DNA of 64,000 bases. Origin: Candidatus Aenigmatarchaeota archaeon (GTDB taxonomy: Archaea > Aenigmatarchaeota > Aenigmatarchaeia > QMZP01 > JAFGSV01). Within the stretch, counting starts at the first letter, position 1, and each line of letters opens with the position of its first letter. The notes beneath the pieces were generated by a model. It was given only the letters and a program-made list of their open reading frames with translations. It was not told the DNA's origin and made no database searches. Made by a program: the position numbers and the translations under genes. The stretch lies in the NCBI GenBank assembly GCA_016931255.1, contig JAFGFG010000005.1, positions 7,053-71,052 on the forward strand. The letters are read 5' to 3'. Positions 1-64,000 of this stretch are shown here, piece by piece.

Positions 1-64
1 ACGGAGCTATGCGATTTCCGTAACAGGATGGAAACTTATTATATCATTCCCTTCAAAATAAAGC

Positions 65-1462
65 ATGCGCAGGAAATACAGCCACAGGCCGGGAGCTAGC
101 ATGTTCATGAGTAAGAGGTTCGGCTCGCATGTTCTCAGGAGGATACCCCTGAAGAGGTCGCTCAGCGGCTACGAGATGGAGTTTTGCCTGATAGACGGCA
201 ATGGTGATGTCAGCAACCGCTCGGACGAGATACTGGCTGCATGCAGGAAGATGCTCAAGAATTTCCCGATAAAGAAGGAGGTTGCCCGTAACATGGTGGA
301 AGTGACTTCCCTTCCCCACAGCCGCATAAAGAAGACAGGACTCGGCCTCATGAAGAGTATAGGCACGCTTTCGGATGTCTGCGAAAAGCAAGGTCTGATG
401 ATAATGCCCCTGGGAACTTATCCCGGTACGTTCAGGGAGGACATGAGGGAGAGCGTGAGGTATGCATACTCGGCGGCGGTTCTGGGCAGGAGCAAGTACG
501 AGAAGTACTACCCCCGGTGCTTCGGGTTCCATTACCACTACACCCTTCCAAGAGGCGTCTTCGACAGGCGCGCCATGTTTCCGAAGAAGCCTTCATTCTC
601 GCGCATAAAGAACACGATGATAGACAGCTACAACCTCCTCATAGCCGCGGACCCCGCTCTGACGACGTTCACTCAGTCATCCCCCTTCAGCGGCGGTAAG
701 TACTATGCCCGTGACACGAGGATGCTGTTCTGGAGGGGAGGGAAGAAGCTGAAGTTCAACGGCGCATTCAACAACTTCCAGATGCTCGGCGGCCTGCCTC
801 CGTACAAGCAGACACTCTCGGACCTCATATCCACTCTCAGAAGGAAGGACGCCAAGTTCCGGGCGCTGCTGGAGAAGTCCGGGGCCCCTCAGTCCTTCAT
901 ACGAAACAAGAAGACGCTGGACTTCATCTGGAATCCCGTCAAGATGAACAAGATAGGTACAATAGAGCAGCGCGGCATGGACATGAACCACCCGGAGATA
1001 TGCATAGCCGTGAGCGTCATGTTGAAGTTCATGCTGAGGGCGGTACAGCAGGACTTTTATCACGTGATACCGACCGACCTTGGCGTGGACGAGCCCTTCA
1101 AGCTCGAGGGAAACGTCATACTCATCCCCCCGCAGAGCCATGTCAGGAAGAGGCTCCAGTACCTTTCGGCCTACGAAGGACTGTCAAACAGGGAAATGAG
1201 GAGTTACTGCTCAAGGTTCTATCGGACAGCCAGGCGTCTCGTCTACGAGGAGTACGTCCCGCTGCTCAGGCCTGTGAAGTCCATGCTGGATGACGGCATG
1301 ACGGTTTCCGACAAGATAGTGAAGTACGCCAGGAAGCGAGGATTCTCCGGCAGCTCCCATCTGCCTTCTGAGGTCTCCAGAGAGATAGCACTCTCCCACT
1401 CAATGCGCATGAATAAGAGGCTGGACCGCCTTAAGTCCATGCTTGAGGAGAGCCTGATATGA
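65..1462 (+). CDS. carboxylate-amine ligase, glutamate-cysteine ligase family 2 (GCS2/YbdK-like)
   Basis: 465-aa ORF (a start at 107, MFMSKRFG, is also possible). Segments EMEFCLID and GFHYHY resemble GCS2 metal/substrate motifs. Family assignment is from memory, not a search. Confidence 0.5.
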   Translation: MRRKYSHRPGASMFMSKRFGSHVLRRIPLKRSLSGYEMEFCLIDGNGDVSNRSDEILAACRKMLKNFPIKKEVARNMVEVTSLPHSRIKKTGLGLMKSIGTLSDVCEKQGLMIMPLGTYPGTFREDMRESVRYAYSAAVLGRSKYEKYYPRCFGFHYHYTLPRGVFDRRAMFPKKPSFSRIKNTMIDSYNLLIAADPALTTFTQSSPFSGGKYYARDTRMLFWRGGKKLKFNGAFNNFQMLGGLPPYKQTLSDLISTLRRKDAKFRALLEKSGAPQSFIRNKKTLDFIWNPVKMNKIGTIEQRGMDMNHPEICIAVSVMLKFMLRAVQQDFYHVIPTDLGVDEPFKLEGNVILIPPQSHVRKRLQYLSAYEGLSNREMRSYCSRFYRTARRLVYEEYVPLLRPVKSMLDDGMTVSDKIVKYARKRGFSGSSHLPSEVSREIALSHSMRMNKRLDRLKSMLEESLI

Positions 1463-1662
1463 AAATGCTCAGGGTGGGTGGGGTCACAGGGCTCGACATA
1501 CACGGGGTTGACATAATAAAGGGGGATGACGGAAATACTACGTTGTCGACGTCAACACGTTCCGGGGGCTGTATCCGGGCATACTCGGAAAGGCCGAGTG
1601 CGATTTGTACGATTCCATTCTTGAGCTCGTCAGGTCATCCGCGGCGAAAGGGCGATAAATTA

Positions 1663-1722
1663 AATGCCGCATACAACTGCCTCGACAGGCACATAGATGG
1701 AGACAAGGGAGACAGAACGTAA
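1663..1722 (+). pseudogene. orphan fragment duplicating an N-terminal segment of acetyl-CoA synthetase
   Basis: KLNAAYNCLDRHIDGDKGDRT at the 3' end of ORF 1459..1722 matches Acs residues KINAAYNCLDRHVEGGKGDKV encoded ~900 bp downstream. A 21-nt identical stretch (tacaactgcctcgacaggcac) recurs at ~2596. The rest of that ORF is not Acs-like. Confidence 0.45.
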
Positions 1723-1746
1723 GAAGTAACGATAAGTATCATTTTA

Positions 1747-2212
1747 TCAATACATTGAATCAGTTAATCTCTGCAATTCAAGCCAATCTTGCTGAGTTGT
1801 TTTACTTCCTGAATCAAAAGATGAATTATCACGTCGGTTGTTCATTTCAAATTCTCTTTCGGCACTGATTCTATATCCGTTTTGAGACGTTCTGTATTGT
1901 GAGCCCAGTGGAACATTAAACATGCGAGACATGTAAGACATTTCAGCAGATGATAAACTCGTCTGCGTGCCGTTCCAGTGGTTTATAATTCCTCTGAAGC
2001 CACGGCTTTTTCACCCGTTTGTGACCAACAATTCTTGCTTTCCATCTTCCTCCGGTCTTTCTGAGCTTAATTACCGGCTTAATGTCACCGTCGTAAAACA
2101 CATCGTCTCTGATGCCATTTTGGTTATTTCTATAACCCGTGGAATTATAACGTCTCGAATTGTCTGAATAAATTCCGAATTGATGGTTGTAGATTCTCAT
2201 CCCGCTTGACAT
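1747..2212 (-). pseudogene. AP2-like DNA-binding domain gene split by a frameshift (ORFs 1943..2212 and 1747..1941)
   Basis: Two abutting minus-strand ORFs in different frames. The upstream one contains KLRKTGGRWKARIVGHKRVKKPW, an AP2/integrase-type DNA-binding pattern typical of mobile-element or HNH-associated proteins. No partner genes. Confidence 0.3.
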
Positions 2213-2346
2213 GAAATTACAATTATATGCAAAATTTTAAATAATGGAAGGCAATACAGTGACAAATGGACGTAAGAAATAAAAGTCCGCGCTCGAATTA
2301 TATAGATTCGTTTACTAAACGATGAATAATATGGGAGTGATGATAT

Positions 2347-4302
2347 ATGACAACTAAATGGATTGTTGAAGATAAGGAAAAAGAGAATGTTTTCTGGCCG
2401 TCTGAAGAGATGAAGAAGGCTGCATGGGTCTCAGACCCGAAGATATACGATGAGGCTTTGAAAGACCAGAAGGCTTTCTGGGCTGAGAAGGCAGGAGCGC
2501 TTCACTGGGAGAAGAAGTGGGACAATGTCTATGAACAGGAACCCGGAAAGCCATGGAATTTCAAGTGGTTCGTTGGCGGAAAGATAAATGCTGCTTACAA
2601 CTGCCTCGACAGGCACGTAGAGGGAGGCAAGGGCGACAAGGTGGCCATGATATGGGTGCCTGAGCCGACAGACGAGAAGCCTGTGAAGATAACATATTCA
2701 GAGCTTAACAAGAAAGTCAACAAGTTTGCCAATGCTCTCAAGAAGCTTGGCATAAAGAAGGGTGACAGGGTCGGTGTGTACCTTCCGATGATACCCGAGC
2801 TCATGATATCGCTTCTTGCAGTTGCGAGAATTGGTGCTGTACACAATGTCGTATTCTCCGCATTCAGCGGGGAATCCGTGAAGGACAGAATGGAAGACGC
2901 AGAGGCGAAGCTTCTCATCACAGCAAACGGATATTACAGGCGCGGCAAGCTCCTTGACCTCAAGAAGAATGCTGACATAGGTGTCGAAGGAACACCTGTC
3001 AAGAACGTTGTCGTTGTCAAGAGGGCAGAGCTTGATGTCAACTGGGTTGACGGCAGAGACCATTGGTTCCATGAGCTTATCGAAAAAGAGAGCGAAAAGT
3101 GTGAAAGCGAATTCGTGGAAGCCAATGACATGCTGTTCATGCTCTACACGAGCGGAACAACAGGAAAGCCCAAGGGCATTGTTCATGACACCGCAGGATA
3201 CCTCACGCAGGCCTACTGGACAACCAAGTGGAACTTCAATGCCAAGGATGACGATGTCTTCTGGTGCACAGCTGATGTCGGCTGGATAACCGGACACACA
3301 TACGGATGCTATGGACCGTTCTCAAACGGCATCACACAGATTGTTTTCGAGGGCGCTCCCGACTATCCGGACATCGGACGATGGTGGAAGACGATTCAGG
3401 ACCACAAGGTCAGCGTGTTCTACACAGCACCGACAGCAATCAGGATGTTCATAAAGGCCGGCGATGCATGGCCTAAAAAGTACAACCTAGAGAGCCTCAA
3501 GATACTCGGTTCAGTAGGTGAGCCGATAGACGAGGAGGCATGGCTATGGTACTTCAGGACCATCGGAGGGGGAAGATGCCCGATAATAGACACATGGTGG
3601 CAGACCGAGACCGGCGCAAATGTTGTCAACACGCTTCCGGGTATCGGACCTTTCATACCGACTGTGGCAGGACGGCCGTTCCCGGGAATAGACATGAAAC
3701 TCGTTGACGAGGAAGGGAATGACGCAGAGATGTCAGGATACCTCGTTGAGAAGCCTCCTTTCGCACCAGGCATGCTCAGGGGCATCTACAAGAACGAGCA
3801 GAAGTACATAGACACATACTGGTCAAGGTTCAAGAACCTTTACGATACAAGCGACGGAGCAAAGCTCAGGGAAGACGGACTCATCAGGATAACAGGAAGG
3901 GTTGATGATGTCATGAAGGTCGCGGGACACAGGCTTTCCACAGGAGAGCTCGAGAATGCCATAAACGAGCACGAGCTCGTCAGGGAATCAGCAGTCGTCC
4001 CGAGGCCGGACAAGATAAAGGGCGAGGTGCCCATAGTCTTTGCTCTTCTCATAGACCCGTCCAAGGCTACTGAAGAGACAAAGGCCGAGATTGTCAGGCA
4101 CGTCGACAAGATGATAGGGCCGACCGCAAGGCCGGCTGCAATCTACTTCGTGGATGACGTGCCAAAGACACGTTCAGGAAAGATAATGAGAAGAATTCTC
4201 AGGGGGCTTGTCACGAACGACACGAACCTCGGAAATGTCACAACACTCATGAATCCCGAATGCGTCGAGCATCTCAAGGAAGTCGTTGGATACGGGGGCT
4301 AA
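2347..4302 (+). CDS. acs: acetyl-CoA synthetase, AMP-forming
   Basis: 651 aa with the AMP-binding signature YTSGTTGKPKG. It is full-length Acs-like across N-terminal, ANL core and C-terminal lid, including the catalytic-lysine region PKTRSGKIMRR. Confidence 0.93.
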   Translation: MTTKWIVEDKEKENVFWPSEEMKKAAWVSDPKIYDEALKDQKAFWAEKAGALHWEKKWDNVYEQEPGKPWNFKWFVGGKINAAYNCLDRHVEGGKGDKVAMIWVPEPTDEKPVKITYSELNKKVNKFANALKKLGIKKGDRVGVYLPMIPELMISLLAVARIGAVHNVVFSAFSGESVKDRMEDAEAKLLITANGYYRRGKLLDLKKNADIGVEGTPVKNVVVVKRAELDVNWVDGRDHWFHELIEKESEKCESEFVEANDMLFMLYTSGTTGKPKGIVHDTAGYLTQAYWTTKWNFNAKDDDVFWCTADVGWITGHTYGCYGPFSNGITQIVFEGAPDYPDIGRWWKTIQDHKVSVFYTAPTAIRMFIKAGDAWPKKYNLESLKILGSVGEPIDEEAWLWYFRTIGGGRCPIIDTWWQTETGANVVNTLPGIGPFIPTVAGRPFPGIDMKLVDEEGNDAEMSGYLVEKPPFAPGMLRGIYKNEQKYIDTYWSRFKNLYDTSDGAKLREDGLIRITGRVDDVMKVAGHRLSTGELENAINEHELVRESAVVPRPDKIKGEVPIVFALLIDPSKATEETKAEIVRHVDKMIGPTARPAAIYFVDDVPKTRSGKIMRRILRGLVTNDTNLGNVTTLMNPECVEHLKEVVGYGG

Positions 4303-4332
4303 AACCCCTCGGACTCTTCATTTTTGCAGCGT

Positions 4333-5019
4333 TCACTTCCCGAACTTTCTCTGCTGCTCTTTATACCATTCCAGAATGTTCTCGAAATCCTTTTTTGTGA
4401 ATTCAGGCCACATCTTCTCTGAGAAATATATTTCAGCATAACTGGACTGATAGAGCATGAAATTGCTCAGCCTGTGCTGGTTTCCGGTCCTTATGATGAG
4501 GTCAAGAGGCCTCTTGACGTAGAGCGCCCTGTCAAGCTTGCTGGCAGGCTTTCTGAGCGTTTCCTTGAGAGCCTGGTTCATCTCGAGCTTTGAGCCGTAT
4601 GCGAGCATTATGTTCAGCACAATGCGCGAATAGCTCTTGGTCGAGTCGTAAAGCTCCTTGACAATCTGCTTTATGTTGGGCTTCCATGTACCCCTCTCGC
4701 CAACGACCCTCACCTTCATCCTCTTGTTGACAACCCTCGGGTCCTTGAGAAGCTTCTTCAGCTCAGCGCCGTACACCTCCCAGAGGGCGTCCACTTCCTC
4801 CTTGGGCCTTTTCAGGTTCTCAGTTGAAAGCGCGAAAATGGAGACCATCTCTATCTCAGGATGCTCGTCGCACCATTCGATGAATTCTTCAATTCTCTTG
4901 GCGCCTTCCACATGCCCCTGTATGGGATTGAGTTTCCTGTCAAGTGCATATCTCCTGTTGCCGTCAGGAATGAGTCCTATATGGATGCCTTTTGCGACCT
5001 TCTTACTCATCGTAATCAC
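4333..5019 (-). CDS. uppS: cis-prenyltransferase (undecaprenyl/dolichyl diphosphate synthase, UppS family)
   Basis: IPDGNRRYA near the N-terminus plus RTGNQHRLSNFMLYQSSYAEIYF match the UPP synthase family. Size is 228 aa. Confidence 0.85.
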   Translation of the reverse strand: MITMSKKVAKGIHIGLIPDGNRRYALDRKLNPIQGHVEGAKRIEEFIEWCDEHPEIEMVSIFALSTENLKRPKEEVDALWEVYGAELKKLLKDPRVVNKRMKVRVVGERGTWKPNIKQIVKELYDSTKSYSRIVLNIMLAYGSKLEMNQALKETLRKPASKLDRALYVKRPLDLIIRTGNQHRLSNFMLYQSSYAEIYFSEKMWPEFTKKDFENILEWYKEQQRKFGK

Positions 5020-5833
5020 CAGGCTTTCCTGAGAGCCTCTCCAGCTTGGCTATCCTTCTCTTTATCGGAGGATGCGTTGAGAAAAGTCCTGTGAACCAGT
5101 CTTCGTGGAATGGGTTCGCTATCCACATATGTGATGTTGCAGACGGTCCCTTCATTGGCCTGTCGTGACTGTATTCACTTATCTTTCTCAGTGCCGAAGC
5201 AAGTGCGCCGGGATTCTTGGTGAGCATAACAGCTCCATGGTCTGCTGCATATTCCCTTCTTCTGGAAATAGCGAGCTTGACTATTGAAGCTGCAAGCGGT
5301 GCGAATATAACTATCAGAATGAGCCCGAAAAGGCTTGAATTGTCCCTGTTGTCCCCGAACATGCTCCAGTACCCTATCATCGCGATATAGGATATTGCGC
5401 CGGCTATTGTGGCTGCTACGGTCTGTATGAGTGTGTCACGGTTCTTTATATGAGTAAGTTCGTGCGCAAGCACACCCTCTATCTCCTTTTTTGAAAGGTG
5501 GGTGAGCCCGCGCGTCAGGGCGACAGCGCCGTGCTCAGGATTACGCCCTGTGGCGAATGCATTGGGGACATCACTTGAAAGCATGTAGACATCAGGCTTC
5601 GGTATCTGGGCCTCCTTTGCCAGCTCCTTCACCATCTCGTTAAGTCCTTCGTCGTCTGTGAGCTGGGCGCCGTATAATCTGAGGACTATCCTGTCCGAGT
5701 ACCAGTATGAAACGAAATTCAGCATGAAAGCCATAATCAGCGCGAATGTCATCCCTGCTATGCCTCCCATGAGGAGACCGACACCCAGCAGTATGGCAGA
5801 AAGCGCTGCAAGAAGAATTGCTGTCCTGAACAT
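5003..5833 (-). CDS. htpX: zinc metalloprotease HtpX (M48)
   Basis: N-terminal TM helices, the HEXXH motif HELTHIKNRD and C-terminal TM segments give an HtpX-type architecture. Confidence 0.85.
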   Translation of the reverse strand: MFRTAILLAALSAILLGVGLLMGGIAGMTFALIMAFMLNFVSYWYSDRIVLRLYGAQLTDDEGLNEMVKELAKEAQIPKPDVYMLSSDVPNAFATGRNPEHGAVALTRGLTHLSKKEIEGVLAHELTHIKNRDTLIQTVAATIAGAISYIAMIGYWSMFGDNRDNSSLFGLILIVIFAPLAASIVKLAISRRREYAADHGAVMLTKNPGALASALRKISEYSHDRPMKGPSATSHMWIANPFHEDWFTGLFSTHPPIKRRIAKLERLSGKPGDYDE

Positions 5834-5861
5834 AATTAATAATGAAAAGAATGCTTTTAAT

Positions 5862-6836
5862 TTATTGTGCGGCTATCCTGATGAGAAGCCTTCGGGCAAT
5901 CTCTTTCGTTTCCTTCCCGGATTTTATGACGCATACGCCCTTCCCGAACAATCCGTAAACTATGGAGTAACCCTCATCTGTAAGGAGCATGGCAGCGAGG
6001 ACGGCCATATCTTCCTCCCCGTCTACCTGAATTTTAACAGGCTTTTCTGAATTCAGTGCTTCCTGCGTCCGCATCCACATATCGTTTGTTAAGTATCCTG
6101 TCTCATTGACGCATTTCAGTACCTTTCCCATGACCTTTATGTCCCTTCCCGAAGGCTTCCTGTTTATCTTTCCGTCTATTATCGTGATAACGGGCTTTGA
6201 CTCCGAAATGCTGAGGTCGTAGCTGACCTGGTCGCCCACTGATATTATCATGGTATCTTTCATGAAATCCGATGTCTTCCCAATACTGCTGAACAGCTTC
6301 CCGTAAGGCTTCCTGAGATCGTCCCTCATGCTTTCCGGTATTCTTAGCTTTCCTGTGAGGAAGAGCCCGTCCTTCTCCATGAGAGTCGCTGCCTCTTTCG
6401 CGGATTCTTCCGGTGATTTTCCCGTGGTGTCTATCTCCACTGTCCTGCACCCGAGCTCAAGCGACTCTGACTTGCATACTTCCATTATCTCAGCCTCCAC
6501 GTTCTCTTCAGTCTTATCATTATCCCATCCTCTTTCAGCAGCCCTTTTCCTCATCTCAGCGGGATTGGTCCTGAGCACGATGACAAGGTCTGAAGGCACA
6601 ACATGCGCATAATGGGATTCTATAATCATGTTGCTTCCGGAACTCTTCATCACGTCTTCTGCGAGCAAATCGCTATCAACTATTTTACAGCCCCTCTTTT
6701 TGTCATATCCGGCGTATCGCTTCTTTTCCTCTGCAAGCGTGTTCAGTGGCACAAGCTTCCATCCTGTTATTTTTGCAAGCCTTTCAGCCACAGCGCTTTT
6801 CCCTGTTGTCGGGGTTCCTGTCAATGCCACTATCAT
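5862..6836 (-). CDS. fusion of adenylate kinase-like P-loop kinase (AK6/Fap7-like) and a DUF359-like domain (archaeal GTP-dependent dephospho-CoA kinase family)
   Basis: N-terminus IVALTGTPTTGKSAVAERL is a Walker A in an AK6-like ~150-aa module. The C-terminal ~160 aa (ISVGDQV ... DGEEDMAVL ... YGLFGKGV) resemble DUF359. Confidence 0.5.
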   Translation of the reverse strand: MIVALTGTPTTGKSAVAERLAKITGWKLVPLNTLAEEKKRYAGYDKKRGCKIVDSDLLAEDVMKSSGSNMIIESHYAHVVPSDLVIVLRTNPAEMRKRAAERGWDNDKTEENVEAEIMEVCKSESLELGCRTVEIDTTGKSPEESAKEAATLMEKDGLFLTGKLRIPESMRDDLRKPYGKLFSSIGKTSDFMKDTMIISVGDQVSYDLSISESKPVITIIDGKINRKPSGRDIKVMGKVLKCVNETGYLTNDMWMRTQEALNSEKPVKIQVDGEEDMAVLAAMLLTDEGYSIVYGLFGKGVCVIKSGKETKEIARRLLIRIAAQ

Positions 6837-6939
6837 ATAGAAAATATCAAGCAGTATGTATAAAGGCTTTTAGGCTTTTGTAAGACAGAAGACGTGCGAT
6901 GCTATCGAAAGCATTAAAATACATCAGGGAATAATTTTC

Positions 6940-7848
6940 ATGGCTCATGAAAGCATTGCGGCGGAGATAGCGAAGCTGAAGAAGAAGCATAATGCAGTTA
7001 TACTCGCGCACAACTACCAGCTTCCGGAGGTCCAGGACATAGCTGATTACACAGGCGATTCCCTCGGGCTTGCGATGAAAGCAGCAGAAACGGATGCTGA
7101 TGTAATAGTATTCTGCGGGGTAATGTTCATGGCGGAGACAGCGAAGATACTCTCTCCGGAAAAAAAAGTAATAATACCGGAACCGGATGCATTATGTCCC
7201 CTTGCAGCGATGATAACACCTGAGACTGTAAGGAAGCTGAAGAAGGACAATCCCGGCGTGCCTGTCATAGCTTATGTCAACACAACTGCTGCTGTAAAAG
7301 CTGAATCAGACTACTGCTGCACATCCAGCAACCTCCTGAAGGTAGCTGACCACGTGAAAACCAGGAAGATTATATTCATACCTGACAGGCACATGGCTGC
7401 ATACCTCCAGATAGAATCCGGAAAGACCGTAATCACAGGCAACGGCTACTGCTCTACGCACGCGAAGATACTTCCGGAGCACATCATGAAGCAGAAGAAG
7501 AAGCATCCGAAAGCAATGGTTCTCACTCATCCTGAATGCGTGTATGAAGTGCTTGAGCTGGCTGACATCATAACAAGCACAGGAGGCATGCAGAAGTATG
7601 CAAAAAGCCTTGATGCCAGGGAGTTCATAGTCGCAACAGAGAACGGGCTTCTCTACGGGCTGAGAAAGGACAATCCGGGAAAGAAGTTCTATCCCGCAAG
7701 CGAATCTGCATTATGCCCCAACATGAAGAAGACTGACATGGGAAAGGTTCTTGAGTCGCTGAAGACGCTGAAGCACGAGGTCACGCTGCCTGATGACATA
7801 ATCAGGAAGGCAAAGCTTCCCATAAAAAGGATGCTGGAAATATCTTAA
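6940..7848 (+). CDS. nadA: quinolinate synthase A
   Basis: ILAHNYQ, VMFMAETAKIL and three Cys-containing segments match the NadA family. Size is 302 aa. Confidence 0.9.
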   Translation: MAHESIAAEIAKLKKKHNAVILAHNYQLPEVQDIADYTGDSLGLAMKAAETDADVIVFCGVMFMAETAKILSPEKKVIIPEPDALCPLAAMITPETVRKLKKDNPGVPVIAYVNTTAAVKAESDYCCTSSNLLKVADHVKTRKIIFIPDRHMAAYLQIESGKTVITGNGYCSTHAKILPEHIMKQKKKHPKAMVLTHPECVYEVLELADIITSTGGMQKYAKSLDAREFIVATENGLLYGLRKDNPGKKFYPASESALCPNMKKTDMGKVLESLKTLKHEVTLPDDIIRKAKLPIKRMLEIS

Positions 7849-7991
7849 GAGTAGTTGCTCCAGCAGAAGAGATGGTACTGGCATCCCTCGTTTTCGAGTT
7901 CGCAGCATTTCTTGCACATCATCCCTTTCTTCTCTACGCATTTGGCTTTCACTCTGAGCCTTCTGCCGCAGGAAATGCATTTTTCAAGCAT
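7845..7991 (-). CDS. small zinc-ribbon protein (48 aa), not in ORF track
   Basis: Hand translation of the minus strand gives MLEKCISCGRRLRVKAKCVEKKGMMCKKCCELENEGCQYHLFCWSNYS. CxxC and CxxCC pairs are present. It sits in the nadA-pfkB gap and overlaps the nadA stop by 4 nt. Confidence 0.3.
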   Translation of the reverse strand: MLEKCISCGRRLRVKAKCVEKKGMMCKKCCELENEGCQYHLFCWSNYS

Positions 7992-8118
7992 TAACTCTCT
8001 TAGCTAAAATCCCTTTTAAAGGGTTTCTGATATACCTGAAAATGCTGGTGAAACCCATAATTGGGTAGAATGAAAAAAACAAGAAAAATTTTAAAGCACG
8101 GAACACGGAATAAGTCTT

Positions 8119-9111
8119 ATGGCATTCGATGTGTTTGGTTTCGGTAATACGCTCGTTGACATAGTGATGAAGGTTGATGACAGCCATGTCATGGAGCTTG
8201 ACCTGAGAAAAGGGACATTTCATCTTGTCGGCGAGGATAAGATTAGGGGCGTCCTTGAGAAATTTCAAAACCACAGAAAGACCACTGTGCCCGCAGGGTC
8301 TGCAGCCAATACGGTTTTTGCGCTGTCTTCTCTTGGAGCGGATACTGTACTCTGCGGTAAGATAGGCAACGACCCCCACGGGGACCTCTACGAGGAGATA
8401 GTAATCAGGGACCGCATAACCTCAAGGATAAAGCGGACATCCGATGGCATGACAGGTACTGTGATAAACCTTGTGACGCCTGACGGCGAAAGGACGTTCG
8501 TGGTCAATCTCGGCGCTGCTGTCACCCTGAGGAAAGAGGACCTTTCCGATGTCGAGGAAGACCTTTCCAATTCAAAGATTTTCCATACAGAGGGATATGT
8601 CCTTGCGCATGATGTTCTCAGGGAATCCGCCATGCATCTGCTTGAGACCGCCAAAAAAAGCGGTGTCAAAATCTCAATAGACCTTTCCGATTCAATGCTC
8701 ATCAAGAACAACCTTGAATTCCTCACGGATGTTGTCACGAAATACGCTGACATAGCTTTTTTCAACGAGGAAGAGGCTAAGGCGTTCACAGGGCTTGAGC
8801 CCGAAGAGGCAGTTGATAAGATATCAGGAATGTGTGAGATAGCGATTGTAAAGCTTGGTTCTGAAGGCTCGCTCATAAGGCCCAGGAACGGAAAACTCAT
8901 ACGCATTGGCACGAAGAAGGTGGAGCCGGTGGACACAACAGGAGCAGGAGACTTCTATGCAGCCGGGTTCCTTTACGGGCTTTCCAGAGGGAAGGACCTA
9001 AGGACATGCGGAAACATAGGCTCGATAATAGCAGGGAATGTTGTCCGGCAGATAGGCGCAAGACCGCCCGGTAACATGAGAGAGCTTCCGGAACTCAAAG
9101 GATTACTCTGA
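8119..9111 (+). CDS. PfkB-family carbohydrate/nucleoside kinase (ribokinase/adenosine kinase-like)
   Basis: Gly-rich N-terminal motif FGFGNTLVD and C-terminal DTTGAGDFYAAGF anion-hole motif are typical of PfkB. Confidence 0.85.
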   Translation: MAFDVFGFGNTLVDIVMKVDDSHVMELDLRKGTFHLVGEDKIRGVLEKFQNHRKTTVPAGSAANTVFALSSLGADTVLCGKIGNDPHGDLYEEIVIRDRITSRIKRTSDGMTGTVINLVTPDGERTFVVNLGAAVTLRKEDLSDVEEDLSNSKIFHTEGYVLAHDVLRESAMHLLETAKKSGVKISIDLSDSMLIKNNLEFLTDVVTKYADIAFFNEEEAKAFTGLEPEEAVDKISGMCEIAIVKLGSEGSLIRPRNGKLIRIGTKKVEPVDTTGAGDFYAAGFLYGLSRGKDLRTCGNIGSIIAGNVVRQIGARPPGNMRELPELKGLL

Positions 9112-10029
9112 CGGCGTTCCGGAACCCATGAAATGGACCTTCTGCGCATTAAGGTCCATAAGGATGAACCTCTCGTTCTTCCTGTAAACAATCTTCCTGT
9201 CTGCCTTCAGCGTTATTGTGCTTCCGCTGATATCCGTGACTTCAGCAGGGAAAGACTGCATTCCCACAATGACATGGAACTTTCCGGCGGTTATGCCGCC
9301 TTCATAGAAAATATTAGCGTCGAATGAAATCTTCACGCTTTCCGAAACCCTGTAGGATTCCGGCTCCGCGATTATCGCCCCGCGCCTCATCTCCTCGACT
9401 GTCGCGCCCTTTATCGCAAGGCCTACCCTGGAACCCGACGGCGCCTCATCGAAATTCTTGTCATGCATCTGTATTGACCTGACGAGAATCTCCTTTTTCT
9501 GAGGGTAAAGCCAAAGCTTCTGGTGCTTCTTAACAATCCCGGACTTTACGAAACCGAGGACTATCTCGCCGACACCTCTCACGCTGAAGGAATGGTCAAC
9601 TGCAACGGATGGTGGCGATTCGTTGTCCGGCTCATGCTCTATCCTAGAAAGCGTATCGAATATATGATGCTGGTCCCTGTTCCTTACAGTGAAATTCTCA
9701 AGGCTTGTGCCCCTTGTCATCTCCACTATCCGCTTCACATCCGTTCCAGGGGTGGCGACGGCAATGCCTTTTTTCACTCCAATGGCATTGATCATTAATA
9801 TGGTCTCTCCAAGCTCGGGCCCGGGATTCTCAAACGACACGATTGCCGCATCAATGACTGACATTATCTGCGCTTTCGCGGAGAGCTTTCCCTCAAGCGG
9901 CTGGATGAACGTATAAGCAGTGTCGTCCTCCTTCCTGTTGAAGAATGACATATCGCTTTCCGTGCCCTTCTTTCCCAGAACCCTTCCGAGTTCATAATCG
10001 TTGAATATGCCAATTGTGAGGCTTTTCAT
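9103..10029 (-). CDS. EF-Tu/EF1A-family protein with degenerate GTPase motifs (pseudo-GTPase)
   Basis: EF-Tu domain II-like beta-barrel segment SVRGVGEIVLGFVKSGIVKKHQKL. The N-terminal G-domain-like region lacks a canonical GHVDHGKS P-loop (it has LGKKGTESD). Likely start is MKSLTIGIF. Confidence 0.5.
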   Translation of the reverse strand: MKSLTIGIFNDYELGRVLGKKGTESDMSFFNRKEDDTAYTFIQPLEGKLSAKAQIMSVIDAAIVSFENPGPELGETILMINAIGVKKGIAVATPGTDVKRIVEMTRGTSLENFTVRNRDQHHIFDTLSRIEHEPDNESPPSVAVDHSFSVRGVGEIVLGFVKSGIVKKHQKLWLYPQKKEILVRSIQMHDKNFDEAPSGSRVGLAIKGATVEEMRRGAIIAEPESYRVSESVKISFDANIFYEGGITAGKFHVIVGMQSFPAEVTDISGSTITLKADRKIVYRKNERFILMDLNAQKVHFMGSGTPSE

Positions 10030-10079
10030 ATAGTTACCATATAATATATTTACTTTAAAATAGCTGTGTATTAGATAAT

Positions 10080-11084
10080 ATGGCAAACAGGAAACTGAAC
10101 CTTCAGGATATGGTATTCAATGTAAAGGACGACCCCATGCCCAAGGGCTCATGGTGGTGGTGGTTCTGGCTTCTCTTTTTCGACAATCCCAAGAATCCGA
10201 AGAAACCAAGGCAGCTGATGATTCTATGGTCAACCAAGAATGAGAAATCAATAGACTGCAATGGTAAACTTATGCTTCTCGGACCGCAGGATGACAGGAG
10301 CAATATGAACGGTGCGGTGGCTGCATGGTATTTCGACGGCGAAAAGATGAACCATAACTTCCTTCTCGAGCAGTGCAGGCTGAAAATCACTGGGAACAGT
10401 CTTGCATCCCAATCCCGGACGCCAACGACTTTTTTAATGGACGGAAAGAAGAGTGTTGTCACCATAGGGAATGGCCTGAAATTCACGGCACGGATGACAG
10501 AGAAGTGCGATTTCACAAAGCCTGACTACAGGACGAACCATTATCCTCTCGGCATGAATTACTCTCTGCTGAGGGTGAATCATCTTGACCTTGATGTTGT
10601 CCTGAACGGCGAAAAGCTGAAAGGAAGCGCATATTTTCAGAGGGTGTTCGTTAACTCACCGTCTCCCGGATGGTACTGGGGAGTGCTGCATTTTAAGAAA
10701 GGCGGAGTTCTCACATACTTTAACCCAAGATTCATGGGAAAGAGCGTAAAGCAGGACATAGTCCTCTTCGACGGGAAGGACACCCACAGATTCAAGCGAA
10801 TAGAAGTCCGTCGGATAGAAGCCGGTCCGTTCCCGGACTTCGTGATAAATGGCGAAAACGAGACCCATACAATAAAGTTTACAGTCGTTTCCTACGAGCA
10901 TTCGTCATGGACATTCAGGAAGCGCGCGTTCGGCATCTTTCCGAACAAGCTCGTTTACAACGAATACCCGATGACAGTCAGCGACCTCGTGCTTGAGGAC
11001 AAGAGAACCGGAAAGAAGATAACGTCGGACGACCTCGGTTTCGCAATAGGCAATGCCGAGCATTCAACAGGCCTGCTCCTCTGA
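10080..11084 (+). CDS. hypothetical protein
   Basis: 334-aa ORF with a Trp-rich hydrophobic N-terminal stretch (WWWWFWLLFF). No recognisable family. Confidence 0.45.
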   Translation: MANRKLNLQDMVFNVKDDPMPKGSWWWWFWLLFFDNPKNPKKPRQLMILWSTKNEKSIDCNGKLMLLGPQDDRSNMNGAVAAWYFDGEKMNHNFLLEQCRLKITGNSLASQSRTPTTFLMDGKKSVVTIGNGLKFTARMTEKCDFTKPDYRTNHYPLGMNYSLLRVNHLDLDVVLNGEKLKGSAYFQRVFVNSPSPGWYWGVLHFKKGGVLTYFNPRFMGKSVKQDIVLFDGKDTHRFKRIEVRRIEAGPFPDFVINGENETHTIKFTVVSYEHSSWTFRKRAFGIFPNKLVYNEYPMTVSDLVLEDKRTGKKITSDDLGFAIGNAEHSTGLLL

Positions 11085-11339
11085 CAGCATGTAACAGAAT
11101 AGCTAAAGCGTAACTTATCGGGCTTGTGAATAAAAGAGAAAGTGCCCCCGCCGAGACCTGAGCAATTTGTTCATATTAGGCGTAGCTTATTGCTTCTACT
11201 ATAGAATGATTCTTTAAAAATATAACCATGTCAGATTTCATGAAAATCATGAAAAATTAAACTCTAATACATTTAAATTTAAACTTTTTGTTTTTTTTTT
11301 GCATTACGGCTCTACAAAAATTTGAGTGTTTAAACCCCC

Positions 11340-11347
11340 TTTTATAA
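11340..11347 (+). promoter_or_regulatory. archaeal TATA box (ttttataa) ~23 nt upstream of the ATG, implying a leaderless transcript
   Basis: ccccttttataagtcccgtattatttcaatcATG sits in an AT-rich 280-bp intergenic region upstream of the large surface protein gene. Confidence 0.4.
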
Positions 11348-11366
11348 GTCCCGTATTATTTCAATC

Positions 11367-14300
11367 ATGGACTTCAGGAAAAGTTCCGCCGCGACAATTT
11401 CTCTGGTAGCGTTATTCTTCTCTATGATTGTCGTCATTTATTCCGTTAACTATGCAACGGCACTCGACGAGCCGACACTTGTCCACATCTATGACGACAT
11501 AGGTCCGTTCCATGCCTGCTCCTATTACAGCCTGAACTCCTTCGACAAACTAAGCAAGCTCGACACCACAACGCTGACGCTTGACAGCAAGAACGAGGTC
11601 ATCGGAAAGATCAGTAACGGGAAGTGGGAATGGAAGCTCACCGTCCCGTACACCGTGGCTGTCGTGGACGAGAAAATCCCGCGAACAGTGACATCTTGCC
11701 AGGAAGACAACGTAACGAAAGAAGAGATATGCAACGAAGAAACTGCATATGATTACACTTACAAGGACGAGACAAGATACAAAAACGTGTGGAAGCCGTT
11801 TGACGACTACAAGATGGTCTATAATCATGACATTGGCGTGAAAACCAATCCTGTCCAGATGGTCCGTTACTGTGCCGACACAGAACTCGTGCAGGAAGGA
11901 GGCCTTTGGAGACTGGCCGTGGACATCATCCCGACATTCGACGGCAGGGTATATCCGGAGTACAACTGGTGGAACACCTCCATGACCAGATCGAACGTTA
12001 CGACTATAAACAGTGACGCCGAACTTTTCTTGGTGAATGACACTTACGGGCTCGACATAGGAGGAGGTATACAGTACATCTGGTGTGAGAAGGGAACTAC
12101 CCAGATATACAACGACACAAATGGTAATATATACTGCTCAAATGGAACTGACAGACTTCTGACAATCATAGACGAAGGTAATGGAACTGATTATAATCTC
12201 ATAGGGTTGGACGGAGATATTCTGCGATTCTACACGCTCAATGGCACGGACACTTATGACCACAGCGTTTATGGTGTCCACGGCATAAACCAGACAAATA
12301 TAGATTCGATAGAAGGGCAGATAGGCAAGGCTCTCAACTTCACAGGAAACTCACATTTTGAAGTTCCCGACTTGTACAACACAGCACCGGCTGCCGGAAC
12401 AATGCTCATGTGGGTATATATGACTGATGCACAATCTACATGCAGGAATGAGAAGCTGATTGATTCAAACAACTTCTTCCAGATAAACTTTCATAACTAT
12501 GCTTCCTACACCCAGACCATAGAATTCCATAGCAGAAGCGGGAGTTCCACCGACAAGATACGTTATCTATCGGGAGATTATGTCCATCCTATGAATCAGT
12601 GGTTCTTTTTGACGATTGAATGGAACTCGACTGGTTTCAGTATGTATGTCAATGACAGTAAAATAACGACGTGGGATACATCAACGTTTAACGCAGGAGT
12701 AGTCGGAGGGTTCGATTCGGACTGGAGATTCGGGGAGAACATAGCCGGTACTGCCGATTGTCTCAATGCCGGATTTGACAATGTGTTGTTCCTAAATAGG
12801 TCGATATCTAACGCGGAAAGGACTGCATACTACGAGAACACCAAGCCAGATGGCTATTCAGATGTTGGAGACATGGAAACGTATCACATCACTAAAACAA
12901 ATATATACCAACCAATAAACGATACTGTTCACAACAAAGACACGATAAACCTTCTCTGGTCCTTCGAAGACTCCGAATACGAAGAACCAGTCTGGGCAGC
13001 CTACAGCTTCAACGACAACATAACGAACGAGAGCCTCTTCTTCAACGACGAAAATTACACGAAATTCTTCTTTCCACTGAGTTCTGGAAATTTGGATCTT
13101 TATACGCCTGTAGGCAACCCCAATGGGATAGCGACCAATGGTTCCTATATTTGGATAACAGACGGTCAGCAGAACTCTGTCTACGTGTTCACAACAGAAG
13201 GCGAATACGTAGACGATTTCCAGCTCAGCGAATTTCATTCCTCAATACTTGGAATTACCACAAACGGTACATATATTTGGATATCGGACCCGAATAATCA
13301 TAGTGTCTTCATGTATGACATGAACGGTGATTACACCGGAATCAATTTCAGTGTTATACAGGATGACGGCACTGATCCAGCATTCGGCATGGACAATGAC
13401 GGAACATATTTTTGGTTGACAAAATACCTTGATAAAGGAATTTTCAGGTACTGGATTAACAACAGGACTTTCTCGGATTTCAATTTCAGCGTCGCCGATG
13501 AAACAGACGACCCATGGGGCTCAACCACCAACGGCACTTATATATGGGTAACCGATAATGTCGATGGCAAGATATACAAATACGAAACAGATGGAGATTA
13601 TACGGGAAGAAGCTTTTCCACTGCAGCTAGCAACTCCAATCCGAGAGGCATAGCGGCTTCGTATCCCTTCCTTTGGGTTGTTGACAGTACGGATTATTCT
13701 GTTTTCAAGTATGCGTACGCACCCACATTCAGCAACGTTACCCTGCAGACTTCCCAAGGTTGGAACAATGTGACGGTATGTGCCAATAACACCGATGGCG
13801 ACCTCGCCTGCAACTCCACCACTTTCTTCGTTGATTCCATACCACCTGAAATTAACATCACATTCCCGCAGAACAACACCCGCTACAACTTTACATGGGT
13901 TAATATAACAGGGACAGCCAACGACACTAATATCGATACCGTATGGATAAACGACACCAACTTCGGTATCAATCTGGACGACTACTACAACTGGAACTTC
14001 ACCAACATGAGCATAGAAGAAGGAGACTACTCGCTTACTGTTTATGCCAACGACACAGCAGGGAACGAGGTGAGCACTGAGGTGCATTTTATGATTGGTG
14101 TGTGGAATGTGACGTTCCACGTATATAGTGGGGAATATGGAGAAGAATTAACAAGTATTATTGTTTTCTGCAATAATTCAATAATTTATTCTTTAGACAG
14201 CGGTGACACGGTAAGCTTTACGACAGGCGATTTTAGTTGTATATTCGATGAAGAAAATTTCTATAATAAGACTGTAGAATTTACTGTAAATAACGACACG

Positions 14301-15074
14301 GAAATAGATGTGACACTTTCTATAATGGGCGGCCTAACAGTAGAAGAACATGTATGGCTAGATTATTTATATGACTGCTGGTCAACTGGTGATTGCAGGG
14401 ACACCTTGAACAACATAGAGACGACTGTAGTATACATCAACCAGACCACGGAACAGATAAAGGAAACCGTTGACAACGTCTGGGATCAATTTGAACAGAC
14501 GGACGAGGACGTGGTCGAAGAGACACGTATAAATATGGAAGTCAACGAATCTTCCAACATAACGATCAACTACTCGATAAATGTGCCTGTAAAGCAGGAC
14601 TATCAGTTCCTTCCGATAAGGATATTCTACTGGTTCCTTGACGAGACGAACACATCATGTTACAGCCAGGGAAACTATACTGTTGAGATGGTGGAGCCGT
14701 ACTGTCAGCCGCTGGTCGCCCACACCATCGGTGAGGTAAACACCGTCCTCAACTTCACGGTCGAGATGAGGCCGAGCCTGCCTACAGGGAATTACACGCT
14801 GGTCAGGAGGATAGACATAGACCCCGACGAGATATGGATAAACTACGGGCATGAAGTTATAGGAACGATTGATGTGACAGAGGATTCGACTCAGAACAGC
14901 ATCGGTCTTAAGGTGGCAGGAAATGGTCCGACCGCTGAAGAAGTGAGATCCGATAGTGTGACCGGAGAGGTCATAGGATTCATGTTCGACAACGGAACGG
15001 TCTCACTCATAGTCTCGGTGATGTCACTAGTAGTCGTTGTGACATACATAACATCAAGAAAGAAAATTAGATAA
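11367..15074 (+). CDS. large cell-surface glycoprotein with LamG/concanavalin-like domain and NHL/SMP-30-type beta-propeller repeats, C-terminal TM anchor
   Basis: 1235 aa. N-terminal hydrophobic signal/anchor. GKALNFTGNSHFEVPD...MLMWVYMTD resembles LamG. Four to six ~45-aa blades (NGSYIWITDGQQNSVYVF, NGTYIWISDPNNHSVFMY, DGTYFWLTKYLDKGIFRY, NGTYIWVTDNVDGKIYKY). Dozens of N-x-S/T sequons. C-terminal TM helix plus RKKIR. Confidence 0.8.
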   Translation: MDFRKSSAATISLVALFFSMIVVIYSVNYATALDEPTLVHIYDDIGPFHACSYYSLNSFDKLSKLDTTTLTLDSKNEVIGKISNGKWEWKLTVPYTVAVVDEKIPRTVTSCQEDNVTKEEICNEETAYDYTYKDETRYKNVWKPFDDYKMVYNHDIGVKTNPVQMVRYCADTELVQEGGLWRLAVDIIPTFDGRVYPEYNWWNTSMTRSNVTTINSDAELFLVNDTYGLDIGGGIQYIWCEKGTTQIYNDTNGNIYCSNGTDRLLTIIDEGNGTDYNLIGLDGDILRFYTLNGTDTYDHSVYGVHGINQTNIDSIEGQIGKALNFTGNSHFEVPDLYNTAPAAGTMLMWVYMTDAQSTCRNEKLIDSNNFFQINFHNYASYTQTIEFHSRSGSSTDKIRYLSGDYVHPMNQWFFLTIEWNSTGFSMYVNDSKITTWDTSTFNAGVVGGFDSDWRFGENIAGTADCLNAGFDNVLFLNRSISNAERTAYYENTKPDGYSDVGDMETYHITKTNIYQPINDTVHNKDTINLLWSFEDSEYEEPVWAAYSFNDNITNESLFFNDENYTKFFFPLSSGNLDLYTPVGNPNGIATNGSYIWITDGQQNSVYVFTTEGEYVDDFQLSEFHSSILGITTNGTYIWISDPNNHSVFMYDMNGDYTGINFSVIQDDGTDPAFGMDNDGTYFWLTKYLDKGIFRYWINNRTFSDFNFSVADETDDPWGSTTNGTYIWVTDNVDGKIYKYETDGDYTGRSFSTAASNSNPRGIAASYPFLWVVDSTDYSVFKYAYAPTFSNVTLQTSQGWNNVTVCANNTDGDLACNSTTFFVDSIPPEINITFPQNNTRYNFTWVNITGTANDTNIDTVWINDTNFGINLDDYYNWNFTNMSIEEGDYSLTVYANDTAGNEVSTEVHFMIGVWNVTFHVYSGEYGEELTSIIVFCNNSIIYSLDSGDTVSFTTGDFSCIFDEENFYNKTVEFTVNNDTEIDVTLSIMGGLTVEEHVWLDYLYDCWSTGDCRDTLNNIETTVVYINQTTEQIKETVDNVWDQFEQTDEDVVEETRINMEVNESSNITINYSINVPVKQDYQFLPIRIFYWFLDETNTSCYSQGNYTVEMVEPYCQPLVAHTIGEVNTVLNFTVEMRPSLPTGNYTLVRRIDIDPDEIWINYGHEVIGTIDVTEDSTQNSIGLKVAGNGPTAEEVRSDSVTGEVIGFMFDNGTVSLIVSVMSLVVVVTYITSRKKIR

Positions 15075-15095
15075 ACGTTTAAACGTGGCTTTTAT

Positions 15096-17648
15096 TTGAA
15101 TGATTATACAAATACTATCATGAGAGGCATAATCGCCATAACTGGTCTCTTATTGGTTTTATTATCCTCATTTGTAAATGCGAATGCACAGCCTTATTTG
15201 TTTGAGAACCACACTTGGCAAGAAAATTTGATTGGCGCGGAGTTCGTTTCTAGTGCATGGGGCGATATAGACAATGACGGAGATTTGGATTTGGCACTTA
15301 CTGGATGCACATATTACGGTGGCAGTGGCTGTACAAGTTTTATTGCAAAAATGTACATCAACAATGGTACATCTTTAGTTGAAGATTATGTATGGGGTGG
15401 TAATATGACCCCAATAAATTATGGCTCCATCTCTTGGGGCGATATAGACAATGACGGTGACTTGGATTTAATTTCTATCGGATGTAGTGATGGAGGTGGA
15501 ACGGTTGGTGTATGCGGTGATTTTGGATACCAAACATTTGTATACATCAACAATGGTACATCTTTAGTTGAAGATTATGTATGGGGTGGAAATCTAGAGA
15601 AAATATGGAAGGGTTCTGCAGTACTTGGCGATATAAACAATGATGGTAGATTAGACGCGGTTTTAACCGGTCAAAGTGCCAGCGGTAAAATTTCGAACGT
15701 GTACATAAACAATGGTACATCATTGGTAGAAGATTCTGTATGGGGTGATGCTCTAACTTCACTTTATGAAAGTTCAGCAATTCTGGGTGATGTCAATAAT
15801 GACTGCAACATAGACTTAATATTGTGCGGTGATGAAGGTATCTCGAACGAAATAACAGAAGTCTATCTTAACAATGGCACCAACTTTATCGAAAGTTCTA
15901 CATGGCAACAAAATTTATTGGGTGTTGATTGGTGCTCTTTGTCATCCGCAGATTACGACAATGACGGTGATTTGGACTTAGCATTAATTGGTCATACTAC
16001 ACAAGACAATCAGCGTATTTACAGAAACACAGGAGAGAACTTTACAGAAATTCAGAAAGAAATAGGAGACCTAGTAGGAATTTTTGAGGGGTCCATGTCA
16101 TTTGGGGATTACGATAACGACGGTTATCTCGATTTGATAGCAACTGGAAATGAAGGGTATACTACTCTTTACTTATTCAACTCGTCTAGAAATAAATTCA
16201 CACAGTCTGTGGAAGACCCGGAAACAAGTATTTTAAATCTTGAAAAAGGAAGTTCCATTTCTTTTGTAGACATAGATAATGACCAAGATTTAGATTTGTC
16301 AATATTCGGTTATTTGGAACCCGTGGATCAGCAGGCTAGAATATATGTAAACAACATTTCATCATCAAACACATTGCCGACAGAACCAATTTCTGATTTT
16401 ATTGACGAATACAACAATAGTCTATTAAATCTATCGTGGGGAGGCGGTCTTGATGCAGAGACAGCAACACCCGGATTATATTACAATCTCCGTGTAGGAA
16501 CCTGCTCAGGTTGTCATAATATCGTATCTGGGGTATACGGCGGTTCTTCGAATCCCACTGCAGGTTACTTCGGCAACATGATGCAGAGGAAGTCGTTTAC
16601 TCTGAAAAGGAGCTTTGACCCAGGAACGACCATATACTGGGCAGTGCAGACGATTGACGCTGGACTTGCAAAATCGGAGTGGTCGGAAGAACAGGTGTAC
16701 GTGATACATGGAAACGAATCAAACTGCACTCCTTCCTGGTCATGTATAAGCTGGGGAGCATGCCAGCCGACTGATATACAGACCTGCATCTCGTGGACAG
16801 ATGCCAACAGCTGCAATGAAAGCTATAATGGCTCCAGCACGAGAAGCTGCACCTATGATGATGGAGGAAGCGGCGGGGGATCATCAGGTGGTTCATCTTT
16901 TGTATCTCCAGTTACAAGAGAATACACTTTCAATGCTATCAATAAAGGAGTTCTTGCCTCAAAGAACATCTCCGGCGGGATAACTGTAAGACTCGCTGTC
17001 AGGAACAATGTCACAAACGTGGACATAAAAGCCCACATGACCGCAGAAAAGCCCGCTTCCATAGCAAAAGACGTGTCAGGAAAAGTCGTCTACCGGTACA
17101 TGGAGATAACATCATCAGGAATCAATGATTCTGACATCGAGGAAGCGACAATAGAATTCAACATCACAAGCGAATGGTTATCCGATAACAAGATAGTCCC
17201 TGAGAGCGTGACGTTGCTCAGATACCACGAAAATGACTGGCAGGAACTGCAGACTGAAATGACATCGCATGATGACCATTTCTACTACTATTCAGCATCC
17301 ACTCCCGGCTTCTCATACTTTGCCATAACTGGCGAAGAGATAACAGAAGATGCAGATGCCACTGGCAATGCTAATCCGTCACTGCTATGCGACCCCGGTT
17401 CCAGGAGATGCTCAGGCAGCGAGCTTCAGGAATGCAACATGCTTGGAACCGTGTGGATAGCAAAGGAGCTTTGCGAGAACGGATGCGACCCACAAACCCG
17501 GACATTCATTCAATCACCGTCAGATATCCCATGGCAATACGTCATCGCATTGCTGGCAGCCGCTGTAGTGATTGCAGTTTTCCTGTTAAGAAAAGGCAGC
17601 AAGCCCAAGACACTGGAAGATGCACTGAAAGGCGTGCCGAACCGTTAA
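15096..17648 (+). CDS. cell-surface protein with seven FG-GAP/integrin-alpha-like repeats, Gly/Ser linker, Cys-rich module and C-terminal TM anchor
   Basis: Signal peptide (MRGIIAITGLLLVLLSSFVNANA, likely start at 15120). Repeats GDIDNDGDLDLALTG, GDIDNDGDLDLISIG, GDINNDGRLDAVLTG, GDVNNDCNIDLILCG, ADYDNDGDLDLALIG, GDYDNDGYLDLIATG, VDIDNDQDLDLSIFG. GGSGGGSSGGSS linker. TM WQYVIALLAAAVVIAVFLL then a basic tail. Confidence 0.8.
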   Translation: MNDYTNTIMRGIIAITGLLLVLLSSFVNANAQPYLFENHTWQENLIGAEFVSSAWGDIDNDGDLDLALTGCTYYGGSGCTSFIAKMYINNGTSLVEDYVWGGNMTPINYGSISWGDIDNDGDLDLISIGCSDGGGTVGVCGDFGYQTFVYINNGTSLVEDYVWGGNLEKIWKGSAVLGDINNDGRLDAVLTGQSASGKISNVYINNGTSLVEDSVWGDALTSLYESSAILGDVNNDCNIDLILCGDEGISNEITEVYLNNGTNFIESSTWQQNLLGVDWCSLSSADYDNDGDLDLALIGHTTQDNQRIYRNTGENFTEIQKEIGDLVGIFEGSMSFGDYDNDGYLDLIATGNEGYTTLYLFNSSRNKFTQSVEDPETSILNLEKGSSISFVDIDNDQDLDLSIFGYLEPVDQQARIYVNNISSSNTLPTEPISDFIDEYNNSLLNLSWGGGLDAETATPGLYYNLRVGTCSGCHNIVSGVYGGSSNPTAGYFGNMMQRKSFTLKRSFDPGTTIYWAVQTIDAGLAKSEWSEEQVYVIHGNESNCTPSWSCISWGACQPTDIQTCISWTDANSCNESYNGSSTRSCTYDDGGSGGGSSGGSSFVSPVTREYTFNAINKGVLASKNISGGITVRLAVRNNVTNVDIKAHMTAEKPASIAKDVSGKVVYRYMEITSSGINDSDIEEATIEFNITSEWLSDNKIVPESVTLLRYHENDWQELQTEMTSHDDHFYYYSASTPGFSYFAITGEEITEDADATGNANPSLLCDPGSRRCSGSELQECNMLGTVWIAKELCENGCDPQTRTFIQSPSDIPWQYVIALLAAAVVIAVFLLRKGSKPKTLEDALKGVPNR
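15355..15760 (+). repeat. near-identical intragenic tandem nucleotide repeats (period ~183 bp) inside the FG-GAP protein gene
   Basis: acatcaacaatggtacatctttagttgaagattatgtatggggtgg occurs at ~15355 and ~15544 almost identically, with a more diverged copy at ~15709. These encode the YINNGTSLVEDYVWGGN segments. Confidence 0.6.
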
Positions 17649-17790
17649 TGAAATCCGAAGCCTGAAAAGTGCAGTTCCCCCGCTATTTTGTGCAATGCCC
17701 TGACTGGGAATCGGGAAAAATTGTCAAAAACGGTATCATGCGAAGTTATAATAAATTAAGATGCCCCCGCCGGGCACTGAATGGGTTTGT

Positions 17791-19104
17791 TTACTCGTAA
17801 TACTCCAGTCCCAAGTGCGTGATAAGCTCCTCGCCCATCATGTGCCTCAGCGTGTTCTTGAGCTTCGTGTGCTGTATGAACAGGTCATGCTCCGGATGTA
17901 CCTGTGGTGCATGCATCGGCGCCTTGAAGTAGAATGAAAGCCATTCCTGAATTCCCTTCATTCCGGCCCTCTGCGCAAGGTCGCTGAACAGTGCAAGGTC
18001 CAGTACAATCGGTGCTGCAAGTATGCTGTCCTTGCAGAGGAAGTTAACCTTCAGCTGCATCGGGTATCCCATCCATCCGAAGATGTCGATATTGTCCCAT
18101 CCTTCCTTGTCATCGCCTTTTGGAGGATAGTAGTTAATCCTCACTTTGTGGTAAGTGTCCTTGTAGAGGTCCGGGTACATGTCAGGCTGGAATATGAACT
18201 CGAGCGCGGATTTCTTGCTTATCTCCTTGCTCTTGAAGGAGCCGGGGTCATCCAGCACGAGTCCGTCCCTGTTTCCAAGGATATTCGTGGAGAACCATCC
18301 TCTGACACCGAGCATCCTGGCCTTTAGCGCCGGAGCAATGACAGTCTTCATCAGCGTCTGGCCTGTCTTGAAGTCCTTTCCTGAGATTGGAACGCCTTTC
18401 TGCCTTGCAAGCTCGTCAAGAGCCGGTATGTCTGTTGTCAGGTGGGGAGCGCCGTTTGCGTAAGGCACGCCCTCCATTATTGATGCGTAAGCGTATATCA
18501 TCGATGGCGAAATCCACTCATCGTTGTTCTTCAGCCCGTTCTCGAATGACTCTATGGTCTCATGCACCGGGTGCTGTTCTATGTACACTTCCGTGCTTCC
18601 GCACCACACAACGACCATCCTGTCAAGCTTCTTTGCCTTCCTGAAGTTCCTTATGTCTTCGCGGACTTCCTGTGCCATTTCCCATTTGCTGCCTTTCTTC
18701 TTGTTCGGCCCGTCTATGTTGTGTATGAATTTCTGGTCAAAGACAGCCTTCAGGGGTTTCACTTTTTCCATCTCGCCCCTGACATCCGCAAGGTCGCGCA
18801 CATCAAGCACACCCGCCTTTACAGCAGCTTCGTAAGCATTGTCATCGAAAATGTCCCATGCGGCGAACTCTATGTCCCTGAGGTCAGCAAGCGGCACGAA
18901 ATCCCTTATGAGAGGGCTTCGCGACTTGTCCCTGCCACCGAGCCTTATTGTCTGCATCTGCGTGACGCTTCCGAAAGGCTTCGAAAGTCCTTTCCTTATC
19001 CTGAAGACACCCGCCATGAATGTGGTGCTCACTGCACCAAGACCTGGTGTAAGTATACCGAGCTTCCCTGTAGCCGGCTTTATTTTGACTTTAGTCATAA
19101 TCAT
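17791..19104 (-). CDS. myo-inositol-1-phosphate synthase (inositol-3-phosphate synthase)
   Basis: Blocks matching the archaeal MIPS family: LGAVSTTFMAGV, IYAYASIMEGVPYANGAP, KTGQTLMKTVIAPAL, GWFSTNILGNRDG, DSILAAPIVLDLALF, FYFKAPMH. Confidence 0.88.
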   Translation of the reverse strand: MIMTKVKIKPATGKLGILTPGLGAVSTTFMAGVFRIRKGLSKPFGSVTQMQTIRLGGRDKSRSPLIRDFVPLADLRDIEFAAWDIFDDNAYEAAVKAGVLDVRDLADVRGEMEKVKPLKAVFDQKFIHNIDGPNKKKGSKWEMAQEVREDIRNFRKAKKLDRMVVVWCGSTEVYIEQHPVHETIESFENGLKNNDEWISPSMIYAYASIMEGVPYANGAPHLTTDIPALDELARQKGVPISGKDFKTGQTLMKTVIAPALKARMLGVRGWFSTNILGNRDGLVLDDPGSFKSKEISKKSALEFIFQPDMYPDLYKDTYHKVRINYYPPKGDDKEGWDNIDIFGWMGYPMQLKVNFLCKDSILAAPIVLDLALFSDLAQRAGMKGIQEWLSFYFKAPMHAPQVHPEHDLFIQHTKLKNTLRHMMGEELITHLGLEYYE

Positions 19105-19177
19105 ACCTCCAACGATGTTTTATATGTATAAAATAGTTTAGTTAACTTATATATTTTACGAGTGTAAAATAATCTTC

Positions 19178-19492
19178 ATGAAGGGAAAGCTTCTCAAAAG
19201 GCTCGGAGACCTGAATACCAAGGACTGCCTCTGGACATACATCCTGCGGATACTTTCGGACGGTCCTGTTCATGCGTATTCGGTGAGGGCTGAGGTGCGC
19301 AGGAGGTTCGGCTTCCAGCCAGGCACAGTCACTGCTTACAGGGTGCTTTATTCGCTGACAGCCAACGGATTCGTGACCAAGAAAGCTGACGGCAGGCGAA
19401 AGGTTTACAGCATAACCCCGAAAGGAAAATCCGAGCTTGAGGCAGCTGTATCATTCTACAAAAAGCAGTTCAAAGACCTTTCGGTCTCATGA
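19178..19492 (+). CDS. PadR-family winged-helix transcriptional regulator
   Basis: 104 aa. The pattern DCLWTYILRILSDGPVHAYSVRAEV...GTVTAYRVLYSLTANGFV is typical of PadR. Confidence 0.7.
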   Translation: MKGKLLKRLGDLNTKDCLWTYILRILSDGPVHAYSVRAEVRRRFGFQPGTVTAYRVLYSLTANGFVTKKADGRRKVYSITPKGKSELEAAVSFYKKQFKDLSVS

Positions 19493-20138
19493 AGCCCAGT
19501 TTGGTCAGTGTCGATAGCGAATGTATCATGGGATTCGTCCTCTTCCCGTAAGCACGCGTCTGCCTGTTTTTCAGAGCCTTCGGAAGCTCGTTTATGTCGC
19601 TTATCTCTGCCACAGTGAATGCATTTCCCACTTCGTACCTGCAGTGCGAGTCAGAGCCTCCTGTGACACCGAGGCCGTTCTCTTCAGCGAATGCCCTTGC
19701 CCTCCTGTTGAACCGGTTGAGCAGCACGCGCGCATTGACTGCCTCCACTCCGTCCATGTGCTTCTTGTATTCCTCAATCATTTTGAAATTCGCCCTGAAC
19801 GTGTCGAAGGGATGCGCCACCACCATTATCCCGCCCTGTGACTTTATGGCATCTTTCACTGCATGGAACTCATCGGGCTTTATCTCCTCGTTTATGAAAT
19901 AAGCAAGAACCTCACCGATTTTCTTCCCGTTATGGAACACCTTCACTTCCTCTGCCTTTATGACATCGATTCCATACATTTTCCCTGCAGACAGTGCCCT
20001 CTTCCATCCCTTCGTGGTGTTGTGGTCAGTGACAGCTACGCTGTTGAGTCCTTCCTTCTTTGCTGCCTTCACATAATCATCAGGGCTTATTATTGCATCG
20101 TCGGAGTAGAAAGTGTGCCCATGCATCTCTATTTTCAT
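19470..20138 (-). CDS. PHP-domain metal-dependent phosphoesterase
   Basis: N-terminal HGHTFYSDD and VAVTDHN histidine motifs match the PHP family. Its start overlaps the pop5 stop by 4 nt. Confidence 0.7.
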   Translation of the reverse strand: MKIEMHGHTFYSDDAIISPDDYVKAAKKEGLNSVAVTDHNTTKGWKRALSAGKMYGIDVIKAEEVKVFHNGKKIGEVLAYFINEEIKPDEFHAVKDAIKSQGGIMVVAHPFDTFRANFKMIEEYKKHMDGVEAVNARVLLNRFNRRARAFAEENGLGVTGGSDSHCRYEVGNAFTVAEISDINELPKALKNRQTRAYGKRTNPMIHSLSTLTKLGFMRPKGL

Positions 20139-20479
20139 TTGCCCACCTTTTCCTTTCCGGACTTTATGGTTCCCGAGACCCTCAGTGTCCTGAAAATGAC
20201 CTTTGAGTCTCCTATCTGATGTATCAGCGCAAGGGACATCTTTATGTCATCAACTGATTTCGGGGTGCATGATATCCATCCCTCCTGCCTGCTCTCATCC
20301 CAGAGGTTCCTCAGAATCTTTACATTCGCAAGCGAGACTCCCTTCTCACCAACCCAGTTGAGCGCGGAATTGGTCACAGCTCCTTTAAGCTCACTGAAGC
20401 TTACAGGCAGTTCGGATATCAGCCTGAATGTTATGTATCTCCTGCTTTCCCTCATCGAAGGCGGCCTTCTGAGTTTCAT
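20135..20479 (-). CDS. RNase P protein component Pop5 (Rnp2)
   Basis: SRRYITFRLISE near the N-terminus and LRVSGTIKSGKEK at the C-terminus match archaeal Pop5 (RKRYIAFKVISE ... LGVSGTIKRLKRK in Pyrococcus). 4-nt overlap with the upstream rpp30 gene. Confidence 0.75.
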   Translation of the reverse strand: MKLRRPPSMRESRRYITFRLISELPVSFSELKGAVTNSALNWVGEKGVSLANVKILRNLWDESRQEGWISCTPKSVDDIKMSLALIHQIGDSKVIFRTLRVSGTIKSGKEKVGK

Positions 20480-21111
20480 TTATCCACCTCCACTCCAGGG
20501 CTTATCCATTTCCCTGAAAGCCTTTTCCTGTTCTCGTCTATCAGTGCTGAGCTTGTGGCTTTCTTCACAGACGCTTCGTCAAAGCCCAGCAGTTTTCCGA
20601 AGGAAATGAACTCTGACTGCGACCTCAGGCCAAATTCTGATTCGGCACCGGATATTATCATGAATGGAGCTCCTGCTTTCCTGACGCACTGGGCATTCTT
20701 TACCATCTGCGAGAAAATCCTCCCCCTGTCCACAAGCGTTGAATGCAGTAGCTCTGAGAAGTCGAATGCTATCCTTACATTGTTCTTCTTCGCTGTTTTC
20801 GCCATCACGAAATCAATCTTGGTTTCAGGGCATGGTATGAGGATGTCAGTTTCTTCTGTTTCAGTTGCAATCCTGTTCATCTTCTCGTCTGTTCCTGAGA
20901 CAGCTATCACAGCATATGCTTTCCTGTTCTTTTTCACAGCCCTTTTCATCATCTCCGGGTTCTTCTCTGTTATCAGGATGCCCTTAACGAATATCTTTCC
21001 GGACAGTACACTGCTGCTGAAAATGCACATTCCGTCTATTCCGAGCTTTGCAGCCATGCCTGCCAGAGCATTTCCGTCTCCTTCCTTTACCCCGTAGTCC
21101 CAGAATGCCAT
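20476..21111 (-). CDS. RNase P protein component Rpp30 (Rnp3), TIM-barrel
   Basis: 211 aa. Position immediately upstream of and overlapping pop5 (the canonical Rpp30-Pop5 pair). TIM-barrel-like pattern. Confidence 0.65.
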   Translation of the reverse strand: MAFWDYGVKEGDGNALAGMAAKLGIDGMCIFSSSVLSGKIFVKGILITEKNPEMMKRAVKKNRKAYAVIAVSGTDEKMNRIATETEETDILIPCPETKIDFVMAKTAKKNNVRIAFDFSELLHSTLVDRGRIFSQMVKNAQCVRKAGAPFMIISGAESEFGLRSQSEFISFGKLLGFDEASVKKATSSALIDENRKRLSGKWISPGVEVDK

Positions 21112-21167
21112 AAGAGTAATTGGTATGCCGAATAAATAAAAATTGTCTGGTGATTCCTGGGAAGTTT

Positions 21168-23378
21168 TCAGGAATTTCTGGCTTTTAGTATGCTCTTGAG
21201 TAAGCCTCTTATTCGCCCGCTGCTCTCCGCAAGTATCCTCGCATGGGATGACGCGATTCCGACCTTGACGGTGAATGCGTTGTCGGGAAGGATGTTGAAC
21301 ATGTCCTCGTCAGTCCTGTCGTCGCCGGCTGCTAGTATGAAGTCCCATCTCCTTTTCTCCGTCCATGTGAGACATGCACGGCCCTTGTTTACGCCTTCCT
21401 TCTTGACTTCTATGACCTTTCCGCCCTCCAGTATTCCAAGATCCTGGTTAGCGGTCAGGTGTATTAGGTCGTCCTTGAGTTCCCATGCCCTTATGGATGC
21501 CTGATCGGGTATGGCGTTCCTGTAATGCCAGACCAAAGAGAACTCCTTCTCCTCAAGGAAAGAGCCCGGCGTCCGGTCTACATACTTCTCTATGACAGTC
21601 CTTATCTCATCCTTCCAGTCACTGTCCATGGGCTCTATCAGGAACCACCTTCCGCCCCTCTTCTTTATCCATATGCCATGCTCCGCGACGATGCCAATGT
21701 CAAGCTTTCCGAACCATTTGTCCATGGTCTTCCTGTCCCTGCCGCTGACAAGCACCACCTCGTTCCTCGGGTCCTGCGAAAGCTTTTTGAGTATCCCCGT
21801 TATCTGCTTGTCGGGCTTGGCCTTTTTCGGGCTGCCGACTATGCTTGTCAGTGTCCCGTCGTAATCCAGCAGGAAGAGCCTCTTTTTGGATTTCACGTAG
21901 CGCTCGGTTATGTCGGACTCCTCTTTCTTTGACAGTATCCTCTTCTTCAGGTTTTTCTCCAGTTCCTTGGTGTTCTCGAGCTTTTCCATGAAATCATTGA
22001 CCCATCTGGTTATGTCATACCTCCTGAGTCTGTCCCTCATGATGCGGTTGTTCTCCTTCTGCTCGTCGCAGCTCATGGTGATGGCCTTCTCTATGGCGGA
22101 TTCTATCTCCTCCCTGTTGTTGGGGTTGACAGTGATGGCCTCCACGAGCTCCTTGGACGCGCCCGCCATCTCGCTGAGTATCAACACGCCCTTTCCACCG
22201 TTCTTCGCGGCTATGAACTCCTTTGCCATGAGATTCATTCCGTCTCTCAGGGGCGTTATGAGTTCTATGTCCGCCAGTTGGTAGAGTGCGAGCAGCATGC
22301 TCTCCGGGATAAATCTCCTTATGTATATGACGGGTGTCCACTGGACTGTGCCGTACCTCCCGTTGATGCTTCCTATTCTCTCGTCCAGATACTTTCTCAG
22401 TGTCTTGTAGTGCTCAACGTTCGTCCTCGACGGGACGGCAACCATGACCATGACGACCTTGGTCTTCATCGACGGATTCTTGGAAAGGAACATCTCGAAC
22501 GCATCTAGGCGCTGGAGTATTCCCTTCGTGTAATCCAGCCTGTCTATCGACAGTATGACCTTCCTCTCGCCTACCTGCTTCCTGAACAGCTTCATCTGCT
22601 TGGCGACATCCTCCCTCTTTCTGCTTTCGCTGTACTTCTCGTAGTTTATGCCCATCGGGAACGCATCCGCTTTTATTACCCTTCCGTGCGCGTTTATCTG
22701 TCCGGCCTCATGCTCGTGACCGGTGAGGAAATGGACGCTGTCCAGGAAGTGCTTCACATAGTCGTACTGGTGGAAACCGACCAGGTCCGCTCCCAGCATG
22801 CCTTCCACGAGCTCCTTCCTCCACGGCAGCAGCCTGAACACCTCGAACGACGGGAACGGTATGTGCAGGAAGAATCCTATGGTCAGGTCGGGCCTCTTCT
22901 CTCTTAGCATCTTCGGCAACAGAAAGAGATGGTAGTCGTGTATCCATATGGTGTCGCCCTTCTTGGCGATCTTGAGTATGGATTTGAGGAACTTCTCGTT
23001 GACATTCCTGTATGCGTCCCACATATTCTTTTCGTATTCGGCATACTGTACGAAATAGTGGAAGAGTGGCCACAGCGTCTTGTTGCAGAAACCCCCGTAG
23101 TGAACCTCTATATCCTTTGAATTAAGGAAAACAGGAAAACTGCTGAACTTCCTTCTCAGTGTATTCTTTATTCTGGTCTTTTCTTTCTGATTTATCTTCT
23201 CGTCTTCCAGGCCGCACCATCCGAGCCACAGCTTTTCAGACTGCGTCTCGAAAGAGGCCAGTCCGGTCGCCAGTCCACCGATGCTCTGCCTGAAATCCAG
23301 AACACCTTTGATTTTTCTTGCCGTCACCGGAAGCCTGTTCGAAACAACTATTATCCTTCCCATTGAATTTACATACAC
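21168..23378 (-). CDS. otsA: bifunctional trehalose-6-phosphate synthase / trehalose-6-phosphate phosphatase (OtsA-OtsB fusion)
   Basis: 736 aa. N-terminal GT20 TPS domain (IGGLATGL, HDYHLFLLP). C-terminal HAD phosphatase with LFLLDYDGTLT and GDDRTDEDMF motifs. Confidence 0.88.
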   Translation of the reverse strand: MYVNSMGRIIVVSNRLPVTARKIKGVLDFRQSIGGLATGLASFETQSEKLWLGWCGLEDEKINQKEKTRIKNTLRRKFSSFPVFLNSKDIEVHYGGFCNKTLWPLFHYFVQYAEYEKNMWDAYRNVNEKFLKSILKIAKKGDTIWIHDYHLFLLPKMLREKRPDLTIGFFLHIPFPSFEVFRLLPWRKELVEGMLGADLVGFHQYDYVKHFLDSVHFLTGHEHEAGQINAHGRVIKADAFPMGINYEKYSESRKREDVAKQMKLFRKQVGERKVILSIDRLDYTKGILQRLDAFEMFLSKNPSMKTKVVMVMVAVPSRTNVEHYKTLRKYLDERIGSINGRYGTVQWTPVIYIRRFIPESMLLALYQLADIELITPLRDGMNLMAKEFIAAKNGGKGVLILSEMAGASKELVEAITVNPNNREEIESAIEKAITMSCDEQKENNRIMRDRLRRYDITRWVNDFMEKLENTKELEKNLKKRILSKKEESDITERYVKSKKRLFLLDYDGTLTSIVGSPKKAKPDKQITGILKKLSQDPRNEVVLVSGRDRKTMDKWFGKLDIGIVAEHGIWIKKRGGRWFLIEPMDSDWKDEIRTVIEKYVDRTPGSFLEEKEFSLVWHYRNAIPDQASIRAWELKDDLIHLTANQDLGILEGGKVIEVKKEGVNKGRACLTWTEKRRWDFILAAGDDRTDEDMFNILPDNAFTVKVGIASSHARILAESSGRIRGLLKSILKARNS

Positions 23379-23411
23379 CTGTTTAGTTTCACGGTTTCAT
23401 GTCTAATATAA

Positions 23412-24635
23412 CTACCGGGCATTTTTCGCCGGCAGAAGATAGTTGCTTATGAGGTTCATCCAGTCTATCATGAGCCTGGTAACGAGGAAGTTGTTCGTGA
23501 CATGCAGCTTCCCGCGTCTTCCCATCTCATTCCTGAGCTTCTCGTCCCTGAGCAGCTTGAGGATGCAAGCGGAGAACCCTTCTATGTCGTTCGGATCCCT
23601 CAGGAAACCGTTCATGCCGTTCAGTACCTGGAACGGTATGCCGCCGACGTTCGATGCGACGACTGGCGTTCCTTTGAACAGCGCCTCGGACACGACGAGA
23701 CCGAAGCCCTCTCTCAGGGATTTCTGTATCACTACCGCTGATTCTTTCTGCATGCAGTTTACCATGACGTCGGTTGTGTTGAGCATGAGCTTTATGTTGT
23801 CGCCGTACCTGCTCTCCTGCTTCATCCTTTCGGTCTTCTCGAAAATCTTCTGCCCCTCGGGGTCATCTACGGAGAACGACCCTATGAGCGCGAGCTGGCA
23901 TTTCTCCTTTCTCCTGACCTTCTCGAAAATCTTTATGACGCCTGTCGGGTCTTTCCACTTGTCGAACCTGGATATCTGGGTTATTATGGGTATGCTGCGG
24001 TCTATATCATTTTCCTCTAGCATCTTCCTGACTGTCCTGTCGTTTACAGGGCGGTTCTTGGGAGAGAGAGGGTCTATTGCAGGGTACATAATCGACTGCG
24101 GCACATCAAGTCTCTTCTTGTACTCCTCCTTCGACACCACGAAATGGTCGTACTTGTTGACGAACGACCTTATGTATCTCCATATGCTCATGTCAGGATA
24201 TGAAAGATCCATGTGGAACCTGCATATCCATGGCTGCTTCTTCTCGTAGAAATCTATCAGCGGCAGTGGCTGCGGGTCGTGCACTATGACCATGTCATGG
24301 TCCACATGAGTAAAGATAGAAAACATCTTGTTGGTGTCGTAGTAGATATTTTTCTTCTTGCGGGTGAGTTTCATGGACTCGCCCTGAAGGGAGTTGTGTA
24401 TGCCTTTTGTCACGTTGAAGAAGTCGGACGAGCCGTGGAGCGTCCTCCATCCGAAATCTATGTCGAGCAGGTTGAAGAGCACGATGCTGCTGTTGAGCAT
24501 CTCGGCAACCCCTCCGCCGTGCGACGTCGAGTTTATGCACAGTATGTGCTTGTCTTTCAGGGGTTCCGCCTTGATTCTCAGTTGTTCAATCTGCTCTTTT
24601 CCCGCTATCTTTTCGTACTCCTTCAAAATTTTCAT
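23412..24635 (-). CDS. GT4 glycosyltransferase, TreT-like (trehalose glycosyltransferring synthase candidate)
   Basis: 407 aa. N-terminal INSTSHGGGVAEML resembles TreT. C-terminal GT-B fold. It is adjacent to otsAB. Confidence 0.55.
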   Translation of the reverse strand: MKILKEYEKIAGKEQIEQLRIKAEPLKDKHILCINSTSHGGGVAEMLNSSIVLFNLLDIDFGWRTLHGSSDFFNVTKGIHNSLQGESMKLTRKKKNIYYDTNKMFSIFTHVDHDMVIVHDPQPLPLIDFYEKKQPWICRFHMDLSYPDMSIWRYIRSFVNKYDHFVVSKEEYKKRLDVPQSIMYPAIDPLSPKNRPVNDRTVRKMLEENDIDRSIPIITQISRFDKWKDPTGVIKIFEKVRRKEKCQLALIGSFSVDDPEGQKIFEKTERMKQESRYGDNIKLMLNTTDVMVNCMQKESAVVIQKSLREGFGLVVSEALFKGTPVVASNVGGIPFQVLNGMNGFLRDPNDIEGFSACILKLLRDEKLRNEMGRRGKLHVTNNFLVTRLMIDWMNLISNYLLPAKNAR

Positions 24636-24663
24636 AATCGTTAATTTCCGGCCTGTCCGCCTT

Positions 24664-27054
24664 TCACCGCTTTCCGTGCCTGAAGTATATGAAAGCTGCT
24701 ATTGCCATCAGTGCCATTATCGCAGGCCACGTCAGTCCATAGAATGAAGCAGGAAATTCAATCTTGACCAATATGTCAACGAAGTCGCTTATCTTCTGCT
24801 CCATGCCGGGTGTTGTGGAATTTGCGTATACTGTAAACTTGTAGTTGTCTCCTATGTCAGATGTATACACATGAACATGAAGTGTCCTGGTCTCTTTCGG
24901 GCTGAGTGTTATGTTTATGCTCCTGTTATCCTGCGCCATCACGCCTTCAGATGCGTCAACGAACCTGGCATAACTGTATCCGTCTATCATCACTTTTATG
25001 GTGTCTTCCTCTGTCTGCCTGTTGGACACTGTGAGTGTCAGTACCTTGTAGCTTCCCAGCGTCATGTAGAGCCTGTTTATGTCTGTTGTGAGCTTCAGAG
25101 GCTTCAGTATCGTGAAGTACCCGGTTCCCGTCTCTATCCTGTTTCCTGCCCTGTCAGCAGCGAATCCTATGTAGCTTATATTGTAATCGTCAGTCCATGG
25201 ATTTATCTGGAACCAGCACCTGTTTGAAGTTCCCGGACAGCGCATTTGAACAGGACTGCCGACAGCGTAGTTAGAGCCCACTGCCATTGTGGTGTAGACT
25301 ATTCCTGTCTCATTGACTCCGGTGTAGTCGTTGTTGTTGGGGTCGGCTATTATGCTGAAGTTCACAGGAACCGATATGAATAGTATCTGGCCGTTGACAA
25401 TCACAGCCTCATCAGGATCCTTGGCTTCGATTGACACAGAAGGGGGGTCTGTCCAGTCTATCCACGTACCGTTGACGAACTGCGTATAGACATTCTTTAT
25501 GTTGGCACATCCGTATGCATTGTCTATTGCCCTTGCGCGGAAGAAGAATGTATGGTTGTCTTCGTCTCTAAGAGCCGCTGCCACGCCATTGTCCGAATCA
25601 TCCTGGTCGAAGTTCACGCTCGTGAAATCAACACACTTTTCAAGCTCGCATTCCCCGCTTGACGGGTTGTATACAAGAACCTCGTCTGTGTATATATTTG
25701 ACAGGTCTGACCACTGCGTCCATGCCTGCTCCTGTGTTATCACGCTTCCTATGTTGTCTATCCTGTACTGGACCTGATGGCACTGTATTCCGGCGTTGTT
25801 CGTGCCTCCTGCATCGCTCCCTGTCCAGATGACAGGGAATACGTTGCTGCTTATGTTCTCAATTGGAAGCATTATGGTTGTCACAGGCTCGTATGTGTCA
25901 ACTGTTGTACACATGCAATACGGAGTCGGGTCTGTTCCCCATGCCGGATTACAGCTCCAGTCGTCAATTATCTCTGTGTGCGTAATATCTCTTGCCCTTA
26001 TCCTGAAGCAGAACTCTGCTCCGTCTCCTTCACCTTCAAGGTTCACCGTGTAGTAATCATCATCAGCTTCTGAGAGAGATGCGGTCTGCCAGTTCTCAAG
26101 ACTGTCCCTGAAACTGCCTGAGTCAACGTACTGGACATCGAATTCATCTGCGTGGACATTTCCTGTCCACGTTATGTTGAATATCCTTCCTGTTACAGTG
26201 TCATTCGCAGGTGACGTGAATACGGCATCAGGTAGAATGTTGTCAATATAAGGCAGAGTTGTTGTTGTCCAGTCACCCCAACTGCTTCCGTCAAACGCCC
26301 TGGCGCTTATGCGGACAATAGTTTCATTACGATTTGCGATAACATCAGTCGAACGCCATACCACTTCCCAAGGCTCTGCTGTCAATGTTCCCAGATCAAT
26401 GTATGTGCTGCCTGAGCCATATGTTATATTGAATTCCACCTGCTGTAAAGGGTCTCCGTCATCGTCTATTACAGCAGCTTCAAATAGTATGTCGCCCCTT
26501 GTGCTGTTGTAAGTTATGCTGGTCACCCTCGGACTAACCCCGGCGAAGCAGCAGACCTTTCTTGTATATGCATCGCAGTCGCCTATGTGGGCATTCGTGT
26601 CAGCGCTGACAGATGCCATGCATACAGGGGCGACAGAACACGAGCCGGATTCATATGTGCACCATATCAGCCCGCCTCCTGTTGAAAGGCATACTTCCGT
26701 GTCATAATCCGGGTCAGGCGACGGTGCAGCAGGATTCTCGACATGGGAGTTGGTAGTACCTGTCAGTATGATCACCGGTGCTGAATCAGTTTCTCCTGTG
26801 CAGGTTCTTCCGAGGCCTGCAACACCGCTGCAGCACACCGCGTAGTTGTAATCGGTGTCACTGTACAAAGCCGCATGGGAGTTGTCGGTGTCATACATCC
26901 TGAAGACGACTATCTCACCCGCCCCGTTGCATGGGTTTACTGTGGTGTCCCTTATGTCGCATACAAGATTGGCGTCTGCATAAACCGGCAGCAGCAGCGC
27001 TGTGAAGACTGACAGTGCGGCTAATGCCATGATGTTCGGAATTTTCATTTTCAT
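24664..27054 (-). CDS. large secreted/cell-surface protein with signal peptide, Cys-rich repeats and C-terminal TM anchor
   Basis: 796 aa. Signal peptide MKMKIPNIMALAALSVFTALLLPVYA. Internal repeat pair ending in VCC. Many N-glycosylation sequons. C-terminal TM LTWPAIMALMAIAAFIYF then RHGKR. Confidence 0.75.
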   Translation of the reverse strand: MKMKIPNIMALAALSVFTALLLPVYADANLVCDIRDTTVNPCNGAGEIVVFRMYDTDNSHAALYSDTDYNYAVCCSGVAGLGRTCTGETDSAPVIILTGTTNSHVENPAAPSPDPDYDTEVCLSTGGGLIWCTYESGSCSVAPVCMASVSADTNAHIGDCDAYTRKVCCFAGVSPRVTSITYNSTRGDILFEAAVIDDDGDPLQQVEFNITYGSGSTYIDLGTLTAEPWEVVWRSTDVIANRNETIVRISARAFDGSSWGDWTTTTLPYIDNILPDAVFTSPANDTVTGRIFNITWTGNVHADEFDVQYVDSGSFRDSLENWQTASLSEADDDYYTVNLEGEGDGAEFCFRIRARDITHTEIIDDWSCNPAWGTDPTPYCMCTTVDTYEPVTTIMLPIENISSNVFPVIWTGSDAGGTNNAGIQCHQVQYRIDNIGSVITQEQAWTQWSDLSNIYTDEVLVYNPSSGECELEKCVDFTSVNFDQDDSDNGVAAALRDEDNHTFFFRARAIDNAYGCANIKNVYTQFVNGTWIDWTDPPSVSIEAKDPDEAVIVNGQILFISVPVNFSIIADPNNNDYTGVNETGIVYTTMAVGSNYAVGSPVQMRCPGTSNRCWFQINPWTDDYNISYIGFAADRAGNRIETGTGYFTILKPLKLTTDINRLYMTLGSYKVLTLTVSNRQTEEDTIKVMIDGYSYARFVDASEGVMAQDNRSINITLSPKETRTLHVHVYTSDIGDNYKFTVYANSTTPGMEQKISDFVDILVKIEFPASFYGLTWPAIMALMAIAAFIYFRHGKR

Positions 27055-27058
27055 GATA

Positions 27059-27412
27059 TCATAAACCCAGTATCTGGAAATATCTCAGGCAGTGATCCTT
27101 CGTGTTCTGGCTGACTATCTTTTCGCACAGCGCCTTGTCCTTTGTCGCTATTGCAGTGTCGTGGTAATCCATGTCATCGCAGTCCTGCTGAGTGAACCTC
27201 GGATTGTCAATCATGCACTGGCTCTTGGGCTCTTCACTGGCAGTCACACCCGAATTCTGGGGAACTGAAATGTTCATGTCAACATAGTTGAAAAGCGCAA
27301 GCACAGTAAGAATTATAACAAAGACAGTGACAGATGCAAAAATCTCCAGCCTGTTCCTTGAAGCATGATGAGCGATGGACTTGCCTGAGTCCTTTCTTCT
27401 TTTGGCCGGCAT
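27059..27412 (-). CDS. small single-TM membrane protein
   Basis: 117 aa. Basic N-terminus then TM helix FASVTVFVIILTVLALF. It lies 5 nt downstream of the surface protein gene on the same strand. Confidence 0.45.
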   Translation of the reverse strand: MPAKRRKDSGKSIAHHASRNRLEIFASVTVFVIILTVLALFNYVDMNISVPQNSGVTASEEPKSQCMIDNPRFTQQDCDDMDYHDTAIATKDKALCEKIVSQNTKDHCLRYFQILGL

Positions 27413-27470
27413 AATATTGTTTTGATAAATGTTATTAATATATCAGCACTCAGTTATATTCTATAAAGCT

Positions 27471-27478
27471 TTTTATAA
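27471..27478 (+). promoter_or_regulatory. archaeal TATA box (ttttataa) 21 nt upstream of the nop5 ATG
   Basis: agctttttataatcagtcttcaaatcatcttcATG. Leaderless-type spacing. Confidence 0.4.
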
Positions 27479-27498
27479 TCAGTCTTCAAATCATCTTC

Positions 27499-28584
27499 AT
27501 GAAAGTTTATGTGGCAACGAACATCATAGGCGTGTTCGCTTTTGATGATAAGAAGATGGTTGATTACAGCCTTTTCCAGCCTGACGCTGTAATCATAGCA
27601 GAGAAGCTGAAGGATGTCAGGAAAGGCGAGCTGATTCCCGAAGAGGAGAAGTTGATAAAGGAACTGAAAAGGGCAGGCTACAAGAAGATAATCTGGGACA
27701 AGAGGATAGATTTCCCGGGAATGGAATGCCTCTACGAGCCTGACAATGTTGCCAAGACAATCCTCCAGAAAGACTACAGGAAGCTCGCGCTCGAGCTGAA
27801 GTTCGTCCCGACGCAGACAGAACTGAACAAGCTCCTTTCAAGGATTAATATCCAGCTTACCAAGTCTGAGCTCAGGAAGGAGAAAAAGGATGTCATACTG
27901 ATGAGGGCCATCGGAGTTCTGGACGAGCTCGACAGGACCATCAACACGCTTTCGGAGCATATGAGGGAATGGTACGGGCTTTACTTCCCTGAAGCCGAGA
28001 AGCTGATAAAGGACCACGAGCATCTTGCAACAGCCATATCAACAGAAGGCAAGAGGGAGAGCATTTCCGATTCTCGTGTCAGGAAGTATGCCTCATTATC
28101 CGCAGGCATGCCTTTCAATGGCGACGACCTGATAGCTGTGCAGGGATACGCCAAGGAAGTCAAGTCGCTGTACAAGACGAGGGACAACATCTCACTTTAC
28201 ATACGCAAGGAAGCCAAGACATTCATACCGAACCTGACAGCTGTGGCAGGACCTCTTATAGCATGCAGGCTGATCTCACTTGCAGGCGGACTGGACAAGC
28301 TGGCGAAGCTTCCTGCAAGCACAATACAGCTTCTTGGTGCTGAGAAGGCGCTGTTCAGGCATCTCAAGAGCAATGAGAAGCCGCCCAAGTTCGGAGTCAT
28401 ATTCGCTCATTCTCTCATACAGGATGCTGACAGAAGCGTGCGCGGCAAAGTCGCAAGAATGCTTGCGTCGAAGCTGATGTTTGCGGCAAGAGCGGATTTC
28501 TACACAGGAAAGAACATAAGCGAGAAGCTGATGTCAGACCTTACAGCAAAAATCGGAACCTCATCAAAGGTAAAGAAGAAGTAA
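27499..28584 (+). CDS. nop5: box C/D snoRNP protein Nop5 (Nop56/58)
   Basis: 361 aa. N-terminal Nop5 NTD, a coiled-coil region, and a C-terminal Nop domain (AGPLIACRLISLAGGLDKLAKLPASTIQLLGAEKALFRH). Confidence 0.88.
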   Translation: MKVYVATNIIGVFAFDDKKMVDYSLFQPDAVIIAEKLKDVRKGELIPEEEKLIKELKRAGYKKIIWDKRIDFPGMECLYEPDNVAKTILQKDYRKLALELKFVPTQTELNKLLSRINIQLTKSELRKEKKDVILMRAIGVLDELDRTINTLSEHMREWYGLYFPEAEKLIKDHEHLATAISTEGKRESISDSRVRKYASLSAGMPFNGDDLIAVQGYAKEVKSLYKTRDNISLYIRKEAKTFIPNLTAVAGPLIACRLISLAGGLDKLAKLPASTIQLLGAEKALFRHLKSNEKPPKFGVIFAHSLIQDADRSVRGKVARMLASKLMFAARADFYTGKNISEKLMSDLTAKIGTSSKVKKK

Positions 28585-28651
28585 CCGGAAGCCAATAGCG
28601 GATACTGGAAAGAACTCTCTGGCTTCATGCTGGCGCGTCAATGATTTGTGC

Positions 28652-28945
28652 TCATTTCAAACAGTCCTCACAATACCATCCCTCGCCAGTGAGCCTGACA
28701 CATGTGGATATCTCACCACACGTATCGCAGACTGCGAGTTCGCTTCTGGAAAAGACCTTTGGCCTGTATCTTCCGCCGTCCTTTATCTTTGAGAAGCAAA
28801 AAAAGCAAACGCTTCTCTTCACACTGTTGTTCGTGTGTTCCGGCCATCTGTCTTCCCATATGCTTTCCCCGCAGATATGGCAGTTATTCATATTCAACAC
28901 CTCTGTTGGAATGGCTGGATTCATGATTAAGTCTTGATTTTTCAA
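28652..28945 (-). CDS. double zinc-ribbon protein (97 aa), antisense between nop5 and fibrillarin
   Basis: Four Cys pairs: CHIC, CFFC, CDTC, CEDC. Competing plus-strand ORFs at the same locus lack any motif. Confidence 0.4.
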   Translation of the reverse strand: MKNQDLIMNPAIPTEVLNMNNCHICGESIWEDRWPEHTNNSVKRSVCFFCFSKIKDGGRYRPKVFSRSELAVCDTCGEISTCVRLTGEGWYCEDCLK

Positions 28946-29027
28946 TTAAAAAGAATTTCCATTCCGCGATTCATATATCGTGAAACTGTGTTTCAAAAAC
29001 AAGCATTTATTTCCATATTTCAGATAA

Positions 29028-29690
29028 GTGGTTATGAAGAGTGTATTCGACGGTGTTTTCAGGAGCGGCAGGAAGCTCTTCACAATGAACATGATACGCG
29101 GCTACAGGGAGTATACAAGAAGCACTGTGTCGGAGGGCGGGAAAGTCTACAGGGAGTGGGACCCCGGAAAGAGCAAGCCTGCTGCTGCGATAATGAAAGG
29201 CATAAAGAAATTTCCCCTTTCCAGGGGATCGAAGGTGCTTTACCTTGGCGCTGCCTCAGGAGCCACGTGCAGCTTCTTCTCGGACATAATCGGAGAGGAC
29301 GGCGTCATATACGCGGTCGAGATATCAGAGCGGTCAGTGAGAGACCTCAACAACACTTCAGAGGCGCGCGGCAACATAGTCCCCATACTTGCTGATGCGA
29401 GGAAGCCCGAGGAATATGAATGGGTCGAGCCTGTGGACATAGTCTTTCAGGATGTTGCCAGCGACGACCAGGCACAGATACTTGTGAGGAACGCCGTGAA
29501 GTTCCTGAAGAAGGGCGGCTATGCCATGATAGCCATAAAGTCGAGAAGCATAGACGTCACAAAGCCTCCAAGGGAAGTGTACAAAGACCAGCTTGAGATA
29601 ATGGAAAAGAAGATGAAGGTGCTGGAAAAGGTGGAACTTGACCCCTTCGAGAAGGACCACCTTTTTGTCATCATGCAGATGAGGACCTAG
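29028..29690 (+). CDS. flpA: fibrillarin-like rRNA/tRNA 2'-O-methyltransferase
   Basis: SAM-binding motif VLYLGAASGATCS and C-terminal fibrillarin blocks (FQDVASDDQAQIL, MIAIKSRSID). Likely start MKSVFDGV at 29034. Confidence 0.9.
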   Translation: MVMKSVFDGVFRSGRKLFTMNMIRGYREYTRSTVSEGGKVYREWDPGKSKPAAAIMKGIKKFPLSRGSKVLYLGAASGATCSFFSDIIGEDGVIYAVEISERSVRDLNNTSEARGNIVPILADARKPEEYEWVEPVDIVFQDVASDDQAQILVRNAVKFLKKGGYAMIAIKSRSIDVTKPPREVYKDQLEIMEKKMKVLEKVELDPFEKDHLFVIMQMRT

Positions 29691-30735
29691 CTTCCTGAAC
29701 AATCGACATAATCCTTTTCTCGAATTCCGGCCAGTCCCTGAGCGGCACGACTGCCCCTGCAGCCTTCACATGGCCTCCGCCCGAGCCTATTCCCTTCACA
29801 GCCTTCTTGAGAATGTCGTTCAGGCTTATGTCACCCTTCTGGCAGCGCGCAGAGACCTTCATCATGTTGCCGCTCTTCTTGATTACGAATATAAGCTTTT
29901 CCGGATTCATGTCCGCCAGCCTTGTGGATATGGTCGATGCAATGCTCAGCTGGCTGTCAATCCTGTAGAATATCATGTCAAGGTTCGGGAATTCAACAGC
30001 CTTCTCCCTGAAACCGGACATCTTTGACTTTATCTCCCCTTCAACCTTATCGAAGCATCCGCTGAAGTAGCGGTTATCAGCAGCGTCTTCCCATTTCTCT
30101 ATTCCCCTCATGTATCCCACGCTCTTCTCAGCGCCGTTCACTCCGTCCTTTACCACAGTTGCCATAATCTGCTTCGCAAGCAGGCTGAGCTTCGAATCAT
30201 CGCCTTTTCCTGTTTCAGGGTACTTCTTTTCAGCTTCCCTGAGGATGTAAGCGCAGTCATCGAATGCATGGTCCCCGATAACGCTCACTGCCGCAATCCA
30301 AAGGTATGGAGACACATCCTTACCCATCTCCTTCATCAGTTCATAGACGATGACACCGGCGGGTATGTAGTCCTTGCTGTCGAATCTTGGGTTTATGTGT
30401 ACAGTATTCGGAGAGTTCATGTCCTTCTCCGCTATATGATGGTCTATGATTACCATCTTCAGCTCCGGCATGACTTTCTGAAGGTCTTCAAGTTTATTAG
30501 CTTCCTGGTCCAGCGGAAGGTCCAGCATTACCATGACATCAGGCTTCTTGTTCTTGAGATGTCTTACAAGCCTGTCATTCAGCATAGGCCCTTCAAGAGG
30601 GTATGTCTCAAACTCCGGGTAGAACTTCAGGAATATGGAGACAGCGCTTATGCCGTCCGTATCAGTATGATAGAACACTATCTTTTTCTCCCCGCTCCCA
30701 AGAAAACCGGGAAGCCTGTCTGTATGCGTTTTCAT
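29671..30735 (-). CDS. DHH-family phosphoesterase (DHH-DHHA1; NrnA/RecJ-like)
   Basis: HTDTDGISA, MLDLP and IIDHH motifs. C-terminal DHHA1 GGGH (GIGSGGGHVKAAG). Confidence 0.7.
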   Translation of the reverse strand: MKTHTDRLPGFLGSGEKKIVFYHTDTDGISAVSIFLKFYPEFETYPLEGPMLNDRLVRHLKNKKPDVMVMLDLPLDQEANKLEDLQKVMPELKMVIIDHHIAEKDMNSPNTVHINPRFDSKDYIPAGVIVYELMKEMGKDVSPYLWIAAVSVIGDHAFDDCAYILREAEKKYPETGKGDDSKLSLLAKQIMATVVKDGVNGAEKSVGYMRGIEKWEDAADNRYFSGCFDKVEGEIKSKMSGFREKAVEFPNLDMIFYRIDSQLSIASTISTRLADMNPEKLIFVIKKSGNMMKVSARCQKGDISLNDILKKAVKGIGSGGGHVKAAGAVVPLRDWPEFEKRIMSIVQEARSSSA

Positions 30736-30774
30736 CTTGTTAATTGTATTGCGGCTTAAAAATGGGCAGCGGTC

Positions 30775-31089
30775 TTACGCTTGTTTAAAAACATATTCCA
30801 CTGTATTCAAAAAACGCGTCTGGTGTGGCTGTATGGAATCTTCCGGACTTACGGCATTGCGGAGTTCGGAGGAATATCTCGAGAATATCGTTTCCCATGA
30901 AACATTATCTCCATGCTCGTATCTTTCAAGGAACTCGTTTACTGTCTCATTCCTTATGTCGAAACCGCAGTCGTACACGTTTTCTATGTATCTGAGAAGT
31001 TCGTGATTGGGATTTACTGATTCAAGTTCTGTGTATCTTCTGCTCACAAGTGCTATTGCAGTATTCTGGTCGATTGCCAGACCATCCAT
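30775..31089 (-). CDS. hypothetical protein
   Basis: 104-aa ORF with balanced composition. No recognisable family. Confidence 0.35.
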   Translation of the reverse strand: MDGLAIDQNTAIALVSRRYTELESVNPNHELLRYIENVYDCGFDIRNETVNEFLERYEHGDNVSWETIFSRYSSELRNAVSPEDSIQPHQTRFLNTVEYVFKQA

Positions 31090-31113
31090 TAATGATATTG
31101 CAGAAGATGTTTT

Positions 31114-33957
31114 TTAAGCCTTACTGAAGTCGAAAACCATCTCAGCCTTCTCAAACATGACCGAGCCCTTTCCGTCGCCTTTGACTTCGCCGAAATGAAC
31201 TGCTTTCCCACCGACTCCGAGAAGAAGCTCATTCTCCTGCTTCCTGAGAATTTCCATGGTTTTCTTGTCAGAAGAAATCCACAATTCAATCTTGTCGTGA
31301 ACCATAAGCTTCTCCGTCTTTCTGGCTATCTGCACGTTCCTGCAGAATTCCCTGAGAAGCGCCTCGTCCATGAGCACTTCCCCGAGTGCGAGCGTGCCCT
31401 TCGGGAATTCCCTGCCTTTTGCCGGCTTTCTGGTGACAACAGATACATTCTTGACATTTGCCATCTCTTTTATGACACCACTGAAGTTCCTGATGGCTGT
31501 AGCACCATCCTTGTCTGTCTTGACTATCAGTTCCCTGAGCGGCCACCTGAGCTTTATTGACTTTTCGTGCCTGAGGGCATTCGATGACTCAACGAGGTCC
31601 TTGACTATGTCCATGCCGTCCTCAAGTTCTGTATTCATCAGCTTCCTGTCAGGCTGAGGCCACAGCTGAAGGTGAACGGATTCCTTTCCATAAAGGTCCT
31701 TGTATACGTGGTCTGCCACATACGGCGTTATAGGAGCCATTATCTTCAGCAGGTTCTCCAGAACATAGTTGAGCGTGTATACAGCAGCGTCCTTGTCCTT
31801 TCCGGTGTACCACGGATTGACCCTGTTGCGGATTATCTTTATGTAATTCCTTGAGAAGTCCTCGAGTATGAATTCCCTTATTCCCTGAACGAGCCTGTGC
31901 ATCTCAAACCCTTTGACTTCATCCTGTTTCGCGGAGAGGCTGTTTATCCTGCTTATTATCCACTTGTCCTCGGCATTCAGCGCAGGCTTTTTGGCAACTT
32001 TCCTGTCAGCGTACATCTTTATGAAAGAGTATGTGTTCCAGAAGACTGTGAACATTCTTGTTGTCTCCTTTATGTCGTTCCAGCTGAAGTAGAAGTCATT
32101 CCACAGCGGGCTTGAAAGCAGGTAGAATCTGAGCGCGTCCCTTCCATGCTTGTTAAGTATCTCATCAGGGTCTATGAAATTTCCCTTGGACTTCGAGAGC
32201 TTTATACCTTTCACATCCATCACGAATCCGTGCATCATGACATTTTTGAATGGTGTCTTGCCGAATGTCAGGACGCTTGTTATCATCTGGCTGTTCCACC
32301 AGCCCCTGAACTGGTCGGGGCCTTCTGTCTGGAATGATGAAGGCCACATGCTCTCGAAAAGCTCCTTCTTTCTCGGGTATTCGAGGGATGCCCATGTGCA
32401 CACACCTGAATCGAACCATACATCAAGGACATCCGGAACCCTGCTTACGGATTTTCCGCAGTCCGGACATTTCAGCTTAACATCATCTATCGCAGGCCTG
32501 TGGAAGTCTATTTCCTTCTTCAGGCCGCCTTTATTCTTAAGCTCTTTGTACGAGCCTATGACCTGTATGTTGCCGCAGCCGCATTCCCATATCGGCAGCG
32601 GGATGCCCCAGTATCTTTGCCTTGATATTGGCCAGTCGCCGAGGTTCTCAAGCCAGTCGTTGAAGCGGTCGCCTGCCCATTTAGGCATCCATTTGACTTT
32701 CCTGTTCTCGCTGAGCAGTGTGTTCCTGGCAGCTGTCACCCTGAAGAACCACTGGTCAACACCGACCTGCAGGAGCGGAGCACTGTCCCTCCAGCATATG
32801 GGGTAATCGTGTGTATAAGGGTGCTTGTATACGAGCATGTCATCATTCTGGAGGTCTTCTATTATCTCGGCATCGACAACCCTTGCCTTTTTTCCTGCGT
32901 ATTTGCCGGTTTCAGGTCCGAGCTTTCCGCTGACATCAACAGGGCATACTGCCGGAAGCCCCTGCTTTGTGCCCTCGTCGAAGTCCTCCTTGCCGTGTCC
33001 GGGGGCTGTATGGACAAGTCCTGTGCCGTCTTCAAGATGCACATACCTGTCTGAGAGAATGACCCTGTGAGCATCCTTCATCCTGGGCATCTTCATATGT
33101 TTTTCCAGAGGCGCATCGTACCTGATGCCCTCCAGTTCCTTACCCGGGAATGTCCTGACAAGCTTATAGCCCGCCTCTATGGCTTCCATGATGGGCTGTA
33201 TCCTTTCTTCCGCGATTATCCATGTCTCGCCGTTGCTCATCTCCACTTCCGCGTATTTGAACTTCGGATGAACCATCACGCCGGTGTTTCCGGGAAGCGT
33301 CCATGGGGTTGTGGTCCATATAATCAGGAACTTCTTCCTGTCATCTTTCAGCCGGAATTTAACATAAACAGCGCTGTCTGTCTGCTTGGTGTACTCTATT
33401 TCGTTGTATGCGACAACTGTTTCGCATCTGGGGCATACGTGCACGGGATACTTGCCCTTGTAAAGGTAACCGTTTTCAAAGGATTTCTTGAATGTATGCC
33501 ATGCGCCTTCTATGTACTGGTTGTCAAGCGTCAGGTAAGGCCTTTTCCAGTCCATCCAGACACCCAGATTGGAGAACTGGTCATTCATCACGCCTATGTA
33601 CTTCGTGGCGAATTCACGGCACTTTTTGATGAATTTGTCTATTCCATAGTCCTCTATATCCTTCTTGGATGAGAACCCAAGGTTCTTTTCGACCTTTGTC
33701 TCTATCGGCGTCCCGTGCGTATCATACCCAGGCTGGTCCCACACGTTTTCCCCAAGCATCCTGTGGAACCTGAGGAAAGAGTCCTTGATTATCTTGTTCC
33801 ATGCGGTTCCCATGTGTATCGAACCCGTTGCGTACGGCGGCCCGTCTATGAAGTAGAAGCGCTTGCCTTTTGCCCTTGCCTTTCTGAGCTTCTCGTATGT
33901 TCCGTCCTTCTTCCAGAAGTCTGTTATTTCATTTTCTATATCCGCAAAGCTGTACAT
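31114..33957 (-). CDS. ileS: isoleucyl-tRNA synthetase (class I, Ile/Val/Leu family; best fit IleRS)
   Basis: GPPYATGSIHMGTAWNKIIKD parallels the E. coli IleRS HIGH region [21 protein letters not shown]. KMSKS-type KLSKSKGN. Editing-domain insert and Cys clusters CGCGN and CPDCG. 947 aa. The HIGH motif reads HMGT rather than HxGH. Confidence 0.75.
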   Translation of the reverse strand: MYSFADIENEITDFWKKDGTYEKLRKARAKGKRFYFIDGPPYATGSIHMGTAWNKIIKDSFLRFHRMLGENVWDQPGYDTHGTPIETKVEKNLGFSSKKDIEDYGIDKFIKKCREFATKYIGVMNDQFSNLGVWMDWKRPYLTLDNQYIEGAWHTFKKSFENGYLYKGKYPVHVCPRCETVVAYNEIEYTKQTDSAVYVKFRLKDDRKKFLIIWTTTPWTLPGNTGVMVHPKFKYAEVEMSNGETWIIAEERIQPIMEAIEAGYKLVRTFPGKELEGIRYDAPLEKHMKMPRMKDAHRVILSDRYVHLEDGTGLVHTAPGHGKEDFDEGTKQGLPAVCPVDVSGKLGPETGKYAGKKARVVDAEIIEDLQNDDMLVYKHPYTHDYPICWRDSAPLLQVGVDQWFFRVTAARNTLLSENRKVKWMPKWAGDRFNDWLENLGDWPISRQRYWGIPLPIWECGCGNIQVIGSYKELKNKGGLKKEIDFHRPAIDDVKLKCPDCGKSVSRVPDVLDVWFDSGVCTWASLEYPRKKELFESMWPSSFQTEGPDQFRGWWNSQMITSVLTFGKTPFKNVMMHGFVMDVKGIKLSKSKGNFIDPDEILNKHGRDALRFYLLSSPLWNDFYFSWNDIKETTRMFTVFWNTYSFIKMYADRKVAKKPALNAEDKWIISRINSLSAKQDEVKGFEMHRLVQGIREFILEDFSRNYIKIIRNRVNPWYTGKDKDAAVYTLNYVLENLLKIMAPITPYVADHVYKDLYGKESVHLQLWPQPDRKLMNTELEDGMDIVKDLVESSNALRHEKSIKLRWPLRELIVKTDKDGATAIRNFSGVIKEMANVKNVSVVTRKPAKGREFPKGTLALGEVLMDEALLREFCRNVQIARKTEKLMVHDKIELWISSDKKTMEILRKQENELLLGVGGKAVHFGEVKGDGKGSVMFEKAEMVFDFSKA

Positions 33958-33960
33958 CGC

Positions 33961-35520
33961 CTAACCACCATTCTTAAGTAAATAATAATTGTAGCCTTTT
34001 ATTAAAGCGTCCCTGCTGGCTTTTATTATATCGTCAGAAGCACCGGAAGTTGACCACGACTTGTCTCCTGCCCTGAATTCTATGAAGACCTCGACTATTG
34101 CTGCAGTGGCCTTGTCCTGGTTTATTATCCTCACCCTGTAATTTGTGAGCTTCAGGTTGTCCACGCTGAATTTCTTGGAGAGGGCTTTTCTAAGAGCCAC
34201 GTCAAGTGAATGGACCGGCCCCACGCCTTCCGCTATCTCATGGAAAGTGTCATTCCCTACTGACACCTTCACCTCGGTCTTTGCCACACCCTTAGAGGAT
34301 ACGGCAGTCTCGTAGCTGACAAGGCTGAATGCGTCTTTTTTCCGGTTTATCTTCTCTGAAAGCATGAGGAACAGCTCAGCATCGGTCGTGACTTCTCCCC
34401 TGTTCATGACTTCCATCATTTCAATAATAAGTGGGTCGTTTTTCCCAAGGCTGTAGCCGTGTCTTCCCGCAGCGTCCACGATGCCTGATCTTCCTGACTG
34501 CTCTGATAGGCTGAACAGCCTGCTGTTTCCGACATCGTCCGGATTCATGTGCTCGTAAGCCCTGGAATTCTTGAGCATCGCATCTATATGCACGCCTCCT
34601 TTATGGCTGAATGCATTGGCTCCTATGAAAGGCTTGTTCTTCGCCAGGCTGAATCCTGTCATCCGGACAATGTATCTGGATAGGCTGAAAAGCTTTTTCA
34701 TGTCAATGTCAAGTTTCATCCCGAGCTTGATGCCTGTCAATGGGAGGAACTCGCACCAGTCCATGTTACCGCACCTTTCTCCGAGCCCGTTCATGGTTCC
34801 CTGAACATGGAATGCGCTGTTACGCATCGCAGAGAGCGTATTCATAACAGCCATGCCTGTGTCATTATGCATGTGCACGCCGATTTCACTGGAAACTGCT
34901 TTGCTTACTGCGCATGATATCTTTTCGATTTCCCATGGCATCGACCCCCCGTTGGTGTCGCAGAGGACCAGGGCTTCAGCTGATTTGGCGGCATCCAGGA
35001 CTTTGAGCGCGTAATCCGGATTCGCCTTGTATCCGTCGAAGAAATGCTCCGCATCAAAGAACACCCTGAAATCATGCGATTTGAGATACTCTATCGTATC
35101 GCTGACCATCCTGAGGTTTTTGTCTGGCGACATCCTCAGTACATCCTTGACATGTAGGTCCCATGACTTCCCGAATACTGTTATTACATCGGCTTCCGTC
35201 TTCAGAAGGTCGTCTATTTTCTTGTCCTTTCCAGGACTGGGACTTGTCATTCCGAATACAGCGGATTTAGCCTTCAGTCCCATGCCCTTGACATTTTCGA
35301 AATATTTCTTGTCCCTGGGATTGGATGAAGGCCATCCGGCTTCTATATAATCAAAACCAAAATCAGAAAGCTTACCGCTTATTGACAGCTTGTCATCAAG
35401 GCTGAATTTAAGGCCATGCGTCTGGGCACCGTCCCTGAGCGTGGTATCATAAAGAATCAGTTTTTTCGCATTTTTTGGGCTGATAAAATCTGTTACTTCA
35501 TTCCAGGATCCGGCATTCAC
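33961..35520 (-). CDS. 2-isopropylmalate synthase / (R)-citramalate synthase family (LeuA/CimA)
   Basis: HMGL-like TIM barrel (DTTLRDGAQT, HxH motif VHMHNDTGMAV) plus a C-terminal LeuA-type regulatory domain. 519 aa. Confidence 0.8.
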   Translation of the reverse strand: MNAGSWNEVTDFISPKNAKKLILYDTTLRDGAQTHGLKFSLDDKLSISGKLSDFGFDYIEAGWPSSNPRDKKYFENVKGMGLKAKSAVFGMTSPSPGKDKKIDDLLKTEADVITVFGKSWDLHVKDVLRMSPDKNLRMVSDTIEYLKSHDFRVFFDAEHFFDGYKANPDYALKVLDAAKSAEALVLCDTNGGSMPWEIEKISCAVSKAVSSEIGVHMHNDTGMAVMNTLSAMRNSAFHVQGTMNGLGERCGNMDWCEFLPLTGIKLGMKLDIDMKKLFSLSRYIVRMTGFSLAKNKPFIGANAFSHKGGVHIDAMLKNSRAYEHMNPDDVGNSRLFSLSEQSGRSGIVDAAGRHGYSLGKNDPLIIEMMEVMNRGEVTTDAELFLMLSEKINRKKDAFSLVSYETAVSSKGVAKTEVKVSVGNDTFHEIAEGVGPVHSLDVALRKALSKKFSVDNLKLTNYRVRIINQDKATAAIVEVFIEFRAGDKSWSTSGASDDIIKASRDALIKGYNYYLLKNGG

Positions 35521-35573
35521 CCTTCATATCAGCACCTAAACTAGTTATGTGGACATTCATTTAAAAATAAAAA

Positions 35574-35836
35574 GCGCCGAGGGCAGGATTTCCAGAACCG
35601 CGCGGAAGCGTACTTTCCGCGAACGCTTTAGCGTGTTTACCTTCGCTAAAGGGCTCATTTGAACCTGCACGTCCGTAAGGACACCAGATATCTCGTCATT
35701 TCCGCCGCCCTTCGTAAGAAGGATTGATCGGAGTCAAGCCATACAATCATCTCCGGAGCCTTACGGTCCGGATCTTTATATCTGGTTTCAAGTCTGGCGC
35801 ATTAGCCAGGTTCTGCCACCTCGGCATGTGTCTTTA
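35574..35836 (+). ncRNA. structured ncRNA candidate (SRP RNA or RNase P RNA-like), class unresolved
   Basis: GC-rich 340-nt ORF-free gap in a moderate-GC genome. The 5' gccgagg/cagaacc pairs with the 3' ggttctg/cctcggc (long terminal helix). Internal hairpins include cgcggaa/ttccgcg and ctttagcg/cgctaaag. Two GNRA-type GUAA tetraloop hairpins (gtcc-GUAA-ggac, ccttc-GUAA-gaagg) are on the plus strand. Partial resemblance to RNase P CR-I/CR-V (AAAGGGCUCA ... ACA..GGAGCCUUACGG). Confidence 0.4.
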
Positions 35837-35861
35837 TTTGCAGCTTTTTATTTAAAAAGGG

Positions 35862-36068
35862 TTACAGCTTGTCTGTATGCACGAAACCCGCTTTCCTGGC
35901 CTTATCAAGCTTCCATGTGTCTTCTATCAGCATATCCGGGACATTCCCGTCAAGAACAGGATACGCAAGCCCGCACCTGCTGCATGTTATGAACATGTTC
36001 TCTTCTTTCACGTTGCCTTTGCATTTCGGGCATGCAAGCACGTTTTTCAGATGTTCTGAAATTGCCAT
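35862..36068 (-). CDS. Trm112/YcaR-like zinc-ribbon protein
   Basis: 68 aa. LACPKCKG ... CSRCGLAYPVLDGNVPDML matches the Trm112 family pattern. Confidence 0.6.
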   Translation of the reverse strand: MAISEHLKNVLACPKCKGNVKEENMFITCSRCGLAYPVLDGNVPDMLIEDTWKLDKARKAGFVHTDKL

Positions 36069-36097
36069 AAATACCTTTAGGCTGTTTAATATAAAAA

Positions 36098-36922
36098 TTA
36101 CAGGAACACGCGGTCAGTCCTTGCCACAGTGTCGCCGTTCTTGATGTATCTCGCAAGGCAGACGAGTTTCCCTTCCTCGCTGAAAACCGTTATGCAGCTT
36201 CCTTCCTCGACGTTGCCTGACGCTCCTGTTATGTCATCTTTTCTGACAGGCGCGCCGTTCATTATCTTGCTTACCGAATCGTTCTTTATGGTGAGCGAGG
36301 GAATTTTCAGCCTTCTCAGAGCATCCTCAATCGGTATCAGAAGGCCTCTGAGTTTGTCCTCGGGCATATCTTTTAGAGAGTCAGGAGAGACGCTGTGCTC
36401 TGTGCTGAAGGGCCCGACCTTCGTTCTCCTAAGCTCAGACAGGTGGGCTCCTGTTCCCATCTTCTCCCCCGCGTCATGCGCTATCTTCCGCATGTAGGTC
36501 CCGGCTTCGCATAATACCCTGAACCGGACATTTCGCTCATTCTTGTCGATGAGCTCTATCTCGAATACCTCTCTTACCCTTTCTTTTCTGGCCACAGCAG
36601 ACCTGACAGGCGGCATCTGGGTTATCTTTCCCTGAAATTCGTTGAGCGCTTTCTCCACGGTTTCCTTCCCGACATCTTCGTGTATGCTCATGGTTCCGAT
36701 ATATTCCTTGTGCATTCCCGTGAGAACAGACATGGCTTTTCTGGCTTCTCCGAGGGCTATCACCATAAGCCCCGTTGCATTGGGGTCCAGAGTGCCCGTA
36801 TGCCCGGCCTTTTTGACATCCAGCGCTTTTGATACAGCCTCGACTATGTCGAATGATGTCGGCCCCTTGGGCTTGTCTATCAGTATGACAGACCTGTTAA
36901 GAAGCTCATGCAAATCCTTCAT
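36098..36922 (-). CDS. tRNA/rRNA pseudouridine synthase, TruB/Cbf5 family with PUA domain
   Basis: Catalytic motif KAGHTGTLDP. C-terminal PUA-like region. 274 aa. Confidence 0.75.
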   Translation of the reverse strand: MKDLHELLNRSVILIDKPKGPTSFDIVEAVSKALDVKKAGHTGTLDPNATGLMVIALGEARKAMSVLTGMHKEYIGTMSIHEDVGKETVEKALNEFQGKITQMPPVRSAVARKERVREVFEIELIDKNERNVRFRVLCEAGTYMRKIAHDAGEKMGTGAHLSELRRTKVGPFSTEHSVSPDSLKDMPEDKLRGLLIPIEDALRRLKIPSLTIKNDSVSKIMNGAPVRKDDITGASGNVEEGSCITVFSEEGKLVCLARYIKNGDTVARTDRVFL

Positions 36923-36996
36923 AATCTTATTGCGGAAACATCGGTTAAAAGCCTTACATGGCTTTCAGTTTTTAACAAGCTTTCCAAATTAGATAT

Positions 36997-37788
36997 ATGG
37001 AAGTCCAGAGCTTCGAAAGGGAAATTGAAAGGACATGCAGGAAATGCTTCACCATATATGATTTCACGCGCGACTACTGCTGCGCAAAGAGCAAGGATGA
37101 ATGCTTCGCTGACATCGAGCTTGTCAAAAAGGGCATAGTCCAGGATGAGGCAACAGCCGAGAAGCTGTATATGAACAAGGCAATCGACTACAATGGAAGA
37201 CTGGTGAAGAAGTCGTTCTTCCGGGGCGCTCTCAGGAATGAGTGCCTTGTCTTCAAGTACAGGCCGCCTGGATGCAGGTCGCATTTCTGCTGGAGATGGA
37301 ACAAGTACATAGAGAAGAATCCAAGGGACTTCATTTACGCCAATCTCAATGTGACATCCCTTAACCGGTTCCTTAAGGAGCTTCATGATGAATACGTCTA
37401 CGGTGTCAGGCTGGCTTATCCCGGAGGCATCATAATATACACATACGACGAGAAGATAGCGACAGTAAGGAAGGCCATAGAGAAGCAGCTGGACTCCATG
37501 AAGATAAAGCACTTCAGGACGAATGCCCATCTCATGGAACCGGAAAAGAACGAGAAAGAGGGAGTTGAGATAATAGTCGACGACGAGGCAGTGATTGAGA
37601 AGACACGGGTGTTCAGCACTCTTTTGAAGAATAACATGTTCATGCTCGTGAGAATGAAGATGAACCTAGGCTCCACAGGGCACAATCATTCCAACATACT
37701 CATAACCAATGCTGACTTCAGCAAGCTGGCTGACGAGACCCCGGCGTCACTGAAGTCTTTCCACGCGCTAAAGGCATACCGGATATAG
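36997..37788 (+). CDS. hypothetical Cys-rich protein
   Basis: 263 aa. N-terminal CRKC...YCC...DEC and a later CRSHFCWRW cluster. No recognisable family. Confidence 0.45.
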   Translation: MEVQSFEREIERTCRKCFTIYDFTRDYCCAKSKDECFADIELVKKGIVQDEATAEKLYMNKAIDYNGRLVKKSFFRGALRNECLVFKYRPPGCRSHFCWRWNKYIEKNPRDFIYANLNVTSLNRFLKELHDEYVYGVRLAYPGGIIIYTYDEKIATVRKAIEKQLDSMKIKHFRTNAHLMEPEKNEKEGVEIIVDDEAVIEKTRVFSTLLKNNMFMLVRMKMNLGSTGHNHSNILITNADFSKLADETPASLKSFHALKAYRI

Positions 37789-37835
37789 AAACATATTTAA
37801 AAGGTGTGCGCAATGTAAATTAAGAAGTGATGTAA

Positions 37836-38012
37836 ATGCCAAAACACAAATTTGAAGAAGCTGAATCAAGGCTTTTTCACAGGATGTTCATATGCATGAA
37901 GTGCGGAGCCAGGAATCGTTCGGACCTTCTCAAGGTCAGGCTCGGCAAGGTCAAATGCAGGCAGTGCAAGGCAAAGCAGCTTAGGCCTAAGCACAAGGAC
38001 AGTAAGGCTTGA
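37836..38012 (+). CDS. rpl40e: 50S ribosomal protein L40e (not in ORF track)
   Basis: Hand translation gives MPKHKFEEAESRLFHRMFICMKCGARNRSDLLKVRLGKVKCRQCKAKQLRPKHKDSKA. This is the L40e pattern (ICMKCxARN ... CRxC...LRPK), 58 aa. Confidence 0.8.
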   Translation: MPKHKFEEAESRLFHRMFICMKCGARNRSDLLKVRLGKVKCRQCKAKQLRPKHKDSKA

Positions 38013-38021
38013 GGTTATTTC

Positions 38022-38897
38022 ATGTGGTCGTGGTTTGACATAATCAGACCCCTTAACTGTGCGTTATCAGCTTTCGGGGTAATCATAGGCGCATTTCTTG
38101 TCTCTCCTGTGTTAACGCCATCCCTGCTTCTCGCAGCTCTTGTGGTTTTTCTTCTGACAGGTGCCGGAAACACGGTCAACGACATAACGGACATAAGCTC
38201 TGACAGGATAAACCGTCCTGTAAGGCCGCTTCCGTCAGGAAGGGTTTCAAAGCGCAATGCGACGATATTCACAGCAGTGCTCTTCGTGTCAGGCATTCTT
38301 CTTTCATTGCTGCTGAACAACGTGCTGTGCTTTGCCATAGCTCTTCTCAACACACTGCTTCTGATAGCCTATTCAACGCATTTCCAGAACAAGGTCATCC
38401 TTGGAAATGTGGCTGTTGCGTACCTCGGGAGCTCGGTATTCCTTTTCGGGGGGGCTGCAGCCGGCAACATATCGCTTTCGCTTTTGCTGATGTCCCTGGC
38501 AGGGCTTGCGACATTCGCAAGGGAGATAGTCAAGGACCTCGAGGACCTTGAGGGTGACAGGCAGTCTTTCATAAAGAAGATGGCCTTCCGTGTCAAGGAA
38601 TCATTCGGCGACCGGTTTCGTGTCAGCAGGTCCGGCATAAAGCTCAGATACAAGACAATCTATGCGATACTCTTTGCATCTTTCAGCATATGGCTTGCAG
38701 TCGTGGCCTCGGTCATCCCGTATATCTGGGGCCTGCTCAGCGAAGCCTATGTTTTCCTTCTTGTCCCGACAGACGCCGTGCTCGTACTGTCATCGATAAT
38801 CCTGATAAGAAAAAGAAACTACCGCCTTGTCAGCAAGCTCCTCAAGGCAGGCATGTATCTGGGCATGGCTGCGTTCCTTGTCGGCGCAATTTTATGA
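38022..38897 (+). CDS. UbiA-family prenyltransferase, digeranylgeranylglyceryl phosphate (DGGGP) synthase-like
   Basis: Eight or nine predicted TM helices. First Asp-rich motif NTVNDITDISSDRINRP. A second Asp-rich region is downstream. 291 aa. Confidence 0.7.
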   Translation: MWSWFDIIRPLNCALSAFGVIIGAFLVSPVLTPSLLLAALVVFLLTGAGNTVNDITDISSDRINRPVRPLPSGRVSKRNATIFTAVLFVSGILLSLLLNNVLCFAIALLNTLLLIAYSTHFQNKVILGNVAVAYLGSSVFLFGGAAAGNISLSLLLMSLAGLATFAREIVKDLEDLEGDRQSFIKKMAFRVKESFGDRFRVSRSGIKLRYKTIYAILFASFSIWLAVVASVIPYIWGLLSEAYVFLLVPTDAVLVLSSIILIRKRNYRLVSKLLKAGMYLGMAAFLVGAIL

Positions 38898-38928
38898 AGT
38901 TATTTAAGGTGCTGGGTCAATTCAGATT

Positions 38929-39231
38929 ATGAGACAATTCAAGTACGTAACCAACAGGACACTCAGAAACAAAGCTGAAGAAGATAAGGGAAGGATAAAG
39001 GTTCTTGTCCCTCTGGATTCTGACACTGCTCAGGTAGACTACATATGCCCTGAATGCGGGCATTCGGAGCACACTGAGCAGGAATGGATAAGGCCTTTTA
39101 TCGTAAAGTGCTCCAATTGCAGCATATCCATGAAGATACCCAAGCTCAAGGAAGAAATAAAGAAAGAGAAAGACAGGGAAAAGCGAAAGGCAAAGCTTCT
39201 TGAGAAGAAGAATGCAAAGCAGAATCAGTAG
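38929..39231 (+). CDS. zinc-ribbon protein with lysine-rich C-terminal tail
   Basis: 100 aa. CPECG ... CSNCS zinc ribbon followed by a KKEKDREKRKAKLLEKK tail. Confidence 0.5.
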   Translation: MRQFKYVTNRTLRNKAEEDKGRIKVLVPLDSDTAQVDYICPECGHSEHTEQEWIRPFIVKCSNCSISMKIPKLKEEIKKEKDREKRKAKLLEKKNAKQNQ

Positions 39232-39234
39232 TCA

Positions 39235-40229
39235 TATTATATAGACATATATGTTTTCGGACCGCAGTTTCATACGCAAAAAAGTGCCCCCCTTGCCAGA
39301 GGCTCGGAGGTGTTAGATTGGGTGCGAAAAAAAAATAGTGAAAAAATAGTATGGATGTATATGAATAAACATACTATTACAGACATATAATATCACTATA
39401 GATATCGGTTTCAAGTTATTTTTCCAGCGATTTTGTTAAAATATTCAGTATCACAGAAACAGGAAAATCATTTATGATATTTATGAAAAATTATTTTTAT
39501 ACGTTATCAACTGTCATTTTCACTTGATTTTTCAGCTTATTTTTTACCTCTGAAAATAACCAGCCAAAAACAAGGATTTCTATTACCAGGAGAAATTGAA
39601 ATGCAGCCATAAGCCCGGGTGCGAATCATGCCTCATGATATAGCGGTTTCAGTGAGATTTTCCAGGCATATGAGGTTCAATAAAAATCTTCCGGGATTTC
39701 TTCCATTACCAGAGGTTATAAAATGAAAAGCAGTTATGAAAACGCGGTTTTTGAAGGACATTTTATGAAAAAATCCCGGATTTTCTGAAGTTTTAATGAA
39801 TGTTTAACATTCTTTTTCCGTACGTGCTAATACCGCTGTAATAGTATAGACCCACAGTCAGTGTTTTTCCCTCTTTGTCATTCCCGGTGTTTTCAAGTAT
39901 ATGTTTCTGCGGAGGTCTGATTGGGCAGTCTCATAACCTGATATTGAAGACATGATTTTCATTTGCTTTTTTGGTTCTTCTCCCAGAATTCAGAACAGAC
40001 CCTATGCATTTCCGGACAGCTGCCCTGGAAATCCCGGAAATGCCATGATATGACGATTGTCATATTTCTGGACTTTTAAAAACCATTGAAAGTTCCGACA
40101 GCTATTATACTGACGTAAATGCTATTATTCGGCAGTAATAATGGCTATTCCTTCAGGGAATTGAAAGATGAGCATATATTTTTAAGGCGCCTAACCAAAT
40201 AAGCTAAATCAGAATGGAGGTATGAAATA
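39235..40229. other. ~1-kb ORF-free AT-rich region with repeated GAAATCCCGG motifs and a 10-bp palindrome
   Basis: No ORF above 60 aa on either strand. Motif gaaatcccgg at ~39773 and ~40028, plus an inverted copy at ~39691. Perfect inverted repeat gcatttccgg(N18)ccggaaatgc at ~40000-40040. Paired motifs ttcYattaccagRag...aaaatg at ~39577 and ~39695. Direct repeat aaaaaatagt x2 at ~39310. TATA-like atatttttaagg and ggaggt upstream of the SatP start. Confidence 0.6.
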
Positions 40230-40796
40230 ATGGAAAACAAAATCGCGAATCCTGCACCGCTTGGGCTGATGGGCTTCGGCATGACTACAGTCCTGCTGAA
40301 TATCCACAATGCAGGCTTCTTTGCGCTCGGCACGATGATACTCGCAATGGGCATCTTCTACGGCGGAATAGCGCAGGTAATTGCAGGGATTCTTGAGTTC
40401 AGAAAGAACAACACCTTCGGAGCTACAGCCTTCACATCATACGGACTCTTCTGGCTTACGTTCGTGTATCTCGTAACTGCACCTCTTGCAGGCCTCGGCA
40501 CAGCACCGGGAACAACTGCTCTTGGGTTCTACCTGTTCATGTGGGGCGTTTTCACGTTCTTCATGTTCTTCGGCACGCTCAAGTCCAACAGGGCGCTCCA
40601 GTTCATCTTCGGGTCACTGGCAGTGCTGTTCTTCATGCTGGCAATCGGAGACTTTACAGGAATCCAGATAATCAAGACACTGGCAGGATACGAGGGCATA
40701 ATATGCGGATCGTCGACAATATATCTGGCAATGGCTGAGGTTCTGAATGAATCCTACGGAAGGGAAGTACTGCCCATAGGCACACCCAAGAAATGA
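40230..40796 (+). CDS. GPR1/FUN34/YaaH (SatP) family acetate/succinate channel
   Basis: [14 protein letters not shown] signature and six TM helices. 188 aa. Confidence 0.85.
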
Positions 40797-40818
40797 GGGC
40801 AGCTTCCAGCTTTCTTTT

Positions 40819-41184
40819 TTATCCTGAAAACGGAAGGTTTATGCCAAGCGCTCCGCTGGACTCCGGGAACATCGTGTAGAATGTGTCAACTATGTTCACG
40901 GAGACATATATCAGCGCAATGAAGAGCAGCACGAATACAAACAGCGCTATTATGAGTTTTTTCGAGACACCGCCGCTTTTCTTCTCTTTTGCGGGCTGTG
41001 CCTGCTGTGGGGGCACATTCCGCGGCTGAGCCACAGGCAACTGGGATGATCCTCCCATAAGAATTGCCTGATTTATCTCCTCTTCCGGCCACTGCTTCTC
41101 CCTGAGGGCGGCTTTCACATCCTCTACGTTCATGCCTCTTCTCAGGCTGTCCTTCACATAATTTACGATGCCTTCATCTACCAT
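40819..41184 (-). CDS. small membrane protein (one TM), Pro/Gln-rich linker
   Basis: 121 aa. Soluble N-terminal domain, then PQQAQPAKEKK linker, then TM LIIALFVFVLLFIALIYVSV. It lies 4 nt downstream of the secretion ATPase gene. Confidence 0.45.
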   Translation of the reverse strand: MVDEGIVNYVKDSLRRGMNVEDVKAALREKQWPEEEINQAILMGGSSQLPVAQPRNVPPQQAQPAKEKKSGGVSKKLIIALFVFVLLFIALIYVSVNIVDTFYTMFPESSGALGINLPFSG

Positions 41185-41188
41185 ATAA

Positions 41189-42763
41189 TCACTTTGACTC
41201 GTCCTCTACCCTGTCGAGCATGGCTTTTGGATCAGCATAATACTCAGAAACAATCCTCCCGACTTCGTTTATGTCATTGACACCCTTGTCAGTCATCCAT
41301 TCGAGAACAGCCTTTTTCTGCTCAAGGTTCTTTCCAAGCTCCTCGTCATCCATGCCTGTGAACAGCTTTATGTCATTCAGGACCCTGTGGGACTTGCCCC
41401 ACTGCATTATCTGGTCCTTGGAAGGTATCCACCTGAACACAGTGTTCAGCTCTATCCTCATCTCATCCATGCCGCCTGACGAAATGAGCTCGCTTATCTC
41501 GAGAAGCCTTCTCACGTTTCTTCTCCTGTCCCTGTGCATTACAGCTATCAGCTGGAGCGATGCAAGCATTGTCTGGGGTATGTTTATCGGCGGGTTGACA
41601 AGACGTCTGAACGTCTCTTCAGCAGTGTTCGCGTGGAGTGTCGAGTAAACAGAGTGACCTGTGTGTATGGCTTCGAAAAGCACCTCAGCCTCCCTGCTTC
41701 GTCTGATTTCACCGACCATTATCCTGTCAGGCCTCATCCTGAGTGAGTTCACCATGAGGTCAAGCATGCTTACTTCACCTTTTCCCTCCGGGTTGGGAGG
41801 CCTTGTCGTAAGAGGCACCCAGTGCATGAACTTCGGCAGCTGTATCTCCCTGGTCTCCTCAATTGACAGCACTCTATGATTGGGCGGTATGAATGACGTT
41901 AGAACATTGAGAAGGCTGGTCTTTCCGCTGGCTGTTCCGCCTGCTACGACTATGTTGAGCTCGTACTGTATGGCAAGCCAGAGGAATGCCGCAACCTCGG
42001 ATGTTATGGTCCCTTCCTTTATGAAGTCTGTTATGGCCCATGGCCTTCTTGCGAATTTCCGGATTGTAAGTGTGTTTCCGTTGGATGATATGGGAAAGAG
42101 CGTGGCATTAGCCCTGTCCCCTGATGTCATGTAAGCATCCATAAGCGGCTCCAGATTGGTTATCTGGGTACCGACCCTTCTTCCTATGAGAGCTGAATAA
42201 TTGTAAGTGGCTGTCTCCGAAGGCAGGTAGACGTTAGTCTTCAGCCATCCTCTCTTGACATGGTAAGCCCACATAGGCTCTTTCGAAGAGTTTATGACAA
42301 GCTCTTCCAGGTTCTCATCCTGAAGGAGCATCTCTATTATGCCGAGACCGAGCGCATTGTGCATCAGTATTCCAGCCAGCGTCCTTTGCTTCTTTATTGA
42401 AAGGTGGGGAAGATCATCCCTTACCATTGAGAAGGCCTTCATGAAGAACCTTTCCTTGAGGTTTTTCATTTCATCAGGATTGAGCACCTCGCCGAACGGT
42501 ATTACAGTCTCCTGTATCATTCTCTCCCTTATGTCTTCGAGAACAGCCTTGGTCGCAGGCTCTGTTTCAGGCACCTCTATCTTGTAGATAGGGACATACT
42601 CATTCGGTTCCCATGATATCGTGACAGCAGCAGGAACCCCGTCAAGCTCGAAGTCGTAGGTGTCGACGACCTTTCTGGCGTCAACTATCTTTATCTCCTT
42701 GCCTCCTGCCGGCTTCTCCGGGATTTTCTCCTCTTTCACTGGCTTTTTACTTTTTTCTGCCAT
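41189..42763 (-). CDS. type II/IV secretion system ATPase (archaeal PilB/FlaI-like)
   Basis: Walker A VAGGTASGKTSLLNVL. Asp/His boxes. 524 aa. Confidence 0.8.
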   Translation of the reverse strand: MAEKSKKPVKEEKIPEKPAGGKEIKIVDARKVVDTYDFELDGVPAAVTISWEPNEYVPIYKIEVPETEPATKAVLEDIRERMIQETVIPFGEVLNPDEMKNLKERFFMKAFSMVRDDLPHLSIKKQRTLAGILMHNALGLGIIEMLLQDENLEELVINSSKEPMWAYHVKRGWLKTNVYLPSETATYNYSALIGRRVGTQITNLEPLMDAYMTSGDRANATLFPISSNGNTLTIRKFARRPWAITDFIKEGTITSEVAAFLWLAIQYELNIVVAGGTASGKTSLLNVLTSFIPPNHRVLSIEETREIQLPKFMHWVPLTTRPPNPEGKGEVSMLDLMVNSLRMRPDRIMVGEIRRSREAEVLFEAIHTGHSVYSTLHANTAEETFRRLVNPPINIPQTMLASLQLIAVMHRDRRRNVRRLLEISELISSGGMDEMRIELNTVFRWIPSKDQIMQWGKSHRVLNDIKLFTGMDDEELGKNLEQKKAVLEWMTDKGVNDINEVGRIVSEYYADPKAMLDRVEDESK

Positions 42764-43427
42764 ATTTCTTCTCCCTGATTATCACAATCTTCGGGTCGCC
42801 GAATGGCGGATATTTGAGCTTGGCCATCTTATAGTCCTCAAGTACGCCTGCCCACTTTTCAATCCTTTCCTTTTCAACATTGAATTCCTTGGCTGCATCC
42901 GAAAGGCTGATTTCCCCTTTCATCTTGACGAGCAACAGGAGCTTGTCTATATTGGTCTCAAGCTTCGTTTCGTCCACGTTCTCAAATGCCATTTTTCTCA
43001 TTGCGGGGTGTTCTGTCAGGTAGTCGGAGACAACGCTGACAACATCCGCCCTTGTTATTATGCCTACAATCCTTTCCTTCTCAACAACAGGCACGCGGTT
43101 TATGTCCTTCTCGTCTATAATCTTTATGACTGCACTCAGGTCGTCGTTGGGCGAGACACATATGATATTCTTTGTCATCAGGTCCTTCGACTTCAGGGAT
43201 GCCTTTTCCTTGAGCATCTTGTCTTCCTTCTCTATCAAGTTCATGATATTCTTCTCATCCACGAATTTGAGTATATCGGATTCGCTTACGAGACCAAGAA
43301 CCTTTCCCTTTTCCACTACAGGGGCGCCACTTATCTTTTTTTCTGCGAACAGGTCAACAATGTCATAGAACGTGTCGTCAGGGCTTAATGTCACTACATC
43401 CTTTATCATGATGTCTTTTACTTTCAT
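42747..43427 (-). CDS. CBS-domain pair protein with C-terminal HTH-like domain
   Basis: Two CBS motifs (MIKDVVTLSPDDTFYDIVDLF and the second around ICVSPNDDLSAV). C-terminal EISLSDAAKEFNVEKERIEKW is helix-turn-helix-like. Overlaps the ATPase start by 17 nt. Confidence 0.7.
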   Translation of the reverse strand: MKVKDIMIKDVVTLSPDDTFYDIVDLFAEKKISGAPVVEKGKVLGLVSESDILKFVDEKNIMNLIEKEDKMLKEKASLKSKDLMTKNIICVSPNDDLSAVIKIIDEKDINRVPVVEKERIVGIITRADVVSVVSDYLTEHPAMRKMAFENVDETKLETNIDKLLLLVKMKGEISLSDAAKEFNVEKERIEKWAGVLEDYKMAKLKYPPFGDPKIVIIREKKYGRKK

Positions 43428-43513
43428 GCTTAACAGTTAATAATTGCATAAAGTCCCATATAAATCTCTCATTTGGGTGTCACAAATTTTAATTGAATGC
43501 GGCATTATTAGTT

Positions 43514-44074
43514 ATGATAATCGGACTCACAGGAAAGCGCGGCACAGGAAAGGACACTGTTGCCGACTATCTCGTCGGGAAGCACGGCTTCCAGAACCTG
43601 AGCTTCACGGACGAGCTCCTTACTCCTGAGCTGAAGAGGCAGGAAAAGGAAGTCACGCGCGACAATCTCATAGAGCTTGCGATGGACGAGCGGAAAAAGC
43701 ATCACAATGGAATATGGGCAGAAAGGATATGCGATGTACTGAAAGGCAGGAAAAACATGGATTTCGCCATATCCGGCGTGCGCTTCACAGAGGAGGCGGA
43801 CGCATTCAGGGAGGCGTTCGGAGGAAAGTTCATTCTGGTGGCACTCGTAGCTGATGAGCGTACACGCTATGACCGGTGCAGGCTCAGGGGAACGAAGGGA
43901 GAAGGAGAGATGACATTCGGCGAGTACATGGAAAGGGAGAAGAGGCCGACTGAGGTCGCGATACTGGAGACCGTCAAGAGGGCTGATTACGTGATTGACA
44001 ACAACGGAAGCCAGAAAGAGCTCTTCTCAAAGGTCGACGGGATTGTTAAGCTTTTAAAAGAAAATCACGGATAA
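43514..44074 (+). CDS. P-loop nucleotide kinase (dephospho-CoA kinase/dNMP kinase-like)
   Basis: MIIGLTGKRGTGKDTVADYL Walker A at the N-terminus. ~186 aa from the internal Met. The ORF track start at 43493 adds 7 residues. Confidence 0.55.
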   Translation: MIIGLTGKRGTGKDTVADYLVGKHGFQNLSFTDELLTPELKRQEKEVTRDNLIELAMDERKKHHNGIWAERICDVLKGRKNMDFAISGVRFTEEADAFREAFGGKFILVALVADERTRYDRCRLRGTKGEGEMTFGEYMEREKRPTEVAILETVKRADYVIDNNGSQKELFSKVDGIVKLLKENHG

Positions 44075-44152
44075 TATTCTGTAACATGCCAGGTGTTCAT
44101 GCTCTGGAAAAGCCCGAACGCCAAAAACTGAAATCATAAAAACATCAGAAAC

Positions 44153-44224
44153 GCCTCGGTGGCTCAACGGTAGAGCGGCGGTTTTGTAAACCGCAGGTTG
44201 GGGGTTCGATTCCCTCCCGAGGCT
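44153..44224 (+). tRNA. tRNA-Thr (anticodon TGT)
   Basis: Cloverleaf by hand. Acceptor GCCTCGG/CCGAGGC. D arm GCTC-AACGGTA-GAGC. Anticodon arm GCGGT-TTTGTAA-ACCGC (U33, anticodon TGT, A37). T arm GGGGG-TTCGATT-CCCTC. Discriminator T. No encoded CCA. Confidence 0.8.
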
Positions 44225-44307
44225 TGACTTCGCCTTTGATACTTTTTTTGATAATGTTTTACGTCCACATGATAATATTTATAAATAATGTGCCCGTATA
44301 ATAAACT

Positions 44308-44766
44308 ATGACATATACAGAAGTAAAGGAGAGGAATGGAAAGAGGTATTACTATAGGGTTAGAAGTATAAGAAACGGCGATAAGTTCCGAAAGGAGCGG
44401 ATATATATGGGAATTGGCCTGTCTGGGAGCGAGTTGTCTGAAAAGGAAGTGCTCGCAGATAAGAAATTGATGAAAGATAAAATAGAGATCGGCCTGAAGT
44501 CGATAAAACCGAAGATAGTCAGTGTACTTAAGAAAAACAACATCAAAAGGGCTGGAATATTCGGAAGCTATGCTCGGGGAGAACAGAAAAAGAACAGTGA
44601 CGTTGACATCTTAATTAGACCCCCAAAGAATACTGGCTTCGGGTTTGCGGGAATTGAGCTTGAACTCGAGAAGAAACTCAAGAAAAATGTAGATTTGGTA
44701 AGCTACAATGGTATAAGTCCTTACACGAAAGATCGGATTTTGCAGGAGGAAGTCAGAATATTATGA
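44308..44766 (+). CDS. minimal nucleotidyltransferase (MNT) antitoxin-type protein
   Basis: GIFGSYARGEQKKNSDVDILI nucleotidyltransferase motif. Overlaps downstream hepT by 4 nt. Confidence 0.8.
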   Translation: MTYTEVKERNGKRYYYRVRSIRNGDKFRKERIYMGIGLSGSELSEKEVLADKKLMKDKIEIGLKSIKPKIVSVLKKNNIKRAGIFGSYARGEQKKNSDVDILIRPPKNTGFGFAGIELELEKKLKKNVDLVSYNGISPYTKDRILQEEVRIL

Positions 44767-45113
44767 ATGGAAAAAATGACATTGTTTACATCAAGCACGT
44801 CATGGACAGCATAGGTGCCATAAACGATTTTTCAAGGGGGATTAGCAAGAGGGAACTAAAGACCAACAGAATGAAGCGTAGTGCGATAGTGAGGGAAATA
44901 GAGATAATAGGGGAAGCTGTCAAGAACGTTTCGAGTGCTACTAAGAACAGATACCGCCATATACGATGGAAAGAGATTGCCGGAACCAGAGACAAAATGA
45001 TACATCACTATTTCGGTGTCGATTTGGACATTGTCATGTCAATCGTAACAAATGATATCCCCATTCTGGAAAAGGAAATGCTTAAGATACTGAAAGATAT
45101 GGAAAAGTATTAA
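44763..45113 (+). CDS. HepT-like HEPN toxin (DUF86)
   Basis: RDKMIHHYFGVD matches the HepT Rx4HxY motif. 116 aa. Confidence 0.8.
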   Translation: MNGKNDIVYIKHVMDSIGAINDFSRGISKRELKTNRMKRSAIVREIEIIGEAVKNVSSATKNRYRHIRWKEIAGTRDKMIHHYFGVDLDIVMSIVTNDIPILEKEMLKILKDMEKY

Positions 45114-45175
45114 GGAAATATTTTAAGGACTGCAAGCTAAATACCTACTGTAAGAATTGAGATTATTGTCAACTC

Positions 45176-45188
45176 CCTCCCGAGGCTT
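45176..45188 (+). repeat. direct repeat of tRNA-Thr 3' end (att-like copy 1)
   Basis: tccctcccgaggcttg: 16 of 16 identical to tRNA positions 44210-44225. Confidence 0.7.
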
Positions 45189-45221
45189 GTCACTTCTATA
45201 CAATCCCGATTGATATCATTT

Positions 45222-46133
45222 TCAAGCAGACTTTAAATATTTTTTCTTTATGTAATTTATGAAAGGACGTTCTTTTTTCTCTATCTGGTATTTGTCCAGT
45301 ACATCGTAGTATTTTTCAATGTCTTCTATAGGTATATCTATTGGCGGGTATCCCTTCTTCCATAGTATCCAGTTCATGAGCAGTCTTGAAAGTCTTGAGT
45401 TGCCGTCGATAAATGGCTGCATCGATATGATTTTAATGTGGATTAGTGATGCAAGTTCAATTGGATGCAGTTTCCTGTTCTCGGACTTATACCACTTGAA
45501 GAATCTGTCGATTTCCTTTGATAACTCATTCCATTTGGGTGGGACGTAAGATGTTCCTGCTATCTTGACATTCCTTTTCAGTTCAGATCTCAACTTTCCT
45601 GCTATTGAATCGTCAACGCCTGAAAGCAGTAGTTTATGAAGATTTTTGATGAATCTTATGTTGAGAACACCTTTGTATTTGGTTATAGCGATAATTCCTT
45701 TTTCATGATTTTCAAGCTCCCTTGCTGTTTTGAGACTCTTGAAATCTTTAGGAATGAAACCCTCCCTAAGAATCAGCGAAGTTTGCCTCAGCGTTACATC
45801 AACACCCGAAAGCTTGCTACTGTCGTAAGTGAACCTTATTATGAACTCTTGGAACTTGTTATTCTTTTCAGTCGAGCTCATCTTCTTTAGCTCGCTCTCG
45901 TATTGCTCCCTTTTCGCTTCTATCTTCTTGACATCTTCGCCTGAAAGAAAAGCGTGCTTTCTCCCATCCAGATTTGCCAGGAACTCTTTTTTGATATATT
46001 CTAGTCTGTCTTTTGGTGGCAGTGTTTTCCCTATGTATTTCTTCTTCTGTAATACCTTCTTTCCAACTCTTACCGAATGTATCAGTATCCAATAATCATT
46101 CCCGTTGACCTTAATCTTCTTTGCAGTTACCAT
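45222..46133 (-). CDS. Fic/DOC-family protein
   Basis: Fic motif HPFIDGNSRLSRLL (HPFx[DE]GN[GS]R). 303 aa. Confidence 0.75.
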   Translation of the reverse strand: MVTAKKIKVNGNDYWILIHSVRVGKKVLQKKKYIGKTLPPKDRLEYIKKEFLANLDGRKHAFLSGEDVKKIEAKREQYESELKKMSSTEKNNKFQEFIIRFTYDSSKLSGVDVTLRQTSLILREGFIPKDFKSLKTARELENHEKGIIAITKYKGVLNIRFIKNLHKLLLSGVDDSIAGKLRSELKRNVKIAGTSYVPPKWNELSKEIDRFFKWYKSENRKLHPIELASLIHIKIISMQPFIDGNSRLSRLLMNWILWKKGYPPIDIPIEDIEKYYDVLDKYQIEKKERPFINYIKKKYLKSA

Positions 46134-46241
46134 GAATAATTTATGTACTACATATATTTATAAGTTTATCTTATGTACTACATGATTAAAATAAACCATT
46201 CGCCACTTTTTGTCCCGCTCCCCGGCGATTATCTATCCGGC

Positions 46242-46254
46242 CCTCCCGAGGCTT
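46242..46254 (+). repeat. direct repeat of tRNA-Thr 3' end (att-like copy 2)
   Basis: gccctcccgaggctt. 14-nt match to the tRNA 3' end. Confidence 0.65.
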
Positions 46255-46292
46255 CGTAAGTTCTCTTGATACATTTTTTTTTGTTAATTGAA

Positions 46293-46697
46293 TTATTTAT
46301 CTAGTTCCTTTATGATATTCCTGCATTTTTTTATTGCATCCTTTGCTATATCAAAATCCATTCTACTCCCATAATAAGTAAGGGAATTTCTTTTGAATCT
46401 CATGTCGTCAAATATCATATATAGGTCTTTTCTTTTGAGTGCGTCTCTCAAATAAAATCCCAGACATATATGATTCAGTATATTATATCCATCCTTGAAG
46501 GACATTGACTGCAGCAGTTCAATTAAAGACGTGTAATAATCTTCAAAGACGAAGTTGCAGTTCTTTTCATTTACTTCTCTGATCAGGTCTACTCTTTCTT
46601 TTGCTGTTTCTATTAGCGATTCTGCCCTTTTTACATCCGGAGACACACGTCTTGCTGTCATGTCATCCAGGCAGTCGTTCCAGCTTTTTTCCTTCAC
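46293..46697 (-). CDS. HEPN-domain protein (toxin-type)
   Basis: 134-aa all-helical pattern with an RFKRNSLTYYG Rx4-6H-like region. Abuts the MNT gene stop-to-start. Confidence 0.6.
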   Translation of the reverse strand: MKEKSWNDCLDDMTARRVSPDVKRAESLIETAKERVDLIREVNEKNCNFVFEDYYTSLIELLQSMSFKDGYNILNHICLGFYLRDALKRKDLYMIFDDMRFKRNSLTYYGSRMDFDIAKDAIKKCRNIIKELDK

Positions 46698-47225
46698 TTA
46701 GAAGACCTCCATATAATTGTTCATTGTTATGCCGTTTATTATGTTATTTGCCAGATTTGGGTTCGTAATTTCTCTGATGTTCTTATGCTGAAATATCTGA
46801 ATGTCCCGCTTAAGAACATTTTCAAACTTTTCAAGAGTTACACGCTTCTTTGTCGGTGTTTCTATATACAAATCTATATCGCCGCTTTCAATGTCTTCTC
46901 CCTTTGAATATGAACCGAAAACAACTATTGTGGGGTTGCTAAGTTCCCTTTTTAGATACTCTAAAAGTCCTGAGGTATACAATTGCTTTATGTTGTAAAG
47001 CTTCTTTTCCAAAATGAATTTTTCGCTTCTGCTTGCAGTGTAGAAAACAACACTTCCTGTTTTGACAGATGTCAGGACATCTTCCCTTTCAAGATCCCTG
47101 CAATACCTTATAACCGACGGCAGTGGAAGCTTTAGCGTTCTCTCAATCTCTCTCACTCTAAGCTTGGCAGTCGTGTTAACAAAGAAGTATTCGGTAATTA
47201 CTTGTTTGATATTTTTCTGTATCAT
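46698..47225 (-). CDS. wHTH-nucleotidyltransferase (MNT) protein
   Basis: VVFGSYSKGEDIESGDIDLYIE nucleotidyltransferase motif. N-terminal winged-helix-like region. Confidence 0.75.
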   Translation of the reverse strand: MIQKNIKQVITEYFFVNTTAKLRVREIERTLKLPLPSVIRYCRDLEREDVLTSVKTGSVVFYTASRSEKFILEKKLYNIKQLYTSGLLEYLKRELSNPTIVVFGSYSKGEDIESGDIDLYIETPTKKRVTLEKFENVLKRDIQIFQHKNIREITNPNLANNIINGITMNNYMEVF

Positions 47226-47278
47226 GTGATAATATATTATATCAACTGATATTTAAAGATATCGATACTTTTTATCGG

Positions 47279-47731
47279 TTACGAATCATGGCTTTTGATG
47301 TATTTTGCGTATTCCTGGTCTATACCTTTTATGTGCTGAACAAGCCAGTCTAACAGGTATTTCTTGATTTTTTCCATTAGTTTTTCAATTTCAAGTGAAG
47401 AGAAATTGCCTGAAGTCATATCTTCTTTAAGTTCCGTCTGGAAGTCCTTGTAGAACTGGATGAAATTTGCGTGTATTTTTTTATGGCCTTCGAGACCTGG
47501 AAAATCATTCTTCTCCATGTATTCCTCTTCGTAAGCAAAATGTTCTTTGATATATGTGTACAGGAAATGGCCGGTTTCTCTTAGAGACCCCATATCAACA
47601 TTTAATGATGACAGGATGTCAATCAGCTTGTTTATCTGGCCAATCAGTTTCTTGTGCTGCGTGTCAATCGTTTCCTCACCAACCGACATGGAAGAATTCC
47701 ATGCAACCTTTTTTTCGTATCCCATAATCAT
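47279..47731 (-). CDS. hemerythrin-like metal-binding protein
   Basis: IDTQHKKL, YIKEHFAYEEEYM and HKKIHANF are spaced like the hemerythrin HHE cation-binding motifs. 150 aa. Confidence 0.6.
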   Translation of the reverse strand: MIMGYEKKVAWNSSMSVGEETIDTQHKKLIGQINKLIDILSSLNVDMGSLRETGHFLYTYIKEHFAYEEEYMEKNDFPGLEGHKKIHANFIQFYKDFQTELKEDMTSGNFSSLEIEKLMEKIKKYLLDWLVQHIKGIDQEYAKYIKSHDS

Positions 47732-47796
47732 TATTTGTCCATTGTTTCTTAAACAATCGCTGCCTTTTACTCTTTCCCCATGATACCATGCCCGGG

Positions 47797-47809
47797 CCTC
47801 CCGAGGCTT
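47797..47809 (+). repeat. direct repeat of tRNA-Thr 3' end (att-like copy 3)
   Basis: cctcccgaggctt. 13-nt match. Confidence 0.65.
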
Positions 47810-47879
47810 TTGTGACTTATTCTCATCAATGAGTAAAATGGAAAAAACTTTTTAATCAAAAAAATAAAAATATATTAAT

Positions 47880-48425
47880 ATGAAACCTCTTAGGAAAGAT
47901 TCAGGTTCAGCTATAGAACGCAGGAAGGCGGGGAATACGCTTAAATCATCCGAAGTGCGGTACCGCAGGCTGTTCGAGGCAGCGCAGGACGGGATTATCC
48001 TCCTGGATTTTGATACAGGAATTATTCTCGATGTCAATAAGTTTCTGATTGACATGCTTGGCTATTCCAAAGAGGAATTCCTGAATAAGCACATCTGGGA
48101 AATCGGTGTTTTCGAGAATGTCAACACATCAAAGAAATACTTCCGGGAGCTGCAGAAGAAGGATTATATCCGTTACGAAGACATGCCGCTTGAGACCAAG
48201 GAAGGAAAAAAGATTTTTGTTGAGTTCATCAGCAATTCCTACTTCGAAAACGGCAAGAAGACAATCCAGTGCAACATACGCGACATAACAGACCGCAAGC
48301 GTGAAGAAATGGAGTCGCTGAAAGATAGAAATGAAGAGCTTGAAAAATTCACCAACTTTTCCGTTGGCAGGGAACTGAAGATGACTGAACTGAAAAAGAA
48401 GATAGCAGAACTGGAAAAGAAGTAA
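47880..48425 (+). CDS. PAS-domain protein with C-terminal coiled coil
   Basis: YRRLFEAAQDGIILLD...ILDVNKFLIDMLGYSKEEFLNKHIWEI is a typical PAS core. 181 aa. Confidence 0.55.
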   Translation: MKPLRKDSGSAIERRKAGNTLKSSEVRYRRLFEAAQDGIILLDFDTGIILDVNKFLIDMLGYSKEEFLNKHIWEIGVFENVNTSKKYFRELQKKDYIRYEDMPLETKEGKKIFVEFISNSYFENGKKTIQCNIRDITDRKREEMESLKDRNEELEKFTNFSVGRELKMTELKKKIAELEKK

Positions 48426-48532
48426 TGCATTTACCGCCGAACGTAAACCGGCGTTACCGGTTCTCCCCCTGCTTTCAAATTCTTAAGTGAAATCGTGCAA
48501 ATATGTTATTAGTAAAAACGTGGAGGAAATTT

Positions 48533-48748
48533 ATGGGAATTGAAGATTTTTTCAAGGGATGTGCAAAGAAACAGACATCAAGTGGCGGTGGATGCGGAGT
48601 AGGAATTTACATGCTTGGCTTCTTGGGAGCTCTGTTTTACTACCTTAATACTGCACCAAGCTTCTGGGTAGGTCTTGTTGGCATCCTAAAGGCACTGGTA
48701 TGGCCGGCCTTCCTTGTGTATGAAATATTTATGTTCTTTGGGGCATAG
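48533..48748 (+). CDS. small two-TM membrane protein
   Basis: MGIEDFFKGCAKKQTSSGGGCGVGIYMLGFLGALFYYL ... two hydrophobic helices. The ORF track start at 48503 is likely too far upstream. Confidence 0.35.
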   Translation: MGIEDFFKGCAKKQTSSGGGCGVGIYMLGFLGALFYYLNTAPSFWVGLVGILKALVWPAFLVYEIFMFFGA

Positions 48749-48769
48749 AACATTTCGTCGGGTTTTTGT

Positions 48770-48979
48770 ATGTTCGGACGAAAGAAGCGGTGCGAGTATT
48801 GCAAGATTGAGATAGCCAAAGGAAAGGAGATTTCCGAGAATGTTCGTGTTTACGGACGGAGCGACACACCTAAAAAGCACTTCTGCTCGGAAGATCATCT
48901 CGAAAAGTACGAAGAAAAGATAGACGCATTACTCGGAGACAGAAAACCCGGCGTGCGCTGCGGCATGTGCTTGAGATGA
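48770..48979 (+). CDS. small zinc-binding protein (TRASH/YHS-like Cys pattern)
   Basis: CEYCKIEIAKG ... HFCSEDHLEKY gives Cx2Cx24Cx3H spacing. 69 aa. Confidence 0.4.
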   Translation: MFGRKKRCEYCKIEIAKGKEISENVRVYGRSDTPKKHFCSEDHLEKYEEKIDALLGDRKPGVRCGMCLR

Positions 48980-49188
48980 AATCTGGATTCATCATGCGTT
49001 TCCTGCGTATTCACGCAGATTTCGTCGAAATATGATGGATTGAAGTTAGGATTACTGTAGAATTTTCCGGTGTTTCTGTCCACATATCCCTTCACGAACT
49101 TCTCATTGAGAGTATAAACATAATCGTTATATTCGTCTTCATCGTAATACCTGTCCTTTGCATCAGACCTGAAAAATAGATAATACAT
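48895..49188 (-). CDS. hypothetical Tyr/Asn-rich protein
   Basis: 97 aa. Overlaps the plus-strand zinc-binding ORF by 85 nt, so one of the two may be spurious. Confidence 0.3.
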   Translation of the reverse strand: MYYLFFRSDAKDRYYDEDEYNDYVYTLNEKFVKGYVDRNTGKFYSNPNFNPSYFDEICVNTQETHDESRFHLKHMPQRTPGFLSPSNASIFSSYFSR

Positions 49189-49391
49189 TCATAATTATCA
49201 CTAATAAGTAGTTAATATTAAGATTTAAGGTTCCTGATGCACGAATGATACCGTTTTTGACTGAAAAACTTCATTAAATGGTAGATTCTGTTGTTCCGCG
49301 TCACGCAGAAATATATTTCACTGCAGATAAAGAAGATGGAAATTCTTGAAAGTGTCGAATGGGCTCTAAGAAAAGCGGGATACTGGAATGA

Positions 49392-49601
49392 TTACTTAGA
49401 AAAGTAATCCCAGCTGTAAAAGTTGCCTCTTGCTGAGTGCTGGACAAATATGCCGTCAGGGAATTCAAAATTCCTTCTGATGTCATCATTCTCAACATCG
49501 CTGTAAAATCCGATTCTGTATCCCTTGCTCCCGACACCGAGTGTTATTTTCATGTATGCATCCGCGAGTTTTTCATGCATGGTCATCTTCGGTTCTTCCA
49601 T
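49392..49601 (-). CDS. hypothetical protein
   Basis: 69-aa ORF. No recognisable family. Confidence 0.3.
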   Translation of the reverse strand: MEEPKMTMHEKLADAYMKITLGVGSKGYRIGFYSDVENDDIRRNFEFPDGIFVQHSARGNFYSWDYFSK

Positions 49602-49693
49602 GACTTAGAAAGCAGAACAAGATTTAAAAGCAGGCAATGTACTAATACATCAATACTGCCAGTGCATGTTAACGGTTATGGGAATTTAAGGAT

Positions 49694-50137
49694 TTGTCTG
49701 GAATGGATACAACAAAAATGAGCGTCATGGATTTCATGAAGCCTGCAAAGACCATAACCAGGGATACCGAGATATCAGCCGCGCTCCGCATGCTGAGTGA
49801 ATCCGGAGCAGGCGTGCTCTCAGTGGTCGATGACGAGCACTTCCTGATAGGCGCAATAACCGAGAACAACTTCATACGCCTTGTCAGGCATACGCCTTCC
49901 TCCCCTCTCGAAGAACCCACATGGTACGACAGTATCGAATCCGAGGATGGAAAGAAGCCTGTTGAAAAGATAATGACGACCAACATAACGACTCTCAGTC
50001 CGAATGATGACATAAAGACAGCGCTGAAAATCATGAACTCCGTCGGATACAGGTTTGCACATGTTGTCAGCGATGAAAGAAAGCTGCTCGGCATGATATG
50101 GCTGAAGGACATTTTTATCAAGGTTTTCGGGGAGTGA
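49694..50137 (+). CDS. CBS-domain pair protein
   Basis: Two CBS motifs. 147 aa. Ends 2 nt before the antiporter start. Confidence 0.7.
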   Translation: MSGMDTTKMSVMDFMKPAKTITRDTEISAALRMLSESGAGVLSVVDDEHFLIGAITENNFIRLVRHTPSSPLEEPTWYDSIESEDGKKPVEKIMTTNITTLSPNDDIKTALKIMNSVGYRFAHVVSDERKLLGMIWLKDIFIKVFGE

Positions 50138-50138
50138 C

Positions 50139-51395
50139 ATGAGCCCGCTTATAGACCTGGCACTTCTGCTGTTCGGCGCCAAGCTGGGCGGAATACTCTT
50201 CAGCAAGATAAAGCAGCCCAGCATAGTCGGGGAGCTGATAGCGGGAATAATTTTAGGCCCATCGCTTCTCGCGATAGTCAACACTTCAAGCCTTGTCACA
50301 TCAGTTGCTGACCTTGGCCTCCTCTTCCTCATACTCCTCGTGAGCCTTACCATAGACTGGAAGAACCTCGAGGGCGGAACCGAGAGATATTCATGGATTG
50401 AGGTGACGAGGGCGGCGCTGGTCATAGTCCTGGTGTACGTGCTCTCGACCATATTTTCATGGGATATATACACATTCCTTACCATAGCCTTTGTTGCTGT
50501 CCTTTCGAGCACGGCCATAGTGTCACGGACGCTTGCTGACATGAAGAAGATGGACAGTCCTGAAGGGCAGAGCCTCATAGGGTTAGAGGTTGTCGACACA
50601 GTTTTCGGCATAATATGCGTTGCCATCCTGGCCAACATGCTCGGCGGGGAGATGATAACAGCAGAGCCCATACTCACCACTATATTCGTCATAGTCGGCA
50701 TCTTCGTGGTCATGGGAAGGGTCGGCTTCAGGATGGTCAATCGGCTCACAAATTCCATCCAGAAATACGGTGTTGAGGAAGCGCTGCTCGGATTCACGCT
50801 GCTTCTTGCATTCCTTCTTGGAAGCCTTACTGAGGGGCTCAAGCTCGAATCCATCCTCGGCGTCTTCATAGCGGGGATGATACTCAGCAGGAGCCCACAG
50901 CTTCCGATAATAGCCGGAAAGGTGAAGGACATAGGCGAGAGCTTCTTCATACCGATATTCTTCGCGTCAGTCGGGCTCACCATAAACATAATGTCTGCAT
51001 CCGGGAACTTCCTTCTGATGGCAGGAATGATAGTCGCCATCGTGCTTGTGAAGGTGGTCTCCTCCATGATAGCGCTCAGGCTTTTCAGCTACAGCACGCA
51101 GCAGTCGCTGAGGATAAGCTCGGGACTTGCAACACTCTCGGAGATGACCATAGTGATAGTGGCGCTGGCCTCTTCCAGGATAGACCAGAGCATATTCATC
51201 AGCCTGATAGTCTCGTACCTGATAATAAACGCTGTCTCCCCCATAGTCATGAACATGGCTTTCAGGCACGATTTTGATGTCAAGGCCCGCATGCTGAATC
51301 CCATGACTTATCGCAACGGCGGGAATGACGCAAGGAAGTACCATGCAAAGGTATACAACCGGAAGAAGAAAGTCTACAGTTATAAAACCAAATAG
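50139..51395 (+). CDS. cation:proton antiporter (CPA2, Kef/NapA-like)
   Basis: 11-12 TM helices. N-terminal GELIAGIILGPS matches the CPA2 family. 418 aa. Confidence 0.8.
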   Translation: MSPLIDLALLLFGAKLGGILFSKIKQPSIVGELIAGIILGPSLLAIVNTSSLVTSVADLGLLFLILLVSLTIDWKNLEGGTERYSWIEVTRAALVIVLVYVLSTIFSWDIYTFLTIAFVAVLSSTAIVSRTLADMKKMDSPEGQSLIGLEVVDTVFGIICVAILANMLGGEMITAEPILTTIFVIVGIFVVMGRVGFRMVNRLTNSIQKYGVEEALLGFTLLLAFLLGSLTEGLKLESILGVFIAGMILSRSPQLPIIAGKVKDIGESFFIPIFFASVGLTINIMSASGNFLLMAGMIVAIVLVKVVSSMIALRLFSYSTQQSLRISSGLATLSEMTIVIVALASSRIDQSIFISLIVSYLIINAVSPIVMNMAFRHDFDVKARMLNPMTYRNGGNDARKYHAKVYNRKKKVYSYKTK

Positions 51396-51965
51396 CTACT
51401 TTCCCCGGTATATCCTGTATGCGGACATTATCGCGACTGCGGAAAAAATCACTATTGCAACTACATGAAAATACGGAATCTGCATGGTCTGGGCTGCGGT
51501 ATTGATTGCAGCATCAGCGGCTTTCGGCGCACTCCCTGCGAGGGTTTCCGCGCTTTCGGCAACAGGCGCTCTCAGCATGTCCATTGACTGGTATGTTCCT
51601 GACGCGAAAGACGGTACATTGACCGCGTTTCTCAGCATGTCGCCTATTGACACTATGATTGCAAGAATGGAAACGGAGAGCAGTATCCATATCTTCGTGT
51701 CTGAAGGATTGAGAATGTTCTCGCCTTTCCTTGTGAGCTCGTAGTACTTCCATTTGTGGCCGTCGTCTATCATCTTCACAAGCCCTGCGCTCGTGAGGCT
51801 TTCCATGTGCTCCTTGACAGTCGATGGAGACATTCCGAGCTGCTTGGAAAGCTCTGTGAGCATCTTCCTTCTCTTTCCAAGGCTCTTGATTATGCTCACG
51901 CGCGTATCGGATGCTAGCGCCCTGAATGCCTCCCTGTCGAGCGTTATCTTGTCTTCCTCTATCAT
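51396..51965 (-). CDS. ArsR-type HTH regulator fused to a two-TM membrane anchor
   Basis: N-terminal ALASDTRVSIIKSL...LTELSKQLGMSPSTVKEHM is an ArsR-like wHTH. C-terminal hydrophobic helices. Confidence 0.55.
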   Translation of the reverse strand: MIEEDKITLDREAFRALASDTRVSIIKSLGKRRKMLTELSKQLGMSPSTVKEHMESLTSAGLVKMIDDGHKWKYYELTRKGENILNPSDTKIWILLSVSILAIIVSIGDMLRNAVNVPSFASGTYQSMDMLRAPVAESAETLAGSAPKAADAAINTAAQTMQIPYFHVVAIVIFSAVAIMSAYRIYRGK

Positions 51966-52079
51966 AATGCACCGTAGCCTGTACTTCCCACCAAGTAAAT
52001 CATTAATGTTACGATTAAAATGTATGACGATAGCATGGCAATGACTTTCCTGTCCATGAATGAGAATTGGATGGTAATA

Positions 52080-54794
52080 TTAACCCGCTTTCGTTTTGTT
52101 TCGGTTTTTGCCTAAATGTTCCAGCTCGAGCTCTGCGTAGCAGTCATCGTCATTTGCTGTTATTTTGAATCCTCTTTTTTCAAACATCTTTCTCATTATG
52201 TGATTCTCTTTCATGAAATTGGCGTAGACTTTCTTTATGCCGCGCTTTCTGGCTATTTCGAGTATGTAGTCCGTGAACCTGTCACCGAGCCCCAGATTCT
52301 GCCACGGGTCTGCGACCACTATGGCGAATTCAGCAGTCTCGTTGTAAGGGTCAGCGATGAGTCTTACCACCCCGGCCATCTTCTTCCTTCCCCTCTCTTC
52401 GATTTCGGCTATTATGGCGATTTCCCTGTCGTAGTCTATCTGGGTGTACCTGATGAGCATGTCGTGGGTTATGTCCTTTATGAGCTCGAAGAACCTGAAG
52501 CGCTGCGTCTGCTCCGAGAACTTGGTGAACATCTCGCCCTCCATGTGCTCGTCCTCCGGCCTTATGGGCCTGAGGATTGCGGTCCTTCCGTCATTCATCT
52601 TGAATTCGGTGACGTATTCCTTCGGGTACGGTGATATGACCATGTGGCCGTAAGCATTCCTGTCTTTCCTGCACTCCTCGATGACAATCTTGGCGTCGAG
52701 CACCACTCCGCCCTTCTCGTCTATTCCGAACGGGTTTATGTCTATCTCCTTTATTTCAGGGAAGTCCTGGAGCAGGTAGGCGAACTTGTAAAGCAGGAAT
52801 TCCAGGGTGCTTATGTCGACACCCTTCATGCCCCTGTAGCCCCTGAGAAGATTGTATATTTTGGTCTCCTCTATCAGCCTCTTTGCAAGCATCATGTTGA
52901 GCGGCGGCAGTCCTACATTCGTGTCCTTGAAGACCTCGACAGCCACGCCTCCCATCCCGAAAAGTATGGCCGGCCCGAAAATGGTGTCCCTCTTGCTTCC
53001 TATCAGTAGCTCGTATTTCTTTGAGATCATCTGTTCAACGAAAACTCCCCTTATGTCAGCCTTGGGTACGTGCTTTTTCGCGGATTTAATTATATCATTG
53101 AATGCATCGGATACGTCCTTTTCGTTCATTATGTTAAGCTTTACTCCTCCCACATCCGTCTTGTGGAGTATGTCCGGCGAGAGAATCTTCATGACCACAG
53201 GGAACCCTATGTCCGAAGCCATCTTACGGGCTTCCTTAGCGGTCCTGGCAACCCCGCTCTTCGTTACAGGTATCTCGTAATTGGAAAGGAATTCCTTGGC
53301 CTCCTGCTCGGTGAGCGTCTTCCTGCCATCGTCAAACACACTTTGTATTATCTTCCTGTTCTCTTCTGTTTTCGGCTTTATCGCATGCGGTATGGTTGCC
53401 GGAGTCTCGTAGAGGAGCTCTATGTTCCTTGCGTACCTGTGCATGTACATGAACGACTTCACTGCGTGTTCCGGTGTCTCGTAAACAGGGATATTCGATT
53501 TCTTGAGTATGTCCTTCGCATCCATGACATCCCTTCCTCCCATCCATGATGCGAGCATGGTCTTCTTCTTGAGCTTGTTGAGTTCTCCTATCTCCCTGGC
53601 TATTCCGTCCGCATCAGTCATCGCCTGCGGGGTGAGCATTACCAGTATGCCGTCAACGTTCCTGTCTTCCATGCATACATCTATTGCTAACCTGAATCTG
53701 TCGGGTCCTGCATCTCCAAGCACGTCTATCGGATTGGAGAAGTTGCACATAGGCGGAAGCGCGTTCCTGAGCTTCTTTTCAGAATCCCTGCTGAAACTGG
53801 CCATCTCCCCTCCCAGTGATGAGAGCGCGTCCGTGGCTATCACGCCGGGTCCCCCCGCGTTCGTGACTATCGCCAGCCTCTTGCCCTTTGGTCTTCTCTG
53901 CATCGAGAGCGTCTGGGCGCAGTCGAAGAGTTCGCCTATCTCGTTGACCCTGACTATGCCGGCCCTCCTGAAGGCTGCATCGAATACGTAGTCGTTGCCT
54001 GCCAGCGCGCCTGTGTGAGATTTTGCAGCCTTGGCACCGGCTTCGCTCTTTCCGGACTTCAGTACGACTATCGGCTTGTTCCTCGCGAACGAACGGGCGG
54101 CGCTGAGAAACTTTCTTGCATCCTTGAGCGACTCCATGTATATCACGATACTGGAGGTTTCCGGATCGCTTCCGAAGTAGTCTATCAGGTCATGGAAGCT
54201 CACGTCTATCATCGAGCCTATCGAGACGAAGTAGCTGAATCCAACGTTCTGGTTCACTGACCAGTCGAGCATGGCTGTTCCAAGCGCTCCGCTCTGGGAA
54301 ATGAATGCTATCCTTCCCTTCTTTGGTATCTTGCTTCCGAAAGTTGCATTAAGATTTATGGAAGGTTTTATGAGCCCCAGACAGTTCGGGCCTATTATCC
54401 TCATGCCGTACTTCCTGGCGGTCCTGAGCATGCCGTCAGCAGCTTTCTCGCCTTCTTCCCCCATCTCGCTGAAACCGGCTGATGTTATGACTATGCCGGA
54501 GACGCCGCATTTTCCGCATTCCTCGACTATGCCGGGGACAGTTGGCGCAGGGGTCGCTATGACAGCGAGGTCGACCTTGTCCGGTATGTCTTTTATGCTT
54601 GGATATGCCTTGACCCCCTGGACGCCTTCCCTCTTCGGGTTGACAGGGTAGACTATGCCGTCGAAGTCATTGCCTATGAGGTTCCTGAAAATAGCATAAC
54701 CGACGCTGTTCTTGTTGTTGGTCGCTCCCACGACAGCTACGACCTTGGGGTTGAACATTTTGTCGAGCTTCTCTCTTGTCATCTGAAAAACCAT
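52080..54794 (-). CDS. Pat-like fusion: NDP-forming acyl-CoA synthetase (ACD alpha+beta) with C-terminal GNAT acetyltransferase
   Basis: 904 aa. N-terminal CoA-binding domain (VVAVVGATNNKNSVGY). Succinyl-CoA-synthetase-like ligase and ATP-grasp segments. C-terminal ~190-aa GNAT (IAIIAEIEERGRKKMAGVVRL ... WQNLGLGDRF). Confidence 0.8.
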   Translation of the reverse strand: MVFQMTREKLDKMFNPKVVAVVGATNNKNSVGYAIFRNLIGNDFDGIVYPVNPKREGVQGVKAYPSIKDIPDKVDLAVIATPAPTVPGIVEECGKCGVSGIVITSAGFSEMGEEGEKAADGMLRTARKYGMRIIGPNCLGLIKPSINLNATFGSKIPKKGRIAFISQSGALGTAMLDWSVNQNVGFSYFVSIGSMIDVSFHDLIDYFGSDPETSSIVIYMESLKDARKFLSAARSFARNKPIVVLKSGKSEAGAKAAKSHTGALAGNDYVFDAAFRRAGIVRVNEIGELFDCAQTLSMQRRPKGKRLAIVTNAGGPGVIATDALSSLGGEMASFSRDSEKKLRNALPPMCNFSNPIDVLGDAGPDRFRLAIDVCMEDRNVDGILVMLTPQAMTDADGIAREIGELNKLKKKTMLASWMGGRDVMDAKDILKKSNIPVYETPEHAVKSFMYMHRYARNIELLYETPATIPHAIKPKTEENRKIIQSVFDDGRKTLTEQEAKEFLSNYEIPVTKSGVARTAKEARKMASDIGFPVVMKILSPDILHKTDVGGVKLNIMNEKDVSDAFNDIIKSAKKHVPKADIRGVFVEQMISKKYELLIGSKRDTIFGPAILFGMGGVAVEVFKDTNVGLPPLNMMLAKRLIEETKIYNLLRGYRGMKGVDISTLEFLLYKFAYLLQDFPEIKEIDINPFGIDEKGGVVLDAKIVIEECRKDRNAYGHMVISPYPKEYVTEFKMNDGRTAILRPIRPEDEHMEGEMFTKFSEQTQRFRFFELIKDITHDMLIRYTQIDYDREIAIIAEIEERGRKKMAGVVRLIADPYNETAEFAIVVADPWQNLGLGDRFTDYILEIARKRGIKKVYANFMKENHIMRKMFEKRGFKITANDDDCYAELELEHLGKNRNKTKAG

Positions 54795-54839
54795 TTAAAA
54801 TCGATAAAATAACATTGTATGAGAGCTTATTTAAGTGAT

Positions 54840-56246
54840 TTATGTGTCAGATGTTTTTCCTTCCCATTTCCTTAGCCAGAAGCCGCTCCTGAGGAAAATC
54901 ATGAACACAACGAATCCAAGAACGTTGCCGATTGGGAATCCCCACCATATGCCGCTAATGCCCATTCCGCCGACGAGCCAGTATGCCACGGACAGTGTCA
55001 CGGACCATCTGAATATGTTGATGAGCATCTGGAGCGTGGTCCTTCCGGCTGCCTGGAATGCAGCTCCGGTGATGAAGACGAGTCCCATGAATATATAGCC
55101 AAGAGATATTATCTGGAAGTATTCAGTGCCTATGGAGAGCACTTCTGCGTCAGATGTGAATGGCGAGAACAGGACCTGCGGCGCGAAATACCAAATGGAC
55201 ATTATGAGCAGCATGAAGAGAATCGCAGCATATGATGTCAGAGATACGCATTTCTTAACGCGGTTCATCTTACCTGCCCCGATGTTCTGCCCGATGAACG
55301 GCACAACGGCGTTGCCGAGGCCGACCAGCGGCATTATCGCCAGCGATTCGAGTCTTATGCCAACACCAAATGCTGCCAGTGCACCAACACCGAACGTACC
55401 CACAAGACTCGTAAGCAGTATCATGCCTATGCTGTTTATGGACTGGCTTAACGATGACGGCCAACCTATCATGAATATCCTTTTGAGTATCGATGGGGTG
55501 AAGCAGAAGCATCTGGGCTCTATCCTGACTGCGGACTTTCCTCTCAGGAGATGCGAGACGTTGAGTGATGCGCCCAATGACCTCGATATTATGGTTGCCC
55601 ACCCGGCACCGACAAGCCCCATCGCAGGTACCGGCCCGAAGCCAAAGATGAATATGGGGTCAAGTATTATGTTCGCTATAACGGATACAGCGAGGTTCCT
55701 TGTAGGCGTCTTTGAGTCACCACCGGCCTGTATTATGCCCTGTGAAAGGAACCCTATGAAAAGGAACATGAACCCCACGAATATGAGGTTGGCATAAGCG
55801 ACCGTCATCTGGAGGATTTCTCCGTGAACGCCCATGAATTCGAAGAGCGGCGGCGAGAACATTATGCCGAATACTGCCACCGCGATGCCGACCAGCACGG
55901 CTGCAAGCAGCGAGTGCTCCGCTATGTTGGATGCATCATCATGCTTCCTGGCACCGAGTGCCTGCGACACGAGCGCGGTTGTTCCGACTGCAAGTCCTAC
56001 TGCAATGGCTATGAATATGAATACCACAGGGAATGTCACGCTTATCGCAGCAAGCTGCTCGGAGCCGAGCATGCCCACGTAGAACGTGTCTATTATGTTG
56101 AATGCAGTCTGAAGGAACATGCCGAGGACTATGGGCGCAGCCAGGAAAAATATAGTCCTGCCTATCGGACCTTTGGCCAGGTCCTTTCCGCGTCTGTCTC
56201 CGTTCATAAAAACACCTCTATAGTGAGGTTGAGTCCTTATAAACAT
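54840..56246 (-). CDS. MATE-family multidrug/oligosaccharide efflux transporter
   Basis: 12 TM helices. Duplicated 6-TM MATE pattern with conserved GQ/GG motifs. 468 aa. Confidence 0.85.
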   Translation of the reverse strand: MFIRTQPHYRGVFMNGDRRGKDLAKGPIGRTIFFLAAPIVLGMFLQTAFNIIDTFYVGMLGSEQLAAISVTFPVVFIFIAIAVGLAVGTTALVSQALGARKHDDASNIAEHSLLAAVLVGIAVAVFGIMFSPPLFEFMGVHGEILQMTVAYANLIFVGFMFLFIGFLSQGIIQAGGDSKTPTRNLAVSVIANIILDPIFIFGFGPVPAMGLVGAGWATIISRSLGASLNVSHLLRGKSAVRIEPRCFCFTPSILKRIFMIGWPSSLSQSINSIGMILLTSLVGTFGVGALAAFGVGIRLESLAIMPLVGLGNAVVPFIGQNIGAGKMNRVKKCVSLTSYAAILFMLLIMSIWYFAPQVLFSPFTSDAEVLSIGTEYFQIISLGYIFMGLVFITGAAFQAAGRTTLQMLINIFRWSVTLSVAYWLVGGMGISGIWWGFPIGNVLGFVVFMIFLRSGFWLRKWEGKTSDT

Positions 56247-56294
56247 TCAAATCATCCGGTGCTATTTAAGAGGACTGAACACAAAAAGAATGAA

Positions 56295-56891
56295 ATGGAC
56301 GTCATTGCATTTCTCATAGTGAACTGGTACAGCTATATACTGATACCAATCCTCATATTCGCCGCAAGGATAGTGGATGTCAGCATCGGCACCATACGTG
56401 TCATATTCATTTCGAGAGGGCTGAAGTTCCTTGCCCCTCTACTTGGTTTCTTCGAGGTGCTTATCTGGCTCATAGCCATACAGAACATACTCGCCAACCT
56501 TACGAACGTTTTCTGCTATCTTGGATATGCAGGCGGATTTGCCACAGGAACGTACATAGGCATACTTCTGGAAGAGAAGATATCCATGGGCAAGGTCATA
56601 ATAAGGATAATAACAGGGAAGGACGCAAGCGCGCTTCTCGATGCGCTCAAGAATGCTAGGTGCACAGTGACCAGCACGGGAGCGGAAGGCCCGGACGGCA
56701 ACGTCAAGCTAATACTTTCGGTATTCGACAGGCAGGACCTACACAAGGTGATAAAGCTCATAAAGAAGCACAATCCCACGGCATTTTATTCGGTGGAAGA
56801 CGTCAGGCTGGCGAGCGATATCGTGAAGGATTCTGCCCATAACAAGAAGACATTCAGGCGCCACTTCATGAAGCATGCCGTGAGGAAGTAA
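56295..56891 (+). CDS. membrane protein with C-terminal DUF2179-like domain (UPF0316-like)
   Basis: The real start is the internal Met (MDVIAFLIVNW). The ORF track start at 55824 runs antisense through the MATE gene. Three N-terminal TM helices then a soluble domain. Confidence 0.45.
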   Translation: MDVIAFLIVNWYSYILIPILIFAARIVDVSIGTIRVIFISRGLKFLAPLLGFFEVLIWLIAIQNILANLTNVFCYLGYAGGFATGTYIGILLEEKISMGKVIIRIITGKDASALLDALKNARCTVTSTGAEGPDGNVKLILSVFDRQDLHKVIKLIKKHNPTAFYSVEDVRLASDIVKDSAHNKKTFRRHFMKHAVRK

Positions 56892-58136
56892 TCAGTCCCT
56901 GAAGCAGTACTGCGTCTCCTGAAAAGGCTTCCTGAATTCCACGACTTCCTTCGCAACCTCTTCCGGCTGCTTCCCTTCAATGACGACCTTCTTCATGAGT
57001 GCCGCTATTTCCTTCATCTCGGGCTCCTTCATACCAATCCTTGTCATTTCCTGGACTCCTATTCTCAGTCCTGACGGATCCGATGCGCTCCTGTCAGCGT
57101 CGCATGCCAGGAGGTTCTTGTTCAGGACGATGTTCGCGTTCTCAAGCTTCACGGCCACGTCCGTTCCGCCTCCGTTCTTCTCCACATTGATGAGTATCTG
57201 GTGGGACTTCGTGAATCCCTTTTCCTCTGCAAGCGTGTCGAACCCGAGTTCGTACGTCGCCTGCCCGAGGGCCTGCGCATTGATGACCACCTGCGCCGCG
57301 TACTCCTTTCCGTACTCCATCATCTCGTGGATGGTTATGGCCATCGCCGGTATCCTGTGAAGGTGATGGTTCGATATCAGCCCCGGGAAGACCTTGGACT
57401 GTAGCTTCTTCCACATCTCGTCGCTGGTATTGCCCAGAATGAGCCCTCCCTGCGGACCGGGAAATGTCTTGTGGGTGGACGATGTCATCAGCTCGGCACC
57501 CTCCTTCATCGGGTCCTGGAACTGCTTCCCTGCTATCAGCCCGAGAACGTGCGCTGCATCGTAGAGCAGCTTCGCTCCTATGTCATCGCAGACCTCCCGG
57601 ACTTCCTTCACAGGATGGGGAAAAAGTATGACCGAGCCGCCAAGTGTCACCACGTTCGGCTTTATGTCGCGTATCTTCTTCAGTGTGGCGTCAGTGTCTA
57701 TGTTGTATTCCTTCTCATCGAAGACAGCGTGCTCCACCCTGTAGCCGAGTATGCCCGCGATGCCGAATGACTCATGCGAGATGTGAGAGCCGCCCATGAG
57801 CCCCGGACTCATCAGTATGTCGCCGTGACCGCCCAGTGCAGCAAATGCCGCCATGTTGGAAGTTCCTCCTGAAAGTACCCTCAGCTCTGCCTGCCTGACG
57901 CCGAACAGCTTTCTGGTCATCTCGGTTGTCTTGTCTTCTATGGGGTCGATGTACTTCGCTCCCTGGTAATACCTCTTGTAAGGGGAGCCTTCAGCATAAC
58001 GGTGCATGAAATCGGACATGTACACTTTTTCAGCAGCCTCGGACATCCGGTTCTCGCTGGCTATCATGTTTATGCATTCCTTCATGCGCCACTGGTTCTG
58101 TTTTTCAACCAGTTCAAATACTTCTTTCATTTCCAT
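56892..58136 (-). CDS. glyA: serine hydroxymethyltransferase
   Basis: PLP-lysine region SSTHKTFPGPQGG plus N-terminal SHMT blocks. 414 aa. Confidence 0.9.
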   Translation of the reverse strand: MEMKEVFELVEKQNQWRMKECINMIASENRMSEAAEKVYMSDFMHRYAEGSPYKRYYQGAKYIDPIEDKTTEMTRKLFGVRQAELRVLSGGTSNMAAFAALGGHGDILMSPGLMGGSHISHESFGIAGILGYRVEHAVFDEKEYNIDTDATLKKIRDIKPNVVTLGGSVILFPHPVKEVREVCDDIGAKLLYDAAHVLGLIAGKQFQDPMKEGAELMTSSTHKTFPGPQGGLILGNTSDEMWKKLQSKVFPGLISNHHLHRIPAMAITIHEMMEYGKEYAAQVVINAQALGQATYELGFDTLAEEKGFTKSHQILINVEKNGGGTDVAVKLENANIVLNKNLLACDADRSASDPSGLRIGVQEMTRIGMKEPEMKEIAALMKKVVIEGKQPEEVAKEVVEFRKPFQETQYCFRD

Positions 58137-58140
58137 AAAA

Positions 58141-59079
58141 TCACTTCCTTAATTTCAGCATTACCGGAAGGTCAATGTCCACTTCCCCGCCTACGGCTTC
58201 ATTGACTTCCTTCTTGACATCATCCGGGACAATACGGCCAAGTGCTTCTGTCAGGTCAATGCTTAGCCATTCCCCGTCTTTCATGTTGTTGAATTCTTCC
58301 CTGTGCTTTTCAGCAGCTTCATTCATCTTCGCTATCAGGCTGTCGGCATCCGGCCTGCACTTGCCCTTTCCACGGCCACGGCACTTGCCTTCAGAAATGC
58401 AGTGCGGCCCGGCTCCGCTGAACAGCTTCGGCGCTGTCATCATTCCCATTGCGTAAAGCGCGTATGCGACTATCCTTATCTCCCACTGCGCGTCAAAGCA
58501 GCATCTCTGCGCCATAACGTGCATCAGCTCCTCAGCGTTCATGGCTGTTGTCAGGTGGGTCTTGACCCCTATGGGAAGCGCGAACCTTGCGTCTTCCGCG
58601 GGCACCCCCTTCTTAACGAGCGATTCGTATGTCTTTGCGGCGTTGAGCTGGCTCTTCACGTATTCGGTCACCGCTGGTGCGCCTTTTCCGGATATCTCCG
58701 GCGGAACCTGGAACCATGAATAGTTTTCCGTGGAAATCTTGGTGTATCTCAGGCTCTGCTGCATGTGCGCGGCTATCCTGTACCTGACCCACTGGTGGGT
58801 GAATGCGCGTGACACATCCTTCACTGAGAACACGAAGAACGGTATGTCAAGCACGGAGCTGAGCCTCATGTCCTTCGCGTACTTGAGCATGGCGTCGACC
58901 TGCCCGTCCGTGACATCATATTCTGCGCCTGCCTGCTCGGTGGTGGTAGCCCATGCAGCGCCTCCGAGCGTCTTCTCAGGGTTCCTGAGATAGTTCATCA
59001 GAAGGATTTCCATACAACAATACTGCCATCGTGATATAAAAAATTTCCAGCTTCCCCGATGCTTTTTTAAGTGCATCAA
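58141..59079 (-). CDS. thyX: FAD-dependent thymidylate synthase ThyX
   Basis: ThyX signature region VRYRIAAHMQQSLRY (an RYR variant of RHRx7S) and ARFALP. Likely start at the internal MEILL (~59013). Confidence 0.75.
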   Translation of the reverse strand: MMHLKKHRGSWKFFISRWQYCCMEILLMNYLRNPEKTLGGAAWATTTEQAGAEYDVTDGQVDAMLKYAKDMRLSSVLDIPFFVFSVKDVSRAFTHQWVRYRIAAHMQQSLRYTKISTENYSWFQVPPEISGKGAPAVTEYVKSQLNAAKTYESLVKKGVPAEDARFALPIGVKTHLTTAMNAEELMHVMAQRCCFDAQWEIRIVAYALYAMGMMTAPKLFSGAGPHCISEGKCRGRGKGKCRPDADSLIAKMNEAAEKHREEFNNMKDGEWLSIDLTEALGRIVPDDVKKEVNEAVGGEVDIDLPVMLKLRK

Positions 59080-59109
59080 TCTTATACATAACCAGATAAG
59101 GAGTTTAGT

Positions 59110-59268
59110 ATGTCATTCGAAGGAAGGGATAACTTCAAGAGAGAGTTCCACAAAGCAACATGTTCAGACTGTGGTAACGAATGTGAAGTGCCATTCAAGC
59201 CAAGTGAAGACAGGCCTGTTTACTGCAGAGACTGCTTCCAGAAGCACAAGAAGCCCAGGAAGTTCTAA
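59110..59268 (+). CDS. small zinc-ribbon protein (52 aa), not in ORF track
   Basis: Hand translation gives MSFEGRDNFKREFHKATCSDCGNECEVPFKPSEDRPVYCRDCFQKHKKPRKF, with Cx2Cx...Cx2C spacing. Confidence 0.35.
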   Translation: MSFEGRDNFKREFHKATCSDCGNECEVPFKPSEDRPVYCRDCFQKHKKPRKF

Positions 59269-59397
59269 GTTATTCCTAGTTTAGTGCACTTAATATTTTT
59301 CATATTCTATTTAATTTCAACACCGGGACACGTCTATAAATCCGGACTTTACAATAATTAATTAAATAAAAACAGGCTGGGACATATAATTCCAATA

Positions 59398-61443
59398 GTG
59401 GTTAAGATGATGCTTGGAAAGATACACGGAAGGGTAACGACAACTGAATTCAGCTTCGAGGCGGAAGCCCAGATAAAGAAACTGGACTTCGTGGTCGTGA
59501 AGACCCAGGAAGGCGAATGGGCTACTGCTTACATAGATAACATCACCCGTTATGGTGAGACGACCCTTGCCGAGTGCAGGGTCATAGGATACCGGAACAA
59601 CCGCGGATTCCTTGTCGTCCCCAATGTGCCGTTTGCTCCTGAAACGCCTGTTTTCTCCGCATCGGAAGACCAGATAAGGAATACGCTGGGGATACCGGAT
59701 TCCGGCCTCTACATAGGCATTCTGGACGGATACAACATCAAGGTGAACCTTCCCATAAAGCAACTTGTAACGAAGCACGTCTCGATTCTCGCCAAGACCG
59801 GCGCGGGCAAGAGCTACATGGCAGGCGTCCTGATGGAGGAATTCGCTGAGAACAGGACACCTGTTGTCATAATGGACCCCCATGGAGAATACGCCTCGCT
59901 CAGCGTCGCGAATGACGAGGAGAAGGAGCTGAAGTTCGCTGAGAAGTTCGGCGTGGAGCCCAAGTCATACCAGGACCAGATAAAGCGCTTTACCATTGAA
60001 GACGGCAGCCTGCGGCTGAATTCGAGGCTCACTGCTGACGAGCTCTTCCACTGCCTGCCTGTGAAGGTTTCCGGGACGCAGAAAGGCCTCATATATTCGG
60101 CGATGAGGAACCTCGGCGGGAAGGACTATTCACTCAACGACCTCATAAACGAGATAAGCACGCTTCCGTCCCAGTCCAAATGGAACCTCATTTCAGCGCT
60201 CGAGTTCCTTGACAAGACCAAGCTGTTTTCGCATGATTTCACTAAGCCTGAAGACCTGGTCAGGCCCGGGCAGATATCTATAATCGATGTAAAATTCGCA
60301 AGGCCTGAGATACAGCAGACGATAGTGTTCAAGCTTGCCAATGAGCTGTTCGCAGCAAGGAAGGCCAGCAAGGTTCCGGGATTCTTCCTCGTCCTTGAGG
60401 AGGCCCACAACTTCTGTCCCGAGAGGGGGTTCGGCGAGGTTGCGTCATCTTCCATAGTCAGGACAATAGCATCCGAGGGAAGGAAATTCGGGCTGAGCCT
60501 CTGCGTCATAACGCAGCGTCCAGCAAGGGTTGACAAGAATGTGCTGTCGCAATGCAACACCCAGATAATAATGAAGGTCACGAATCCCAATGACCTGAAG
60601 GCCATCACCGATTCAGCAGAAGGCATAACAGCCGGCATGAGGGATGAGATAAGGGACCTTCCTGTCGGCAGCGCCCTCGTTGTCGGCGTCACCGAGCATC
60701 CTATGCTCACTGAGATAAGGATACGGAGAAGCAAGCACGGGGGCGAGGCAGTTGCCATGCCAGTGAAGGGCGGGCCCATGAAGGTCAGGAACACCACGCT
60801 TCCGCCAAGGTTCAGCAAGCAGGACATAGAAGCCGAGCACAAGGAAGCCAATGTATACAGGGTGAACTATCCTGTGTGGGAACTGAAGGGAACAGTCAGC
60901 GGCCAGATAGGGAAGCTCTTCATAGACGGCCTCATAGGGGAAGTCATGTACGAGTCCCAGGGCGAGCTGAAGAGAACGAATGGACTCAAGAGCCTCGTGA
61001 CGCTTTCATCAGTCGAGAGGAAGATAATATCGAGCCTTCTTTCATTGAAGTACGGTAACCTTGACAAGGTCGCCACTTCGACAAGGCTCATGAACAACGA
61101 CTGCCACAGGCTGCTGAAGAACCTGATGTCCAAGGGGCTCGTGACAAGCGACGGCTACAACTTCCGTCCTGTGAGGGTCAAGATACCCGGGGACATAATG
61201 AGCCTCGGCTTCAGCGAGGACTCGAAGGAGATGGAAATCGACGGGAAGATAATGAACTTCTCCGTGCCGAGGGACACTGCCGAGAAGGTGGCAGGCTTGT
61301 TCGGCATGCAGGTGGAATCCTCAGACATGATTTACTACCCATACTGGCTTGTTGTCTACAGCAACAGGAAGGCCCTTGTGGACGGCCTGACGAAGAAAGT
61401 CGACATAGAAGCCACAAGGGAAGTCATGGGAATGATAAGGTAA
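59398..61443 (+). CDS. HerA-like (DUF87) ATPase with N-terminal HAS-barrel and C-terminal winged-helix domain
   Basis: Walker A ILAKTGAGKSY. Walker B FFLVLEEAHNF. Arginine-finger region VITQRPARVD. C-terminal ~200 aa contains a wHTH-like ISSLLSLKYGNLDKVATSTRLMNNDCHRLLKNLMSKGLV. 681 aa. Confidence 0.75.
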   Translation: MVKMMLGKIHGRVTTTEFSFEAEAQIKKLDFVVVKTQEGEWATAYIDNITRYGETTLAECRVIGYRNNRGFLVVPNVPFAPETPVFSASEDQIRNTLGIPDSGLYIGILDGYNIKVNLPIKQLVTKHVSILAKTGAGKSYMAGVLMEEFAENRTPVVIMDPHGEYASLSVANDEEKELKFAEKFGVEPKSYQDQIKRFTIEDGSLRLNSRLTADELFHCLPVKVSGTQKGLIYSAMRNLGGKDYSLNDLINEISTLPSQSKWNLISALEFLDKTKLFSHDFTKPEDLVRPGQISIIDVKFARPEIQQTIVFKLANELFAARKASKVPGFFLVLEEAHNFCPERGFGEVASSSIVRTIASEGRKFGLSLCVITQRPARVDKNVLSQCNTQIIMKVTNPNDLKAITDSAEGITAGMRDEIRDLPVGSALVVGVTEHPMLTEIRIRRSKHGGEAVAMPVKGGPMKVRNTTLPPRFSKQDIEAEHKEANVYRVNYPVWELKGTVSGQIGKLFIDGLIGEVMYESQGELKRTNGLKSLVTLSSVERKIISSLLSLKYGNLDKVATSTRLMNNDCHRLLKNLMSKGLVTSDGYNFRPVRVKIPGDIMSLGFSEDSKEMEIDGKIMNFSVPRDTAEKVAGLFGMQVESSDMIYYPYWLVVYSNRKALVDGLTKKVDIEATREVMGMIR

Positions 61444-61539
61444 ATCAGTTCACATCCCAAAACTTCCTTTCGTAAGCCATGGGAATGATACGCTGACCTC
61501 GAAAATTATTTAAAATTCCCCGTACATGTTCATACACAT

Positions 61540-61691
61540 GCCTCGGTGGCTCAGTGGTTAGAGCGCCGCACATCCCTAATAAGGATTGGGTGAAGCTCAT
61601 AAGCGTGTCTTATGAGCGATGAGAAAACGTTTGTTTTCAATGACATAGCTGAGATACGCGGAGGCCGTGGGTTCAAATCCCGCCCGAGGCA
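61540..61691 (+). tRNA. tRNA gene with ~79-nt insertion (intron candidate); anticodon unresolved
   Basis: 5' GCCTCGG-TG-GCTC-AGTGGTTA-GAGC-G-CCGCA. 3' CGCGG-AGGCC-GTGGG-TTCAAAT-CCCGC-CCGAGGC-A. Normal acceptor, D and T arms. Same acceptor stem as the tRNA-Thr at 44153. The insert contains a 9-bp hairpin GCTCATAAG/CTTATGAGC and box C/D-like GATGAG ... CTGA motifs. Confidence 0.55.
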
Positions 61692-61780
61692 TGAGCGCAA
61701 TAGGAATTAAGGTCTATGGAGTCAGATACGGGCTTTGTAGAAGATAAGAAGGCAGGAAGACGGGGAGTTACTAATGCTGC

Positions 61781-61921
61781 CTATTTTCCAAGGAAATTCC
61801 TGATTTGCTCCCTTAACCATTCAGCCTTTGAATTATAACCAGAAGCTTTGAGTTTTGCCTCGAAAGCTTCATGAATGTCCTTTTCAATTTGGGCTTTGAT
61901 TTCAAGTTCGATTTTAGGCAT
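61781..61921 (-). CDS. ribbon-helix-helix (CopG/antitoxin-like) small protein, 46 aa, not in ORF track
   Basis: Hand translation gives MPKIELEIKAQIEKDIHEAFEAKLKASGYNSKAEWLREQIRNFLGK. This is an RHH beta-strand plus two-helix pattern. Divergent from the downstream MNT. Confidence 0.4.
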   Translation of the reverse strand: MPKIELEIKAQIEKDIHEAFEAKLKASGYNSKAEWLREQIRNFLGK

Positions 61922-61974
61922 AATATCACCTCCTTAAACGATAGGTTTAAATAGTTGATTAATCAACTATATAG

Positions 61975-62589
61975 TTGAAGAAACAACAGTTGGTTAAAAT
62001 GCTTAATGAAACTGAATTAAAAATATTGTATGCCTTCTTTCCAGAGGGTACAGAAAGGACTACAAAAGAAATAGAAGACCGCTCAAGTTATTCCCATGAA
62101 CGTGCTTATTCCACACTCAAAATATTAGAAAAAAAAGGCATTTTGTTAAAAAAGAAGGTAGGAAAGGCACTTGTTTATTCAATTAAAAAATTTGATGACT
62201 CTGTTTATCTTGCGTTTACTTACTACTCATTAAATAAGAAAAATACTTTTGCAAAGAAATATTCCTCTGCTTGGAAAGCTATTGATGAATTTATCAACAA
62301 AACAAAACTGGAAATGGTTATATTGTTTGGCAGTTATTCAAAAGGAGAAGTAAAGGAAAGAAGCGATGTTGATGTTTTATGCATCAATGGAAACTCAGAA
62401 GCTGAAAAAATTGCTTTGTCTTTAAGACATAAATATAATTTGAAAATAGCTCCTGTTATTGTGGATAAAGAAGATTTCAGAAACATTAAGTCAGAGAATC
62501 CTGAACTGTGGGAAGAACTTATCAAATTCGGAATTATTCTTAAAGGGCAGGAATTATTTTATGATTTAGTTTATAGGTGGGATAAATGA
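61975..62589 (+). CDS. wHTH-nucleotidyltransferase (MNT) protein
   Basis: VILFGSYSKGEVKERSDVDVL motif. N-terminal wHTH. Overlaps the downstream HEPN gene by 4 nt. Confidence 0.75.
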   Translation: MKKQQLVKMLNETELKILYAFFPEGTERTTKEIEDRSSYSHERAYSTLKILEKKGILLKKKVGKALVYSIKKFDDSVYLAFTYYSLNKKNTFAKKYSSAWKAIDEFINKTKLEMVILFGSYSKGEVKERSDVDVLCINGNSEAEKIALSLRHKYNLKIAPVIVDKEDFRNIKSENPELWEELIKFGIILKGQELFYDLVYRWDK

Positions 62590-63122
62590 AGAAAGATTTT
62601 AATTGGTTCATTCAGGAAGGCTTGCTTTCAAAAACTCAATTCATACAGAGATTAGCACCAAGATTTATCGAAAAAGCAAAGAATAATCTCATAACACTGA
62701 GCATTCTGTTTGATCTTCACAATAACAAAGATGTAAGGGACTCTTTGAATGTCCCCGAGGATTATGATTCAAGCGAATGGGTTGTAGTTTGTGCATATTA
62801 TGCAATGTATATGGCAGCATCAGCAGCTCTTGCCAAAATTAGCTATAAGAGCAAAAATCATACTGCAACTGTTCTGGCTCTGGAAACATTCTTTGTGAAG
62901 AAACAGCTATTGGAAGAGAGTTATCTGAAGATGATTGAAAAAGCGCAACTGGAAAAACAATACATTGACAACCTGAATCTTGCAAGAGACAGAAGAGAAA
63001 TTGCTCAATACAGCGTCACAAAAGAAACGACGAGAAGGATTGCTGAGGAAATCAAGAAAGATGCTTACAAGTTTGTGGAAAGGATGGAGAAGTTAATTGA
63101 AAACTTAGACCCGAGGGATTGA
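62586..63122 (+). CDS. HEPN-like domain protein partnered with MNT
   Basis: 178 aa, all-helical, in the canonical MNT-HEPN operon position. The Rx4-6H motif is not obvious (RDRREIAQY). Confidence 0.55.
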   Translation: MKKDFNWFIQEGLLSKTQFIQRLAPRFIEKAKNNLITLSILFDLHNNKDVRDSLNVPEDYDSSEWVVVCAYYAMYMAASAALAKISYKSKNHTATVLALETFFVKKQLLEESYLKMIEKAQLEKQYIDNLNLARDRREIAQYSVTKETTRRIAEEIKKDAYKFVERMEKLIENLDPRD

Positions 63123-63124
63123 TT

Positions 63125-64000
63125 ATGGGTTTACCTAGTGCTCAAATGGTAGGAGGAAATCTTCAGGATGAAAAATTTACAAACATGTACAGCTTGTCAA
63201 AGACACTAAGATTTGAATTGAAGCCTATTGGGAAGACTCTCGAACATATCGAAAAAAAGAAATTGATACGCCAGGATGAAAAAAGAGCAGAAAGCTACAA
63301 GAAAATGAAGAGAACCATTGATGGCTTCCACAGGGATTTCATCGAACTTGCGATGTCACAGGTAAAATTAACAAAACTAAAAGCATTTGCCAAACTGTAC
63401 AATGAATCTTCAGAACGTAAAAAAGAAGATGACTTCAAGAAGAAATTCGAGAAAGTGCAGGCTGATCTGAGAAAAGAGATCGCCGAAGGGTTTAAGACTG
63501 GTAAAGCAAAGGAAACATTCTCAAAGATTGACAAAAAGGAATTGATAACTGAGCTCCTGCCAAATTGGATAAGAACACAGGAAGGACAAAATAAAAATAT
63601 TTACTTCGATGATAAGTTCAAAAGATTCACAACATACTTCGGAGGCTTCCATGAGAATCGGAAAAACATATACACTGACAAAGAACAATCCACAGCTATT
63701 GCCTATCGATTGATACATGAAAATTTACCAAGATTCCTGGATAACATCAAGACCTTTGAAAAGATTAGATTAATACCTGAATTATATAAGGAATGCGCCA
63801 TCCTGTACGAAGAAATAAAAGAATATCTTGAGATCACACGTATCAACGATGCTTTTAAGGTGGATTATTACAATAAAGTGCTCACTCAAAAACAGATGGA
63901 TGTTTACAATCTGATTATTGGTGGACGCACTCCTAAAGAAGGGCAAAAGAAGATTCAGGGACTGAATGAACAGATCAACCTGTACAACCAAAAACAGAAC
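63125..64000 (+). CDS. cas12a: Cas12a (Cpf1) type V-A CRISPR effector, N-terminal 291 aa only; gene continues beyond window
   Basis: Hand translation from 63125 is open to the window end: [74 protein letters not shown] ... [39 protein letters not shown] ... [29 protein letters not shown]. This is colinear with FnCas12a [22 protein letters not shown]...[24 protein letters not shown]...[16 protein letters not shown]...IYRIVDDNLPKFLEN...FNTIIGG...GINEYINLYSQ. Start is 2 nt after the HEPN stop. Confidence 0.9.
   Translation, partial: [292 protein letters not shown]

Follow-up and report, generated by a model that had tools for sequence, protein, structure and literature searches.

Transfer RNA genes with several introns have been described from the Thermoproteales and from other archaea, in which the introns occupy both canonical and non-canonical BHB sites (PMC4033280, PMC8450103, PMC4090602). 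Most archaeal tRNA introns are small, typically of 12-25 nt, and are not conserved in sequence, the intron of tRNA-Trp being the known exception (PMC4090602). Nested in the intron of pre-tRNA-Trp(CCA) is a box C/D guide RNA that directs the formation of Cm34 and Um39 (PMC4090602; PMC1865073). Archaeal box C/D RNAs carry RUGAUGA and CUGA boxes in the order C-D'-C'-D with the motifs spaced 12 nt apart, and the methylation site lies 5 nt upstream of box D or D' (PMC1865073). Splice motifs of a relaxed type are cleaved only by EndA enzymes of broad specificity, and in the DPANN archaea "missing" tRNAs have been noted and hidden, disrupted tRNAs suspected (PMC5829648).

Here we describe a locus in a 64,000-nt stretch of DNA from a Candidatus Aenigmatarchaeota archaeon (hereafter the window), for which the source names of the homologues of a neighbouring Cbf5 protein indicate an origin within Candidatus Aenigmarchaeota (DPANN). 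Its sequence identifies it with near certainty as a tRNA-Ser(UGA) gene on the minus strand (35825..35575) with two protein-spliced BHB introns. The gene would thereby join the known multi-intron tRNA genes, and for its first intron the tRNA-Trp intron appears to be the only known parallel.

The tRNA-Ser(UGA) gene and its splice sites

The gene occupies a gap of 341 nt (35521-35861) that, as the first-pass annotation of this DNA had noted, has no real ORF, containing only chance ORFs of 31-43 aa. That annotation placed a structured RNA at 35574-35836, which covers the gene at 35575-35825 almost exactly, though on the wrong strand. The features of the locus are as follows.

33961-35520, minus strand: HMGL/LeuA-family gene (Pfam), one flank of the gap
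35563..35573, minus strand: T-rich tract UUUUUAUUUUU, starting 2 nt past the discriminator
35575..35588, minus strand: exon 3, tRNA nt 60-73, with U60, the T-stem 3' strand, CCUCGGC and discriminator G73
35589..35657, minus strand: intron 2 (T-loop, 59/60), 69 nt long, with a strict hBHBh' motif
35658..35689, minus strand: exon 2, tRNA nt 38-59, with the anticodon stem 3' strand, GUCC-UUAC-GGAC, the T-stem 5' strand and UUCAAA
35690..35786, minus strand: intron 1 (canonical position 37/38), 97 nt long, with a relaxed (BHL-type) motif
35787..35825, minus strand: exon 1, tRNA nt 1-37, with the acceptor 5' strand GCCGAGG, the D-arm, the anticodon stem 5' strand and CUUGAA
35790-35788, minus strand: anticodon UGA, in exon 1
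35851..35858, minus strand: TATA-like box TTTTTAAA, which begins 33 nt ahead of the mature 5' end
35862-36068, minus strand: Trm112-like gene (Pfam), the other flank of the gap

Joining the three exons (1-37, 38-59 and 60-73) in silico converts the 251-nt gene into an 85-nt class II tRNA, which ARAGORN calls as tRNA-Ser(tga) with a full cloverleaf. On the minus strand exon 1 reads GCCGAGG-UG-GCAG…UGC-G-CCAGA-CUUGAA, exon 2 opens with A-UCUGG and continues through the long variable arm to GCAGG-UUCAAA, and exon 3 reads U-CCUGC-CCUCGGC-G; CCA is not encoded. In the spliced molecule the acceptor stem has 7 bp and is followed by G73, the anticodon is UGA, the variable arm is long and the T-loop reads UUCAAAU.

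Relatives' loci were taken around Cbf5 homologues (54-92% identity), and these Cbf5-anchored loci together with metagenome matches furnished 18 distinct versions of the gene, of 184-503 nt. Once the insertions are removed, ARAGORN recognizes every one of the 18 as tRNA-Ser(tga). In an alignment of 15 spliced sequences all cloverleaf cells are paired (360/360), as against 31-50% when the partner strand is slid, and six pairs distributed over the acceptor stem, the D stem and the variable arm show compensatory double changes, including three of the four variable-arm pairs. The variable arm measures 12-13 nt with a covarying stem of 4 bp, and G73 is present in 18/18 versions. A long variable arm and the G73 discriminator are the identity elements used by archaeal SerRS.

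Standard tools recover little of this gene family. ARAGORN in its default mode reported nothing at the locus in the window or in the relatives' loci, and its intron search recovered there only the one-intron orthologue L004, called as tRNA-Ser(tga) with a 111-nt intron. Rfam RF00005 matched one-intron orthologues at homologous coordinates (L004 with 44.4 bits and L011 with 40.5 bits, the gathering score being 29) and missed all copies with at least two introns, the window copy included. This accounts for the outcome of cmscan on the window, where at gathering score no Rfam family of any kind was found at the locus and, at E<=10 over 35450-35950, just three meaningless matches (E 5-8) were returned. 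Identification of the window copy accordingly draws on in-silico splicing and on the orthologues. As a separate observation, the ARAGORN intron search also miscalled the other split tRNA of the window.

The splice sites were evaluated by scoring every boundary placement that yields the same spliced product. Intron 2 is flanked by a complete motif in which the 5-bp T-stem is the outer helix, UUCA/UGGA form the central helix between two bulges, each AA|U, and GAGCC/GGUUC form the inner helix. Its central helix is intact (4/4) in 9 of 12 copies, and the inner helix varies in sequence with pairing kept elsewhere, for instance as GCUCA/UGAGC in L010. Intron 1 presents at its 3' splice site the bulge AU|A beside a 4-bp helix formed by CUUG (32-35) and CGAG, and at its 5' site AA|A followed by a large structured loop. 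All 18 versions retain the 3' bulge, a 4/4 central helix and an outer helix of 7-8 bp; the inner helix at the 5' site has just 0-2 bp, which makes the motif a relaxed one of the BHL type, and in the absence of a proper inner helix cleavage would need an EndA tolerant of such motifs. The central helix varies on the intron side only, where U·G takes the place of U-A and G·U that of G-C, and as these wobbles would be A·C mismatches on the opposite strand they point to the minus strand as the transcribed one.

Putative expression signals flank the gene. Archaeal promoter geometry is the basis on which the TATA-like box is read as a promoter. An all-A/T 8-mer at -31 to -38 is found in 14 of the 17 copies listed, whatever the upstream gene, and L001, the closest relative, keeps it despite a different and divergently oriented gene upstream. 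The T-rich tract is likely to be an archaeal terminator; a T-run of at least 4 within 9 nt downstream occurs in 9 of the 17 copies listed. Going by established archaeal tRNA biology, the gene would be transcribed from a TATA box of its own near -33, its 5' leader would be trimmed by RNase P, the splicing endonuclease EndA would cut both BHB motifs, an RtcB-type ligase would join the exons, with the introns probably circularised, and CCA would be added. Splicing, the formation of an RNP and the circularisation of introns are all predictions from the sequence.

The first-pass annotation had rightly recognized in the gap an unannotated gene for a structured, non-coding RNA whose ends come together in a long-range helix, and took it for a free-standing RNA of about 260 nt, either SRP or RNase P RNA, which would have to be too divergent for Rfam in a DPANN genome. 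Size, the terminal helix, kink-turn motifs and stable folds on both strands (z of -3.68 for the plus and -3.35 for the minus strand relative to dinucleotide shuffles) agree with such an RNA, and covariance models are known to be weak on DPANN RNAs. RNase P and SRP RNAs, moreover, are among the ligands of L7Ae (PMC5539422). Nevertheless, the cmscan run proposed with that annotation gave no SRP or RNase P match, whether at gathering score in the window or at E<=10 over 35450-35950. Although no covariance model matched in the window, structure is strongly conserved in relatives, in the form of the tRNA cloverleaf and of intron structure. All conserved long-range pairs are those of the cloverleaf, the loss of whole blocks in orthologues leaves a tRNA that both Rfam and ARAGORN recognize, and inspection revealed neither an AGCA/GGAA helix-8 motif nor a P4-type pseudoknot. 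We therefore give this assignment practically no credence. Also very improbable is a defunct tRNA-Ser pseudogene that insertions have disrupted, with the functional gene elsewhere. In its favour, standard tools make no call, the search of this genome covered the window, and the insertions are large next to the usual 12-25 nt of archaeal tRNA introns (PMC4090602). Such a reading is at odds with the strong purifying selection on the exons and their compensatory changes across the 18 versions, with the splice-site geometry kept at every insertion, and with the conserved synteny and promoter position. In L001, furthermore, the 55 nt before the contig end share 100% identity with the window over exon 1 and the first part of intron 1, whereas the spacer adjoining the tRNA gene has diverged. 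The two-intron tRNA-Ser(UGA) gene can in our view be regarded as settled to the extent that sequence analysis allows.

Several details of the earlier description find their place in this tRNA gene. The terminal helix is real in its 7-bp part GCCGAGG/CCUCGGC, which is the tRNA acceptor stem; its extension CAGAACC/GGTTCTG, in which the D-arm pairs with the 3' end of intron 2, is not conserved: of the 12 copies that have intron 2, just two, the window and L009, contain the GGTTCTG partner, and six copies have no intron 2. The hairpins cgcggaa/ttccgcg and ctttagcg/cgctaaag do exist and are located in intron 2, and the hairpins described there as a whole are distributed over both introns and the variable arm. 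One of three GUAA tetraloops, that of hairpin Pa in intron 1, is on the transcribed strand, but the other two are so only on the plus strand and read UUAC on the minus strand, where they are the variable-arm loop and the loop of hairpin Pb. The description of the gap as much more GC-rich than its surroundings was overstated: the gene has a GC content of 0.538 against 0.47-0.52 in the flanking coding sequences and 0.471 in the window, a modest contrast that is strong only relative to two short AT-rich spacers (0.28-0.30).

Other candidates were considered and set aside. For SRP RNA, RF01857 is unmatched at gathering score and at E<=10, AGCA is absent from both strands of the gene on inspection (in line with the earlier remark that no clean SRP motif is visible), and the fold is multibranched and not rod-like. 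For RNase P RNA, RF00373 and RF02357 are unmatched at the same two thresholds, the blocks that would form the catalytic core are cleanly absent in orthologues, and the likeness to CR-I/CR-V that had been suggested did not hold up by eye, CR-I, CR-V and P4 having no consistent arrangement. An H/ACA guide, which the nearby Cbf5 gene brings to mind, is contradicted by the lack of an ACA box or pseudouridylation pocket and by ends that are a tRNA acceptor stem. A plus-strand reading fails because the minus strand is favoured by the tRNA identity, by the wobble pairs and by the spacing of the promoter.

Gain and loss of introns among the orthologues

The position of the tRNA gene downstream of Cbf5 and Trm112 is kept in relatives whose Cbf5 is 54-92% identical. 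A scan of metagenome contigs with the core of intron 1 returned 16 stretches, of which 14 are the same tRNA gene and the other two represent one chance match inside a protein-coding gene, so that the real occurrences of this core in metagenomes lie only inside the tRNA-Ser(UGA) gene.

The number of introns differs widely across the family: six versions have one, five (including the window) have two, three have three and four have four. Orthologues are reduced to 184-196 nt by the clean loss of whole blocks. Besides the two sites occupied in the window, some relatives have introns in the D-arm (at 22/23, 42-48 nt) and in the variable arm (34-74 nt), and in both the central helix is 4/4; removal of the latter leaves a 12-nt arm, as found in relatives that do not have this intron.

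Turnover is seen in the T-loop intron, which is absent from six orthologues and from L017. Over about 760 nt L017 and L022 show 99.7-100% identity, the sole difference between them being a T-loop intron of about 80 nt that is cleanly absent or present. Given this near-identity, the T-loop intron is a discrete, dispensable element that has been recently gained or lost. Across the gene family the same T-loop site is shared by several unrelated intron families. With four insertion sites in one gene, the family captures the dynamics of archaeal tRNA introns while they are under way, and the presence or absence of an intron between near-identical strains is part of this ongoing process.

The conserved core of intron 1

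Intron 1 is present in every orthologue, with a length of 97-147 nt and the following layout: 5'-N-CCRGAWAWW-AHGA-Y-[hairpin Pa]-R-RRU-GA-YUK-NAUGGCUUGACU-CCGA-YC-AAW-[hairpin Pb]-NGCGGCGG-R-NAU-GA-SGAG-(YRRG)-AU-3'. In its linking segments 22/30 and 14/18 columns are invariant, compared with 62/73 in the exons. Judged by its sequence, intron 1 is more than a passive spacer, with a core whose conservation approaches that of the exons. The elements of the window copy are:

35772..35776, minus strand: kink-turn 2, non-bulged strand, box D-like AAGA and closing U
35753..35771, minus strand: hairpin Pa, CCGGACC GUAA GGCUCCGG, the C-stem of kink-turn 2
35745..35752, minus strand: kink-turn 2, bulged strand, with closing A, loop GAU, GA and UU; the box C-like AUGAUUG starts here
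35732..35743, minus strand: spacer UAUGGCUUGACU of 12 nt, separating the C-like box from the D'-like one
35726..35733, minus strand: kink-turn 1, non-bulged strand CUCC-GA-UC, box D'-like CCGA
35710..35722, minus strand: hairpin Pb (region of CCUUC UUAC GAAGG), flanking kink-turn 1 on its C-stem side
35692..35702, minus strand: kink-turn 1, bulged strand GA-AAU-GA-CGAG, box C'-like AUGACGA

Each hairpin is thus accompanied by a kink-turn signature, in which the non-bulged strand has GA immediately ahead of the stem and the bulged strand consists of the stem, three nucleotides and GA. The hairpins themselves are free to change in sequence. Pa has 16 different sequences in 16 distinct introns, all of which fold, with double-sided changes in 4/5 pairs, and Pb has 15 different sequences in 16 introns, again all folding, as where CCUUC/GAAGG is replaced by CCUCC/GGAGG in L011. 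In kink-turn 2 all 16 distinct introns keep the GA unchanged, 15 of them have U-A as the closing pair and one has C-G, and RRRUGAYU is conserved in all versions. Kink-turn 1 is invariant save for the closing Y, which covaries with the R opposite (U-A in 10, C-G in 6). The spacer UAUGGCUUGACU has a fixed length, its last 11 nt are invariant, and it carries a copy of the CUUGA of the anticodon loop. At the 3' end, the CGAG of the window doubles as the 3' strand of the central helix of the splice site; most relatives have a separate YRRG after GGAG, and the window, L017 and L022 are shorter by 4 nt.

In an unbiased MAFFT alignment the model of intron 1 has 98.4% of its cells paired, as opposed to 22-53% in slid controls, and five pairs have changed on both sides. 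RNAalifold independently recovers Pa together with a long helix CUUG·A·CUCC / GGAG·YRRG. These features argue well for an RNA that L7Ae probably binds at both kink-turns.

A further step, which we take only tentatively, would make intron 1 a functional RNP module, that is, a circularly permuted double kink-turn RNA of the box C/D type, bound by L7Ae and perhaps by Nop5-fibrillarin. Both of the latter proteins are encoded in the window at 6-8 kb from the tRNA gene:

27499-28584: Nop5
29028-29690: fibrillarin

Kink-turn 1 corresponds to a near-canonical C'/D' pair (AUGAGGA / CCGA, with G-C for U·U) and kink-turn 2 to a weaker C/D pair (AUGAYUK / AHGA). The boxes (AUGAYUK, AHGA, AUGASGA and CCGA) depart from the RUGAUGA/CUGA consensus, and their order is D-hairpin-C-spacer-D'-hairpin-C' in place of C-D'-C'-D; as this is a circular permutation, circularisation of the excised intron would restore the usual order. 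The C-like box stands exactly 12 nt from CCGA in 16/16 distinct introns. The 5' part of the intron, CCAGAUAU, can pair with AUAUCUGG at the 3' splice junction, with a mismatch at A38 in 5 of 16 versions, and by hand count U39 falls at N+5 from the D-like box, just as it does in pre-tRNA-Trp.

A working role for such a module, be it as a guide of the box C/D type or as a switch for splicing, seems possible to us rather than likely. As a guide, its candidate site would be U39 of its own tRNA, and the invariant 12-nt spacer would have a target of its own, possibly after circularisation of the intron. The spacer complement AGTCAAGCCAT, searched with at most one mismatch in the window, was found only as the intron itself, and a full-text literature search with this string gave unrelated primers only. 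Rfam detected no rRNA, SRP or RNase P RNA in 129 kb of relatives' loci, and a strict regular expression for canonical standalone box C/D sRNAs, intended to calibrate how the lineage uses its boxes, had no matches in the window and eight loci. The complement may resemble the 16S decoding-site region (GUCA…), a likeness on which we base no claim. As a switch, protein control would gate the formation of the splice site. The YRRG with which the exon CUUG has to pair for a splice site to form also pairs in cis with the spacer, and as YRRG can pair with either, closed and splicing-competent forms of the intron are possible: the 3' strand YRRG would alternate between the intron copy of CUUG and the CUUG of the anticodon loop, and only the latter pairing would make a splice site.

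It could be, on the other hand, that intron 1 is conserved merely for folding and splicing or through recent common descent, and has no L7Ae, box C/D RNP or guide function whatsoever. This is a serious contender, though we think it will probably prove wrong. In its favour are the degenerate boxes (AUGAYUK for RUGAUGA; AHGA and CCGA for CUGA) in a permuted order, an A·A mismatch opposite A38 in the CCAGAUAU/AUAUCUGG pairing of 5/16 versions, and a 12-nt spacer that pairs in cis with the 3' end of the intron and has no trans target in the window. Ordinary BHB introns, however, are short and unconserved (PMC4090602), and here 22/30 core columns are invariant even though the adjoining hairpins differ in all 16 versions. 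Recognition by EndA would, moreover, require neither two independent GA…NNU-GA motifs with covarying closing pairs nor an exact spacing of 12 nt, which is a rule of box C/D RNAs (PMC1865073). An always-present and highly conserved anticodon-loop intron with two kink-turn motifs offers a concrete test case for whether tRNA introns have functions of their own.

Relationship to known RNAs and tRNA genes

With SRP RNA (RF01857) and RNase P RNA (RF00373) the locus shares its length, a helix closing the ends and kink-turns of the L7Ae type; it differs from them in matching no covariance model at the thresholds applied and having none of their defining motifs, and its closing helix is the 7-bp acceptor stem. 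At the level of the kink-turn itself, kink-turn 1 is comparable to those of the U4 snRNA 5' stem-loop and of box C'/D'. Its pattern R-AAU-GA-GG / CC-GA-Y is that of the U4 5' stem-loop, C-AAU-GA-GG / CC-GA-G, with strand connectivity reversed, as here a hairpin loop closes the C-stem side. A G-C pair also stands where box C/D has U·U.

A closer likeness is that to the tRNA-Trp intron. Both are long, conserved introns at 37/38 with two kink-turn (C/D-type) motifs 12 nt apart, both are complementary to the 3' splice junction, with N+5 at U39 in the present case, and Nop5 and fibrillarin are encoded. In contrast, the host here is tRNA-Ser(UGA), the boxes are degenerate and circularly permuted from C-D'-C'-D, the spacer has no target in the window, and the present intron is known from sequence alone. 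If the RNP module is real, it would be the second functional RNA found nested in an archaeal tRNA intron after that of tRNA-Trp, and the first in DPANN.

With respect to the gene as a whole, the nearest counterparts are the multi-intron genes of the Thermoproteales type. In common with these, it has protein-spliced BHB introns that occupy 37/38 and, in addition, a non-canonical site, its orthologues gain and lose introns, and standard tRNA finders miss the genes; the lineage is different, being DPANN (Aenigmarchaeota). The gene accounts for one "missing" tRNA in DPANN annotations, as genes with at least two long introns escape both Rfam and ARAGORN. Because multi-intron genes escape in this way, the tRNA complements of these lineages, and the inferences on genome completeness and codon usage derived from them, are underestimated. 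At 69-199 nt the introns are also long beside the customary median of 12-25 nt and the 11-129 nt spanned by published cases (PMC4090602). In particular, the four introns reached in relatives and the longest T-loop intron of the family, at 199 nt, exceed the limits stated in the papers cited here, namely three introns per gene (PMC8450103, PMC4033280) and 129 nt (PMC4090602).

Genes adjoining Cbf5 and the tRNA-Ser(UGA) promoter

In the closest relative (locus L001), whose Cbf5 is 92% identical to that of the window, an inserted ORF separates the Trm112-like gene from the tRNA gene:

L001 7050-7640, opposite strand: 196-aa ORF

Judging by sequence, its product looks like a methyltransferase. The tRNA gene of L001 retains its own TATA-like box despite the insertion, which supports a tRNA-Ser(UGA) promoter that would be independent of the upstream gene.

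Cbf5 itself is always divergently adjoined, in all Aenigmarchaeota loci compared, by a gene for a conserved cysteine-rich protein of 261-264 aa, which had no Pfam match:

Window 36997-37788, + strand: cysteine-rich protein gene, with orthologues upstream of Cbf5 in all these loci

It is followed downstream by a 58-aa ORF and then by a UbiA-family gene.

The second intron-bearing tRNA of the window

A further tRNA with introns was delineated using Rfam, ARAGORN and manual splicing:

Window 61540-61691, + strand: second intron-bearing tRNA
Window 61570-61594, + strand: first intron, 25 nt, in the anticodon stem between nucleotides 30/31, placed by hand
Window 61602-61655, + strand: second intron, 54 nt, at 37/38, with a central helix CUCA/UGAG, placed by hand

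Rfam matches it as a tRNA with 88 nt inserted, and ARAGORN, run with intron search, returned tRNA-Leu(gag). This proved to be a mis-call: once both hand-placed introns are removed, the sequence is called tRNA-Met(cat), which could be either elongator Met or Ile2. These introns also contain the kink-turn or box-like strings GGGUGAA, CGAUGAGA, AAUGA and CUGA, the last of these lying 3 nt 5' of the 3' splice site; hence, such motifs may be general among the tRNA introns of this lineage.

Introns of tRNA-Ser(UGA) in relatives

The motif G-Y-U-N-A-C-G-C (e.g. GCUGACGC, GCUUACGC and GUUGACGC) was found in the tRNA-Ser(UGA) introns of the relatives' loci L009, L010, L014, L016, L022, L026 and L027. 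Across 3.9 kb of introns it occurs 12 times, against an expectation of ~0.5, these counts being non-independent, as some introns are homologous. It is distributed over three intron classes, namely intron 1 (in an enlarged hairpin Pa), a variable-arm intron and T-loop introns. The window's own tRNA-Ser(UGA) introns lack it, and the window as a whole shows no enrichment.

At the T-loop site (59/60), L017 and L022 differ in the presence of the intron in contigs that are otherwise 99.7-100% identical, and the introns occupying this site across relatives (those of L010, L012/L015, L026 and L027 compared) fall into at least three sequence families that are dissimilar to one another. Together these observations suggest that mobile BHB introns have been gained repeatedly and site-specifically at this position. 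Some relatives possess four-intron orthologues:

L007 11148-11526
L012 4052-4386 on the reverse complement (minus strand of the locus)
L014 233-697
L015 2005-2342

Each has BHB introns in the D-arm (22/23), at 37/38, in the variable arm and in the T-loop (59/60), and in-silico splicing yielded tRNA-Ser(tga) in all four cases. In contrast, the cited maximum for archaeal tRNA genes is three introns (PMC8450103, PMC4033280). Likewise, T-loop introns range from 69 nt up to 199 nt; this upper extreme, reached in a relative, exceeds the published archaeal tRNA intron range of 11-129 nt (PMC4090602).

What the first reader, a model, noticed from the sequence alone, without database searches (positions are those of the whole stretch)
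44153..47809. Serial integration scars at tRNA-Thr: four direct copies of the tRNA 3' end delimit TA/defence cassettes, no integrase
The 13-17-nt core cctcccgaggctt(g), the T-arm plus acceptor 3' strand of tRNA-Thr(TGT), recurs in direct orientation at 45176, 46242 and 47797 as well as in the tRNA. Each interval holds one small cargo set: MNT+HepT, then Fic, then HEPN+MNT+hemerythrin. This is the pattern expected when tyrosine-integrase elements repeatedly target the same tRNA and later decay, leaving their attR copies and addiction/defence modules. The cassette-like regularity (one module per repeat, no recombinase left) also invites an integron-like alternative that uses a tRNA-derived site.
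Basis: seen in the sequence. Interest (0 to 1): 0.75.

Follow-up and report, generated by a model that had tools for sequence, protein, structure and literature searches.

The report
Integrase-less gene cassettes stacked at tRNA-Thr
Behind a threonine tRNA gene of a tiny uncultured archaeon (Aenigmarchaeota) sit four compact foreign gene cassettes, each ending in a copy of the tRNA's last 13 bases. Related genomes carry similar cassettes with matching ends at the same spot and never a recombinase nearby, which suggests a gene-capture site served by an enzyme encoded elsewhere.

Summary
CCTCCCGAGGCTT, the 3' end of tRNA-Thr(TGT), occurs four times exactly. A fifth, degenerate copy lies at 48462-48474, so the array runs from 44226 to 48474 and has four cassettes.

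A related metagenome contig (L047) shows the empty site: its tRNA is followed directly by the homologue of window 48480-48750. Cassette genes have GC3 of 0.38-0.56, against 0.57-0.71 for host genes.

The organism is a DPANN archaeon (Candidatus Aenigmarchaeota). Four other Aenigmarchaeota genomes carry one to three cassettes of 0.36-1.55 kb at the same tRNA. The cassettes are 84-90% coding here and have no integrase, terminal inverted repeats, attC-like hairpin or dif-like dyad. Their flanking "arms" are conserved around unrelated cargo. The Fic cassette recurs in another genome with the same boundaries but different neighbours.

Serial site-specific insertion at the tRNA is well supported. 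"Decayed integrase elements" is less likely than compact integrase-less cassettes moved by a recombinase acting in trans, which I could not find. I rate this a new variant of a known kind, of moderate to high interest.

The parts
44153..44224 (+). tRNA-Thr(TGT), intact. It is the anchor (attB/attL) of the array.
   Evidence: ARAGORN; Rfam RF00005 at 71.5 bits.
44213..44225 (+). Core copy 1: T-stem 3' strand, acceptor 3' strand, discriminator and one further base.
   Evidence: Exact match.
44226..45175 (+). Cassette 1 (950 bp, 85% coding). It starts with the right-arm motif TTGATAC..TTTTTTT at 44236 and carries MNT (44308-44766) and HepT (44763-45113).
   Evidence: Pfam and NCBIfam; motif; GC3 0.48-0.50.
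45169..45189 (+). Core copy 2, extended. TCAACTCCCTCCCGAGGCTT is 20 nt identical to the tRNA-Thr 3' end of relatives L003 and L047, including their T-loop variant.
45189..46241 (-). Cassette 2 (1053 bp, 87% coding). It has the right-arm motif TTGATATCATTTT at 45210, Fic (45222-46133, minus strand), a paired TTATGTACTACA operator-like repeat upstream of Fic (about 46140-46190), and a B-type left arm (TCGCCACTTTTTGTCCCGCTCC..CCGGC) at about 46199-46241.
   Evidence: Pfam; arm alignments; operator; homologous cassette in L202.
46242..46254 (+). Core copy 3.
   Evidence: Exact match.
46255..47796 (-). Cassette 3 (1542 bp, 90% coding). It has the right-arm motif at 46266, a 134-aa UPF0332/HEPN-like ORF (46293-46697), an MNT-like gene (46698-47225) and hemerythrin (47279-47731), all on the minus strand. 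It may be two fused cassettes with a lost core at 47226-47278.
   Evidence: The fusion idea is by eye only, by analogy with L070.
47797..47809 (+). Core copy 4.
   Evidence: Exact match.
47810..48461 (+). Cassette 4 (652 bp, 84% coding): a PAS-domain protein (47880-48425). It lies furthest from the tRNA and is closest to host composition (GC3 0.56).
   Evidence: It lies inside the segment that is absent from L047.
48462..48474 (+). Core copy 5, degenerate (TCTCCCCCTGCTT; 4 mismatches to the 13-mer, 3 within CTCCCGAGGCTT). It is the distal junction with the chromosome.
   Evidence: it aligns with the tRNA 3' end of L047, and the shared trailer TTCTTAAGTG follows.
48475..48750 (+). Native chromosomal flank: the ancestral tRNA trailer and an 81-aa membrane ORF (48503-48748).
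   Evidence: 67% nt and 54% aa identity to the sequence directly after tRNA-Thr in L047. A homologous ORF follows the array in L070 (by eye).

Best explanation
The region 44226-48474 is an array of four compact, integrase-less gene cassettes anchored at tRNA-Thr.

**Structure of a cassette (shown).** Each cassette has three parts: a short right arm (TTGATAYC followed by a T-run, 10-21 nt after the core), one to three intact cargo genes with their own promoters, and a left arm ending in a 12-13-bp core identical to the last bases of tRNA-Thr.

**How cassettes enter (inferred).** A cassette enters by conservative site-specific recombination between its own core and the core of the tRNA, or of a resident copy. 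This rebuilds the tRNA and leaves a new core copy behind the cassette. Repeating the process stacks cassettes.

**Where the recombinase is (inferred).** The recombinase is not part of the cassettes and must act in trans, from elsewhere in the genome or from a transient element.

**Shown:**
- the repeats;
- the empty site in a relative;
- the foreign composition of the cassettes;
- arms conserved around unrelated cargo;
- recurrence of arrays in five genomes;
- the same Fic cassette with different neighbours in two genomes.

**Inferred:**
- the recombination chemistry (most likely a tyrosine recombinase);
- the circular intermediate;
- the trans-acting enzyme.

**Cargo.** The cargo is mostly toxin-antitoxin or defence-type modules (MNT/HepT, Fic, UPF0332-like plus MNT). 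The Fic and the 134-aa protein are 67-82% identical across DPANN phyla, so these modules appear to be shared widely among those lineages.
For: **The array is real and inserted.**
- There are four exact core copies and one degenerate copy, all in direct orientation.
- Relative L047 has the empty site, and the junction falls exactly at copy 5.
- Cassette genes have GC3 of 0.38-0.56 against 0.57-0.71 for host genes. Coding density is 84-90%, with no gene fragments.
- Copy 2 carries 20 nt of tRNA identity, including the relatives' T-loop. This argues for recombination between homologous sites rather than target duplication.

**The arms are specific.**
- The right-arm motif occurs only four times in 64 kb, all on the + strand. 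Three of the four lie 11-22 nt after cores 1-3.

**Arrays recur in other Aenigmarchaeota genomes.**
- L070 has three cassettes, L072 one, L196 one and L066/L202 two.

**The same arms surround unrelated cargo (cargo unrelated).**
- Window Fic cassette against the L070 Cys-rich-ORF cassette: left arm 20/22 at the same offset (z 9.6); right arm 15/17 (z 4.0).
- L070 methyltransferase cassette against the L196 151-aa cassette: right arm z 21.6; left arm z 5.6.

**One cassette recurs as a unit.**
- The Fic cassette is 1053 bp in the window and 1049 bp in L202 (76% nt, 81% aa), with identical boundaries. The neighbours differ on both sides.

**No recombinase was found.**
- No Phage_integrase or other recombinase domain appears in any cassette ORF or in the other 30 window ORFs scanned.
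- None appears among the genes called within 10 kb of tRNA-Thr in the relatives.
Against: - No recombinase has been identified anywhere, and only 64 kb of this genome was seen.
- No free or circular cassette and no contiguous attP (left arm, core, right arm) was found. Five scans of IMG/VR for the core, arm or attP sequences found nothing relevant, and one scan for the Fic protein also found nothing.
- A 12-13-bp identity segment without clear dyad symmetry is short for a tyrosine-recombinase core.
- Arm conservation is weak for some cassettes (window cassette 1 left arm, cassette 4).
- Ancient elements that decayed to the same minimal form before spreading vertically could mimic part of the pattern.
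- The relatives are metagenome assemblies, and arrays break assemblies. Array contents in some genomes are therefore incomplete.
Confidence: 0.6

Rival explanations
1. Decay of autonomous elements. Integrase-bearing plasmids or viruses integrated serially into tRNA-Thr. Each then lost its integrase and most of its genes by deletion, leaving attR copies and addictive toxin-antitoxin modules.
For: Tandem integration at one tRNA, and integrated archaeal elements that have lost their integrase, are documented (PMC8371274; PMC6563490). Toxin-antitoxin cargo resists loss. The copy furthest from the tRNA is the most degenerate.
Against: About eleven cassettes in five genomes are all 0.36-1.55 kb, with intact genes. 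The window cassettes are 84-90% coding, and none shows integrase or other gene debris. Both arms lie directly against unrelated cargo. The Fic cassette has identical boundaries in two genomes but different neighbours. PAS, hemerythrin, methyltransferase and transglutaminase cargo is not addictive. The smallest integrated element in the thaumarchaeal survey is 2.6 kb and carries an integrase.
Confidence: 0.25
2. Host Xer-type recombination, as in Acinetobacter pdif modules. The chromosomal dimer-resolution recombinase XerA shuffles modules bounded by dif-like sites.
For: It would explain the lack of a dedicated integrase. pdif modules are small, often carry toxin-antitoxin genes, and shuffle between replicons (PMC13141974 and PMC6449649).
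Against: No 11-6-11 dyad better than shuffled sequence exists at any of 14 junctions. The core is a tRNA 3' end in direct repeat, not alternating XerC/D-oriented sites. xerA and dif of this genome were not seen.
Confidence: 0.05
3. A true integron or CALIN. The cassettes are captured by an IntI-type integrase through folded attC sites.
For: The array has one module per repeat and toxin-antitoxin-rich cargo. Integrons and CALINs, including in Aenigmatarchaeota, have been reported (PMC9668308).
Against: Junctions do not fold better than shuffles as single strands (z from -1.7 to +0.5). No GTTRRRY/RYYYAAC pair is visible by inspection. Cassettes lie in both orientations with their own promoters. 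No intI was found among the ORFs scanned.
Confidence: 0.03
4. Transposon- or casposon-type insertion. The 13-bp repeats are target-site duplications made by a target-specific transposase or casposase at the tRNA 3' end.
For: Casposons insert at fixed targets and form tandem arrays with target-site duplications (PMC6563490). That they also insert at tRNA 3' ends, with 14-15-bp duplications, is from my memory of the casposon literature.
Against: None of eight cassettes has terminal inverted repeats. Copy 2 carries 7 further bases of tRNA identity. The arms are asymmetric. No Cas1 or transposase domain was found in the ORFs scanned.
Confidence: 0.03
5. Chance repeat, common genomic motif or assembly artefact.
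For: Metagenome assemblies break at this tRNA.
Against: There are four exact 13-mers in 3.6 kb and none elsewhere in 64 kb. An independent assembly spans three copies. The same architecture is found in four other genomes.
Confidence: 0.01

Closest known systems
Tandem integration of archaeal plasmids and viruses into tRNA genes by tyrosine integrases (pNOB8-type and SSV-type; reviewed in PMC8371274)
   Same: Direct repeats of the tRNA 3' part bound the inserts. The tRNA is regenerated. Several inserts reuse one tRNA. The inserts are compositionally foreign. Integrase-less integrated elements are known.
   Different: The units here are 0.36-1.55 kb with no integrase, no replication genes and no int(N)/int(C) halves. 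The identity segment is only 12-13 bp. The conserved arms sit directly on the cargo.
CIMEs (cis-mobilizable elements) and site-specific accretion in Streptococcus ICE/IME systems (PMC5704250)
   Same: The elements keep att sites but lack recombination genes. They stack in tandem at a tRNA 3' end and depend on another element's integrase.
   Different: CIMEs are described as decayed ICEs or IMEs of several kb that are mobilised in cis with an adjacent ICE. Here no autonomous partner is seen, the units are far smaller, and the same arms surround unrelated cargo.
Integron gene cassettes and CALINs, including archaeal ones (PMC9668308)
   Same: An array of small units holding one to three genes each, with a recombination site at the end of each unit. 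The cargo is rich in toxin-antitoxin and defence genes. Arrays can lack an adjacent integrase. The platform sits at a fixed site.
   Different: There is no attC hairpin and no attI or intI. The core is tRNA-derived. Cassettes lie in both orientations with their own promoters.
pdif (Xer-dependent) modules of Acinetobacter plasmids (PMC13141974, PMC6449649)
   Same: Small modules without a recombinase, often toxin-antitoxin, are bounded by short recombination sites and shuffled by an enzyme acting in trans.
   Different: Those sites are 28-bp dif-like dyads in alternating orientation on plasmids. Here the sites are direct repeats of a tRNA end on a chromosome, with no dyad.

Membership tests
tRNA-targeting integrative element (tyrosine-integrase type) | Insert bounded by direct repeats identical to part of the tRNA gene, with the tRNA regenerated | tested here: met
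   Five direct copies of the tRNA 3' end and an intact tRNA.
tRNA-targeting integrative element (tyrosine-integrase type) | Empty target site in related genomes | tested here: met
   In L047 the tRNA is followed directly by the homologue of window 48480-48750. L067, L194 and L198 also have a single core.
tRNA-targeting integrative element (tyrosine-integrase type) | Element encodes its own integrase, whole or split into int(N)/int(C) at the borders | tested here: not met
   No recombinase domain in any cassette ORF. Coding density of 84-90% leaves no room for fragments. None among the genes called within 10 kb in the relatives.
Integron / CALIN | attC sites: imperfect palindromes that fold as single strands, with R''/R' core sites (GTTRRRY) | tested here: not met
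   ssDNA folds of six junctions give z from -1.7 to +0.5 against shuffles. No GTTRRRY at the boundaries by inspection. No attC model was available to run.
Integron / CALIN | intI plus attI plus Pc next to the array, and cassettes mostly promoterless in one orientation | tested here: not met
   No integrase in the window ORFs scanned. Cassettes 1 and 4 are on the + strand and 2 and 3 on the - strand. Fic has its own operator and TATA region.
Casposon / DDE transposon | Terminal inverted repeats plus a target-site duplication, and a Cas1 or transposase gene | tested here: not met
   Terminal-inverted-repeat scores equal shuffles for eight cassettes. No Cas1 or transposase domain. Copy 2 extends 7 nt into tRNA homology.
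Xer-dependent dif modules / IMEX | Flanking 28-bp dif-like sites (11-nt inverted arms, 6-nt spacer) | tested here: not met
   Best 11-(5..8)-11 dyads score 5-7 of 11 at 14 junctions, no better than shuffles.
CIME (cis-mobilizable element) | Retains attL and attR but has no integration or transfer genes | tested here: met
   Core copies lie on both sides of every cassette and no recombinase is present.
CIME (cis-mobilizable element) | Derived by decay of an ICE or IME and mobilised in cis by an adjacent autonomous element | not testable with these tools
   No autonomous relative was found in the window, in the relatives' loci or in IMG/VR. Whole genomes could not be scanned.
Type VII toxin-antitoxin (MntA/HepT), cargo of cassette 1 | Adjacent MNT nucleotidyltransferase and HepT (DUF86) RNase genes | tested here: met
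   PF01909/PF18765 and PF01934 above their cut-offs, with a 4-bp gene overlap. The NCBIfam equivalog scores are below cut-off.

The most novel reading that the evidence does not exclude
Aenigmarchaeota, and perhaps DPANN archaea more widely, have an integron-like gene-capture platform that uses the 3' end of tRNA-Thr as its attachment site. In this reading, minimal circularisable cassettes consist of cargo plus an attP of about 100 bp, with a 12-13-bp tRNA-derived core and conserved arms. A dedicated or host recombinase acting in trans inserts, excises and exchanges them, spreading toxin-antitoxin and defence modules across DPANN lineages. As a by-product, left-arm remnants fused to the tRNA T-loop may have become the T-loop 'introns' seen in relatives. 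In those relatives the last exon equals the array's repeat unit. The L196 intron shares 13 of 14 nt with the left arm of window cassette 3.
Probability: 0.35. Interest if true: 0.8.

Novelty: new variant of a known kind. Interest (0 to 1): 0.6.

Why it matters
- DPANN archaea have tiny genomes and few described mobile elements. How they exchange accessory genes is poorly understood.
- A fixed chromosomal site that collects integrase-less cassettes of about 1 kb would be a simple gene-capture system.
- It would sit between classical tRNA-targeting integrative elements and integrons. The unknown recombinase would be a target worth finding.
- The cargo is striking. The Fic and the UPF0332-like protein are 67-82% identical across DPANN phyla. 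The neighbouring housekeeping kinase is only 50-66% identical in most relatives within the phylum.
- On the practical side, these arrays break metagenome assemblies at tRNA-Thr, so they are probably under-reported.
- The apparent link between cassette arms and T-loop introns bears on the open question of where non-canonical archaeal tRNA introns come from.

Tried and rejected
- **IMG/VR scans.** Five scans for the tRNA 3' half, the core with its CCGG prefix, the B-type left arm, the A-type right arm, and core plus right-arm motif, and one scan for the Fic protein, found nothing relevant. The 14-mer scan returned only chance matches.
- **Apparent 'tRNA half' hits in metagenome contigs** (L045, L051, L055-57, L060, L064, L065) looked like attP sites at first. 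They are intron-containing tRNA-Thr genes.
- **L051, L060 and L065** share flanks in three combinations around the tRNA 3' end, which looked like an attB/attP/attL set. The shared 7.6-kb flank carries RFC, PRPP synthase and Trm56, so it is chromosome, not an element. The cause is an assembly chimera or a rearrangement.
- **Other site types rejected:** terminal inverted repeats, ssDNA hairpins and dif-like dyads.
- **The 134-aa ORF as HEPN.** It has no Pfam, NCBIfam, PHROGs or PDB sequence hit. It shows no similarity to the window's PF05168 HEPN. The single-sequence AlphaFold model had pLDDT 45, so no fold search was done.
- **'T-loop introns protect against integration'.** L196 has both a T-loop intron and a cassette.
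- **Near-identical copies elsewhere.** Exact-sequence cluster look-ups found no copies of any cassette protein at 90% identity or more.

Full report

Yes. ARAGORN finds one tRNA in the window, tRNA-Thr(TGT) at 44153-44224 on the + strand, and Rfam confirms it at 71.5 bits. The 13-mer CCTCCCGAGGCTT covers the T-stem 3' strand, the acceptor 3' strand, the discriminator and one more base. It occurs exactly at 44213, 45176, 46242 and 47797, all on the + strand. The only other near-match in 64 kb has two mismatches, at 61680. That match is the 3' end of a second, intron-containing tRNA.

An independent Logan assembly of the same sample (L001) runs from the tRNA 3' half through cassettes 1 and 2 into cassette 3. 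Copies 1-3 are therefore not an assembly artefact.

- MNT plus HepT in cassette 1;
- Fic in cassette 2;
- an MNT-like gene plus hemerythrin in cassette 3;
- PAS after copy 4.

The 134-aa 'HEPN' partner has no Pfam, NCBIfam, PHROGs or PDB sequence match. It shows no similarity to the window's PF05168 HEPN protein. Its only support is context and the JGI label 'UPF0332 family' on two homologues of about 70% identity. That this family is HEPN-type is from my own knowledge.

**2. The array is longer than reported.**

The repeat finder lists a fifth, degenerate copy at 48457-48474, just after the PAS stop codon.

A metagenome contig from a related organism, L047, is about 70% identical in nucleotides across the syntenic CBS and kinase genes. 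It has the same tRNA-Thr, followed directly by the homologue of window 48480-48750 (67% nt, 54% aa).

In the pairwise alignment, L047's CAACTCCCTCCCGAGGCTTT lines up with the window's CCGGTTCTCCCCCTGCTTT. The trailer TTCTTAAGTG is conserved immediately after it.

The inserted block is therefore 44226-48474 (4.25 kb). It holds four cassettes of 950, 1053, 1542 and 652 bp. The PAS gene is cargo, not flank.

Host genes on both sides have GC3 of 0.57-0.71. Cassettes 1-3 have 0.38-0.50 and PAS has 0.56.

**3. Whose genome is it?**

The flanking kinase is 100% identical to a protein that NCBI names from a 'Candidatus Aenigmarchaeota archaeon' MAG, on a 76-kb contig. This is a DPANN archaeon.

The closest genome, L003, is 94% identical in nucleotides over 8.3 kb. 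Its contig ends one base after the tRNA. The Logan contig with the upstream genes ends inside the tRNA. This locus breaks assemblies.

**4. Other genomes carry the same architecture.**

I followed kinase homologues into their contigs and searched for the core.

Genomes with arrays:
- **L070** (GCA_028279705.1): tRNA, methyltransferase cassette, degenerate core, ParE-like/RHH-like pair, core, 73-aa Cys-rich ORF, degenerate core, then the homologue of the window's 81-aa ORF.
- **L072** (complete genome CP070804.1): tRNA, a 361-bp cassette with the homologous Cys-rich ORF, core.
- **L196** (GCA_964611445.1): tRNA, a 602-bp cassette with a 151-aa ORF, core with one mismatch.
- **L066 plus L202**, two overlapping contigs from one sample: tRNA, a 1548-bp transglutaminase-like cassette, core, a 1049-bp Fic cassette, TCTCCCGAGGCTT, then chromosome.

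Genomes with a single core, that is an empty site: L047, L067-69, L194 and L198/199.

No gene called within 10 kb of the tRNA in any of these loci has an integrase domain.

**5. The cassettes have their own conserved ends.**

*Right arm.* TTGRTAY followed within 5 nt by TTTT occurs only four times in the 64-kb window, all on the + strand. Three of the four lie 11-22 nt after cores 1, 2 and 3. The same motif follows the cores that start cassettes in L070, L072 and L202. It is absent from the empty-site trailers of L047, L067 and L198.

*Left arm.* The left arm of the window's Fic cassette (TCGCCACTTTTTGTCCCGCTCC...CCGGC) matches that of the L070 Cys-rich cassette at 20 of 22 positions and the same offset (z 9.6 against shuffles). 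Their right arms match at 15 of 17 (z 4.0).

*A second arm type.* The L070 methyltransferase cassette and the L196 151-aa cassette share a second type of arm (right arm z 21.6, left arm z 5.6). That left arm recurs inside L070 and before the Fic cassette of L202.

*Cargo.* Cargo between shared arms is unrelated. Apart from the two Cys-rich ORFs and a short MNT motif shared by cassettes 1 and 3, the hits between cassettes fall in arm or promoter sequence.

*tRNA resemblance.* By eye, the B-type left arm resembles a diverged tRNA-Thr 3' half (CTTTTTGTCCCGC against GTTTTGTAAACCGC). The A-type right arm contains an inverted copy of the T-arm (GTGAGGAGTTGAACC).

**6. Evidence for movement cassette by cassette.**

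The Fic cassettes of the window and of L202 are 76% identical in nucleotides and 81% in protein. They have the same boundaries, but their neighbours differ.

In the window, MNT/HepT sits on the tRNA side and two more cassettes sit on the far side. In L202, a transglutaminase cassette sits on the tRNA side and the chromosome follows on the far side.

There are three possible histories: independent capture, loss of the distal cassettes, or insertion at internal cores. Each needs gain or loss of whole integrase-less units.

Copy 2 in the window carries TCAACTC before the core. This is the T-loop variant of L003, L047, L070 and L072, whereas the window's own tRNA has TCGATTC. Either cassette 1 brought 20 nt of tRNA homology with it, or the ancestral tRNA end was displaced. 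Both point to recombination between homologous sites, not to target duplication.

**7. What it is not.**

- **Transposon or casposon.** None of eight cassettes has terminal inverted repeats.
- **Integron.** Junctions do not fold as single strands better than shuffles. Cassettes lie in both orientations with their own regulatory sequence.
- **Xer/dif-type site.** No junction has a dif-like 11-6-11 dyad.
- **Self-encoded recombinase.** No recombinase domain was found in the seven cassette ORFs or in the other 30 window ORFs scanned. ORFs of 450 aa or more were mostly not scanned, and the rest of the genome is unseen.

**8. Mechanism.**

The best-supported reading is serial conservative site-specific recombination at CTCCCGAGGCTT between the tRNA (or a resident copy) and a cassette-borne site. 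The recombinase is supplied in trans.

The insertion, the site and the modular cassette structure are shown. The enzyme class, a circular intermediate and the trans supply are inferred. I put about 0.6 on this model as a whole and about 0.9 on 'serial site-specific insertion at the tRNA end'.

The main rival is decay of integrase-bearing elements (0.25). That process is documented in archaea (PMC8371274). It has to explain several things:
- about eleven uniformly tiny, debris-free cassettes;
- arms lying directly against unrelated cargo;
- the Fic cassette with identical boundaries in two genomes;
- non-addictive cargo.

**9. Comparison with known systems.**

Tandem integration at tRNAs and integrase-less integrated elements are known in archaea (PMC8371274; PMC6563490, where the smallest integrated element is 2.6 kb and has an integrase). 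tRNA fragments left by integration are known in Thermococcaceae (PMC9897764).

The closest functional analogues are bacterial:
- CIMEs and accretion (PMC5704250);
- integron CALINs (PMC9668308);
- pdif modules.

The locus meets the att-flanked, recombinase-less definition of a CIME. It fails the defining site features of integrons, casposons and dif modules. I classify it as a new variant of a known kind.

**10. Limits.**

- All relatives are metagenome assemblies.
- No attP-bearing free element and no recombinase were found.
- The 134-aa ORF's fold is unconfirmed.

Noticed in passing
window 61540-61691 (+): A second tRNA gene with an intron of about 80 nt. ARAGORN missed it and Rfam found it (51 bits). 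Its 3' end, CCGCCCGAGGCAT, is the only near-match to the core elsewhere in the window. No repeat of its 3' end was seen downstream.
   Followed up: partly
window 61975-63122 (+): A wHTH-MNT (204 aa) plus HEPN PF05168 (178 aa) pair lies about 300 bp downstream of the second tRNA. This is another toxin-antitoxin-type module next to a tRNA, but with no flanking repeats.
   Followed up: partly
window 63126-64000 (+), runs off the end: An ORF starts [47 protein letters not shown]. From memory this looks like a Cas12a (Cpf1) N-terminus. It was not tested with any tool.
   Followed up: no
window about 46140-46190; L200 7925-8000; L070 12020-12070: TTATGTACTACA occurs twice, about 30 nt apart, around a TATA-like box. 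The pair lies upstream of Fic in the window, of a 77%-identical Fic in an unrelated AT-rich DPANN contig, and of the RHH/ParE-like pair in L070. It is a shared operator or promoter among different cargo modules.
   Followed up: partly
window 45222-46133 (Fic) and 46293-46697 (134 aa): Both proteins have hundreds of homologues at 67-82% identity in MAGs named Nanoarchaeota, Pacearchaeota, Woesearchaeota and Aenigmarchaeota. The neighbouring housekeeping kinase is only 50-66% identical in most relatives within the phylum. This suggests wide horizontal spread among DPANN.
   Followed up: partly
L066 1605-1643 and 2676-2714: A different Fic gene (27% identical) is bracketed by 39-nt direct repeats (87% identical, AAAAATGAGTGCCGAGGGCAGGACTT...). 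It sits where the window has LeuA, and no tRNA is involved. This may be a second kind of cassette site.
   Followed up: no
L067 10396-10708; L194 about 11111-11317; L196 9571-9725: tRNA-Thr genes in these relatives carry an extra intron in the T-loop, so the last exon is CCCTCCCGAGGCTT, exactly the array's repeat unit. The L196 intron shares TTCCCCATGAT with the left arm of window cassette 3 (13 of 14 nt aligned, z 5.4). T-loop introns might be fossil cassette arms.
   Followed up: partly
L072 10577-10634; L196 9507-9570; L067 10295-10395; degenerate in window about 44080-44125: Upstream of tRNA-Thr lies a partial duplicate of the tRNA 5' end (GCCTCGGTGGCTCA), followed by a conserved hairpin-like GGCTTT...AAAGCCCGAACGCCAAAA. 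Its function is unknown.
   Followed up: no
L051, L060, L065 (metagenome contigs): Two different upstream flanks and two different downstream flanks meet at the tRNA-Thr 3' end in three combinations. The shared 7.6-kb flank is 99% identical and carries housekeeping genes (RFC, PRPP synthase, Trm56). This is an assembly chimera or a rearrangement at the tRNA.
   Followed up: partly
window 47226-47278: The gap between the MNT-like gene and hemerythrin in cassette 3 contains ATTATATCAACTG and GATATCGATACTTTTTAT. These resemble a left-arm end and a right-arm start with the core missing. Cassette 3 may be two fused cassettes, as seen inside L070. This is by eye only.
   Followed up: no
window 48475-49600: Low GC (0.35-0.43) continues about 1.1 kb past the array, through small ORFs (81 aa, 69-aa zinc-finger-like, 97 aa). 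At least two of these are syntenic in relatives, so low GC alone overestimates the size of the island.
   Followed up: partly
window 44308-44420 and 46030-46133: By eye, the N-termini of the cassette-1 MNT (MTYTEVKERNGKRYYYRVRSIRNGDKFRKERIYMG) and of Fic (MVTAKKIKVNGNDYWILIHSVRVGKKVLQKKKYIG) share a KxNGxxY...R.G.K...Y.G pattern. This may be a common small DNA-binding domain.
   Followed up: no

Follow-up and report, generated by a model that had tools for sequence, protein, structure and literature searches.

A tRNA(CAU) gene with two predicted introns and a conserved antisense/kink-turn module in an Aenigmatarchaeota archaeon

We analysed a 64,000-nt stretch of an Aenigmatarchaeota contig (the window), in which a tRNA gene occupies positions 61540-61691 of the plus strand and is detected, unspliced, by the Rfam model RF00005 with 51 bits and an E-value of 5e-8 (threshold 29). 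At 152 nt the gene exceeds a 73-nt tRNA by 79 nt, and its acceptor, D and T arms are all canonical, as the original prediction had described; the feature is well outside what chance would produce. Sequence comparison also bears out its observation that the acceptor stem (GCCUCGG/CCGAGGC) is the same as that of tRNA-Thr(UGU) at 44153-44224, with the discriminator base differing between the two (A73 in the CAU tRNA versus U73 in tRNA-Thr). A TATA-like, A/T-rich box upstream of the gene is presumed to be the archaeal promoter, and in homologous genes TTTAAAA or TTATAAAT boxes are found at an equal distance from the tRNA. We assign the locus as an intact, conserved tRNA(CAU) gene of an archaeon of the Aenigmatarchaeota (DPANN), and consider it very probable, reading from the sequence, that this gene is interrupted by two introns and carries a conserved antisense/kink-turn module (Table 1); this confidence does not extend to methylation.

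Table 1. Features of the CAU tRNA gene, its surroundings and the putative guide-associated protein genes in the window
Feature	Position	Strand	Description
Nop5 gene	27499..28584	+	Pfam Nop PF01798 (2.7e-57) and archaeal Nop5 N-terminal domain
Fibrillarin gene	29028..29690	+	Pfam PF01269, 6.2e-77
HerA-like ATPase gene	59398-61443		Upstream of the CAU tRNA; neighbourhood conserved
TATA-like A/T-rich box AAAATTATTTAAAATT	61502..61517	+	Read from the sequence; lies about 25-35 nt before the tRNA 5' end
Exon 1	61540..61569	+	Acceptor 5' strand, D arm, G26, nt 27-30 (CCGC); Rfam match; BHB1 cut after C30
Intron 1 ACAUCCCUAAUAAGGAUUGGGUGAA	61570..61594	+	25 nt, non-canonical position 30/31; BHB
Exon 2	61595..61601	+	7-nt micro-exon GCUCAUA (G31-A37), anticodon CAU; invariant in 15/15 genes
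Intron 2	61602..61655	+	54 nt, canonical position 37/38; BHB
Antisense ("guide") element CUUAUGAGC	61609..61617	+	Pairs with G31-A37 and the first two intron bases (61595-61603)
D'-like box AUGA	61619..61622	+	Non-bulged kink-turn strand; UGA invariant in 15/15 genes
C stem hairpin of the putative kink-turn	61623..61638	+	GAAAAC-GUUU-GUUUUC; sequence replaced in homologues, pairing kept
Bulge AAU, sheared-pair GA, CAU	61639..61646	+	C'-like box (AUGAYNN); GA invariant in 15/15 genes
Exon 3	61656..61691	+	A38, CGCGG, variable loop, T arm, acceptor 3' strand, A73
46-aa ORF	61781-61921	-	No Pfam match
wHTH-MNT gene	61975-62589		Downstream of the CAU tRNA
HEPN gene	62586-63122		Downstream of the CAU tRNA
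Cas12a N-terminus	63167-64000		REC1, E 1.4e-74

The exon-intron structure was derived by scanning for BHB geometry, defined as an outer helix, a 4-bp helix, a 3-nt bulge in which cleavage follows the second base, and an inner helix; the scanner was validated on intron-containing tRNA-Thr genes of other archaea, where it recovered canonical 37/38 introns and the correct mature sequences. For the window it returned a good BHB that excises 61570-61594 and joins GCGCCGC to GCUCAUAAG, yielding CCGC-G-CUCAUA, that is, G31 followed by a normal anticodon loop. The central helix of this motif (BHB1) is formed between CGCC (61564-67) and GGUG (61589-92), with bulges GCA (61568-70) and AAG (61593-95), a 3-bp outer helix (GAG, 61561-63, with CUC, 61596-98) and a 2-bp inner helix. 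The motif of the second intron (BHB2) has CUCA (61596-99) paired with UGAG (61650-53) in its central helix, bulges UAA (61600-02) and AUA (61654-56) and a 2-bp inner helix, while its outer helix comprises 1 bp before the removal of intron 1 and 5 bp (CCGCG/CGCGG) after it. The BHB motifs that the original prediction had proposed to look for were thus found for both introns, each with 3-nt bulges on opposite strands and a 4-bp helix between them; the flanking helices are relaxed relative to the strict hBHBh' form, which implies a broad-specificity endonuclease. BHB1 is complete already in the primary transcript. Because both folds use C32-C34 and are mutually exclusive, and because the outer helix of BHB2 needs the joining of exon 1 to exon 2, intron 1 is predicted to be cut and ligated first, and intron 2 second, by the splicing endonuclease and the RtcB ligase.

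Splicing in silico gives a perfect 73-nt cloverleaf that ARAGORN labels tRNA-Met(cat), with a 7-nt anticodon loop, CUCAUAA, that has U33 and a purine at position 37. The anticodon loop, earlier described as ambiguous, is therefore read unambiguously once both introns are removed, and the A-C mismatch attributed to the anticodon stem disappears, since the "A" of CCGCA is the first base of intron 1 and the true pair is G31-C39. The count of 79 additional nucleotides was correct as a total; in place of one insertion between CCGCA and CGCGG, the gene has insertions of 25 and 54 nt separated by a 7-nt exon. Likewise, the suggestion of a non-canonical intron position holds for the 30/31 intron, and fails for the second intron, at the canonical 37/38 position, and for the one-intron model on which it was based.

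In that model a single 79-nt intron at one non-canonical site would harbour a complete box C/D sRNA, with GCGAUGA as box C and CUGA at 61650 as box D. Both strings, GCGATGAGA and AGCTGAGA, do occur in the insert, and ARAGORN, which with default settings missed the gene at 61540-61691 in the window, also returns a single intron in its intron mode. The product of that mode, a tRNA-Leu(gag), has an 8-bp acceptor stem and two mismatched anticodon-stem pairs. When every split was checked by hand no single excision gave both U33 and R37, and the BHB scan of the window gave no single excision yielding a tRNA. The CUGA at 61650 is not conserved; it is part of the central helix of BHB2 (UGAG), where homologues have UGGG, GGAG, UAGG or UAAG. 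The assignment of the C box is reversed as well, GCG-AUGA (61619-61622) being the D'-like strand, with AAUGAC (61639-61644) as its partner. Homologues that lack the first 25 nt prove that the introns are separate, so the one-intron model, to which we give very little probability, is already refuted by this comparison. Three related readings were tried and rejected. No way of dividing the nine positions 31-39 between CCGC-ACAUCCC and CUGAGAUAC-GCGG gives U33 with a purine at 37; an 8-nt loop (CCGC / GCUGAGAUA CGCGG, anticodon GAG) was dropped since CUGAGA is not conserved in homologues; and the intron 1 hairpin CAUCC-CUAAUAA-GGAU, taken as an anticodon arm (AAU), is absent from L002, L050, L121, L129 and L131. 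A helix between the intron 5' end and exon 3, GCGUGU(CUU)/(GRG)AUACGC of 6-9 bp, is present in the group of genes that includes the window and is lost in L124 and in the L125-L132 group.

Homologous genes were collected by several routes. Searching a single genome from each species for the tRNA 3' end gave at least 120 loci; among the matches listed, 117 are tRNA-Thr 3' ends and three (L002, L050 and L060, two of them labelled Aenigmatarchaeota) are the interrupted CAU gene. The metagenome scan gave only two matches, L121, which has different exon sequences, and L122, a copy of L060; the scan of viral contigs gave none. Contigs with orthologues of the upstream ATPase contributed nine more CAU genes (L123-L125 and L127-L132), and a covariance model (R1) added L126. 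The comparison set thus comprises 15 genes, the one in the window and 14 from related Aenigmatarchaeota contigs. Thirteen of these 14 lie at most 1.4 kb downstream of the same HerA-like ATPase (ATPases 52-82% identical), the exception being L121, a 1.3-kb contig with no flanking gene for comparison. With the same covariance model, the surroundings of L133 and L134, which have more distant ATPase orthologues, gave no match, and the window gave none beyond the known one.

The 30/31 intron is present in eight genes and absent from six to seven of the 15 (L124, L125, L126, L127, L128, L130 and L132); the genes without it read GCGCCGC / GCTCATA, GCGCCGCGCTCATA, exactly the junction predicted for the window, and the intronless junction itself reads GAGCGCCGCGCTCATA, with GCACCGCGCTCATA in L126 and GCGCTGCGCTCATA in L132. 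Where the intron is present, the GGUG strand of BHB1 in the window becomes GGCG in L002, L050, L121, L129 and L131, a change from G-U to G-C. Compensatory changes are found in the acceptor stem (L121, L127), in the anticodon stem (A29-U41 in L121 and L123, U28-A42 in L132) and in the T stem (L121, L123, L127). Additional introns are predicted in the D-loop (L126, L128), at 22/23 (L125) and in the T-loop at 59/60 (L125, L128, L130, L132). All 15 genes have an anticodon-loop intron, at 37/38 or, in L126 and L132, at 38/39; that of L121 fits both positions equally, the scanner having chosen 38/39. Of the 31 introns predicted in the 15 genes, 30 can be fitted with a BHB whose central helix has 3-4 bp; the one left over is the D-loop intron of L128, for which three of four central pairs and no flanking helices were found and the mature D-loop was assumed.

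A tRNA pseudogene disrupted by insertions or integration scars would be a natural suspicion in this lineage, in which tRNA 3' ends serve as integration sites: a tRNA-Thr end repeat (45172-45189) brackets an MNT/HepT cassette in the window, and L123 contains a tRNA-end remnant at 5659-5696. Yet neither insert repeats the end of the tRNA, and the exons, BHBs, TATA-like box and compensatorily changing stems are retained in the 15 genes, 13 of the 14 homologues adjoining the same ATPase gene. The pseudogene reading, which the original prediction had named as its own possible undoing, is less credible even than the single intron. The shared junctions, compensatory changes, BHBs and varying introns across orthologues mark the locus as a live, evolving multi-intron tRNA gene.

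The anticodon of this gene is compatible with more than one identity, and the ARAGORN label of Met rests on the anticodon alone. Elongator tRNA-Met and tRNA-Ile2 are told apart by isotype-specific identity elements and by Cm34/ac4C as against agmatidine at C34. Archaeal initiator tRNA-Met has A1-U72 and three consecutive G-C pairs (G29-G31 with C39-C41); the CAU tRNA has G1-C72 and the anticodon stem CCGCG/CGCGG, with no G29G30G31/C39C40C41 run, which rules out an initiator. The spliced product is most likely an elongator tRNA-Met, a conclusion we draw with good confidence because of its intron habit and its putative ribose-directed guide. A tRNA-Ile2, whose C34 would be converted to agmatidine for the reading of AUA, fits the anticodon CAU and A73 just as well; the canonical intron, though, is across archaea typically found in Met(CAU) and Trp tRNAs (PMC7668247, PMC2584109), and Met is the identity that agrees with a guide directed at the C34 ribose, so that we regard Ile2 as unlikely. 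Literature searches on fibrillarin in DPANN, and on how TiaS distinguishes Met from Ile2, yielded nothing informative.

The anticodon-loop intron contains a conserved module. In the minimum-free-energy fold of the window the antisense element forms a perfect 9-bp hairpin (61595-61603 with 61609-61617), the hairpin that had been noted originally, and in doing so it pairs with the tRNA's own anticodon loop, a complementarity of the kind that the original prediction had proposed to look for. The order of elements is the same in every one of the 15 genes, namely the antisense core, 2 nt, NUGA, a hairpin, a bulge of 2-4 nt and GA, although all of these genes come from one lineage and counts of 15 out of 15 are not independent events. 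The core is UAUGAG or UGUGAG throughout, and the extended stretch is antisense to G31/C32-A38; the core cannot covary, because its target is invariant. The guide duplex has 7-10 bp, counting G31 where paired (9 bp in the window), and starts at nucleotide 2 or 3 upstream of NUGA. The box itself varies between CUGA, AUGA and UUGA, its UGA always lying 3 nt after the GAG of the guide, and the G paired with C34 is in all 15 genes the fifth nucleotide upstream of NUGA. This register is constant despite a loop length of 3-28 nt and a hairpin of varied sequence.

Seven different, fully paired hairpin stems occur (GAAAAC/GUUUUC, GCCUUCC/GGAAGGC, CGCCCUG/CAGGGCG, UGCGC/GCGCA, UGCGGGCUGG/CCAGCCUGCA, CGCC/GGCG and GAAC/GUUC). 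In the model-fitted alignment the guide helix has 97% standard pairs, and the observed number of double-change cells was reached by none of 500 shuffles. MAFFT and Infernal alignments misregister the variable stems, so the 75% pairing that they give there is understated, and per-sequence parsing is the better evidence. A kink-turn is characterized by a Watson-Crick stem, a 3-nt bulge and tandem sheared G.A pairs followed by U.U. The elements NUGA, hairpin, bulge and GA correspond to a predicted kink-turn with the strand order of an internal box D'/C' pair, in a variant form in which a hairpin takes the place of the short loop. It resembles the L7Ae-binding motifs of box C/D RNA, H/ACA RNA and RNase P RNA in its apparent stem, 3-nt bulge, G.A/A.G and U.U, and in the group that includes the window a C-G pair closes the stem beside the bulge, as in kink-turns. 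In 11 of the 15 genes the bulge before the GA has exactly 3 nt, and in the remaining genes it has 2-4 nt; unlike standard kink-turns, four homologues deviate from the 3-nt bulge, having either 2 or 4 nt in the bulge or one base too many on the non-bulged strand (in L125 the bulge, read by eye, is UAU, with one extra C after NUGA). The base following GA is U in 12 genes, C in two (the gene in the window and L060) and A in L126. In L125, L127, L130 and L132 the AUGAUA segment can alternatively pair with the intron 5' end, as a BHB inner helix of 6-8 bp.

The module is not a canonical two-motif box C/D sRNA, because the terminal pair of box C (RUGAUGA) and box D (CUGA), which would form a kink-turn, is absent: a search for a second kink-turn found none, a regular-expression scan of the window for the full C-D'-C'-D arrangement returned nothing, and the homologues have no conserved C box 5' of the guide. 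Of the earlier likening to the box C/D sRNA in the tRNA-Trp intron, a box-C/D-like kink-turn beside a self-antisense stretch is what survives.

Box C/D guides place the nucleotide to be methylated opposite the fifth guide position upstream of D or D', and in box C/D RNPs the 2'-O-methyltransferase is fibrillarin, with Nop5 required as trans-acting partner. The module has a complementary stretch upstream of a D'-like box, with C34 opposite the fifth nucleotide, and the window encodes both proteins. The fibrillarin is 45% identical to what we take to be the M. jannaschii sequence, and residues 1-352 of the Nop5 can be aligned over their full length to the S. solfataricus protein (PDB 3id5), a span that would take in the coiled-coil region. 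That the module acts as a box C'/D'-type guide for 2'-O-methylation of C34, either in cis or in trans as a dimer, is a plausible reading and the most likely role, to which we attach a little less than even confidence. L7Ae would bind the kink-turn, and Nop5-fibrillarin would 2'-O-methylate C34 opposite the fifth nucleotide upstream of NUGA, after which the RNA would refold to the BHB forms for excision of intron 1 and then intron 2. The micro-exon takes part in three mutually exclusive folds, the guide hairpin, the outer helix of BHB1 and the central helix of BHB2, and constrained folding places the three conformers within approximately 4-5 kcal/mol, the guide form being the most stable. We hold somewhat more tentatively the fuller proposal of a natural minimal guide, with one kink-turn and one antisense arm in the intron of its own target, that would direct fibrillarin to C34 before splicing, or later as a pre-tRNA dimer or circular intron.

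Contrary points to a guide role are the single kink-turn with no terminal C/D motif, and the full-length Nop5, which probably keeps its coiled coil and suits a two-motif RNP. Canonical archaeal guides normally need two motifs, approximately 12 nt apart, for site specificity, and RNPs with a single site were active in vitro but lacked that specificity (PMC1635284). Also against a guide stand the deviating kink-turns of four genes, the alternative pairing of the AUGAUA segment and a guide core that cannot covary. Possible ways round the missing motif are a dimer of pre-tRNAs or a partner RNA, and L7Ae may equally have a purely structural role. In this structural reading, which we consider doubtful and clearly less probable than a guide, the antisense stretch and kink-turn would form an L7Ae-bound splicing chaperone or checkpoint, or a stabiliser of the excised intron, with the hairpin masking the anticodon, holding the micro-exon or setting the time at which the two BHBs form. 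Help in folding is plausibly required where a gene has as many as three introns and an exon of 7 nt, and the exclusive conformers of similar energy, the lone kink-turn and the binding of L7Ae to kink-turns of many non-guide RNAs (PMC4245976, PMC5539422) are all in keeping with such a role. What it leaves unexplained is the exact box distance, with C34 opposite the fifth nucleotide in all 15 genes; in other archaea, methylation of intron-containing pre-tRNA-Met through box C/D guides falls on precisely this residue (PMC2584109). A further, rather improbable variant, compatible with our main explanation, has the excised and probably circularised intron 2 acting as a small RNA in trans on pre-tRNA-Met or on the initiator tRNA. 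The RNP of the pre-tRNA-Trp intron works in trans in vitro (PMC2584109, PMC7994747), and both tRNA introns and C/D RNAs are known to occur as circles (PMC7994747). A circular form of intron 2 would read C'-box, guide-bearing spacer, D'-box and closing hairpin. The initiator anticodon loop presumably likewise reads GCUCAUAA. Against action on a spliced target, the duplex in the group that includes the window takes in two bases at the start of the intron, which makes the unspliced precursor the likelier target.

Multi-intron tRNA genes of archaea were reportedly described by Marck and Grosjean in 2003 and by Sugahara in 2007 and 2008, and the CAU gene joins this class, here in Aenigmatarchaeota. 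Genes with several BHB introns at non-canonical positions occur in Thermoproteales, Korarchaeota, Nanoarchaeota and ARMAN (PMC4090602, PMC5829648), and the literature searched gave no description of them in Aenigmatarchaeota. The CAU genes share with them the 3-nt bulges and 4-bp helix, introns in the D-loop, anticodon stem, 37/38 and T-loop, gain and loss between relatives, and mutually exclusive BHBs that imply ordered splicing; they differ in an exon of only 7 nt, little beyond the anticodon loop, and in a canonical intron that carries a conserved, functional-looking module.

By analogy, the antisense-plus-kink-turn module is a new variation on the theme of the tRNA-Trp intron guide, work on which is said to go back to Clouet d'Orval in 2001 and Singh in 2004. 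As in pre-tRNA-Trp, a 37/38 intron has an anticodon-loop antisense beside a kink-turn box, the fifth nucleotide upstream of a D-type box faces C34, and the guide and BHB folds are exclusive; the Trp intron has C/D and C'/D' motifs and two guides, whereas the CAU intron has one predicted kink-turn (D'-hairpin-C') and one putative guide. In three accounts (PMC2584109, PMC4090602, PMC7994747), the euryarchaeal pre-tRNA-Trp intron hosts a box C/D sRNA that guides Cm34 and Um39. It is the only intron-borne guide described (PMC2584109, PMC4033218, PMC4090602, PMC7994747), and a 2014 review calls it a "unique example" (PMC4090602). Cm34 of intron-containing pre-tRNA-Met is guided by separate sRNAs, sR49 in Pyrococcus and sR-tMet in Haloferax (PMC2584109, PMC4033218, PMC7994747). 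The CAU module resembles these in its predicted target, C34 of a CAU anticodon in an intron-containing precursor, with a duplex spanning the exon-intron junction; sR49 and sR-tMet are separate genes, "not intronic" (PMC2584109), whereas the CAU antisense element lies inside its target's own intron.

Should the module guide Cm34, tRNA-Trp would no longer be the sole case of intron-encoded self-modification, and one kink-turn would be enough for a working guide in nature; this would then be the second known tRNA intron that programs how its own tRNA is modified, and nature's equivalent of the engineered "half-mer" box C/D RNPs. Such a role bears on the persistent retention of Met and Trp introns in archaea. 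Within one orthologous gene, close relatives have introns at five positions, and every gene keeps the one in the anticodon loop (37/38 or 38/39), so that the family offers a clean system for setting intron gain and loss against functional retention. Since the gene escapes ARAGORN at default settings and is reported as Leu(gag) in intron mode, genomes of this DPANN lineage can appear to be without an essential tRNA-Met; incomplete tRNA sets in DPANN genomes have been noted before (PMC5829648).

The flank downstream of the CAU tRNA is variable, related contigs having pyrophosphatase and AlaX-like genes at this position, and within the window no repeat of the CAU tRNA 3' end was found downstream. 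The gene next to the tRNA, previously called an RHH gene, is an ORF of 46 codons lacking a Pfam match; the MNT-HEPN pair followed by cas12a is confirmed. The same island had been described after the first tRNA, tRNA-Thr, where there are instead MNT/HepT and a Fic gene, and cas12a was not found. tRNA 3' ends in the genome of the window border mobile toxin-antitoxin and Cas cargo.

The flank 3′ of the CAU tRNA gene (a two-intron gene, most likely encoding elongator tRNA-Met) is, judged from sequence, variable between orthologous loci. In the window, positions 61781–64000 carry a 46-aa ORF, a wHTH-nucleotidyltransferase, HEPN and the start of cas12a, while pyrophosphatase and AlaX-like genes are found in place of this cargo at the orthologous loci. 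A Pfam search with the 46-aa ORF, which lies on the minus strand, returned zero matches. The window end cuts cas12a, leaving only the first 277 codons, with the REC1 domain.

The 3′ end of tRNA-Thr(UGU) (TCCCTCCCGAGGCTTG, 44209–44226) is repeated ~960 nt downstream (45172–45189), and the toxin-antitoxin pair MNT/HepT bracketed by these repeats resembles a small mobile-type insert that entered at the end of the tRNA as a cassette. The original prediction had also placed a "first" cas12a after this tRNA. The largest ORF in the window (11367–15074, 1235 aa) encodes a protein with Ig-like and glucodextranase-B domains and is not Cas12a, and therefore no such gene is seen near tRNA-Thr.

Traces of tRNA ends are also observed on contigs encoding orthologues of the HerA-like ATPase upstream of the CAU tRNA. 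In L123, a 3′-end remnant (...TTTCCCGCCCGAGGCA, 5659–5696) lies immediately 3′ of the intact tRNA, suggesting that an element once integrated at, or was excised from, this site. L132 has an incomplete copy of the tRNA 5′ end (GCCTCGTGACCC..., 3577–3600) ~75 nt before the real tRNA start, with the usual TATA-like box ahead of the copy.

Features at the tRNA loci of related contigs and in the window
Feature	Contig	Position	Size or strand	Context
T-loop (59/60) intron	L125	5024–5099	76 nt	
T-loop (59/60) intron	L128	~3811–3886	76 nt	
T-loop (59/60) intron	L132	~3760–3913	154 nt	
LAGLIDADG_3 ORF	L123	5059–5484		between ATPase and tRNA
98-aa ORF	window	28641–28937	98 aa	between Nop5 and fibrillarin genes
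MNT	window	44308–44766		between tRNA-Thr(UGU) 3′-end copies
HepT	window	44763–45113		MNT partner, between same repeats
Fic gene	window	45222–46133	minus	after MNT/HepT cassette

Among the matches listed from a one-genome-per-species scan (L001–L120, at least 120 loci), the 22-nt 3′ end of the CAU tRNA (GGGTTCAAATCCCGCCCGAGGC, 61670–61691) occurs, apart from this CAU gene and its homologues, only in tRNA-Thr genes, from many archaeal phyla. The sole difference between the CAU tRNA and tRNA-Thr 3′ ends is the discriminator (A versus U), and the Thr(CGU) and CAU anticodons are one base apart; the common end may reflect either an anticodon-shift origin or convergence. The acceptor stem of the CAU tRNA at the metagenome locus L121 is not the same as that of the window gene.

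The T-loop introns of L125 and L128 are equal in length and alike in sequence, and that of L132 contains a ~45-nt tandem duplication. The Nop5 and fibrillarin genes are arranged in tandem at 27499–29690.
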